Source of the DNA: a virus
Direction: 5' to 3' (one strand)
Length of the DNA stretch: 35,997 nt
UHGV virus genome: UHGV-0350163
The notes beneath the pieces were generated by a model. That model was not told the DNA's origin. It saw only the letters and a program-made list of their open reading frames with translations, and ran no database searches. The translations under genes and the position numbers were made by a program. Position 1 is the first letter of the stretch, and each line of letters starts with the position of its first letter. This document shows positions 1 through 35,997 of this stretch, one piece after another.

Positions 1-140
1 AGCTGCTCCTTAGCCACCAGCGGTTCATCTGTGTCGTCGTTGATCAGCGTCGCGCGCTGTTTGCATTCCGGGCAGACGCTCGCTTGCGCCCGTAACATTT
101 CGCGGTTTTTGTAACTTCGCGTTTTTTTCTGGGCTAATTA

Positions 141-192
141 GCGCCCAATTCTGGGCGGGGAGATCTCAGCCAAAAAGCCCAGAATTGGGCGC
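141..192. repeat. Inverted pair of the end motif (ATTCTGGGCG at 148-157, GCCCAGAAT at 177-185) inside a 19-bp perfect inverted repeat (138-156 / 177-195); candidate right-end transposase binding sites
   Basis: Read directly from sequence: reverse complement of 177-195 matches 138-156. Same decamer core as the three copies at 35707-35841. Confidence 0.5.
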
Positions 193-274
193 TAACTTAT
201 TAGTTATGTTTCCGGTGTTTCACTCTCAGCAACAAACAACAGGAGAACGCATAATCGCAGCATAAAATGCATGA

Positions 275-301
275 TGTAAGGAGCTTATATCGCTCCTTAC
301 A
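275..301 (-). terminator. Stem-loop (10-bp stem TGTAAGGAGC / GCTCCTTACA, 7-nt loop) just downstream of the tail fiber stop; candidate terminator of the late operon
   Basis: Perfect inverted repeat 275-284 / 292-301 read from sequence; on the minus strand it is followed by TCATGCATTTTATG, so the U-run is not immediately adjacent. Confidence 0.35.
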
Positions 302-311
302 TTAATATTAT

Positions 312-2690
312 TCACTGGCCAGACAGCGATGCCAGCATGAAATAATGCAGCTCATCATTCCTTACAGACATTATTTCACCAGCCTCCCTGACCAGCTTGC
401 GCTCTCCGGTATCGTATTCTTCCATTGTAAGGAGTCCGTCAGAACCAAGCTCCATACGAGTCCCGTAAACCACTTCATATTCCGCCGGATATTCATCACG
501 ACACAAAATACCGTAATCAAAAGCGTCCAGCCCTTCCTCAGAGAAGACCTTCTGTACGTCCTGAGCAATCACTCCTACATGCCATCTGGCTGCGTTCCCT
601 TTGCTGGACACTGCATCCCTGAAACGGAACCGACAGATATACCCGAGCAGCTTTCTGGCAACCCTTTTTTCTGCATCCGACAGAATTGTTTCGTCCTGTT
701 TATGAGTCCGGTCTGATGTACTGATACTTCCCGTAGCTGAATAAACCTGTGCGGGTCGCCATGAGGCATAACCGATCGAATACGTATTATCTGTATAAGG
801 GCGGAGATTTCCTGATGAATCTATGCGCCATCTCTTTTCTCCTCCTGTGGCATTTGCATCCTGATTCGTTGCAAAATCAATCACTGTCGCTGACCTGAAC
901 ACAGATGAACCACCGCCAATTACCAGCGTGTTATTCCCCTCTGATGCCTGTTGGTCAACTACCAGTATTTTATCCTGATTTTTACCCGAACCACTTTTCG
1001 AGGCAGCGATAATACGATTAAACTGATCCTCACCATCGCTCTTTTGTGCGATGGTGATAACATTGGACCAGATTGCCTCTCTTTGTCGCTGAAAACCATA
1101 TTCTCCGCTGTCTGTAGTGACAGCTTTATATTTTATTCCACCTTCAGCTGACTCCTGCGTTATATAGAATGTCTGGTTATTAGCATTCTTGATGAACACA
1201 TAATTGTCAGCAGGAATGTCATTTCCACTCAGATCTTTAATCGGTGTCGTGGTTGTATGCAGACAAAACCATTTCTGACTCACAGAACGCATATATGCCA
1301 GAATTTCAGACAGGGATGTGAATACCGTCCCCAACACCGGGTTTACCAACCCCTGGGCACTACGGGGAAATGTTCCAATACTGGCATGAGACACATCAAA
1401 CCCCGTGTACAACCAGGCTGCCTGACGAAAATCAATAGCATCTCTGCCAGTACTGAACTCTTTCATCAGAACAATTCCTTTCTGATAAGCCTGTGGTAAC
1501 CCACGCTCCAGAAAGATATAAAGCGAATATATACTGCCGCCGTCGTCAGAAATACAAATTCCTTCGTTCTCAATGCGCGAAGGTGTAAAACCCTGCCTGG
1601 TAAGCACATCTATCATTTTTTGGGGATGAAGAATGGATTCCTGCTGCTTTACTCCATCCGGAGAAAAGACCTTAACCCCCTGAAACTGGTTAAATCCGGC
1701 TGATGCCCCGGTATTAAAATAGCCACCATAAGAACAGGCAATATAATCGTCTCCCACAGCAATTCCCTGACGTTTTGTGAAGCGTCTTGCATAGCTGTCT
1801 GTGCTTTCCGTGATATATCCGGAATCATGCAACGGTAATGTGAATGTCCCTGTCCGACGAAACTGAAAATCATACACCGCAAATACTGTGCGGGTGATCA
1901 GGCCTCCCACTTCCGGCGCTGACTGTTCAACCACCCAGCGGTTTTTACGATAGCTGAACTGGTTGTAAACACCGACATCATGTTCATCAATTAACGGCAA
2001 TACTGAACCAGAAATTGCCCCATCAAGCGAAAACTGTTTCAGTAATCCATTTTCTCCTGACATGAACAAACGTAATCCACCGTAATCCGTTGTCACCACA
2101 AGGCCTTCGCTGACAACGCCACGACCTCCATTATCGACATAATAATATCCCTCATATTCGCCGGATGTTGTGTACTGAACTATAACGTTCCGTGTCTGCT
2201 TTGGCTCAACGGTATAACTCAGATAGATTTTTTCTCCTGTCACCACAAATCCCTGTGGATACATATATTCCGCACCAGACTGAGCAGCCAGCACCGTATC
2301 GTAGTCCGGGAATAATAACGGCAATTCCATTAAGACACTACGGGAATGGTTAGTGTACAGATTGTTCAATGAACCAGCTTTTACATCCTGTAACCCCAGA
2401 TTTTCAAGAGCGCGTTCTACCGTGCCATCCGATTTGATATCGCCAAACGGATTATTGCGGCTTAACAGCAGCGCACGAAGCGCGGTAAGTAGCTGATCCG
2501 TTTTTTGGAGGGCAGGTTGAATATGTACACTACCAAGAACATTAAGGAGTTCCTGCTGTAAATCACGGATTGCCCCCTGCTGATTGTTTAAATAATCAGC
2601 AGTTACGATGGTTCCTTCTATCCCCTGAGTGGGGTCACCATCATGAAACAATTGATCCGGTGTATTTATCGGGGGCATCAGATTTTGCAT
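312..2690 (-). CDS. Tail fiber / tailspike (792 aa) with C-terminal intramolecular chaperone (peptidase S74-like) domain
   Basis: Last gene of the tail module after the baseplate genes. C-terminal ~130 aa contains SDRTHK...[10 protein letters not shown]...[16 protein letters not shown], which resembles the autoproteolytic chaperone domain of endosialidase-type tailspikes (from memory). Coding sequence is visibly more AT-rich than neighbouring structural genes. Confidence 0.8.
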
Positions 2691-3262
2691 TACTGCTCCT
2701 CCTTATATGTGAAATGGCAATAAGTAAAAGCGGGTTTAAGCTCTTTAAATGTTTCTTCCAGTACAGGGGCACCAAAGGAAAGTAACGGTTCCCCGGCAGC
2801 AGATACTCCGGTTCTGAATCTGTAAGCTGGCGTTTTGCTTCCTGTGACATTAACCTGCCAAATCCATCGGGCATCTGTTATATAGAGACGATCACCACAT
2901 CGGTTTACCCCCGTTCTAAATGGATGGAGTTCAGTAATTGTTATGGTGTACCCGAGGCTGGCTGCAAGTTGTTTAAAATAAGGGATAGATAACCCACCAG
3001 TTGCAGCCATCTTTATAAGAATATTTTCTCGGCGTTCCTGCTGCGTGGCACCATCGCGGGGTATTAATTCATACACTCGTTCCCAGTCAGACAGTGTCAT
3101 GGATGCGTAAAATGGTGTGACAGATGCAAGCACTCGTGCAGCTGACGCTTTTACTTCATCCATAATGGCTGCTTCTGCGTTCAGTTCTGTTGAAATATAT
3201 TTCCCGTTCGGGTCATAGCTGACCGGTGGTAACATGGCACGAAATAAATCAACCGTATTCAT
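2690..3262 (-). CDS. Tail/baseplate protein, Mu gp48-like (DUF2313-like)
   Basis: 190 aa ORF between baseplate J-like gene and tail fiber; position and size match Mu gp48. Confidence 0.6.
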
Positions 3263-3265
3263 GTA

Positions 3266-4345
3266 TTAACTCTCCCGGGGAAATGGCTGGATATCAATAC
3301 TCCCCGGACGCAGCCACTCCCATGTGGATTCATTGACAACTGCTTTTACATTATCTGACGGCATAATAATCCGCCGGTCACTGACGCCAGAAATTAATGA
3401 AATCTGAGTTTCCAGTTGTGAAATAATTAATTCCTGCCCCGGCTCCAGTCGGTTCATAAAATCCGTGATAACTTCAGTTATCTGTGGTTTTATCTGCTCA
3501 ACGGTCAGGCCGCTGGTTTTTACCCGGACAACGAAATCAACGGCTTTTTTCGTCGGGGCCAGTACCATCGTGTCCTTTGCTGTGACCGGGCAGACTTCCT
3601 CAATATGTGCCAGCACGGCATTAATCAGTTCCTGCGAGGGAAGGTCATTGGCTGACGTAATGGCCACATCAACCGTCCCCAGTCCACGACGTAATGGCTC
3701 CACATATGCCGAGGTAACGCCATCCACTTCCAGCGCCCAGCGTTTGTAATCATATTTATTACCGCCAGCGGGCGGCCTGCGCAGAATGTCCAGATAACGC
3801 GCCAGCAGGTCGGCGTTGCTTTCCCTGTCTGTTCCACCGGTCAGGGATTTAATCGTCACCGTGCTGTTGATGCCTTCCGGCGGACTGACCAGCGTTGCCG
3901 TCTGCGTCGTGGATGCATTCGTCAGTGCCCCCGTGGCAGTGCTTTTTACCGTCACCTCTGCGCTGCCTTCGTGGCCGATGGTGCAGTCTGCTGTGGTGGA
4001 CACGCTGACACCTTCACCACGAATTTCCGCACCGGCTGGCAGTGTCTTACCGGGAGTGCCGGTAATCACCACCGGACCGGATGAGGCGGTCGCTTTTTTA
4101 CGAAAAACATTGCGCGTGCGGCAGTGCAGCTCCAGATATTCAGGGTCTGCCGTGTCAGGAAACACCTGACGGAGTATCCACCCCTGATGCATATAAAGCC
4201 CGTCAGCCACACCGGATACGGCATTTGCACGAATGCGGTAATCGCTGTCAGCGCTGGTGTCGATGGTTTCTCCCGGCAGGGCGTTAGCGATATCACGTAG
4301 CTGGCGTTCTGTGTTTTCAGCAACGCCCGGAACAGGAAACGGCAT
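3266..4345 (-). CDS. Baseplate J-like protein (Mu gp47-like)
   Basis: 359 aa ORF in conserved baseplate position; start overlaps upstream stop. Confidence 0.7.
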   Translation of the reverse strand: MPFPVPGVAENTERQLRDIANALPGETIDTSADSDYRIRANAVSGVADGLYMHQGWILRQVFPDTADPEYLELHCRTRNVFRKKATASSGPVVITGTPGKTLPAGAEIRGEGVSVSTTADCTIGHEGSAEVTVKSTATGALTNASTTQTATLVSPPEGINSTVTIKSLTGGTDRESNADLLARYLDILRRPPAGGNKYDYKRWALEVDGVTSAYVEPLRRGLGTVDVAITSANDLPSQELINAVLAHIEEVCPVTAKDTMVLAPTKKAVDFVVRVKTSGLTVEQIKPQITEVITDFMNRLEPGQELIISQLETQISLISGVSDRRIIMPSDNVKAVVNESTWEWLRPGSIDIQPFPRES

Positions 4346-4695
4346 TACATAATCCTCACAGGGTGTTCAAATGTCTGCGGTGTGCCCGCGTTATCCGTGA
4401 CGGTGATTAACAGCAACAGCCAGCCGCGCTGCCCCGGTTTCGTGTCAACAGTAATGGATTTTGCCCGCCCGTCATTGAGCAGGGGCTGAAGTGCCTGGCT
4501 GGCATACTGCGCCGCCAGCCGGTGAACACGGGAAACGTCTTTTTCCCGCTTCAGCTCGTGCAGGCGTGACCCCAGCAACGCATCCGCCCAGTAACTGCCA
4601 AGCGGTGTCGCCAGTCGCAGATAAACCGCGTTATGGAGTGTATAAATCCGGCGGCGTTCGTAGTCGCCGGTTGCAGGTGAAATCGTCTGGTCCAT
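4345..4695 (-). CDS. Small baseplate protein (Mu gp46-like)
   Basis: 116 aa ORF between gp45-like and gp47-like genes. Confidence 0.6.
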   Translation of the reverse strand: MDQTISPATGDYERRRIYTLHNAVYLRLATPLGSYWADALLGSRLHELKREKDVSRVHRLAAQYASQALQPLLNDGRAKSITVDTKPGQRGWLLLLITVTDNAGTPQTFEHPVRIM

Positions 4696-4748
4696 GCCGC
4701 CAGTCTGGCAGCATGGACAGGTCAGAATCAGGTGAGGGTGTTCAGCAC

Positions 4749-5402
4749 TTAATTAACCGGCGTGTCAGACATGCCGTGTGGGGTTGGGTGTTTGTGTGTT
4801 CCGATTTTAACGCCATTAATGGTGACATCAACGGAGGTAAGCACACCACCCACATGGTTGATGTTGCCTTCAAAAGTGGCGGCGTATTCCTTGCCGCCAC
4901 GGATGGCCATGCCACCGTTGCCGGTGATTTTACCTTCCACCGTCAGCTTATCGCTGGCCGTCAGTAACGGTGTCGTGAATGCGGCGTTCTCCTCTGCCTC
5001 AACCTCATAGCGTTTGCATTTCACCCGGTAAACGTCACATTCTGTTTCAATAATCCGCCCGCGCTTCAATACGATTTTCGCGCCTTCGTCGGTATACAGG
5101 GCCACCTCGCCGGGTTTCAGTTCCGTCAGGCGATATGCGCCGTGCTCTGTGGCCACGATGACGGTATGGGAGGTATTGCCATTCAGCGGAACGGCAATAC
5201 CCATTGAGCCGGGCGGCGGGGATGTGGTGAGGCCGTAATGCTGAAAATACTCCGCACCATCCAGCTGTTCGCCTGCCAGCCCGTTCAGCTGAAGTAGCTG
5301 TACTTTGGTCGAACTGTCCACCGTACCGATCACCACCCTGAATGCCTGGCGAACGGCGGCCAGTGCCTGCTGTACGCGCTGATTAACCTTGTCCCACATC
5401 AT
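4749..5402 (-). CDS. Baseplate assembly / spike protein V-like (Mu gp45-like)
   Basis: 217 aa ORF translationally coupled to upstream gene; position matches Mu gp45. Confidence 0.7.
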   Translation of the reverse strand: MMWDKVNQRVQQALAAVRQAFRVVIGTVDSSTKVQLLQLNGLAGEQLDGAEYFQHYGLTTSPPPGSMGIAVPLNGNTSHTVIVATEHGAYRLTELKPGEVALYTDEGAKIVLKRGRIIETECDVYRVKCKRYEVEAEENAAFTTPLLTASDKLTVEGKITGNGGMAIRGGKEYAATFEGNINHVGGVLTSVDVTINGVKIGTHKHPTPHGMSDTPVN

Positions 5403-6610
5403 TTCTCCCAGACCTTAACAATGGCGACCTCTTTTTTCTTTTTGCCCCTGCGGTGATGGCGTTTCTTCTCGCGCGGGAAGGCGTCAGGTATCCACACGCC
5501 GTCCTCCTTAAAGCGAAGCCGGGTTGTCTGCCCGTTCCGGCCTCCGCTGAACTCACGCCCCATCAGGAAAAAGATGGCATCAATGCCGTGGAGTTCGCTG
5601 ACAATCCGCACCCGCTGGCCGGGCTGCCACAGAACACCATCTGCCGTGCGATGACCTGCAACCAGTGCGACGATATCCAGCCCCGACAGGCGGGCATCAC
5701 TCATCATTTTTTTTGCGCGCCAGCTCACCTGCTCCAGATTGCTGGTGTCGCCCTGGGTGATAATCTGCGGGCGGTAATAATCCACGGTGGGGTCGGTGGC
5801 CACGGCTTTCATGTTATGAATGCCTGTCTGACCACTGTCCGTATTACCGCTGTCCTGCCCGGATAATGTGCGCACGCTGCCGTCCTCGTTCCAGATATCC
5901 AGCGGCACCACGGCCACCTGTTTCTTGCTGTCTGCGCGGCGGGCGTGGCTCTGGGCCAGCACCGTCAGTTCGGAGAAACAGCCGTTAATGGATCGGGTAT
6001 CGTCCAGCTCCATCACGTTGTTCCCGGTGCCGTTCAGCTTCAGAATCAGCGTATCCACCGGCGTGGTGGTGTAGTCAGGGCCACCCACAACCAGCGTCCC
6101 GTCAGGCTCAAACCACGGCCATAAGCCGCGACCGGCGGCAGCTTTGGCCAGTGCATCCCACGCACGCATCCCCGGCTCAATAACAACTTTGTCATTACGT
6201 GACACACCGGACGCCTGTATACGGATGCGCTGTATCCCCAGTGGTCTGACTATCCTGTCGATGACCTCGTCCAGCGTCAGCTGGTTGGCGCTGAACACCG
6301 GCGCGGCACAGTCCACCAGGATGGCGGCATCATCACGCCCGGACAGGGCCAGCGTGCAGCTCTGACGGGACACACTACGGCGCACGCTGTCTATGCGCCC
6401 ACTGAGCACCGTTTCATCTCCCACCTGCAACCGGATTTGTGCGCCCCGGACGATATCCGCCGGGAACACCTTTTCAGGCAGCCCCAGCTGAAGCTGCCAG
6501 CCGTCGGCAGCTTTCAGGAAATCGCTGTCAATACGATAACTGCTCCAGTCAGAATGCGACCTTCCGGCAATGACCAGGCTAATTTTGTCTTCGTTATTTG
6601 GCGTAGGCAT
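5399..6610 (-). CDS. Tail protein P (Mu gp44-like, late control D family)
   Basis: 403 aa ORF following N-like gene, overlapping by 17 nt. Confidence 0.7.
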   Translation of the reverse strand: MPTPNNEDKISLVIAGRSHSDWSSYRIDSDFLKAADGWQLQLGLPEKVFPADIVRGAQIRLQVGDETVLSGRIDSVRRSVSRQSCTLALSGRDDAAILVDCAAPVFSANQLTLDEVIDRIVRPLGIQRIRIQASGVSRNDKVVIEPGMRAWDALAKAAAGRGLWPWFEPDGTLVVGGPDYTTTPVDTLILKLNGTGNNVMELDDTRSINGCFSELTVLAQSHARRADSKKQVAVVPLDIWNEDGSVRTLSGQDSGNTDSGQTGIHNMKAVATDPTVDYYRPQIITQGDTSNLEQVSWRAKKMMSDARLSGLDIVALVAGHRTADGVLWQPGQRVRIVSELHGIDAIFFLMGREFSGGRNGQTTRLRFKEDGVWIPDAFPREKKRHHRRGKKKKEVAIVKVWEK

Positions 6611-7943
6611 TAATTACCACCCCGGCGGTTATGTTGTTCGGGTCACGTAACTGCGGGTTCAGGCGTTGCAGTTCTGCCGCACGACTGTAATCGCCGTACC
6701 ACTGCCACGCCAGCAACAGCAGACAGCTGTCCGCCTGCACCTGTTTCTGCGTCAGCGGTGGGCGGCGTGACAGAACCAGCAGGCCGACATCCTGCACGGA
6801 TGCCGCCACGTTTTTCATGCTCTGAATGATTTCCGGGTACATCAGCCCCAGCGGTGATGCGGTTTCGGTTATCCGTTCGCGTTCGCCTTCATAGCGTTCA
6901 CGGAACAGCGTGATGGCAGCCTGTAAGCGGGTGCGCACATCCCCGACCAGTCGCCCGATATCCGCCGGTATAAGCTGTTCTGACTGCGCATCATCAACCA
7001 GTATCGCCATTGCAACACTGGCCAGTTCAGATGCGGCCTGTGTTGCGTAAACTGCTTTCACATCCTGCACATCGTCTGGCGAGGCATCCGCAGGAAGTAC
7101 CACCTCCGGTACTTTATCGCCACTGACCAGGGCAACAGGCAGCGCAACAAATTCATCCATATCAGTGATGACCTTATTCCAGCAGTTCATCACTGTCGCA
7201 GAACTGGCGACGGTCGTCTCTCCTGCCAACCCGGTCCGGGTGGCAGAATCAACACGTTGCAGAACCGGCACCGGTTGCCCGACATCTGATGTGTGGATTT
7301 CCAGCACCTCTGCCAGTTCATTGATAAATTTTCCGGGTTCGCCTGCCAGTGACACGATATTATCGACAGTGGAGACAAAATCACTTTTGAACGACAGCAG
7401 GGTATTCACCAGTGTGGCACGCACTGTCTGGGCTTTTTTAATCATGCTGTTAACGGTATTTAAAGGTGCAGTAACGGCATCAAAAAAATCACTTAACCGC
7501 GCCTGTAAAGTGTCCAGTTCATCAAACAACTGTTGCGCGAACAGCTCCGGTAACGGGGTGCTGAACAACGCGCTACCGGTGCGGTTTTCCAGAAAACTCA
7601 TGTCAATGGTGCAGCTGTCCGGGCTTTCTGCGTCATGGCGGATGCTGTAGCCGGTCACAATCACCGACGGCACAGAGCCATAAACCGGATGAATCAGTTC
7701 ACCATCGCCGCCTTCATCCAGGGCGGCGGTCAGTTTCCCGAGTTTATATTCATAGTCATCGCCCCACAGGAACGCCGTCATGCGGAACGGTCGCGCCTTG
7801 CGTCCGAGGTCGTGCAAATCCGCCCCGTCAACAAACGGGTATTCATAGACCGCATGGTCGCGGCTGATTTGTTCGTCAGTATTCAGCACCTCAAACTGCA
7901 CGCCACGAAAGGAAGCGTTTTGCAGGTTTTCAGCCCAGCCCAT
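6594..7943 (-). CDS. DNA circularisation protein N-like (Mu gp43-like)
   Basis: 449 aa; N-terminus MGWAENLQNASFRGVQFEV resembles the Mu N family N-terminal signature (from memory); directly downstream of the tape measure gene. Confidence 0.75.
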   Translation of the reverse strand: MGWAENLQNASFRGVQFEVLNTDEQISRDHAVYEYPFVDGADLHDLGRKARPFRMTAFLWGDDYEYKLGKLTAALDEGGDGELIHPVYGSVPSVIVTGYSIRHDAESPDSCTIDMSFLENRTGSALFSTPLPELFAQQLFDELDTLQARLSDFFDAVTAPLNTVNSMIKKAQTVRATLVNTLLSFKSDFVSTVDNIVSLAGEPGKFINELAEVLEIHTSDVGQPVPVLQRVDSATRTGLAGETTVASSATVMNCWNKVITDMDEFVALPVALVSGDKVPEVVLPADASPDDVQDVKAVYATQAASELASVAMAILVDDAQSEQLIPADIGRLVGDVRTRLQAAITLFRERYEGERERITETASPLGLMYPEIIQSMKNVAASVQDVGLLVLSRRPPLTQKQVQADSCLLLLAWQWYGDYSRAAELQRLNPQLRDPNNITAGVVINAYAK

Positions 7944-10216
7944 CAGTAAGTTCCTCCCGTACCTCTGTTACCGTCCTGAAGGTTGTATTTGTTCACTGCC
8001 TCCGCCACGACCTGACCATCGAGCACCAGTTGTGTGGTGAAATTAATGGGGCTGGCAGGTGGCCCCCAGTGCGTGAGGTATTCCGGCTGGGTGATGCGTC
8101 CGGGTTGTGTTGATGCCGGTTCAGGCTTTGTGTTTCCTGCGGCTTTGTTAACCTGCGCCGGTGATGGCAGGGCATCAGCTGCGGCTTTTTTCCTGTCTTC
8201 CTCCCAGCGCCTCAACCATTCTTCGTTTTCGGTGGAATAGCCTTCCCCAAACTGCCACCATGGCTGGTATTTTTTGCGGGCGGCGTCGATTTCTTCCTGG
8301 GTGTATCGGGCGCGGATGCGTTTCCAGCGTTCTTCGCTTCCTTCGACGGCGGCGTCTTCTTCCGGGCTGGTTGCGGTGGCCAGTGCCGTAACAGTGCCAC
8401 CTAAAGAAAGCAGGCCACCGGCAATACCGGGGAATTTAAATCCTTTGCCTTTTTTGACCGTGTTTTCAATTACATCACCAACAACCTCGCCAGCCTTGCC
8501 ACCGGGTTTACCCCCGGTCAGGATTTTGATCCCGGCCCATGTCAGAGCCGCTGCGGTCATCGCTTCAATTGCGGTCGTAGCACCCACCACTGCCGTGGTC
8601 AGCCCCGGAAACTTTTCACCCGCCCAGCTTATGGCATCGGCCACAGTACCGGACGCATCAGCCAGCTTTTTCACGCTGTCCATTTGTGAAAATTCAAGCG
8701 TGTTTTTAGCCTGTTCGGTTTTAAAATCATTGAGGCCGGATATGAATCTGAAATCAACATCCCCCGCGCGCTGGCCTTCCGGCAGGGTACGTTGCTGATT
8801 AATCGCGTCTTCAACCTTCTTACGGTATTCCGGGTTGTTACGGTAGGCTAACAACGCCATCAACGCCTGACGGTCTGCAACCAGTTTCCCGACACCAAAG
8901 CCTTCAAGGAGTTTTGCCATCGAATCGTAAACAGCCGTCTGTTCACCTTTATCCCGGGCAGATGACAGTTTCTTTTGCAACTCCTGATAGCGTTTATCGT
9001 TGGCAACGATTTTATCTATCAGGCTGGAAAGCGCGTCTATCGGATCCAGTCCATGCTTGCGCGCTTCAGTCAGCGTACCTGAAAAATCAATCCCTTTACC
9101 GTTGTAATCAATGCTCTTTGCCGCAGTTTCAATATCATGGCTGGTCAGTTTAGCCAGCAGGTTAACCACGTTATTCCCTGCTTCATCACTGCTACCAGCC
9201 GTGATCGCGGCGGCTTCATTCAGCGCAAGAATCTTGACGAAATCATCCTTGCCTTTCATTCCCGCAGCTGACGCAGAACCCATTTGTTGGGATAACCAGC
9301 GGGCCATATCGTTCAGTTCAAAGCTGCCTTCTTTTCCTGCCGCAATCGCCATATTCAGGACAGTGGAAATATCTTCATCCTGGAATCCAAAGGTCTTTTT
9401 GCCCTTAAGCATCACATTAGCCAGGTCTGTCGCTGATGCACCAGAAGCCGTGGCGTATTTCATCAGTTCAGGTAACCACTTGCTGGCTGTGTCAAATGAA
9501 ATACCGCCATCTTTCAGCAGGGCATCCAGTGTTTCGGCTGCATCCTCTTTTGTGCCGCCACCATAGGTCACCGCGTTACGGATGCTGCTTTTCATCTGCT
9601 CAAGACCGGCTTTGCGCCCCTCCAGCCCGCCATCACTGAAGGCGGTATTGGCCATCATTGCCAGCTGGCGTTCGTAGCTCATCTGCTTTTTGACCGGCTG
9701 CGCCATAATGGCAGCACCTGCCGCGATACCACCACCTATTGTCACGGCATTCCCGCCAAATGCAGCCGCACGCGCAAAACGCCCCCGTTCGGGGATAACA
9801 GGCGTTTTCGCCATCTTCATCTGAGCCTGAGTAACGCCATCCAGTTCACGCTTGAGTGCCCGGGCTTTTTCCCGGGTGGCCTGCATGGCGCGCTCCTGCT
9901 CCTGCGCAGATTCAAAACCGGCACGGGCCAGACGGTTATAGCTGGCAACCGTCTGATAAATTTCACGCCGGATTTCACGTTCTGCACGAATACCGAGCGT
10001 TTCCCGGGCACGGGCGGCACGCTGTATCTCTTTTGCCGCCTTTTTCGTGCTGTTAACGCTTTCCTGCCCGGTACGCGTCTGCTCTGCGCCTGCCTTCCGG
10101 GTTGCCTTTGTTACACCTTCGGTGGCTTTGATAACCTGTTTTTGTCCCTTTTCCAGAACCTGCGAGGCTTCGTCCTTCGCAGTCAGGGTCATGCCAACTT
10201 TGAAATTACCGGCCAT
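7943..10216 (-). CDS. Tail tape measure protein
   Basis: 757 aa, Ala/Gly/Lys-rich with long coiled-coil-like N-terminal part; between chaperone and N as in myophage tail modules. RBS AAGG upstream of ATG at 10216. Confidence 0.85.
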   Translation of the reverse strand: MAGNFKVGMTLTAKDEASQVLEKGQKQVIKATEGVTKATRKAGAEQTRTGQESVNSTKKAAKEIQRAARARETLGIRAEREIRREIYQTVASYNRLARAGFESAQEQERAMQATREKARALKRELDGVTQAQMKMAKTPVIPERGRFARAAAFGGNAVTIGGGIAAGAAIMAQPVKKQMSYERQLAMMANTAFSDGGLEGRKAGLEQMKSSIRNAVTYGGGTKEDAAETLDALLKDGGISFDTASKWLPELMKYATASGASATDLANVMLKGKKTFGFQDEDISTVLNMAIAAGKEGSFELNDMARWLSQQMGSASAAGMKGKDDFVKILALNEAAAITAGSSDEAGNNVVNLLAKLTSHDIETAAKSIDYNGKGIDFSGTLTEARKHGLDPIDALSSLIDKIVANDKRYQELQKKLSSARDKGEQTAVYDSMAKLLEGFGVGKLVADRQALMALLAYRNNPEYRKKVEDAINQQRTLPEGQRAGDVDFRFISGLNDFKTEQAKNTLEFSQMDSVKKLADASGTVADAISWAGEKFPGLTTAVVGATTAIEAMTAAALTWAGIKILTGGKPGGKAGEVVGDVIENTVKKGKGFKFPGIAGGLLSLGGTVTALATATSPEEDAAVEGSEERWKRIRARYTQEEIDAARKKYQPWWQFGEGYSTENEEWLRRWEEDRKKAAADALPSPAQVNKAAGNTKPEPASTQPGRITQPEYLTHWGPPASPINFTTQLVLDGQVVAEAVNKYNLQDGNRGTGGTY

Positions 10217-10378
10217 TTTTCTGTTTACCTTTTCTGCGTTTCTTTCTGAGAGATTTAAATGACTGGCGGGTGGTCTGTGAGGTGTCCTTTCTTCCTGAGC
10301 CGCCGCCGTTCAGCCTGTCAACGGCGGCAAGCCAGCCGTCCAGCTCGGGACGGCTCATGGTCATGATTTGTTCTTCGG

Positions 10379-10762
10379 TTATTCCGTAGCGCCCGAGGAT
10401 AAGGACTGCGAGCCGGAGTCCGGCGAGCCGGGATTCCCGCCGTTCCGCTTTACCTTCAGGACGTTGCGTGATGCCAGCAGAATATTAAAATCTTCCGGCG
10501 TCATGTTGTCGTGCAACAGCTCCGCCGTCAGTTCTTCCTGCGGAATATCCCCCAGACGGACCAGCGTTGCCGCCATCACCGCACAGCGGTAGTAATAATC
10601 CGCCGCGAAGCCGTCCACTGTCTGAAAGCGTTCTTCAGTTTCTTCCAGTGCCTGCCCGTTATCACGCATGACCGGCAGACGCAGCTCAAAGTTTTTATGA
10701 ATGGTGCCGTTAAAAACCAGGCCATCGGACAGTTCGCCGGTCTGTGTAGCGATAATCGTCAT
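10379..10762 (-). CDS. Tail assembly chaperone (Mu gp41-like)
   Basis: 127 aa acidic ORF between tube and tape measure genes. Confidence 0.6.
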   Translation of the reverse strand: MTIIATQTGELSDGLVFNGTIHKNFELRLPVMRDNGQALEETEERFQTVDGFAADYYYRCAVMAATLVRLGDIPQEELTAELLHDNMTPEDFNILLASRNVLKVKRNGGNPGSPDSGSQSLSSGATE

Positions 10763-11133
10763 CCTTCCACCTTCCTGAGTGCAGCCATTTTGATATCAAT
10801 TTTCGCTTCATTATCGACGGTGTATTTCTCACCCACTTCGGTTGTGAAGCAGTCCAGATAAGAGGTGCGTTTGCCGCTGTTACTGAGCGGGTACAGCGAG
10901 ATTTTCACACCTTCCAGATTTTCCCAGTCCGGCTCGTTGGTATCAGGAATAACCGCCGAAACGGACAGTTCGTAGGTGGCAATGCCACGGGCAAAGCCTT
11001 TAGCCCTGCCGGTTTTGTTCATGGTCTTGACCAGCTTTCGCCCGGTGTTGATCTGAACATCAAGGTCGGTGATCTCGATTTCCTGGCTGTCAATTTCCAA
11101 CACAATCGAGCCGATATATTCTTTCAGGGACAT
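10759..11133 (-). CDS. Tail tube protein (Mu M-like)
   Basis: 124 aa ORF immediately after the sheath gene. Confidence 0.75.
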   Translation of the reverse strand: MSLKEYIGSIVLEIDSQEIEITDLDVQINTGRKLVKTMNKTGRAKGFARGIATYELSVSAVIPDTNEPDWENLEGVKISLYPLSNSGKRTSYLDCFTTEVGEKYTVDNEAKIDIKMAALRKVEG

Positions 11134-11145
11134 TTATCAGGCTCC

Positions 11146-12567
11146 TTACAAAATCATGTCGATGCGACCGGCAAACACATGCAGGCCGTTAACCACGTCG
11201 GCAGGGATCGCGCAGTCCAGGCGATTTGCATCTTTCCCGTTTCGCTGAACGCGCAGTTTTGCCTTATTCGCTTCCACATTCTCCAGAATTTCAGACTCCT
11301 CCAGCTTGAGCAGCACGTCATACAGTTCGCTTTCCACTTTTGCGATGGTTCGGGTGCTGAGTTTTTCACGCGGGAAGCGAAGGCTGATACGTTCGCGGCA
11401 CGCCTTGCGGGTGTAGTCCAGTGTTCTGATGGACGTGATATCCAGTAACGAGACATCAGCCACACCCTGAGCGTTCACCGTGTAGGTACTGACCGCACGC
11501 ACAATCTGCACCGTATTACCCGGTCCAACCTCAACCGGTGTCAGGCCGTTATGCAGGGCGCTTTCCTGCTCGTTACGGCTTTCGCGCTGTGACATGGCGA
11601 CCACATCCAGCCCGGACAGCGCCAGCGAGTTCAGCGGGCGTGCCGGGTCTTCTTCGCTCGCCATTACTGCGCCGTAGATGGCGGCCAGCACAGCAGGAAG
11701 CATCACAGAACCACGATACCAGGGGACAGACACGCGCCCGCTGTTCACACCGGCTGCCAGGGTGATCCCGTTTCCCAGACTACCTGTCCAGCCCGCACAA
11801 CCAATCGCGCCACGCTGTTCCATCGCGTTCCCGGTTTTCTCCAGGTGCTGCTTCAGGGCGGCAAGGGCTGGCGTGGTACTGAACGGACAAATCAGAATGT
11901 TGTGACCGGCAGCAAAGACCGCATCAAGTGCGGGCTGAATATCCGGGTCCATTTCGCCGCTCGCCATCGGCGTGGTAGCCACTACAAGGCCGGTTGCAGT
12001 GGTGGATACCGACAGGGTGATATCATTCCCCCAGGTACCTTTGGTCCGGGCGGTCACTGTCAGTTGAGAGGTGTCAGATTTGTATTCCCCCGTGACCAGA
12101 AGCGATGGCGTCTGCGTCATTGCCGTCACCAGTGCCGGAATGATTTTCGACGGTTCATCCCCGACGTCCACATTAATGGCGATCTGCTCGCCAGCAATCC
12201 ATACCGACAGCGTACCGCTGCTGGTTGCAGTGCCGGTGACTTTAACTGCGCCTGTTGCTGCTTTTCCTGCACCACCGTCTGCAATACCGATAACATCCAG
12301 TTGCAGATAGCTGTTGGCGTTAATGGCCGCGCGCGCCATTGCTGCGGCCAGTGAACCGGCCCCGAAATACAAATCCGCTTCGTCTTCGGAATACACAGAA
12401 ACCGCATTCAGGGGGGTGGCGGTGCCATCAGGCAGCATCGGGCCAATCACCAGAACACGCTGTTCGTTACCCGGCAACGTGTTAACGGCCAGCCGGGTAT
12501 TAAACTCAAAATGCACACCGGGCTTACGGATACTGCCCGAAATGGTGTCAAACTGAATTTCACTCAT
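11146..12567 (-). CDS. Contractile tail sheath protein (Mu L-like)
   Basis: 473 aa ORF with typical sheath size and position. Confidence 0.85.
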   Translation of the reverse strand: MSEIQFDTISGSIRKPGVHFEFNTRLAVNTLPGNEQRVLVIGPMLPDGTATPLNAVSVYSEDEADLYFGAGSLAAAMARAAINANSYLQLDVIGIADGGAGKAATGAVKVTGTATSSGTLSVWIAGEQIAINVDVGDEPSKIIPALVTAMTQTPSLLVTGEYKSDTSQLTVTARTKGTWGNDITLSVSTTATGLVVATTPMASGEMDPDIQPALDAVFAAGHNILICPFSTTPALAALKQHLEKTGNAMEQRGAIGCAGWTGSLGNGITLAAGVNSGRVSVPWYRGSVMLPAVLAAIYGAVMASEEDPARPLNSLALSGLDVVAMSQRESRNEQESALHNGLTPVEVGPGNTVQIVRAVSTYTVNAQGVADVSLLDITSIRTLDYTRKACRERISLRFPREKLSTRTIAKVESELYDVLLKLEESEILENVEANKAKLRVQRNGKDANRLDCAIPADVVNGLHVFAGRIDMIL

Positions 12568-12793
12568 CGGAGCCCACCTGTTTCTCTTTCTTCACCTTCG
12601 CTTTTTCTGGTCCGGTGTCCTGTTCTGCCGTTTCAGGCTCTTCAGCCACCAGAATCAGGTCACCATCCTGAACAGCGCGCCGGTAATAAGCGGTGTTTTC
12701 AACGATCACCGCTTCCGTGGTGATGTATTTCCGGGCGTTATCCTCCATCGGGAACTTCATCCCGGGAGCCGCCTTAACCTTCATTTTGTTCAT
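12560..12793 (-). CDS. Small protein, Mu gp38-like
   Basis: 77 aa ORF overlapping the sheath gene start; conserved position in Mu-like phages. Confidence 0.5.
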   Translation of the reverse strand: MNKMKVKAAPGMKFPMEDNARKYITTEAVIVENTAYYRRAVQDGDLILVAEEPETAEQDTGPEKAKVKKEKQVGSDE

Positions 12794-13355
12794 GCTGTTG
12801 CTCTCTTAATTCATCCAGACCACAGATATCTGCGCCGTATTGCGTACCAATTCGCAGTAAATCCGGGTCGGGGTCTGACAGACGGCCGTGGTAACGGTTG
12901 AAAGCCATATCCGCTTCTGCACCGCGCTCCGGCCATTTGCCGTTCTCCAGCGCGTGCTCCACCCAGCGGGTATCAAACTCACAGGCAAACACGGACATTG
13001 CCCGCTCTGCCACGCCGGTGTTAAACAGCGTCCTGACACGCCCGGGTTCGAAATAATCAATCTCCAGCCCCAAATCCTGACCGGTCAGCAGGCGACGGAC
13101 GGATTCAACCAGCAGGTTTGTACCGACCTCATCCCGGACGGTGCCTCCCTGTCTGGCGCTCTGTTCGCTGCGGGTGTTGTAATCACCCACCACAACCACA
13201 AAGCGTCCGGTGGCAATGTATTTCTGGCGTGACGTGGAATAGCGTTCGGTTTTCGCGATGCCGCCGAACGTCACCCAGGCTGCCGGAAGGCTGCGAACAA
13301 TCCGGCCCGGGTCTTCATCCAGTTCACCGGCATAGGTGCGGACTTCCCGCACCAT
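12774..13355 (-). CDS. Mu gp37-like head-tail protein
   Basis: 193 aa ORF in the gp36/gp37 position. Confidence 0.6.
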   Translation of the reverse strand: MVREVRTYAGELDEDPGRIVRSLPAAWVTFGGIAKTERYSTSRQKYIATGRFVVVVGDYNTRSEQSARQGGTVRDEVGTNLLVESVRRLLTGQDLGLEIDYFEPGRVRTLFNTGVAERAMSVFACEFDTRWVEHALENGKWPERGAEADMAFNRYHGRLSDPDPDLLRIGTQYGADICGLDELREQQHEQNEG

Positions 13356-13408
13356 TTTCCCCAGACCACAACGCAGACGTTCAACCAGCGCCCGTTCAAT
13401 TTCAGTAA

Positions 13409-13840
13409 TCAGAATGCACCTCCCCGCGTGGACTCACGCCCGAACTGACGGGAGCCGGAGCGGATACGCACCTGTGACGATGACGGGATCACGCTGCCGG
13501 ACGTATCCCGCCCGAGGTTGATTTGTCCTGCCGCGACTTTCTCCAGAAAGCGGATGGCGTCCCGGTAGCGCATCTGAATTTCTTCTGAGCAGATACGGTA
13601 ATCGGTCGCCAGGTGATAACGGGCGATATCGCAGCAGTAACCCACCAGAATCCCCGGGCTGTCAGGCCACGGGGTCCGGTAACGCCCCACCAGATAGCCA
13701 TCAATCTGGGCACTGGCACGCGCAAGCGCGGAGGCCAGCTTTTCCTCGTTGATAAGCCCGGTCATCTCTTCATCCGTCAGTGTGCACGCCTCGCGTTCAC
13801 TGAACGCCCTGATGAACTGTTCCGGTGTGGCGTAAGACAT
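13409..13840 (-). CDS. Mu gp36-like protein
   Basis: 143 aa ORF directly after the small coiled-coil gene. Confidence 0.6.
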   Translation of the reverse strand: MSYATPEQFIRAFSEREACTLTDEEMTGLINEEKLASALARASAQIDGYLVGRYRTPWPDSPGILVGYCCDIARYHLATDYRICSEEIQMRYRDAIRFLEKVAAGQINLGRDTSGSVIPSSSQVRIRSGSRQFGRESTRGGAF

Positions 13841-13843
13841 GGG

Positions 13844-14185
13844 TTACTTCTCCTTTTTCTCCGCTTTTTGTGTTTTCTGTGCGGCGTTCAGCTGTGCGGT
13901 CAGTTCACTGACTTTCTGGCGTTCTTCTTCCAGCTGCGCCGTCAGTTCGCTGACTTTCTGACGTTCGGCATCCAGCTGTGCGGCCAGTTCATCACCCCGG
14001 ACCGCGTCGTTCTGACCGGACGCTTTATCGCGCTCCACCACAATCAGCATGGGGTCAGCCTTCAGCACCGCCAGCTGTTCCGGGGTGAACGCATCCACAG
14101 GCCATGCCTTCGTGGTTGCGCTGTGTGCCACACCGCAGCGGCGAAAACCCTCGCGGCGGGCGGTAATTTCAATCACCTTTTCCAT
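13844..14185 (-). CDS. Small coiled-coil protein with internal tandem repeat
   Basis: 113 aa; protein repeats ERQKVSELTAQL twice, encoded by a ~42-bp tandem DNA duplication at about 13895-13978. Confidence 0.55.
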   Translation of the reverse strand: MEKVIEITARREGFRRCGVAHSATTKAWPVDAFTPEQLAVLKADPMLIVVERDKASGQNDAVRGDELAAQLDAERQKVSELTAQLEEERQKVSELTAQLNAAQKTQKAEKKEK

Positions 14186-14188
14186 GCA

Positions 14189-15139
14189 TTACTCCGTCGT
14201 ACCATCAGAACCAAATGCCATCTGCCAGAAGCCGTAACCGCCGTTACAGCGCGCTTCGGCACCAAACAGGAACTTCTTACGCTTGAACACGTTGTCGCTG
14301 TTGTAGTCCGTCTGCTCCACAAAAACAGGCTTTTTACGCAGCTGATAAATCAGCGGTTTCACCGGTTTGGTGGTGTCAAACAGGAACCACGCAGAATCCG
14401 ACGCCAGCTCCGGCATCACCAGCACGTCGGCGGTACTGCGGTACGGGTTCGGCGTACCGTCCGGGAACTTCTCGGCGGTCATCAGGTAGTTCGCGTCATC
14501 TTCCAGCGCCGGTGGCACAACCAGCAGATTCGGGCGAATTTTGAGGGATGCGCCTTCGTCATCTTTCAGGCTGCGCATGGCAGTACGGGCGGCACCGTAG
14601 GAGGCTTTCGCCTCGGCAAGCGAGCCAACTTTGAGTTTTTTGGTGCCTTTATTGGACACCGATTTACCGGCGACCAGGTGGTCGGTATCAAAGAACATCT
14701 GGCCGTCGTAACAGGGATTGGTAAAACCGTTACTGATAAGGGACGCCACAATATCTGCCGGGAGTTCTGCCGCCGACTGTCCGGCTCCTTTTGCCTGAAG
14801 GGCATAGCCCATAATCTGGTCGTCCTCGATGTCGTTACGATCGACTTCAACCGTGGCTTCCCAGTCCTTGTTACGGATGGTGTAGTTAAATGCCGCCAGT
14901 GATTTAACGACCTTGTCGCCAATCCACTCGCGCATTTTCGGGAAACGACTTAACCAGCTGTAGTCGTTTTCCTTGCCGTTTGATGGCACTTCCATTGCCA
15001 CCTTCTGCCAGTCAGTTGGCGACTGGTCGAAGGCTTTCTGGAAGGTGGCCTTCAGATTGATAAAAATCTGTTTGACGTTTTTAACGTTGACTAACACGTT
15101 TTGCTCCTTAACTGAAATGAACCCAGACGCCATCGCCAC
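14189..15139 (-). CDS. Major head subunit (Mu T-like)
   Basis: 316 aa ORF following the I protease/scaffold gene. Confidence 0.8.
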   Translation of the reverse strand: MAMASGFISVKEQNVLVNVKNVKQIFINLKATFQKAFDQSPTDWQKVAMEVPSNGKENDYSWLSRFPKMREWIGDKVVKSLAAFNYTIRNKDWEATVEVDRNDIEDDQIMGYALQAKGAGQSAAELPADIVASLISNGFTNPCYDGQMFFDTDHLVAGKSVSNKGTKKLKVGSLAEAKASYGAARTAMRSLKDDEGASLKIRPNLLVVPPALEDDANYLMTAEKFPDGTPNPYRSTADVLVMPELASDSAWFLFDTTKPVKPLIYQLRKKPVFVEQTDYNSDNVFKRKKFLFGAEARCNGGYGFWQMAFGSDGTTE

Positions 15140-15503
15140 AGATGCCGATCACTTTCCCGGCGACAGGACGGGCGCTGCTGTTGTCGGTTTTTGCCACGGT
15201 TACGCTGTCTTCCACGTAGCACAGCTTGCCGACCTGCGATTGTGTGACCGGGTCTGAGGTGCTGTTCACCATCAGAAAATCTTTGCCGCAACGCACCAGA
15301 ACGGTGACATCGCCATCGCTGCCGGTACTGTTATCCGCCCAGCCATCAGACACGCCCAGCGTAATCTGTGAGGCCGTGGCACTGGCCGGAACGGCATAAC
15401 CGGATGCGTTAACGGCCACCATATGACCACCAAAAATTTCGGTCGCAGCGGCAACCGGCACCGGGTTCAGTTCGCCGTCACGGTAGGGGGTATTGCGATC
15501 CAT
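15108..15503 (-). CDS. Hypothetical head-associated protein
   Basis: 131 aa ORF between I and T; overlaps the annotated T start by about 30 nt, so one of the two starts is probably internal. Confidence 0.5.
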   Translation of the reverse strand: MDRNTPYRDGELNPVPVAAATEIFGGHMVAVNASGYAVPASATASQITLGVSDGWADNSTGSDGDVTVLVRCGKDFLMVNSTSDPVTQSQVGKLCYVEDSVTVAKTDNSSARPVAGKVIGICGDGVWVHFS

Positions 15504-16673
15504 TTACTCATCTCCTGCGTAACGGGCGACATCCTCTGGATCGACGCCCATCATTGAACAAATGGCGATATCGACATCGACGTCATCGCCGGTTTTAATC
15601 TGCGCCGGGGCAGGCGACGGCGTTTTGGGGGCTTTGCCGCCGGTCTGTGTCTGACTGAGCGCAACAAGTTTCGGTGCGTTCTCCAGCCAGGACTTAAAGC
15701 CGTTGATATCGCGGCTGGCGTAATCTTTCGCCCAGTCTTCCTGTGCCGGAAGCAGTCGCCCGTCAGACAGCGCCGCCTGAATCAGTGTCCCGGCTTCGGC
15801 CTCACCGGACTGTTGCGCCAGTGCGGCATAACGCCCCTGAAGTTCTTCGAAGGCAGCAAGGGAAATGTGTTTTGACGGGTCATAGGCACTGGCTGACAGG
15901 CTGGCGATTTGCTCATCTTTCTGATTCAGCAGGGCCAGCAGGCTGACGGATGCCGCCGCCGTTCCCTGACCGTTCGAAATCATGTCAACGACCTTTTGCA
16001 GCTCGTTTTTGATATCTTCCGCCGTTGAGGTAACCGGGAGGTTAAGCATCCAGCGCAGACTGGACAGCAAATCGTTTAACAGTTCTTCATCCACTGTTGT
16101 GGTCTCCGTTTCAGTTGACAGACTCGCCAGACGGCTGGCCGCAGCCAGCATGACCGCGTCCATACCGTCCAGCGCCGGGGTATTGGTCAGTGCGGCGTGT
16201 AACAGTTCAATGACTTCGCCGCGCCGGTTGTATCCAAATACCGGGGAAATAAATTTGTACTCACCGGCGGCAATCATGGCCGCCGCGTTCTCCGTCCACT
16301 CCACACCGGTGGCATACAAGCCCGAACCTTCACGCCATTCCACCTGGCTGAACCAGCCCGCCGCCGGGGCGGGCTTGCCGTTGTTTACGGCGCGCAGCGT
16401 CTGATGTTCGTAATCAATGACAAAAGGCGTGGCGCGGGCGGCCACCTGTGCGACAAGCTGCGCGGCCAGTTCGGCAGTCAGCACCCATTTACCGCTTTCG
16501 ACTTCATCGGTATGTGGGCGACCATCCACCGCGCTGAACTCGCCTGCCGGTAACAGCTGGATTTCGCTGTGGGTTGCTTTAGTAATTTCGAGGCTTAACG
16601 CCGCAATTTTCAGTTTCATACGCGGCATGATGACGGAAGGGGAAGCCGGGGTACTGTGGAGGGTGTTCAGCAC
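15504..16673 (-). CDS. Head maturation protease / scaffold (Mu I-like)
   Basis: 389 aa ORF. True start is probably an internal Met (MPRMKLKIAALS, near 16628). Confidence 0.75.
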   Translation of the reverse strand: MLNTLHSTPASPSVIMPRMKLKIAALSLEITKATHSEIQLLPAGEFSAVDGRPHTDEVESGKWVLTAELAAQLVAQVAARATPFVIDYEHQTLRAVNNGKPAPAAGWFSQVEWREGSGLYATGVEWTENAAAMIAAGEYKFISPVFGYNRRGEVIELLHAALTNTPALDGMDAVMLAAASRLASLSTETETTTVDEELLNDLLSSLRWMLNLPVTSTAEDIKNELQKVVDMISNGQGTAAASVSLLALLNQKDEQIASLSASAYDPSKHISLAAFEELQGRYAALAQQSGEAEAGTLIQAALSDGRLLPAQEDWAKDYASRDINGFKSWLENAPKLVALSQTQTGGKAPKTPSPAPAQIKTGDDVDVDIAICSMMGVDPEDVARYAGDE

Positions 16674-16711
16674 CCTGCCATAACGCGAAAGGATAAAAAG
16701 GGAAATAAAAC

Positions 16712-16736
16712 CGTTTTTAAAACCCTTTTAAAAACG
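16712..16736. promoter_or_regulatory. Perfect 11-bp inverted repeat CGTTTTTAAAA-CCC-TTTTAAAAACG upstream of the I gene; candidate late-activator site / late promoter
   Basis: Read directly; lies in the 155-bp G-I intergenic gap where Mu has its C-dependent I promoter (established knowledge for Mu; inference here). Confidence 0.35.
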
Positions 16737-16740
16737 ATTC

Positions 16741-16806
16741 TGACGGCATTTATGGGGCGCGGTGCTGTTATGCCTCATCCGTGAGGCGTTTATGCCGTCA
16801 CAGCCG
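16741..16806 (-). terminator. Nested stem-loops (TGACGGCAT...ATGCCGTCA; GCCTCA-TCCG-TGAGGC) after gene G; candidate terminator of the lysis-to-G transcript
   Basis: Inverted repeats read from sequence; on the minus strand followed by a U-rich stretch (GAAUCGUUUUUAAAAGGGUUUU). Confidence 0.35.
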
Positions 16807-16828
16807 ATTACAGCGCGTTTGTCGCCAT

Positions 16829-17380
16829 TCAGTCAATCACACGCGCAAAATAGCGGTTTGCGGTGTTCTCCAGCTCGTCGATGTCGTCCTGCACGAGCTG
16901 AAGGAAGGGGCGCGCGGGCATGTTGACCGTATATGCCCCGACAGTTGCGCTCTGCACAAAATTACTGTTGCGCTTTTTCACAAAGCGGGTGCTGACGCTG
17001 CCGTTTTTGTACTGTTTAAAATACAGGTTCTGCGTCCGTGCCTGATGGCGGATTTCGCCGCCTTCGTTGTGGATACGGGCATAACGGACGTTTGTCCCGA
17101 CCGTGGCCTCGTTATTGTTAACCGCAGAGCGGATACTGGCAGCCAGTCGCCCGGACTTCTGAAGGATTTGCCCGGGGCCGCGTCGCTTCGCATAAGCCGG
17201 ACTCCAGCCCATCCATTTCGGGCGACCCTGTTGTTCAAAGTTAGTCTCAACCGCATCCAGCATGGAACCCGCAAGTGCCGTCATCAGGTCGTGCCGGTCC
17301 TTCACGGAACGAATCAGTTTCCCCAGCGTGGTGTTATACGCGCTTAAATCAATCTTAATATCCAGTTTACCGTTGCTCAT
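16829..17380 (-). CDS. Virion morphogenesis protein (Mu G-like)
   Basis: 183 aa ORF coupled to the upstream F-like gene. Confidence 0.7.
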   Translation of the reverse strand: MSNGKLDIKIDLSAYNTTLGKLIRSVKDRHDLMTALAGSMLDAVETNFEQQGRPKWMGWSPAYAKRRGPGQILQKSGRLAASIRSAVNNNEATVGTNVRYARIHNEGGEIRHQARTQNLYFKQYKNGSVSTRFVKKRNSNFVQSATVGAYTVNMPARPFLQLVQDDIDELENTANRYFARVID

Positions 17381-18543
17381 GATGCCTCCGGGGTATCCTG
17401 CATAACCCAGTCTGTCAGCGCGTCATCCTCAACTGTCACCACCGACCAGCGGTCGCCCGACTGTAACGCATACCGCCACGCGTTGCCGTCCTGTGTGACA
17501 TGCTCCGCCCGTTCGATGGTCTGCTGCATCAGCACATAGTCGGCGGCGGTCGGGGGTGTGTTTGTTGCACTGAGGCGTTTCATGACGTCAGCCGTAAGGT
17601 TTACCGTCTGCCGTGCAGCGCCCGTGGCAGCGACCTGTTCCGGTGAACGGATGGCCAGCGGATATCGCTGGCGCGCATCCAGTTCGCTGACGTTCGCCAG
17701 TCCCCGGGCAAAATCCGGCCCGGTCAGGGTGCCGGTGACATACTGGCGGGCGCTACGGTAATCATATTTTTCCAGTTCCGGCTGCCATGCCACCCGACCG
17801 GGATTAAATCCGAAGCCCGGGTCGGCGGTATACACGGAGCCATCCGGCATCTTCAGCCCCATCGTTCTGATGGTCTGGCCCGGCTGGTCATATTCCTGTT
17901 CAACCTCAACCAGTCGCCCCTCGCTGCTCTGCACCGTCAGGCCGTATTTCTCCACATCAGACGCCGAACGCGCACGGATACGGCAGCGGCATCCGTATCC
18001 GTCCGGCGCGTAGAAATACTCCCAGACAGGGTCATCCGCCCGGGCGGTAAAACCGTTCAGGGCGGCGTGTTTCGGGCGGGTGTGAAGGTCCATCACCGCC
18101 ACGCGCTCAAAATAAGGCCGGTCAGCCACGTTCGCCATCTGTTGCTGATAACGCCCGGCGTTATATGACGACTGAATGTTGGTATCAAATATCGTGCGCA
18201 ACCGGCGCGGCGTCAGTTGTCTGCCGTGCAGTTCGCCGGTGTCCTCGTCCACAATCAGTTTTTTACCCAGCCAGCCTTTTGATTCCAGCAGTGGTTCCAG
18301 TTGTGCAGCAAACTCCCGGAACGTCCCGCCGTCAGCCAGTGTGGCCGTCAGGCCATCACGGATATCCTTCAGCACATCCAGTTTCAGCACGCCCGCCACA
18401 GTGAACGCCCGGGCGTTGGCGATGTCCTTCACATCGTGCCAGCGGAAGCCGATAACGTATCCCTTGCTTTCGAAATACTTAATCGCTTCTTCCGGCTTCA
18501 GGGTGTACGCATAACCCAGGTCAACATCGTCAGCTGTCGGCAT
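17377..18543 (-). CDS. Head morphogenesis protein (Mu F / gp30-like)
   Basis: 388 aa ORF directly after the portal gene. Confidence 0.8.
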   Translation of the reverse strand: MPTADDVDLGYAYTLKPEEAIKYFESKGYVIGFRWHDVKDIANARAFTVAGVLKLDVLKDIRDGLTATLADGGTFREFAAQLEPLLESKGWLGKKLIVDEDTGELHGRQLTPRRLRTIFDTNIQSSYNAGRYQQQMANVADRPYFERVAVMDLHTRPKHAALNGFTARADDPVWEYFYAPDGYGCRCRIRARSASDVEKYGLTVQSSEGRLVEVEQEYDQPGQTIRTMGLKMPDGSVYTADPGFGFNPGRVAWQPELEKYDYRSARQYVTGTLTGPDFARGLANVSELDARQRYPLAIRSPEQVAATGAARQTVNLTADVMKRLSATNTPPTAADYVLMQQTIERAEHVTQDGNAWRYALQSGDRWSVVTVEDDALTDWVMQDTPEAS

Positions 18544-20125
18544 TCAGTCGCCCCCAGATATCCGCCACAAAGAATGCCTGTGTCAGCAACTGCCGCAGCG
18601 TTTCATCCGGCAGCTCCGGCCACGCTTCCGCCAGTACGTTCATAGCCTCGTCTGCATCCCGGCCTTCCTGTATGGCCTGCACCAGTGGGGCCACCAGTTC
18701 GTTCATCCCCTGCGCGATGGCCTCTGCCGGAAGCTCTGCCCGGTCGATGGCGTTCTGTGCCGGGTCGTCCTCCCCGTTGTCCTGCTGACTGAGTGCGACG
18801 ACATTCAGCCGCTCACGCAACTGGCTGAGGCCCGCCTGCACAGGGAGACGCTGTGCCACCGGCACCAGTACCTCTTCGCCGTCTTTCGGGGTGGGGATAC
18901 CGGTTTTTTTGCGTACCCACGACGCCGGGATATCCTTCATCCCCACATTGTTGAGCAGCACGCTGACGGCTTCCGCCACGCCCTTAATGTCGGCTTCCTG
19001 CTGCACATCAAACACCAGTCGCGGAAGACGGCGTGACGGGATATCCTGCCAGCCGTTGAGACTGGCCATCATCTGTATCAGACTGCTGAACATGCCGGAC
19101 AGCTGGCGTGCATCAGCGGTCAGAATGTCGTGCCGGACCTCGTTATGGACATTACCCAGTGCGTTGGTGGAGGTTTTACCGTCGGCCTGGCTGGTCAGCG
19201 TACTGCCCAGAATCACTTTTGAGGTGGTACGCTCCGCCCATTCCACCATCGACATGAATGCCTCCGGTCCGCCGGATGCGGCTTCCTTGAACTCGATTTC
19301 GTTACCCTGCGGCAGGGCTGCCACCGCTTCATGCCCCAGATTGACCAGCGCCTCAAGAATGTTGTCCCGGTCCGCGTCACTGGTGCCCTGTGCATAGTAC
19401 GCAATGCGCGCTGGAAGACCGTAAATCTCCAGAAATTCCGCCATATCACGCAGCGCGAAGTTTTTAAACAGATACGGCCAGACCAGTACGCGGAACAGGC
19501 CGGATGAACCCAGGAACCCCGACCGGGCGTTGTAACGGTGAACCAGCCAGCCGAACGGCCACAATGCGGAACCGTCCTTACCGTCTTCCCCACGGTTGCC
19601 GTCATCCAGCCGGAGTTCGTCATTGTGTTCCGGCAGAGTTATGAACCAGTTATGCGGGCGCAGCGTCACCGCATCCGGTAACCATGTTTTATCCACGAAC
19701 GCCCAGCTGATTTCCTGACAGCTGAAGCCGTAACCGACACCGCTCATCCCGTTGAGGATGATGTCCTCCATGTCCGGGATGCCGTGCAGCCATTCATCCA
19801 CGGCGGCGGCCAGCTCCTTTTCTGCCTTCGAGGCATTGCGGGGCGGCTCCACCGACCAGTCCAGCGTCAGCAACGCTTTTTTGCGCTTTTCCATCTCGGC
19901 GAACAGATGGCCATCACGTTCTTCCATATCCGCAAACAGCATCGCCTGCGCCGGAAGATAACCGCGTTCGGCTGCTTCCAGAATACGCGGCAGTTTTCTG
20001 ATGTTCAGACCACGGGACGGGTGATCGGGATAGATGCGCAGTCGTTCCGCCACTCTGACCGACTGCGTTGTTTTGAGTGCCTCACGTTTCAGCGGGCGTC
20101 CGTAAATATCAACAAGCTGTGCCAT
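18530..20125 (-). CDS. Portal protein (Mu gp29-like)
   Basis: 531 aa ORF immediately after the large terminase gene. Confidence 0.8.
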   Translation of the reverse strand: MAQLVDIYGRPLKREALKTTQSVRVAERLRIYPDHPSRGLNIRKLPRILEAAERGYLPAQAMLFADMEERDGHLFAEMEKRKKALLTLDWSVEPPRNASKAEKELAAAVDEWLHGIPDMEDIILNGMSGVGYGFSCQEISWAFVDKTWLPDAVTLRPHNWFITLPEHNDELRLDDGNRGEDGKDGSALWPFGWLVHRYNARSGFLGSSGLFRVLVWPYLFKNFALRDMAEFLEIYGLPARIAYYAQGTSDADRDNILEALVNLGHEAVAALPQGNEIEFKEAASGGPEAFMSMVEWAERTTSKVILGSTLTSQADGKTSTNALGNVHNEVRHDILTADARQLSGMFSSLIQMMASLNGWQDIPSRRLPRLVFDVQQEADIKGVAEAVSVLLNNVGMKDIPASWVRKKTGIPTPKDGEEVLVPVAQRLPVQAGLSQLRERLNVVALSQQDNGEDDPAQNAIDRAELPAEAIAQGMNELVAPLVQAIQEGRDADEAMNVLAEAWPELPDETLRQLLTQAFFVADIWGRLNADS

Positions 20126-20128
20126 TAA

Positions 20129-21826
20129 TTACCATCCTCCTGAACCAAAACGCCCGCCACGGTCACGCCCGCTGCTGCGTGGGGTGTGTATCTGAAATTT
20201 TGCGCTGCGCGATACCGCCAGCGTCCACAGCATGTGCAGACAGTCCGGGCCATCATCGTGGTCGGCTTTGGGGTAGTGGCGCAGCTGGTCAATCAGCGTC
20301 TGATGTGCCGGACTGATGCGGATCAGGCCATTGGCCATATGCGGCTGAAGGGACTCAATACGCAGCGCTTTATCCTCCAGCGGGATGACCGGCAGCGCCG
20401 GAACCGGCACGCCCAGCGCCGCCGAACGCTCAACCAGCACGGTACGCAGAAACTCCTGAAACTGGACGGACTCAAACGACCAGCACAGACAGTGGTATTC
20501 CCGCTGATACTTAATCACGTCTTCGATAAGTTTGTTTGGCAGACGTCGGCGGATATCGGCTTCAACCACATCCAGAATGCCGGTAAAGCGGTTAAAGCCC
20601 CCCACGAGAATGGCCGACGGGTCGCGGTTTTTGTTTTTCTTCCCGAGACTGGGGTCAACAGCACCATAAAACACCCATTCATCAAGACGGTTAACCCAGA
20701 ACTTAATGCAGCCCGCAAACAGCGCATCTTCACCGCTGACCGGGTCGTTCTGGTATTCAGAATCAAAGGTGTCATGACCGTCACGGACACGGATTTTCAT
20801 CAGCGCCAGCAGGGGACGCGCCGCCCATGACACCACCGACCCGGCGAGCATCTCAGCCTCGTTCTGTCGGTAAAGTGCCTCCGCTGCTTCCGGCTGTTTG
20901 TTGCGGATGAGTTCTTCCCACTCGTCCCACAGCTTCATATTGGCAGGCCACTGAATAACGGCCTTAAAGCGGGCTGTTTTCCACATCGGGTTATTCAGCG
21001 TGCGCGACAGCACGGAGTCGTAATGCAGGATGGTTCCGATATAAATAATATCGGTTTTACCGCCAGCCTCACCCAGCGGCATCACGGTTTTGGTGAGCCA
21101 GTCATGCAGCTTGTCGCGCTGCTCCGGGTTACGCACCATCTCGTCGTTCTCGATATCGTCGAGGATGACCAAGTCAGGACGGTACGGACCGTGGCGCAGA
21201 CCACGCAGTTTTTTACCACTACCGGCAACGGTCACCTTGATATTGTTGGCCGTGACGATGGTCCCCATACGCCAGACGCGACCCTGCCCGCACACCTCCG
21301 GGAAATCGTTTTTTAAACGGGGGTTAAACTCCAGTTCAGCCTTGATGGCTTCCAGCATCGGATAAGCCTGGTCGATACTGTCCATAATGATGACCGGGTA
21401 ATGCTTAATGGCCCGGATAATGGTCCACAGGGTAAACAGCTGAGTCACCAGCGTGGATTTTGCTTCACCACGGGGCGCGGCGATGGCGTCGTTCTCCGGG
21501 TCCGGGCTTGCCACAACCTGTGGCAGACGGCTGAACAGGTATTTATGCAGCTCGCTTTTTGCCGGGTTGCGGACGTAGTGCGGGAAATAATTTTCGACAA
21601 AATAATCATAGCCCGTCACCGGATCGCAGACTGCCGCCCGGCGGGCCTGTGTGGCCTGTGGGTTAACATCGAACCCCAGACATTCAGCCTCAATGGTCTG
21701 GCGGAGGTTGGCGATGTACTCCTGCAGGCTTCTCTGAAACTCTTTAATGGAAAGTTTACGTTTTGCCACGTCACACCTGCGCTGCTTCTGCCTGCGCTTT
21801 TTCGAGACGTGCGCAGGCGATATCAA
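20129..21826 (-). CDS. Terminase large subunit (Mu gp28-like)
   Basis: 565 aa ORF as in the track. Real start may be the GTG at 21769, 1 nt after the methyltransferase stop and preceded by AGGTG. Confidence 0.8.
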   Translation of the reverse strand: MISPAHVSKKRRQKQRRCDVAKRKLSIKEFQRSLQEYIANLRQTIEAECLGFDVNPQATQARRAAVCDPVTGYDYFVENYFPHYVRNPAKSELHKYLFSRLPQVVASPDPENDAIAAPRGEAKSTLVTQLFTLWTIIRAIKHYPVIIMDSIDQAYPMLEAIKAELEFNPRLKNDFPEVCGQGRVWRMGTIVTANNIKVTVAGSGKKLRGLRHGPYRPDLVILDDIENDEMVRNPEQRDKLHDWLTKTVMPLGEAGGKTDIIYIGTILHYDSVLSRTLNNPMWKTARFKAVIQWPANMKLWDEWEELIRNKQPEAAEALYRQNEAEMLAGSVVSWAARPLLALMKIRVRDGHDTFDSEYQNDPVSGEDALFAGCIKFWVNRLDEWVFYGAVDPSLGKKNKNRDPSAILVGGFNRFTGILDVVEADIRRRLPNKLIEDVIKYQREYHCLCWSFESVQFQEFLRTVLVERSAALGVPVPALPVIPLEDKALRIESLQPHMANGLIRISPAHQTLIDQLRHYPKADHDDGPDCLHMLWTLAVSRSAKFQIHTPRSSGRDRGGRFGSGGW

Positions 21827-22511
21827 AATACTGGTTAGTCATTTCAATGCCGGTAAACCGTCCGCCACGGGCAAGCACAGGGATGGCGGTGGTGCCGCTT
21901 CCCATAAACGGATCGAGGACGTGCGCATCCGGTGCCAGCGGTTTAACCAGCTCGGCCATCAGCTGAACCGGCTTTGCGGTCATGTGCAGTTTTTCAGACG
22001 GGACAACACGCTGCGTAATCACACCCGGGAACGGGCCACCGTGCGGGCATTTGTCGAGTTTTCCGTTGCTGCCCCAGACCACATACTCTGCCTGATGCCG
22101 GAAATAGCCGGTGTGTGGCGCACGGGAAGCAAGCGTTTTATCCCAGACAACCAGACCACGCCACAGCACACCACCGGCCTGAAATGCATCGGTAAGCGCT
22201 GGTAGTTGTCGCCAGTCACTGAACACCATGAAATAACCGCCGGGATTCAGCCTGTGCAATGCATGAGAAATCCACATGGAACACCAGAACGCCCAGCTGC
22301 GCTGGTCGCGGTTATCGCCGGTGAACTCGGCATACTGGGTGTGACCGACATACTTGTCCGAAGGGGCCATGCTGCGGTCTGATTTGTGTGTGCCGCCACT
22401 GCTGTAAGGCGGGTCGGTAATGACGGCATCAAAACGTTCAGATAACGCTGACAGCACATCAAGAACATCACCGCAATACAACGTTGCGTTACCAATAATC
22501 TGTTTTTGCAT
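21771..22511 (-). CDS. DNA methyltransferase, beta-class N6-adenine/N4-cytosine type (orphan)
   Basis: 246 aa; DPPY catalytic motif near the N-terminus (ITDPPYSSGG) and SAM-binding motif near the C-terminus (LDPFMGSGTT); this IV-before-I order defines the beta class. No adjacent restriction endonuclease. Confidence 0.85.
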   Translation of the reverse strand: MQKQIIGNATLYCGDVLDVLSALSERFDAVITDPPYSSGGTHKSDRSMAPSDKYVGHTQYAEFTGDNRDQRSWAFWCSMWISHALHRLNPGGYFMVFSDWRQLPALTDAFQAGGVLWRGLVVWDKTLASRAPHTGYFRHQAEYVVWGSNGKLDKCPHGGPFPGVITQRVVPSEKLHMTAKPVQLMAELVKPLAPDAHVLDPFMGSGTTAIPVLARGGRFTGIEMTNQYFDIACARLEKAQAEAAQV

Positions 22512-22557
22512 TACAAATCCCGAATATCAGACGGCCCGGAAAACCGGGCCGCTGTGG

Positions 22558-23058
22558 TTAACTGAAATTATCCTCAAGCTCTTTAGCGAAGCCTTCGAGC
22601 ACCTCAAGAAACGGGGCATACTGTGCCGGGTGACGCTCCTTGATGAACGCGCCGAGCCGCTGCACCACTTCCAGTGCCGTGGCGAGTCGGTCGGTTTCCG
22701 GCAGGATTTTTTTACTGCTGGCCACCGCCTTACTGAGACTGTCAGACAGACTTGCCAGCAGTTCGACGGACTCCTGCGGCGGGATGTCCGGGTTCTGGTT
22801 CAGCCGTTCAAGCGTCGTCTGACACTTCACCACCAGACTGGTAAGCACGGTGCGGGCGACACTTTCCAGCCCGTCACCGGCGAGCGCGTGCGCGGCTCGC
22901 AGCTTGTCCCAGTCGTCACCGTTCTTCATCGCCTGCGTTTTCCAGCGCCGCGCGGTGTCGTGCGGCACGGCGTACTTCATGGCGACGATATCCAGCGGAA
23001 GCTGGTCAAAGATGTACCCGTTACGGACTTTGTCCCTGATATCCTGTGACCACGCCAT
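22558..23058 (-). CDS. Mu gp27-like protein (putative small terminase subunit)
   Basis: 166 aa ORF upstream of the terminase region. Confidence 0.6.
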   Translation of the reverse strand: MAWSQDIRDKVRNGYIFDQLPLDIVAMKYAVPHDTARRWKTQAMKNGDDWDKLRAAHALAGDGLESVARTVLTSLVVKCQTTLERLNQNPDIPPQESVELLASLSDSLSKAVASSKKILPETDRLATALEVVQRLGAFIKERHPAQYAPFLEVLEGFAKELEDNFS

Positions 23059-23264
23059 TAAGTGACCTTCTGAGCCTGTTCAATCAGGCATTTAACTTCG
23101 TCGGGATTTTCAAGAACATACACGTTTTTCCCGGTATCCAGCTCAATGATCGTGCCACCATATGCACCACACTGACGGTAAAAATGGGTGATGCGTTCAG
23201 CGACTACCATGACAGCGCTGGTGATCCCTGAGCCTGCGCATTCTGTAAATCTGATAATGCTCAC
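23058..23264 (-). CDS. Hypothetical small protein
   Basis: 68 aa ORF between lipoprotein gene and gp27-like gene. Confidence 0.4.
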   Translation of the reverse strand: MSIIRFTECAGSGITSAVMVVAERITHFYRQCGAYGGTIIELDTGKNVYVLENPDEVKCLIEQAQKVT

Positions 23265-23285
23265 TGTGTCAGACCTTCAAAAAAA

Positions 23286-23468
23286 TCAGTTCTGCGAACA
23301 CTGCCGGATGCCATCAACAATCCGGCAGACCTGCGCCGCCGCGTCAAACAGCTGGCCCGCCCTGTTAATGTCTGTGCATCCCGCCGGAAGCAACATCACC
23401 AGAAACAGGGCCAGAACACAGCGCGCGGCTTTACGTGGCGTTCTGTGGGTCCAGTGCTGACGCGTCAT
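23286..23468 (-). CDS. Small lipoprotein, candidate outer-membrane spanin
   Basis: 60 aa with signal peptide and lipobox (LLPAGC); start overlaps endolysin stop. Confidence 0.45.
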   Translation of the reverse strand: MTRQHWTHRTPRKAARCVLALFLVMLLPAGCTDINRAGQLFDAAAQVCRIVDGIRQCSQN

Positions 23469-24010
23469 ACCGTCACGCGCTCCTTCAGCCAGCCATAAAC
23501 AAACGATTCGTTAGCCTCGCGTTTCTCTGCCAGCTCCAGATAGCGGTCACCCTGCGTGCAGTTCAGGGCTGTCAGCATTACCCGTTCACCGTCCTGACCG
23601 CGATTATTCAGGAATGCGCGCAATGCACTGATGGTACGAGGCCCGATGCGTCCGTCTGCATCCATATCCGGGTACAGCTTCCCGCGCAGGTTGAAAACGT
23701 TCAGCCAGCGTTGGAGCATTTTTGACGCCACGGTTGGCCCCATATTCACACCGGTATCACACAGCTCTGCGGCAATATCAGGGGATAATGCGGCGACCTG
23801 GTCAAATCGCGGGCCATACCAGTAATCGGCTTCAAGGATGTCCAGCGCCTGCTCGCGGGTTAAATCGCGCATATCACCACGGTATCCGTGGGCACGGGCG
23901 ACTTTTTCCGTAATGCCCCATTTGGTCGGACCGCCCTTATCATCCGGGTGATTGACATAACCACCTTCTTTGCCCAGGACTTCATCAAAAATTTTATCTT
24001 TTGATTTCAT
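23465..24010 (-). CDS. Endolysin (GH108-like lysozyme with peptidoglycan-binding domain)
   Basis: 181 aa; N-terminal LGKEGGYVNHPDDKGGPTKWGIT matches the GH108 catalytic EGGY motif (from memory). Confidence 0.75.
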   Translation of the reverse strand: MKSKDKIFDEVLGKEGGYVNHPDDKGGPTKWGITEKVARAHGYRGDMRDLTREQALDILEADYWYGPRFDQVAALSPDIAAELCDTGVNMGPTVASKMLQRWLNVFNLRGKLYPDMDADGRIGPRTISALRAFLNNRGQDGERVMLTALNCTQGDRYLELAEKREANESFVYGWLKERVTV

Positions 24011-24290
24011 GTGGATGCCTCAGTAACGAAAGGATTTTTGACAAATTCCCGTGCGCCCACACGATAAGCGCACAGAAAACCAGATTCAGCGCCACAACCA
24101 GCCAGCTGGAATGTGTGTACGTACCGGACAGCCAGCGGAACGGGATGATGACGTAGCCGAGCATCAGCCAGTACGCCAGCCAGGTAATCATCGGTTTATG
24201 CGCTGCACCGTGGCGGCGATACACAAACAACCCCAGCACAATGGCGAGACACAGCCAGACGTTCACGATACCGGCAAGGCTACTTTCCAT
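23994..24290 (-). CDS. Lysis-associated membrane protein (3 predicted TM segments)
   Basis: 98 aa hydrophobic ORF between holin-like gene and endolysin. Confidence 0.45.
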   Translation of the reverse strand: MESSLAGIVNVWLCLAIVLGLFVYRRHGAAHKPMITWLAYWLMLGYVIIPFRWLSGTYTHSSWLVVALNLVFCALIVWAHGNLSKILSLLRHPHEIKR

Positions 24291-24672
24291 TTCCCCCCCC
24301 TCCGCCGCGCAGTCTGGAAAACAGGCCGAACAGCGATGAAATTTCCTGTTGATAAAGAAAGGTCAGTATCTTGATGGATAACGCCGAGACACCGACCGCA
24401 CACAATGCATCGAGTGGCTTGTCGTTGTAGTGGGTCAGCCACTGCATCAGTGACGCAGCCACGCCAGCCCCCAGAACGCCAACCACAAACGCGACGAGCA
24501 GGTGGATGGCCATTCGCCAGACCGGGATTTCTTTCTGCTGCGTGACAACAAAAAGCGCCCCGGCAAACGCGCCCACCACGACCCCGAAATCGGTATTGGT
24601 GAGAAGACCAAACACACTGGCACCACCGATGGTGACTGCCACAGCTCCGCCGCCTGATAAGGGTTCAGACAT
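24280..24672 (-). CDS. Holin-like membrane protein
   Basis: Start moved to internal ATG at 24672 (MSEPLSGGG), preceded by AGGAGA; about 130 aa with several TM segments. Confidence 0.5.
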   Translation of the reverse strand: MSEPLSGGGAVAVTIGGASVFGLLTNTDFGVVVGAFAGALFVVTQQKEIPVWRMAIHLLVAFVVGVLGAGVAASLMQWLTHYNDKPLDALCAVGVSALSIKILTFLYQQEISSLFGLFSRLRGGGGGNGK

Positions 24673-24859
24673 GAGTTTCTCCTGTAAATCTGAGCCACTG
24701 ACGGCCCGTAAATAACACCCTGTCAAAGGCACAGAAGCCTTTTGCAGGGCGCTATCCCTTAAAGTGCCTTGTGGTCTGAGTGGACAGGGTAAACGGTCTG
24801 GTGTGGTGGGTACTGCTGGGGGTGTTCAGCACCCCCGGCAGGTTGATTATCTGGATGGG

Positions 24860-25147
24860 TTAAAGAGAAGCGAGTTTTAATGGTGGCTTATAACATGCCC
24901 GCGCCAGCAGGTTAGCTCTTTCCACGGCATTACGCATTTCCCGTTCTGCGTCAATCATTCTGTTTACGGCTGACAGCACTTCATCATGATTCGTTACTGA
25001 TTCCGGGCTTTGGGCCTGTTTCGCCAGGTAACTGGATAAATTGCACATTTCAGCATGTCGGCGACGGGCTGCATCCCGGGCCTTGTCTGAAAATGCGGTA
25101 TATTCACCGAGTACTGCATAGTCGATATCGGTGTCAGAACGCATCAT
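24860..25147 (-). CDS. Hypothetical protein (first gene after the activator)
   Basis: 95 aa ORF; no recognisable motif. Confidence 0.45.
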   Translation of the reverse strand: MMRSDTDIDYAVLGEYTAFSDKARDAARRRHAEMCNLSSYLAKQAQSPESVTNHDEVLSAVNRMIDAEREMRNAVERANLLARACYKPPLKLASL

Positions 25148-25174
25148 TTCGTGTCTCCTTTTTTCTGAGGCCCA

Positions 25175-25642
25175 TTAATCAAAAAGCCCCACCTGGGTGG
25201 GGCTTTTCAGCGAAGTCTGTTTTTGTCGTCGGTGTATCAGCTGCCATGCGTACCGGTCTGAAATCCCGTAACGGGGACAGAGTAGTGCCAGCGCCTGCCG
25301 GTGTGAGCATCCGTCTTTTACATGCTGCTGTAAATCTGCCATAAAACGGGTGTTACGCAGGGCACGTAACGCATGATCGCAACGGGGAATGTAAAACGGC
25401 GCACCGCCAAGAAAGCGGATCAGTTTGTTGATTTCGTCTTCGGTCAGCACATCATGTAACAGGGCATGGACACCGCCGGTGCGTTCGGCGTGTGCGCCGG
25501 TTTTACCGCTTAACGTCACGCCACCAAAAGAACGGATTAACCGGGTCAGGGCGGGGAAGCCAATCACGCCAATCAGTTGCTGCACGGAATCGGGCAGCAG
25601 TGCCTGCGCATCGCGAAGATCTGTTTCACTGAAGGTCTGCAT
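25175..25642 (-). CDS. Mor/C-family transcriptional activator
   Basis: 155 aa; contains GGAPFYIP motif and C-terminal HTH-like segment (YGISDRYAWQLI) resembling Mu Mor/C (from memory). Only one such homologue seen. Confidence 0.75.
   Translation of the reverse strand: MQTFSETDLRDAQALLPDSVQQLIGVIGFPALTRLIRSFGGVTLSGKTGAHAERTGGVHALLHDVLTEDEINKLIRFLGGAPFYIPRCDHALRALRNTRFMADLQQHVKDGCSHRQALALLCPRYGISDRYAWQLIHRRQKQTSLKSPTQVGLFD
25181..25207 (-). terminator. A-tract / GC-rich hairpin / T-tract overlapping the 3' end of the Mor/C-like gene
   Basis: AAAAAGCCCCACC-TG-GGTGGGGCTTTT read from sequence; the minus-strand transcript would end within a few nt of the stop codon. Confidence 0.5.
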
Positions 25643-25700
25643 GATGGCGTCTCCGGTAGTAACTTACTGTTATTATAGCCATACATGATCGCCTGTACAG
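25643..25700 (-). promoter_or_regulatory. Candidate promoter for the Mor/C-like gene (perfect -10 TATAAT at 25673-25678 on minus strand)
   Basis: TATAAT about 30 nt upstream of the ATG, GGAG RBS 9 nt upstream of ATG; lies immediately downstream of the terminator at 25701-25730. No convincing -35. Confidence 0.35.
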
Positions 25701-25730
25701 ACCACAAAAAAGCCCCTACATGGCAGGGGC
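25701..25730 (-). terminator. Intrinsic terminator after the AT-rich moron (stem GCCCCT/AGGGGC, 7-nt loop, then TTTTTTGTGG on minus strand)
   Basis: Read directly from sequence. Confidence 0.65.
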
Positions 25731-25740
25731 GGCTATTAAG

Positions 25741-26244
25741 TTACTCTGGAATCTTGATGTTACAGGCTTTGATAAATTTATTAACAGCGGTTGTTGAACC
25801 TGTCGGTGTTACATTAAACGATGCGCCTCGTTCTTCACTCGGTTCTTTTACACCAGCTAAAACACGTTTTTGGGCTTTTCGAAGATAAGATAACAACTCT
25901 TTGATTTTTTGTTCGTCCTCTATTTTATAAATATACATTTTTTCATTTCGTGCAGCGAGTACCCCTGTGGTCTTTACTGCTGGAAATTCGTCTATCCTAA
26001 ATATTAAATCTTTTGATGAACCGAATAACGCAATGTTAACTTTATCTGTTTCTTTTGTAATACCAGCGAATAGTGAGTCATTCGAACAGTCTAAAGCAAT
26101 CCCAAAATCCATTGTTCCAATACCCACCATCATGGCTGTTTGTTGATCATCAAAAGCATCTTTTTGTACCCATGTGTGCCATTCAGCAACGGCAGGAAAA
26201 GACAAAATGAACGCTACTAAAAGAAAATACCGTTTTTTAATCAT
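25741..26244 (-). CDS. Secreted protein of unknown function (AT-rich moron)
   Basis: 167 aa with N-terminal signal peptide (MIKKRYFLLVAFILSFPAVA); strong SD AAGGAGGAG; ATG overlaps gemA stop (ATGA); coding sequence is markedly AT-rich. Confidence 0.7.
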   Translation of the reverse strand: MIKKRYFLLVAFILSFPAVAEWHTWVQKDAFDDQQTAMMVGIGTMDFGIALDCSNDSLFAGITKETDKVNIALFGSSKDLIFRIDEFPAVKTTGVLAARNEKMYIYKIEDEQKIKELLSYLRKAQKRVLAGVKEPSEERGASFNVTPTGSTTAVNKFIKACNIKIPE

Positions 26245-26639
26245 TTACTCCTCCTTCTTGAATCTTTAACCAGCGCCACCATCACCCCGAAAAGCTGTTC
26301 ATCCGTCAGCCATTCGATCACATGTTGCTTATACATGTGAGATGCCAGTCCTTCCGCATACCCCCAGGAACGACCGGCATCAGCCAGCAACGCTTCAATT
26401 TTGGATAATACCGATTTTCTGCTCATTGCAACACGGGGGCGGCGACCTTTACCGGCGGGTGCCTTGCGCGGGAATCCCTGTTCGTGCATGTATTCCCGGA
26501 TGATGCGCAGTTCATTAAGATTGCAGCGTGTGGTGCTGGTTTTACCGGTCAGGCGGGCCAGCGTCTGGCGATAAAGGGCATCATCCCACCCCAGATACGC
26601 CTGACCGGCTTTAATGGCCCCGATCATCTTTTTCAGCAT
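26241..26639 (-). CDS. gemA: GemA-like protein (Mu gp16-like)
   Basis: ORF track gives 26241..26738; start placed at internal MLKKMIGAIKAG; position upstream of the activator as in Mu. Confidence 0.6.
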   Translation of the reverse strand: MLKKMIGAIKAGQAYLGWDDALYRQTLARLTGKTSTTRCNLNELRIIREYMHEQGFPRKAPAGKGRRPRVAMSRKSVLSKIEALLADAGRSWGYAEGLASHMYKQHVIEWLTDEQLFGVMVALVKDSRRRSK

Positions 26640-26925
26640 GTTTGTTATCCTCAAAACGTACGGTAAAACGTGAAACGCCAATCCCTGACAAGAACGCGGC
26701 GGCACGATCAAGAGACAGCCACGTCTTGTAATCGCCACGGCGTTCCTGTAGAAAATAGGACACCCCAGCGCGGCGATTCACAGCGAAGAGGTGATACACA
26801 CCACCGAACCGCTGCACGACGAACTCATCCACGCCACCGCTTTCAGCCTGTTGCCTGAAAGCTGCCATTCCGATTTGTTCAATCTTCATAATGACCAAAA
26901 CACTACTTTTGGCAGACCAAAACAC
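26611..26925 (-). CDS. Hypothetical protein (start uncertain)
   Basis: ORF with GTG start at 26925 or ATG at 26889; 3' end overlaps gemA start. Confidence 0.3.
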   Translation of the reverse strand: MFWSAKSSVLVIMKIEQIGMAAFRQQAESGGVDEFVVQRFGGVYHLFAVNRRAGVSYFLQERRGDYKTWLSLDRAAAFLSGIGVSRFTVRFEDNKHAEKDDRGH

Positions 26926-26938
26926 ATGTTTTGGTCTG
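26913..26938. promoter_or_regulatory. Perfect 12-bp inverted repeat CAGACCAAAACA-CA-TGTTTTGGTCTG with a third half-site GACCAAAACA at 26893-26902; candidate operator
   Basis: Read directly; sits in the intergenic gap upstream of the gemA/moron unit. Confidence 0.45.
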
Positions 26939-26956
26939 CGTTTGATTACTGTTCAA

Positions 26957-27175
26957 TCAACCCGCGTAATCGGGGCCGTGTTCCCATCTGGCATCGAGTA
27001 TTTCCGTTCCATCTGTCCGGCATGGGTTATCAAGTGCCATTTTTCCGCACTCCCCGTACTCGACATCGACAAAATCAGCAATATCATTGTCCGTTGCGTT
27101 ATCAGGAACGTCGATTTCAACCGTTACGGTGATAGTTTTCATCAGGTTGTTACTCCGTGATTCAGAAAATTTCAT
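26957..27175 (-). CDS. Small acidic protein of unknown function
   Basis: 72 aa (or about 61 aa from MKTITVTV), rich in Asp/Glu; 8 nt downstream of the secreted-protein gene. Confidence 0.45.
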   Translation of the reverse strand: MKFSESRSNNLMKTITVTVEIDVPDNATDNDIADFVDVEYGECGKMALDNPCRTDGTEILDARWEHGPDYAG

Positions 27176-27183
27176 GCCGGAAC

Positions 27184-27594
27184 TCAGTATGTGAAATAGA
27201 CAGTTGCCACGCCGTTATAGTGATCAAACGACACGGCGTTTACCTCATAACTGGCCGGGAGCTTCGAACCAAGAACGTATCCGGGCCACGTTTTCCATGG
27301 AATTTCTCTGCTCTCACTGTCGCCATATACCGTACATCCCAGTGAGCCTACAGCTTCATAAGAACGCTTACCGCACGTTATGAACCCCAGATTTAGCTTA
27401 CTGCCCTTAACAGAAATCGGGAGAGCACTGGCTGATGCGTTAGCAGCGTCCTGCTCCTGTTGGCTTGCGATATTCGCAGAGTTCGCAGCAGCTGCGGCAG
27501 CCGTAGTCGCAGCGGCAGATGCCACAATAACTGCTGAAGCCTGTGCCTGTTGGGTAACGGTCAGCAATGCCGCCACAAAAACCATTTTCTTCAC
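27184..27594 (-). CDS. Secreted protein with Ala-rich low-complexity linker
   Basis: 136 aa, GTG start preceded by AGGAGGT; signal peptide MKKMVFVAALLTVTQQAQA, then Ala/Ser/Thr-rich segment and a ~75 aa C-terminal domain. Confidence 0.6.
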   Translation of the reverse strand: MKKMVFVAALLTVTQQAQASAVIVASAAATTAAAAAANSANIASQQEQDAANASASALPISVKGSKLNLGFITCGKRSYEAVGSLGCTVYGDSESREIPWKTWPGYVLGSKLPASYEVNAVSFDHYNGVATVYFTY

Positions 27595-27609
27595 CTGGCA
27601 CCTCCTTTA

Positions 27610-27783
27610 CATACCGTGATTTTTCCTGCGGTTTTGCGCCGCGCTGGGCTTTTTGCAACAGCTGTGCAACATCACCCCGCAACACCCCGTCAACCTCACT
27701 CGTCTGTTACTAATCCTCAACCATCGCCAGACCCCAACACCGTTTCTGCGAGCTAACAGAATTTTTGCCTTACGGTTTTTCAT
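27610..27783 (-). CDS. Small basic protein, paralogue B (58 aa), not in ORF track
   Basis: Hand-translated: MKNRKAKILLARRNGVGVWRWLRISNRRVRLTGCCGVMLHSCCKKPSAAQNRRKNHGM. ATG overlaps the stop of paralogue A (ATGA). Confidence 0.4.
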
Positions 27784-27956
27784 CGTACTGCGTACCCTTT
27801 CTTCCGCCTGTTCTGTGACGCAGTAGGCTTACGCTTTGCGGCAAAAGCCACCTGACCAAATGGATGGAGTACCGCTATCTTATGGTTGCTAATAACCAGC
27901 TCCACCACACGCACAGGCCGCTGTAAAAGAAGTCGTTTTGCTTTACGGTTTTTCAT
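27783..27956 (-). CDS. Small basic protein, paralogue A (58 aa), not in ORF track
   Basis: Hand-translated: MKNRKAKRLLLQRPVRVVELVISNHKIAVLHPFGQVAFAAKRKPTASQNRRKKGYAVR. AGGAG 9 nt upstream of ATG. First 24 nt nearly identical to paralogue B. Confidence 0.4.
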
Positions 27957-27960
27957 CGTT

Positions 27961-28149
27961 TCATTCTCCTGTATTTACTACTGACTCTGCACTGTCAGCC
28001 CTGCGGCGCTCCTGAAGTTCCAGCATTGCGGCCCGGAAATCCTGCCACCATTCCTCATCGGCAACGGGTGTGTTCCGTTCCAGCACCTTGTCCGCATCGG
28101 CAATCAGTCTGCTCAGACTCTTATCGCTTATTCTGGTTTGCTGGTTCAC
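27961..28149 (-). CDS. Small acidic hypothetical protein
   Basis: 62 aa ORF, translationally coupled to neighbours. Confidence 0.4.
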   Translation of the reverse strand: MNQQTRISDKSLSRLIADADKVLERNTPVADEEWWQDFRAAMLELQERRRADSAESVVNTGE

Positions 28150-28370
28150 TGCGCCGCCTCCTGTTTTGCCACTTTAAACGCCCGTAACATCGGAACCGTT
28201 TTACCGGTGATGACGGTTCTCATTAAAAGACCGCCACCGCTCTCATGGCGCACTTCAGGGGCTACAAACAACGCCGCATCCACAACCCGGTTATAGCGGC
28301 GAAACTCCCAGAGCCAGCAGGTAACAATGATTTTTGCTTTAGTCCCATAGTTATAAAATTCAATATTCAT
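28146..28370 (-). CDS. Hypothetical protein
   Basis: 74 aa ORF, overlapping start/stop with neighbours. Confidence 0.4.
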   Translation of the reverse strand: MNIEFYNYGTKAKIIVTCWLWEFRRYNRVVDAALFVAPEVRHESGGGLLMRTVITGKTVPMLRAFKVAKQEAAQ

Positions 28371-28594
28371 TTGCAGTTAAACCTCCTTTTGTGACGTTCT
28401 ACAGCGGCTTTCATGGCGTTGTGCACGGTTCTTTTAATAATCCGGCGTCCCACACTGTCATAGAACCGCCACCGGGAAGCCCCCGGATATTTGGGAAACT
28501 CAACCGCCGCGCTGCCGTCATTCATCCTGTATTCGTGGCGTTCTCCTGGCGGCTGGTATATTGCTTCGGTAACACTGAGAAGTTTAAAAGCCAT
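28367..28594 (-). CDS. Hypothetical protein
   Basis: 75 aa ORF, overlapping start/stop with neighbours. Confidence 0.4.
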   Translation of the reverse strand: MAFKLLSVTEAIYQPPGERHEYRMNDGSAAVEFPKYPGASRWRFYDSVGRRIIKRTVHNAMKAAVERHKRRFNCK

Positions 28595-28596
28595 CG

Positions 28597-29307
28597 TTAT
28601 CCCCTCCCCAGTGCCAGCGGTCTGTTGCTCTGACCATTAACTCCCTGATGCAGTCTGGCGTTTTTCCCGGCGATAAAACCGGCAGTAGCGGCAAACTCTG
28701 CACCCCGACACGCTTTAGCTGTGCGCATATCCCCGTCGCGCAGTCCTTTAGTGCTGTGCAGGTTCTTTCTGTAAAGCTCAAGGCGGCTTTTTTCTTCCGG
28801 GGATACGTCATACACCGCAATGACATCACGGGCACCAAAGACCCAGCCTTCGCAGAACTGGTCGCCACGGGCTACCCGCGTGGACGGACCACAACGTTTG
28901 CAGTGTTTATCCTGATATTTCTTGCGCTCTGCCATCATCTGACGGGAAAGCACATCAAACGCGTAGGCCGCAATTTCCGGGCGGCTGTCAGGACCATAAA
29001 AACGAACGTAACGTTTGAGTGAACCAGAAGCCCGGTATTCGCCGGATATGTAACACTCGACACCGAAGGCTTTACAGACCAGGTCACACAGGATGTGCAT
29101 ATAACGCGGCGGTGTACTGGCATCACTCGGCGCACCCGCGCTGGCAGCTTCCTGAATGTCGAACAATTCAGCGTCGTTTTCGCTGATACCATGCTGGCGC
29201 ATATAAGCCTGGGCTTTTGCAATAGCGTTAGCGGCTTCTTCCGGGCTTGATGTCCCTCTTGCAAGGCGTAACAGCTTTTTAATTTTGGCGATGTATTTAT
29301 TTTTCAT
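28597..29307 (-). CDS. Early-region protein with DUF2786-like N-terminus
   Basis: 236 aa; N-terminus KIKKLLRLARGTSSPEEAANAIAKAQAYMRQHGI resembles a prophage DUF family (from memory); Cys-rich central part (CKRCGP...FCEGW). Confidence 0.5.
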   Translation of the reverse strand: MKNKYIAKIKKLLRLARGTSSPEEAANAIAKAQAYMRQHGISENDAELFDIQEAASAGAPSDASTPPRYMHILCDLVCKAFGVECYISGEYRASGSLKRYVRFYGPDSRPEIAAYAFDVLSRQMMAERKKYQDKHCKRCGPSTRVARGDQFCEGWVFGARDVIAVYDVSPEEKSRLELYRKNLHSTKGLRDGDMRTAKACRGAEFAATAGFIAGKNARLHQGVNGQSNRPLALGRG

Positions 29308-29320
29308 GGTCGTCTGAACC

Positions 29321-29503
29321 TCAGCATCCTGAATTCTGAATTACGCAACTTCCGGCACGGCCTTCAGGAACGTGGGGAGTTCGTTCTGGCTGCGGTACTG
29401 AATGAGCATCTGCTGTCGATTGAGAACTGGTCGCAAGACGATTAAAACAAACGATTGTCAGATTAATTTCGCGGGCGAACTTTTTTTGCTTTGCGATATT
29501 CAT
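29321..29503 (-). CDS. Hypothetical small protein
   Basis: 60 aa ORF with GAGGAAG RBS 7 nt upstream of ATG. Confidence 0.4.
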   Translation of the reverse strand: MNIAKQKKFAREINLTIVCFNRLATSSQSTADAHSVPQPERTPHVPEGRAGSCVIQNSGC

Positions 29504-29522
29504 AAATAAACTTCCTCAGATT

Positions 29523-29560
29523 CAGGCGTAAGCCAGCCCTGGCGGGTTTACGCCTGTTTT
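29523..29560 (+). terminator. Stem-loop (9-bp stem CAGGCGTAA/TTACGCCTG, 16-nt loop) followed by TTTT on the plus strand; candidate plus-strand terminator or 5'-UTR structure
   Basis: Read directly. U-tract follows only in the plus-strand sense, antisense to the early operon; on the minus-strand mRNA it sits just upstream of the RBS of the 29321..29503 gene. Confidence 0.3.
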
Positions 29561-29585
29561 AAATAACAATTAAAAACAAATTAAA

Positions 29586-29777
29586 TTAATGCGGTGCTTT
29601 CAGTGTTTCGACTTTTACGAAATAAGGCTCGACATTAATTTCAACCACACAACCACATTTAAAATCTCTGGCAGGTGAAACGGTTTTCACCACACGACCA
29701 CCACGCAACGCCGGATGTGCAGTGTGCATGAAGCGAGTCCCTACCGGATACTGCTTATTAAAGTTCTTCGCATTCAT
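29586..29777 (-). CDS. Hypothetical small protein
   Basis: 63 aa ORF. Confidence 0.4.
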   Translation of the reverse strand: MNAKNFNKQYPVGTRFMHTAHPALRGGRVVKTVSPARDFKCGCVVEINVEPYFVKVETLKAPH

Positions 29778-29991
29778 GGCGTGGCCTCCAGCCCTTCAGG
29801 TGAGCGTTAGCGCAGAACTCCGCACGATGTTCAGCCCAGATGCGGCGCAGGGTGCTACACGGGCTTTGCGCTGCCTTGCGCCACAGTTTTTCTGCCTCAT
29901 CATAATCGCCGCGTTGTTCTGCTCTGGATGCACCCAGCGAATACGCCGCGCAACGATTTCCGGCTCTGTACTCTTTGATATCCTGATGCAT
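29758..29991 (-). CDS. Hypothetical protein (internal start MHQDIKEY)
   Basis: ATG at 29991 sits 1 nt after the stop of the upstream gene; the track ORF 29758..30081 is over-extended. Confidence 0.45.
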   Translation of the reverse strand: MHQDIKEYRAGNRCAAYSLGASRAEQRGDYDEAEKLWRKAAQSPCSTLRRIWAEHRAEFCANAHLKGWRPRHECEEL

Positions 29992-29992
29992 G

Positions 29993-30637
29993 TTAAACCC
30001 CTGCAATATCAAGCGGGATTGCGCGGTATTCATCAGAATCACCAACGCGCTCATACACACGAATATAGCTCTTGCTGCCAATCACCTGGACGGCTTCACC
30101 AATCAGCATCATGGCGTTATTCCAGCGTTCGTCCTCAATTTCGAGGCGACGCAGGGCCAGAACGCGCCCTGTGTTAATGTTGCCTTCCTTGTCCGTGCTG
30201 AATGCCTCGCTAATGATGGCTTTAATTTCAGGGCGCGCACCTTCCGTCCAGTCAGCTAGGCAATCATCAATCAGCGACTTCGCGGTCTGAATGCGTTCAT
30301 CAAACGCGATACGGTCCTGCATGGCGCGCTGAATCTTGTATCGCCCGTCAAAGCTGTAAAGCGTGATATTGCCTTTTTTGCCGCCTTTCACAGCGCCGTA
30401 TTTCTCCGCCGACAGGTCAATAAATGCCTGGATATCACCAAACGCACGCAGTTTCAGTTCCCGCAGCGAGGCGGAGGCAGCAATCACCATCTCCACAAGC
30501 TCACCGACCAGCTGCTCGCGGTCGCGGTCAATATCTTTGATAAGGCTTTCAGGTGTCATTACGCCACGGGCATCCACCCAGTAACCTTCAGGCGCTTGAG
30601 TTTTCGTGTATTGCTTAACTTTATTTTCAGTCGTCAT
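29993..30637 (-). CDS. Early-region protein (DUF3164-like)
   Basis: 214 aa ORF; family assignment from memory only. Confidence 0.5.
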   Translation of the reverse strand: MTTENKVKQYTKTQAPEGYWVDARGVMTPESLIKDIDRDREQLVGELVEMVIAASASLRELKLRAFGDIQAFIDLSAEKYGAVKGGKKGNITLYSFDGRYKIQRAMQDRIAFDERIQTAKSLIDDCLADWTEGARPEIKAIISEAFSTDKEGNINTGRVLALRRLEIEDERWNNAMMLIGEAVQVIGSKSYIRVYERVGDSDEYRAIPLDIAGV

Positions 30638-30666
30638 AATTAAATTACCTCAGTGATATTTACAGA

Positions 30667-30882
30667 TTAATGTGTGTTATGTGCGCGAGGCGCAACGTTT
30701 TCAGAAAAAAGATTCACGCCGTTATAGTCATTTCTAAGCGTTTCCTTGATAACATCATGTAATCCTGTTGCCACCTGAAGCTCCCTTTTGGAAGTGCCAT
30801 CCTTCGAATAACTCCCTGTAATCCGGGTAAGAGTCGCGCCTTTTTCATTGGTATAGATAATTACTTCTAATTTAACCGCCAT
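30667..30882 (-). CDS. Hypothetical protein
   Basis: 71 aa ORF with GAGAGGAAA RBS. Confidence 0.45.
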   Translation of the reverse strand: MAVKLEVIIYTNEKGATLTRITGSYSKDGTSKRELQVATGLHDVIKETLRNDYNGVNLFSENVAPRAHNTH

Positions 30883-30894
30883 TCTGATTTCCTC

Positions 30895-31122
30895 TCATTG
30901 CCATACGACGGTACAGCCGTCGATACAGGACGTTTTAACCACGCGGCGCAGGCCGCTGAATGTCTGAACGATTTCCGTTACCGGCCATACAGGACCACCC
31001 ACAGGCGGGCAGGCATAAACCACAGGTAAACGGTGATGCTGCCCCGTTACGCGACCGCCAGTGGTATGGATAGCCACACGGGCACGGGAACGGACGGCAT
31101 TAATGGCCTGCTTTTCCATCAT
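30895..31122 (-). CDS. Hypothetical protein (start MMEKQ or MENK)
   Basis: Track ORF 30895..31212 trimmed to internal start; GGAGAA sits 5 nt upstream of ATG 31122. Confidence 0.4.
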   Translation of the reverse strand: MMEKQAINAVRSRARVAIHTTGGRVTGQHHRLPVVYACPPVGGPVWPVTEIVQTFSGLRRVVKTSCIDGCTVVWQ

Positions 31123-31133
31123 TTTGTTCTCCA

Positions 31134-31152
31134 TCAGTGAATTAACATTTCT
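31134..31152. repeat. 19-bp perfect direct repeat, copy 1 (TCAGTGAATTAACATTTCT)
   Basis: Identical to 31507-31525; lies between the inserted 110-aa gene and the next gene. Confidence 0.9.
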
Positions 31153-31160
31153 CTGCTGTA

Positions 31161-31493
31161 TTATCTGAGCGTAAACGCCAGTCGGGGCTGATACCGGGGC
31201 AGGTGGGCACACATGCGTGCAAGGCGGTAAGCCCGACGAAACCCCTGCAAAGTCTGCTCAAAAGGAATAATCATTAATCGCGCACAGCATTCATCAACAT
31301 CCCAGTCGTCGCTGGTATTTCCGGTTCCATTGATTTCCCGTTCGCGGGAATATAAATCAATACGCAGTTCACCCGGCACGAAGCAATCAACAAACGGAAT
31401 AATTTCACCGGGGGTTCCATTAAAATAAATACAACCATTACGACCGATATTCCGTAGTGCTTTAATTTCTTTTTTTACGGCAATCTGTTCCAT
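31161..31493 (-). CDS. Hypothetical protein (110 aa) bracketed by the 19-bp direct repeats
   Basis: ORF with AAGG/AGGT RBS; occupies the segment between the two repeat copies. Confidence 0.55.
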   Translation of the reverse strand: MEQIAVKKEIKALRNIGRNGCIYFNGTPGEIIPFVDCFVPGELRIDLYSREREINGTGNTSDDWDVDECCARLMIIPFEQTLQGFRRAYRLARMCAHLPRYQPRLAFTLR

Positions 31494-31506
31494 ACCTGAC
31501 CTTTAC

Positions 31507-31525
31507 TCAGTGAATTAACATTTCT
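31507..31525. repeat. 19-bp perfect direct repeat, copy 2 (encodes the last codons and stop of B)
   Basis: Identical to 31134-31152. Confidence 0.9.
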
Positions 31526-32400
31526 GCGAATTTATCTATGGCCTGCACACTGACCGGCGCATCGCTGATATCGCAAATCCGGTACACACCGCGCGCCAGT
31601 TTGAACAGGCGGCGGGTATTACCCAGCGAGCGCGCGTAAAGCGCCTCGCTGATTTCCGGTTCTGCTGCTTCCGGCATCAGCCCGGTGGCTATCTGGTTAA
31701 AATCTTCCTGCGCCAGCGTGTCGCCCAGGTTAAGCGCCAGCGCCACGCGGCTGTATAACTGCGCAAATTCACCACGACGCCCCTTGAGATTAATCAGAAG
31801 ACGAGGCATACCCGCCAGGACAACCCCGATACCCGCTTTATCATGCAGACGGCGCAGAACCTCCAGTGCGCGATAGGGGAGCAGTTCAGCTTCGTCCACC
31901 ATCAGCAGACGACCGGAATCACGCAGTTCGCGCACACAGGCATCAATCAGTTCGTGAATGTTGCCGCGAACCTTTACCCCCAGCTGGCGGCACAACTCCT
32001 CAAGCAGTGTCCTGGCTGTATAGCCCGGGTCAGCCTCAATCAGGACCGCATCCCGGTTTCTGGCTGCGTATTCACGCAGAATCATTGTTTTGCCAAGACC
32101 AGCTGCGCCATACAGTACACAGATTTCACATTCCAGGTGAGCGTAGGCCAGCACCTCCAGTCCTTTGGCAGCCATACCGGTGGCAACAAATTTCGCTTTA
32201 ATACGGCGGCTGTTTTCCTTTTCCCGCTCACGGGTCACAAAGGCAGAAATGCGTTCTTCAATATCAGCCATATCGCCCTGATATTTACCCTGTAAATACT
32301 GGTTGATAACGGCGCTGCTACGACCAATAGCACGGGCGACGTGGGTCTGCGTATAGCCGCGACGGGCCATTACGTCATTTAATTGCGTAATTAAACTCAT
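31507..32400 (-). CDS. B: Transposition ATPase B (MuB-like, AAA+)
   Basis: 297 aa; N-terminal HTH-like region, Walker A (GAAGLGKT) and Walker B-like (LLMVDEAE); directly downstream of the transposase. Confidence 0.9.
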   Translation of the reverse strand: MSLITQLNDVMARRGYTQTHVARAIGRSSAVINQYLQGKYQGDMADIEERISAFVTREREKENSRRIKAKFVATGMAAKGLEVLAYAHLECEICVLYGAAGLGKTMILREYAARNRDAVLIEADPGYTARTLLEELCRQLGVKVRGNIHELIDACVRELRDSGRLLMVDEAELLPYRALEVLRRLHDKAGIGVVLAGMPRLLINLKGRRGEFAQLYSRVALALNLGDTLAQEDFNQIATGLMPEAAEPEISEALYARSLGNTRRLFKLARGVYRICDISDAPVSVQAIDKFAEMLIH

Positions 32401-32418
32401 AATTAAATACCTTTTAAA

Positions 32419-34461
32419 TTAACGGTTGTTTGTGCCGTTTTTCTTTAAATTGCGCTCGCGTTCAGATGCGAATAAATAAAGTTCTTCTTTTTCCTTTTTC
32501 TCCGGGCGCTCCAGTCCATATCCCAGATTAAAGTCTGGCTTCTGCGTAATAGCCGGGGTAAGCTCGCGTTTAGCCTCTTCGATTTTCTGCGTGGCCCGTG
32601 CAATGCGGCCCCTGACGCGTTTCTCCAGTTTTTGTTCGATAACTGGTTTAGCGAAGGCATCAACCTTGTTACCGTTCCAGATGGCATCGCAGATATAAGA
32701 GCCATCAGCCCGCCGGACAATGACGCTGTTTGCATCATGAATATCGTAACTGACCCTGACTTCATTCCCGTGCTCTGCGGCCAGATCATATGAGTAATAA
32801 ATATTGTTGAATAACTGAATTTCCCCGCGAAATGTTTTGCGCGTCACTTCCGGTCTGAACATTTCATGCAGTTCTTCCGGCGACAGGAAATCAATTTCAA
32901 CATTCTGCTCTTTTATCAGTTTCCGGCGATACGCTGCCGGGCTGTAATATTCGCCATCCTCTTTGCGGGGAAGGCTGCTGTGTGGCCGGTTGTTATAGCG
33001 TCTGACCTCCAGCTCTATGGCCGCCATCAGTTGCTCAAAGGTGGGGATTTCATCCCTCGCCTTAACCTGCCGTTTTGTCAGTTCTTTCCCTTTGTGGGTG
33101 GCCTTAATGGCCGACTGCATAATCCGTTGCTGCATCATTACGGTTTCCTTGTCTGCATCCTTTGCGCAGTACGTCTGGAAACTCAGTGCCACGTCTTTGG
33201 GTATTCCTTTGTTTGCCCGTTCTATTACCCCGCGCCCCTGCGGGTTACCCGGTATCCCCGTGTGATGCTCCACACCCAGCCGGGGCAGAATCCCGGTAAT
33301 ATCGGCATCAAGCACCCGGTTTTTTTCGCCGCCCCCGTTATCGGAATAATAAATCAGCGGTATCCCGTGCTGTGCCATGCCGTAACGCAACGCATCAGCA
33401 ACGGCTATCACGTTTTCCGACAGGGACAGTGACCAGCCCACAACAAAGCGCTGCCCCGCATCCATAACCAGCGTCACTTCTGGCCGGAAAATATTGCCGG
33501 TCAGGGGGTTAAACGCGGTCATTTTCATACAGTGACCATCCCCGACCCATACCGCATTAACCGGTAATGATGTCCACTCGCGCCGCACAAAGGGATTGAG
33601 CGAACGCCAGGCTGAACCTGTGGAGCGGAAACGCTCCTTAACAATCACCGGGACGCTGCTTAACACTCGTCTTACTGCGTGAACTGAAGGCAGTGCCGCC
33701 AGCATTCCCGCATCATTCGCGTGTTTCTCATGCCACCAGGCTGAAAACTCGCGATAAGCGTATTCAACGGTCGGGCGCTTCCATGAGCGATAGAACATAA
33801 AGAAATCGCTCAGCCACCAGACCTGCTCCCACGGAGTTCCCTTATGATGACCGGGAGCCAGTAACGCCAGTAACTGATTGGCATCACCGCGCGCCATCAC
33901 CCAGCTGGAGTACCAGCTATCCAGGCTGCCGGTGCTGACACCGGTTCGCTTTCCCTGACGTGCATTTGCAGTATTCGCTGCTTCGATAATGCGGTCAGGT
34001 AACGCCCCCATGCGCACACCATCAACGATGTGCTTTAACGCGGCCTTCCTGGTCATTCCGGCGTATTCACGCAGTTTATGCACTTCAGTAGCCAGCAATA
34101 TCCGCGCATCAGCAATGGCCTTTTGCTTGTCGGTCAGTGCCTGGACTTCGCGTAATGCCAGTTCCGGGCATTTGACCATCACTTCCAGTTCATCGCGAAC
34201 GGCGACGTTTTTAACTGCCTTCTGCTCAACCACGGCGGGCAGTTGTGCATCTTCCAGGACCTGATGAGTCAGGCGCTTACGTAAAACTTTCTGCGCTTCA
34301 GCGGGCAGGCTGTCGATGTGATACTCGAATGCTTTTGTGCCTTCACGCTTGCGCTTCCATTCCGGGTGCGTCTCTGTGATCCGATTGAGCGTCCATCGCA
34401 CCCCCTGAACTGTACCGGGCAAACGAGGAAGACCGGCCAGCTCATTGGCTGAATAAAACAT
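32419..34461 (-). CDS. A: DDE transposase A (MuA-like)
   Basis: 680 aa; N-terminus (ANELAGLPRLPGTVQGVRW...IDSLPAEAQ) and the central DDE core (WVGDGH...DNGGG) resemble MuA (from memory); ATG overlaps ner stop (TAATG). Confidence 0.9.
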   Translation of the reverse strand: MFYSANELAGLPRLPGTVQGVRWTLNRITETHPEWKRKREGTKAFEYHIDSLPAEAQKVLRKRLTHQVLEDAQLPAVVEQKAVKNVAVRDELEVMVKCPELALREVQALTDKQKAIADARILLATEVHKLREYAGMTRKAALKHIVDGVRMGALPDRIIEAANTANARQGKRTGVSTGSLDSWYSSWVMARGDANQLLALLAPGHHKGTPWEQVWWLSDFFMFYRSWKRPTVEYAYREFSAWWHEKHANDAGMLAALPSVHAVRRVLSSVPVIVKERFRSTGSAWRSLNPFVRREWTSLPVNAVWVGDGHCMKMTAFNPLTGNIFRPEVTLVMDAGQRFVVGWSLSLSENVIAVADALRYGMAQHGIPLIYYSDNGGGEKNRVLDADITGILPRLGVEHHTGIPGNPQGRGVIERANKGIPKDVALSFQTYCAKDADKETVMMQQRIMQSAIKATHKGKELTKRQVKARDEIPTFEQLMAAIELEVRRYNNRPHSSLPRKEDGEYYSPAAYRRKLIKEQNVEIDFLSPEELHEMFRPEVTRKTFRGEIQLFNNIYYSYDLAAEHGNEVRVSYDIHDANSVIVRRADGSYICDAIWNGNKVDAFAKPVIEQKLEKRVRGRIARATQKIEEAKRELTPAITQKPDFNLGYGLERPEKKEKEELYLFASERERNLKKNGTNNR

Positions 34462-34697
34462 TACGCCGCCTTACTGGCATACCGGCTTGGCCAGATCTCC
34501 GCAGGTTCCACACCAATAGCATCGGCTATGATGCGTTCATATTTAGGGCATGAGCGATACAGTGCATTTTTTAAAGAGTCTTTTTTTAGACCAGCGCGTT
34601 CAGAAAGTTCACGCAATGTAAAACCTTTGGTGTGCACAGCGGCAACGATGTACTCGCGGTGCCAGTCTTTGTTCATTACTTCATTTCTAACCATCAT
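34461..34697 (-). CDS. ner: Ner-like DNA-binding regulator
   Basis: Track ORF trimmed to MMVRNEVMNKDWHR...; shares the DWHR...NAL.R..PK.E.IIA.A....P..IWPSRY pattern with Mu Ner (from memory). Confidence 0.75.
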   Translation of the reverse strand: MMVRNEVMNKDWHREYIVAAVHTKGFTLRELSERAGLKKDSLKNALYRSCPKYERIIADAIGVEPAEIWPSRYASKAA

Positions 34698-34714
34698 TAG
34701 GTTACCCTTAAAAA

Positions 34715-34757
34715 TTATCCGTGCGGATAACACCGCCGTGTTATCCCTTCGGATACA
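34715..34757. promoter_or_regulatory. Two palindromic operator-like sites (TTATCCG-TG-CGGATAA at 34715-34730; TTATCC-CTTC-GGATAC at 34741-34757) in the divergent repressor/ner control region
   Basis: Read directly; the region 34698-34879 separates divergent ner (minus) and repressor (plus) genes, where Mu has its operators. Confidence 0.45.
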
Positions 34758-34879
34758 AGTATTGATCCATATGTAGCCCATGTAAAGCAAAAATAACCCT
34801 TTCTTTGTATTTTCTTTTTGATTTTGGTCTTTATGTGGTTTTTGCAATTAAAATCAACTAGTTATAGAGGAAAGAAAAA

Positions 34880-35527
34880 ATGACCAGAAATGATGATGCT
34901 TTTTCTTTTGTCGACCGGGGAAAAGAAAGTTTCAGAGAGCGTTTAGTAAAGCTGATAGGTAATCGCAGTGTCAGAACTGCTGCGAGTGATTGGGGAATCC
35001 CCCCTTCAACCTTAAACAACTACATTCATAAAGGAACTGAGCCTTCTTTTAAAATAGCTTGCCTTATCTCAGATAAAGAGCAAGTGAGCTTAAATTGGCT
35101 CGCTTACGGTAAGGAACCCACCACCAAAGAAGGTTCTCTATCAAATCAAACAGCGCAGCCTTCTCCCGATATTACAAACGAGCTAGTTAACGAGTTATTG
35201 AAAAGAGCGTCCACAGAAGTTAAGGAGCAACTGATAAGTGCAATATGCGATATGGGCATTAAAGGAATCTTGGAACGCCTACAGCAACCAACCAGGCAAA
35301 CTAAGCAGACCGACAGCGACCTGGACGAACAAGAGACTGCCATCAGAAGCCTAAACATCAGGGAATCGCTTAAAGACGCTATTTGCATGGCATTGGCTGG
35401 TAATGAAGAAACTGATAAAGAGATTTTGCGACGCATCGAATCTCGTGCACGGACTGGGTCGCCAGGTGGTGAGACCATTGCCACGCTGGAGCAAGAAACG
35501 AAACCTGTAAGCAAAAAACCAGCATGA
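34880..35527 (+). CDS. Prophage repressor, CI-like with XRE-type HTH
   Basis: 215 aa; N-terminal HTH (SVRTAASDWGIPPSTLNNYIHKG...LNWLAYG); only plus-strand gene, divergent from ner. No S24 peptidase-like C-terminal domain recognised. Confidence 0.75.
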   Translation: MTRNDDAFSFVDRGKESFRERLVKLIGNRSVRTAASDWGIPPSTLNNYIHKGTEPSFKIACLISDKEQVSLNWLAYGKEPTTKEGSLSNQTAQPSPDITNELVNELLKRASTEVKEQLISAICDMGIKGILERLQQPTRQTKQTDSDLDEQETAIRSLNIRESLKDAICMALAGNEETDKEILRRIESRARTGSPGGETIATLEQETKPVSKKPA

Positions 35528-35706
35528 ACGCCTACTACTTGGTAGGCGTATGCTGCCAACTAACTAGCGACATCCAACAAAACCAATACCGACAACTGAT
35601 AAGAAAGGAATAAATCAGACAAGATTAGAACGGGCTTTAGAATCTTTTAAACGAGTTTTAAAATCTTTTAAAAGGAGATCGCTTTCTTACACCACCAGAT
35701 CAAAAG

Positions 35707-35841
35707 CGCCCAGAATAAAGCGTAAAAAAAGGCACTTTTGGTCATTTCTCACAAATCCGCCCAGAATCACACTAAATCACCATACCCCGCGCCACACAAG
35801 GCTTGCAGGTTCTACCAGGCTGCACGAACTCCGCCCAGAAT
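35707..35841 (+). repeat. Three direct copies of CGCCCAGAAT (35707-35716, 35758-35767, 35832-35841); candidate left-end transposase binding sites
   Basis: Read directly; spacing 51 and 74 bp; same decamer occurs inverted at the other end (148-157). Confidence 0.55.
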
Positions 35842-35847
35842 TGATCA

Positions 35848-35997
35848 CTACCCCACATTTTGTGGTGCATTTTGTTGCTGTGCCAACAGTTCTGCAGCCA
35901 GTGCGACGGTTTTTTGCGGGGCAAACGGGCGTTCGCAACGGCTGCAACGTTGTAGATGGAACGTCGCGCGGGTATAGAGATCGGCTTTATTGGTGAC
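35848..35997 (-). CDS. Possible 3' end of a host gene interrupted by the prophage (partial)
   Basis: Minus-strand frame is open from the window edge to TAG at 35848-35850 (50 codons); no motif recognised; weak evidence. Confidence 0.2.

Follow-up and report, generated by a model that had tools for sequence, protein, structure and literature searches.

A probable recombination scar flanks an optional early gene between B and kil in Mu-like prophages of Escherichia coli

The early operon of a Mu-type transposable prophage carries, between the transposition gene B and a homolog of kil, a gene for a 110-aa protein that is bracketed by two perfect 19-nt copies of the end of B. We consider it probable that an off-register (unequal) recombination event, in which the genomes of two related Mu-like phages took part, left these two copies as its scar. 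The gene itself is optional (accessory), being present or absent among close relatives whose flanks are intact. Comparison with its homologs indicates that it is not a foreign insertion but an allele of an old, optional, position-specific family of Mu-like early genes.

The window (the entire 35,997-nt stretch of DNA analyzed here) holds a Mu-type transposable prophage read backwards, and the open reading frame (ORF) map places the genes of the B/110-aa/kil region all on the minus strand (Table 1). This is the early operon of a Mu-type transposable phage, in which c, ner, A, and B are followed by small early genes including kil; the same gene order is found in phage Mu (AF083977), and the transposase A of relatives has Mu-transpos_C and HTH_Tnp_Mu_1 domains. 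The inserted gene has a GC content of 46.8%, compared with 54.6% in B and 56.2% in kil. Neither a sigma-70-like promoter nor an intrinsic terminator was detected on the gene strand between positions 31134 and 31525, and the 110-aa gene would be read within the early operon after A and B, with no promoter or terminator of its own. Elsewhere in the window, two tandem ORFs of 58 aa (27780-27956 and 27607-27783, minus strand) share an ATGA stop/start overlap; both begin with MKNRKAK, corresponding to a 24-nt direct repeat (27763-27786 and 27936-27959; 23 of 24 positions identical, 173 nt apart), and finish with ..QNRRK.., with diverged middles, a pattern suggestive of the tandem duplication of one small early gene. 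Near the repressor end (35702-35841) there are three direct copies of the motif (A)AANNCGCCCAGAAT, and near the opposite end of the window (about 141-160) there is an inverted copy, ATTCTGGGCG; these plausibly represent binding sites for the transposase at the ends of the prophage.

Table 1. Features of the early region, with coordinates in the 35,997-nt window
Feature	Coordinates	Strand	Basis or remarks
Repressor	34880-35527	+	
ner-like gene	34461-34847	-	
Transposase A	32419-34461	-	
Transposition ATPase B, 297 aa, ending ..FAEMLIH-stop	31507-32400	-	Pfam AAA_22, E 9e-23; phrog_296 "DNA transposition protein," E 1e-103
Repeat copy within B	31507-31525	-	Last 5 codons and stop (E M L I H stop) plus one base before
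13-nt spacer gtaaaggtcaggt with AAGG ribosome-binding site of the 110-aa gene	31494-31506	-	
110-aa early gene, 12.8 kDa, pI 8.3	31161-31493	-	ORF map
8-nt tail tacagcag, from the TAA of the 110-aa gene to the repeat	31153-31160	-	
Noncoding repeat copy, probable B-tail fossil joined to the kil leader	31134-31152	-	Sequence and junction alignment
Microhomology AGAAAT (gene strand), crossover point as mapped by alignment	31147-31152	-	E. coli-type versus Salmonella-type right-junction alignment
kil homolog	30895-31134 (longest form); probable start 31122	-	phrog_2679
phrog_7438 gene, then DUF3164 protein gene	Downstream of kil	-	

As the original prediction held, the two copies of the repeat TCAGTGAATTAACATTTCT (31134-31152 and 31507-31525; AGAAATGTTAATTCACTGA when read on the gene strand) are identical, and the upstream one supplies the last codons and stop of B (..EMLIH-stop). 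Their start-to-start distance is 373 nt. The repeat is exactly 19 nt long in the window, where the bases bordering the two copies differ on both sides, and the identity reaches 22 nt (CGCAGAAAT..) in three other alleles (L002, L030, and L017). B alleles that are followed by quite different sequence also terminate in EMLIH-stop, and the repeat sequence therefore belongs to B; alleles of B with an overall identity of only about 70% have the same last 13 to 18 nt. The downstream copy starts 8 nt past the TAA of the 110-aa ORF. No notable structured RNA or translational-coupling hairpin was predicted around either copy (z-scores of -0.35 to +0.21).

The gene downstream of the repeat is a homolog of kil, which has a host-killing function. 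It matches phrog_2679 ("Kil protein for bacterial septation inhibition") over its full length with an E value of 5e-38; a Pfam search returned no match for it, and its counterpart in the Enterobacter ludwigii locus L034 carries PF26843 (Kil_protein). The TGA of the downstream repeat copy, followed by TGGAGAACAAAATGATGG, overlaps an ATG (31134-31132) that is in frame with kil and begins its longest form. The TGATG stop/start overlap that had been noted at this point is thus present in the sequence, but it is probably incidental, because three observations favor the ATG at 31122, 12 nt downstream, as the probable start: a Shine-Dalgarno GGAG (31132-31129) lies 6 nt ahead of it, PGAP picks the equivalent start in a 99.4% identical E. 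coli prophage (L005), and the Salmonella-type kil has its start at the aligned position. On the other side of kil, the slot before the phrog_7438 gene (30667-30882 to kil) is variable and has 0, 1, or 2 extra ORFs of 63 to 83 aa in L002, L003, and L004.

The distribution of the 110-aa gene was examined by a megablast search of 5,426 complete E. coli genomes, 58 of which have the region. The 354-bp interior of the 373-bp unit is found in 10 of the 58, as one copy per genome and always in the same slot. A 120-nt probe spanning an empty junction is unbroken in 48 (including enteropathogenic E. coli [EPEC] E2348/69) and split into two pieces 373 bp apart in 9, and in the remaining genome the region is disrupted by IS1. 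In the empty loci L001, L003, and L004, B abuts kil with a single 19-mer (..GCAGAAATGTTAATTCACTGAtggag..; the junction reads ..ttcgc(A/G)GAAATGTTAATTCACTGAtggagaac..). When IMG/VR was scanned for exact matches to the B tail, 13 empty and 5 filled junctions were recovered, and in phage Mu (AF083977) B is followed by kil after 18 nt with nothing between them. The search among relatives for B directly abutting the downstream gene, which had been suggested as a check, thus found this to be the majority state. The distribution bears out both the proposal that B was ancestrally coupled directly to the downstream gene and the proposal that a cassette of ~355 bp entered with duplication of the 3' end of B; the arrangement varies among relatives, and the copies in the window are identical. 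Searches of 50,697 phage records (megablast and tblastn) recovered no named phage relative, only weak matches of the B gene to Mu-like phages of Klebsiella and Pseudomonas. Two 249-kb E. coli records classed as plasmids (NZ_OZ547097.1 and NZ_OZ547049.1) contain a gene-bearing Mu-like prophage (99.4% identical over 1.9 kb) and are cases of a transposable prophage resident on a plasmid. In E. coli RM9088 (NZ_CP042298.1), an IS1A lies near the junction of B and the 110-aa gene, and the left part of the junction probe is absent.

A word-indexed search with the 110-aa protein recovered eight close clusters only, from E. coli and Salmonella, and an exhaustive profile search of 1.84 billion representatives recovered 21 proteins of 86 to 111 aa (one extra hit, a 573-aa repetitive protein, was discarded). 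The family aligns over its full length, with conserved residues E9, D46, Y48, W64 (within DWDVDE), F78, and F85-RRAYRLAR and with the motifs D-x-Y-S, DWDVDE, and FRRAYRLAR. In all six contexts inspected (Enterobacter ludwigii L034; Salmonella L035, L036, and L039; Providencia stuartii L037; and Vibrio vulnificus L040), the gene is the first ORF after Mu B, and the genes that follow it vary; it likewise comes first after B in the closer Salmonella and E. coli alleles. This constant position in every context points to an old, position-specific, optional early gene. Pairwise dN/dS values of 0.09 to 0.5, mostly 0.1 to 0.2, show purifying selection on the gene and argue that it encodes a real, selected protein. 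A scan of GTDB (one genome per species) with the conserved motif of the gene gave a single chance match in an unrelated metagenome-assembled genome. In one IMG/VR contig (L027; IMGVR_UViG_2529292908_000014), the gene at about 8909-9240 has A6 in place of A7 near its 5' end and is frameshifted, which makes it either a pseudogene or a homopolymer sequencing error.

The evidence on how the duplication arose comes from the Salmonella-type relatives (L006 to L010 and L042), which have the order B'-gene-kil' with TAAtgcagcgGAGAAATcatcATG and without any duplication; their B' is 306 or 311 aa long. The sequence after the stop of their gene reads TAAtgcagcgGAGAAATcatcATGgaaaaa.., in which GGAG is the Shine-Dalgarno sequence of kil', and an empty site of the same type (L019) reads ..CACTGAgtccgggtaattatttaattcGGAGAATcttttATG. 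On the left, the spacer gtaaaggtcaggt of the window is homologous to the gtaagga.. spacer of these relatives. On the right, the E. coli type is homologous to the Salmonella type through the gene, its TAA, and the following tgcagcgN (the tacagcag tail of the window corresponding to tgcagcgg or tgcagcga) up to and including AGAAAT. Past AGAAAT, the E. coli type continues as GTTAATTCACTGAtggag.., which is the continuation of the B tail in the empty genome (..ttcGCAGAAAT followed by GTTAATTCACTGAtggag), and homology with the B tail sets in at (GC)AGAAAT. The partners share AGAAAT perfectly and 8 of the 9 positions of GC(G/C)AGAAAT. This alignment would place the right joint at a microhomology of 6 to 9 nt (GCNAGAAAT) between the post-gene spacer and the last codons of B. 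Because the unduplicated Salmonella-type sequence allows the joint to be mapped to a microhomology, the repeat reads as the scar of an offset crossover and not as a target-site duplication. DNA identity between the E. coli and Salmonella types is 78% for the gene, about 70% for B, and about 67% for kil; the gene is more alike than its flanks, which fits a transfer after the two lineages had split. No donor nearly identical to the E. coli-type gene and with an unduplicated TAAtgcagcgGAGAAAT-kil' joint was found among the relatives, and the closest unduplicated alleles are 74 to 79% identical to the E. coli type in protein sequence.

We propose the following course of events. The recipient would have had B abutting kil, as in Mu and most of the E. 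coli relatives, and the donor would already have had a gene of roughly 110 codons between its own B and kil with no duplication, like the present Salmonella-type phages. A single off-register crossover or template switch at the microhomology of 6 to 9 nt would have produced the right joint, where the donor spacer past the gene reads GCGGAGAAAT (the Shine-Dalgarno region of the donor kil) and the recipient reads GCAGAAAT within the last codons of B. Beyond the joint, the sequence would be that of the recipient (GTTAATTCACTGA, then TGGAG and kil), and it is because the post-joint sequence came from the recipient that the final 13 nt of B together with the 6-nt microhomology would now appear twice. 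On the left side, the partners would have undergone ordinary homologous exchange at or close to the conserved B tail, whose sequence the two lineages share exactly. The recombinant would have been viable because the joint kept the native leader and ribosome-binding site of kil, and an intact kil leader is what selection would require of a surviving illegitimate recombinant. Parsimony suggests a transfer from the Salmonella type to the E. coli type; the same microhomology would also serve the reverse. Once established, the repeats of 19 to 22 nt would permit precise loss that regenerates the empty junction, and the flanking homology would spread the unit among B alleles. The empty junction must predate the duplication, ancient though the gene family is at this address, because the fusion of a B tail to the kil leader needs a B that directly abuts kil.

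A different account would reverse the polarity, with the filled state ancestral in this E. coli lineage and the empty junctions arising by precise deletion between the repeats of 19 to 22 nt, through replication slippage or short-homology recombination in replicative transposition. The gene family is old and always follows B from Vibrio to Escherichia, and deletion between the repeats would recreate exactly the empty junction that is seen. Several B alleles show both the filled and empty states; the filled L002 and the empty L020 differ at 1 of 893 nt in B (99.9% identity) and at 5 of 330 nt in kil, which makes a gain or loss of the gene recent in this pair. Either gain via flanking homology or deletion between the repeats would fit these two sequences. 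Nevertheless, in the downstream copy a stretch of B coding sequence is joined to the ribosome-binding site of kil, so that a junction of the empty type came earlier, and the unduplicated gene-bearing relatives represent the older filled state. On these two grounds we regard loss as an unlikely origin of the arrangement, with deletion being likely as a later, secondary process.

It is also conceivable, although we think it quite improbable, that the B tail is a recurrent "linker" at a module boundary, across which homologous recombination swaps the downstream content, and that the gene is now a portable cassette. In favor of this, the terminal 13- to 18-nt identity noted above unites B alleles of about 70% identity, the B alleles that precede the cassette are 82 to 99% identical to that of the window, and B-tail fossils have two independent occurrences, one on the downstream side of the gene and the other on its upstream side. 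The second of these is in the Salmonella loci L036 and L039 (3473-3500), in which B' ends with ..KNKSSVH-stop and is followed by noncoding (A/G)T(G/A)TTAATCCACTAA (equivalent to ..MLIH-stop) and then by taaggaattaattATG. This fossil (ATGTTAATCCACTAA) lies directly upstream of the family gene, and the same 15 nt form the genuine end of a 297-aa B (..EMLIH-stop) in L035, which makes it an independent fossil. Short conserved flanks are moreover a recognized route of module exchange in lambdoid phages, according to the introduction of PMC2327257. The boundary sequences mentioned there resemble the present case in that a short gene-boundary sequence common to otherwise diverged relatives flanks an exchangeable unit; the difference is that the end of the B coding sequence fills this role here and that duplication gave rise to the second copy.

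Several observations speak against such a linker. A search for the 19-mer that tolerated up to three mismatches found no third copy at any other gene boundary in the whole window, a difference from the lambdoid boundary sequences, and the conserved tail is more simply due to the conserved C terminus of the protein (F-[AS]-[EK]-M-L-I-[HKN]). Special conservation of the downstream copy was not supported: it has a 29-nt invariant run among filled haplotypes, but kil has comparable runs of 21 to 32 nt and the gene has one of 27 nt, so that no special constraint can be claimed for it. The usual minimum for efficient RecA-dependent exchange is a further objection, 19 nt being at or below it. Two of the observations count in favor of the offset crossover as well, namely, the second fossil of L036 and L039 and the constancy of the downstream copy. 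In L017 and L033, the resident B ends with ..SEMLIK-stop or ..SKMLIK-stop (GAAATGTTAATTAAGTGA or AAAATGTTAATTAAGTGA), and the post-gene copy is still ..GCAGAAATGTTAATTCACTGA, keeping ..CACTGA where the resident B has ..AAGTGA; this unchanged state indicates that the fossil moves together with the gene and kil, whichever B allele is present. Mosaicism extends into the gene, with 5' variants beginning MEQIAVKKEIKAL.. and MEKMALRNEIRAL.. on the same 3' two-thirds (the window versus L011, L017, and L033). Three different spacers occur upstream at the left junction, and the MEKMALRNEIRAL.. variant has two of them. Variable sites are closely spaced in B, in the left spacer, and at the 5' end of the gene and sparse from the middle of the gene through the downstream copy and kil. 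This pattern would fit a right joint that arose once, followed by reshuffling on the left. The three left spacers and the mosaic 5' end suggest that later recombination overwrote part of the original event.

That the repeats are a target-site duplication generated by a small mobile element (a transposon, miniature element, or site-specific cassette) is very improbable. As in such duplications, perfect direct repeats flank an insert that is missing from relatives, and the insert is poorer in GC than its neighbors. However, the unit has no transposase or integrase, and its sole ORF lacks a transposase signature; a search for terminal inverted repeats of the unit found none, just two 8-nt internal inverted repeats; it is single copy and confined to this slot, in 10 of the 5,426 E. 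coli genomes; the Salmonella-type relatives hold the gene in the same slot unduplicated; and the joint has microhomology with a related phage, as recombination predicts. At 19 nt, the duplication would also be atypically long, far exceeding usual target-site duplications. With no inverted termini, transposase, or other copies, insertion of a transposon was ruled out, and an integron-like cassette was likewise rejected. Chance coincidence or an assembly artifact, for which nothing but the small size of the repeat speaks, has a negligible probability, as 0.002 perfect direct pairs of at least 19 nt are expected analytically for the size and composition of the window, shuffled windows had a mean of 0.01 matches (0 of 100 shuffles), and the same pair of copies is seen again in assemblies of independent origin (10 complete E. 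coli genomes, IMG/VR contigs, and NCBI draft genomes).

The offset-crossover reading places the 110-aa gene among the mosaic "novel joints" and morons of tailed phages, which are the subject of the Hendrix/Juhala model. The resemblance lies in an extra gene, of lower GC content than its neighbors, between genes that are adjacent in close relatives, and in recombination between related phages whose surviving joints keep the flanking genes working. In base composition (46.8% versus 54.6% and 56.2%), the gene is also like a classical moron, but it lacks its own promoter and terminator and so is not one. The joint is unusually legible, as the donor type, the recipient type, and the product are all available and the crossover maps to a microhomology of 6 to 9 nt with a 19-nt duplication. 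The prevalent hypothesis for mosaicism is illegitimate or short-homology recombination between related phages followed by a filter on function, with homeologous or short-flank exchange as the alternative (as set out in PMC2327257). The case is also comparable to the semiessential early region of Mu (kil, E5 to E8, and gam), in which small dispensable proteins are encoded downstream of B and next to kil; however, Mu has nothing between B and kil, and its E7 sits four genes further on. Thus, the acquisition of this optional early gene by a Mu-like phage is a known kind of phage gene trading with an unusually readable scar.

A homology search with the 110-aa protein, suggested at the outset as a route to its function, disclosed no family, fold, or defense system: neither the protein nor the family alignment matched any Pfam, PHROG, NCBIfam, PADLOC, or PDB sequence entry, no curated antidefense or defense model or solved structure matched the protein, and a literature search on its RefSeq accessions returned nothing. 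An AlphaFold2 model built from 19 family members is an alpha/beta structure of moderate confidence (pLDDT 71, pTM 0.62), with a predicted helix at residues 2 to 19, a low-confidence loop at 19 to 31, strands at 42 to 46 and 73 to 77, short helices at 47 to 54 and 66 to 71, and a basic amphipathic helix at 82 to 96. A borderline similarity to the uncharacterized E7 protein of Mu (Mu_8; 139 aa; phrog_3690; AF083977 5062-5481, L041) was obtained with hhalign (90% probability and E 1.8e-6 against E7 alone; 82% and E 1.1e-5 profile to profile), in a match spanning 64 to 66 N-terminal columns only. By eye, the C-terminal WRDYRLMAKG of E7 resembles FRRAYRLARL of the family. An hmmscan of the 19 members against the PHROGs, including the Mu E7 family phrog_3690, gave no match, and Mu E5, E6, and E8 showed no similarity to the family.

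The original prediction had placed the gene in a slot where Mu carries host-interference genes. This fits the surroundings, with kil adjacent and Mu E6/Mup07 being gnarl2, an accessory gene that alters host lipopolysaccharide/O antigen (PMC12373910), and says nothing specific about the protein. From these neighbors alone, by contextual analogy, a role as an accessory factor may be supposed; our guess would be a small protein-binding factor that, in early lytic growth, is directed against a host function or defense or modulates B-dependent transposition. It is a doubtful extension of this that the family would be an unrecognized early effector (in counterdefense, host takeover, or modulation of MuB) and that the two copies of the B tail make it a self-contained shuttling cassette. 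Such a cassette could be precisely lost again via short-homology recombination during replicative transposition.

The locus reveals no new kind of genetic element. As we interpret it, it offers a textbook-quality case of phage mosaicism at nucleotide resolution, in which the recipient, donor-type, and product states are all visible and in which a joint at a microhomology of 6 to 9 nt would by chance have left the ribosome-binding site of the next gene intact. In addition, the locus defines a small, hitherto unannotated protein family with a fixed address, the first position after B in enterobacterial and Vibrio Mu-like prophages. The neighboring Mu gene E6/Mup07 has recently been given an accessory role as gnarl2 (PMC12373910), and the fixed address right after B makes it reasonable to include the family when phage accessory genes are screened.
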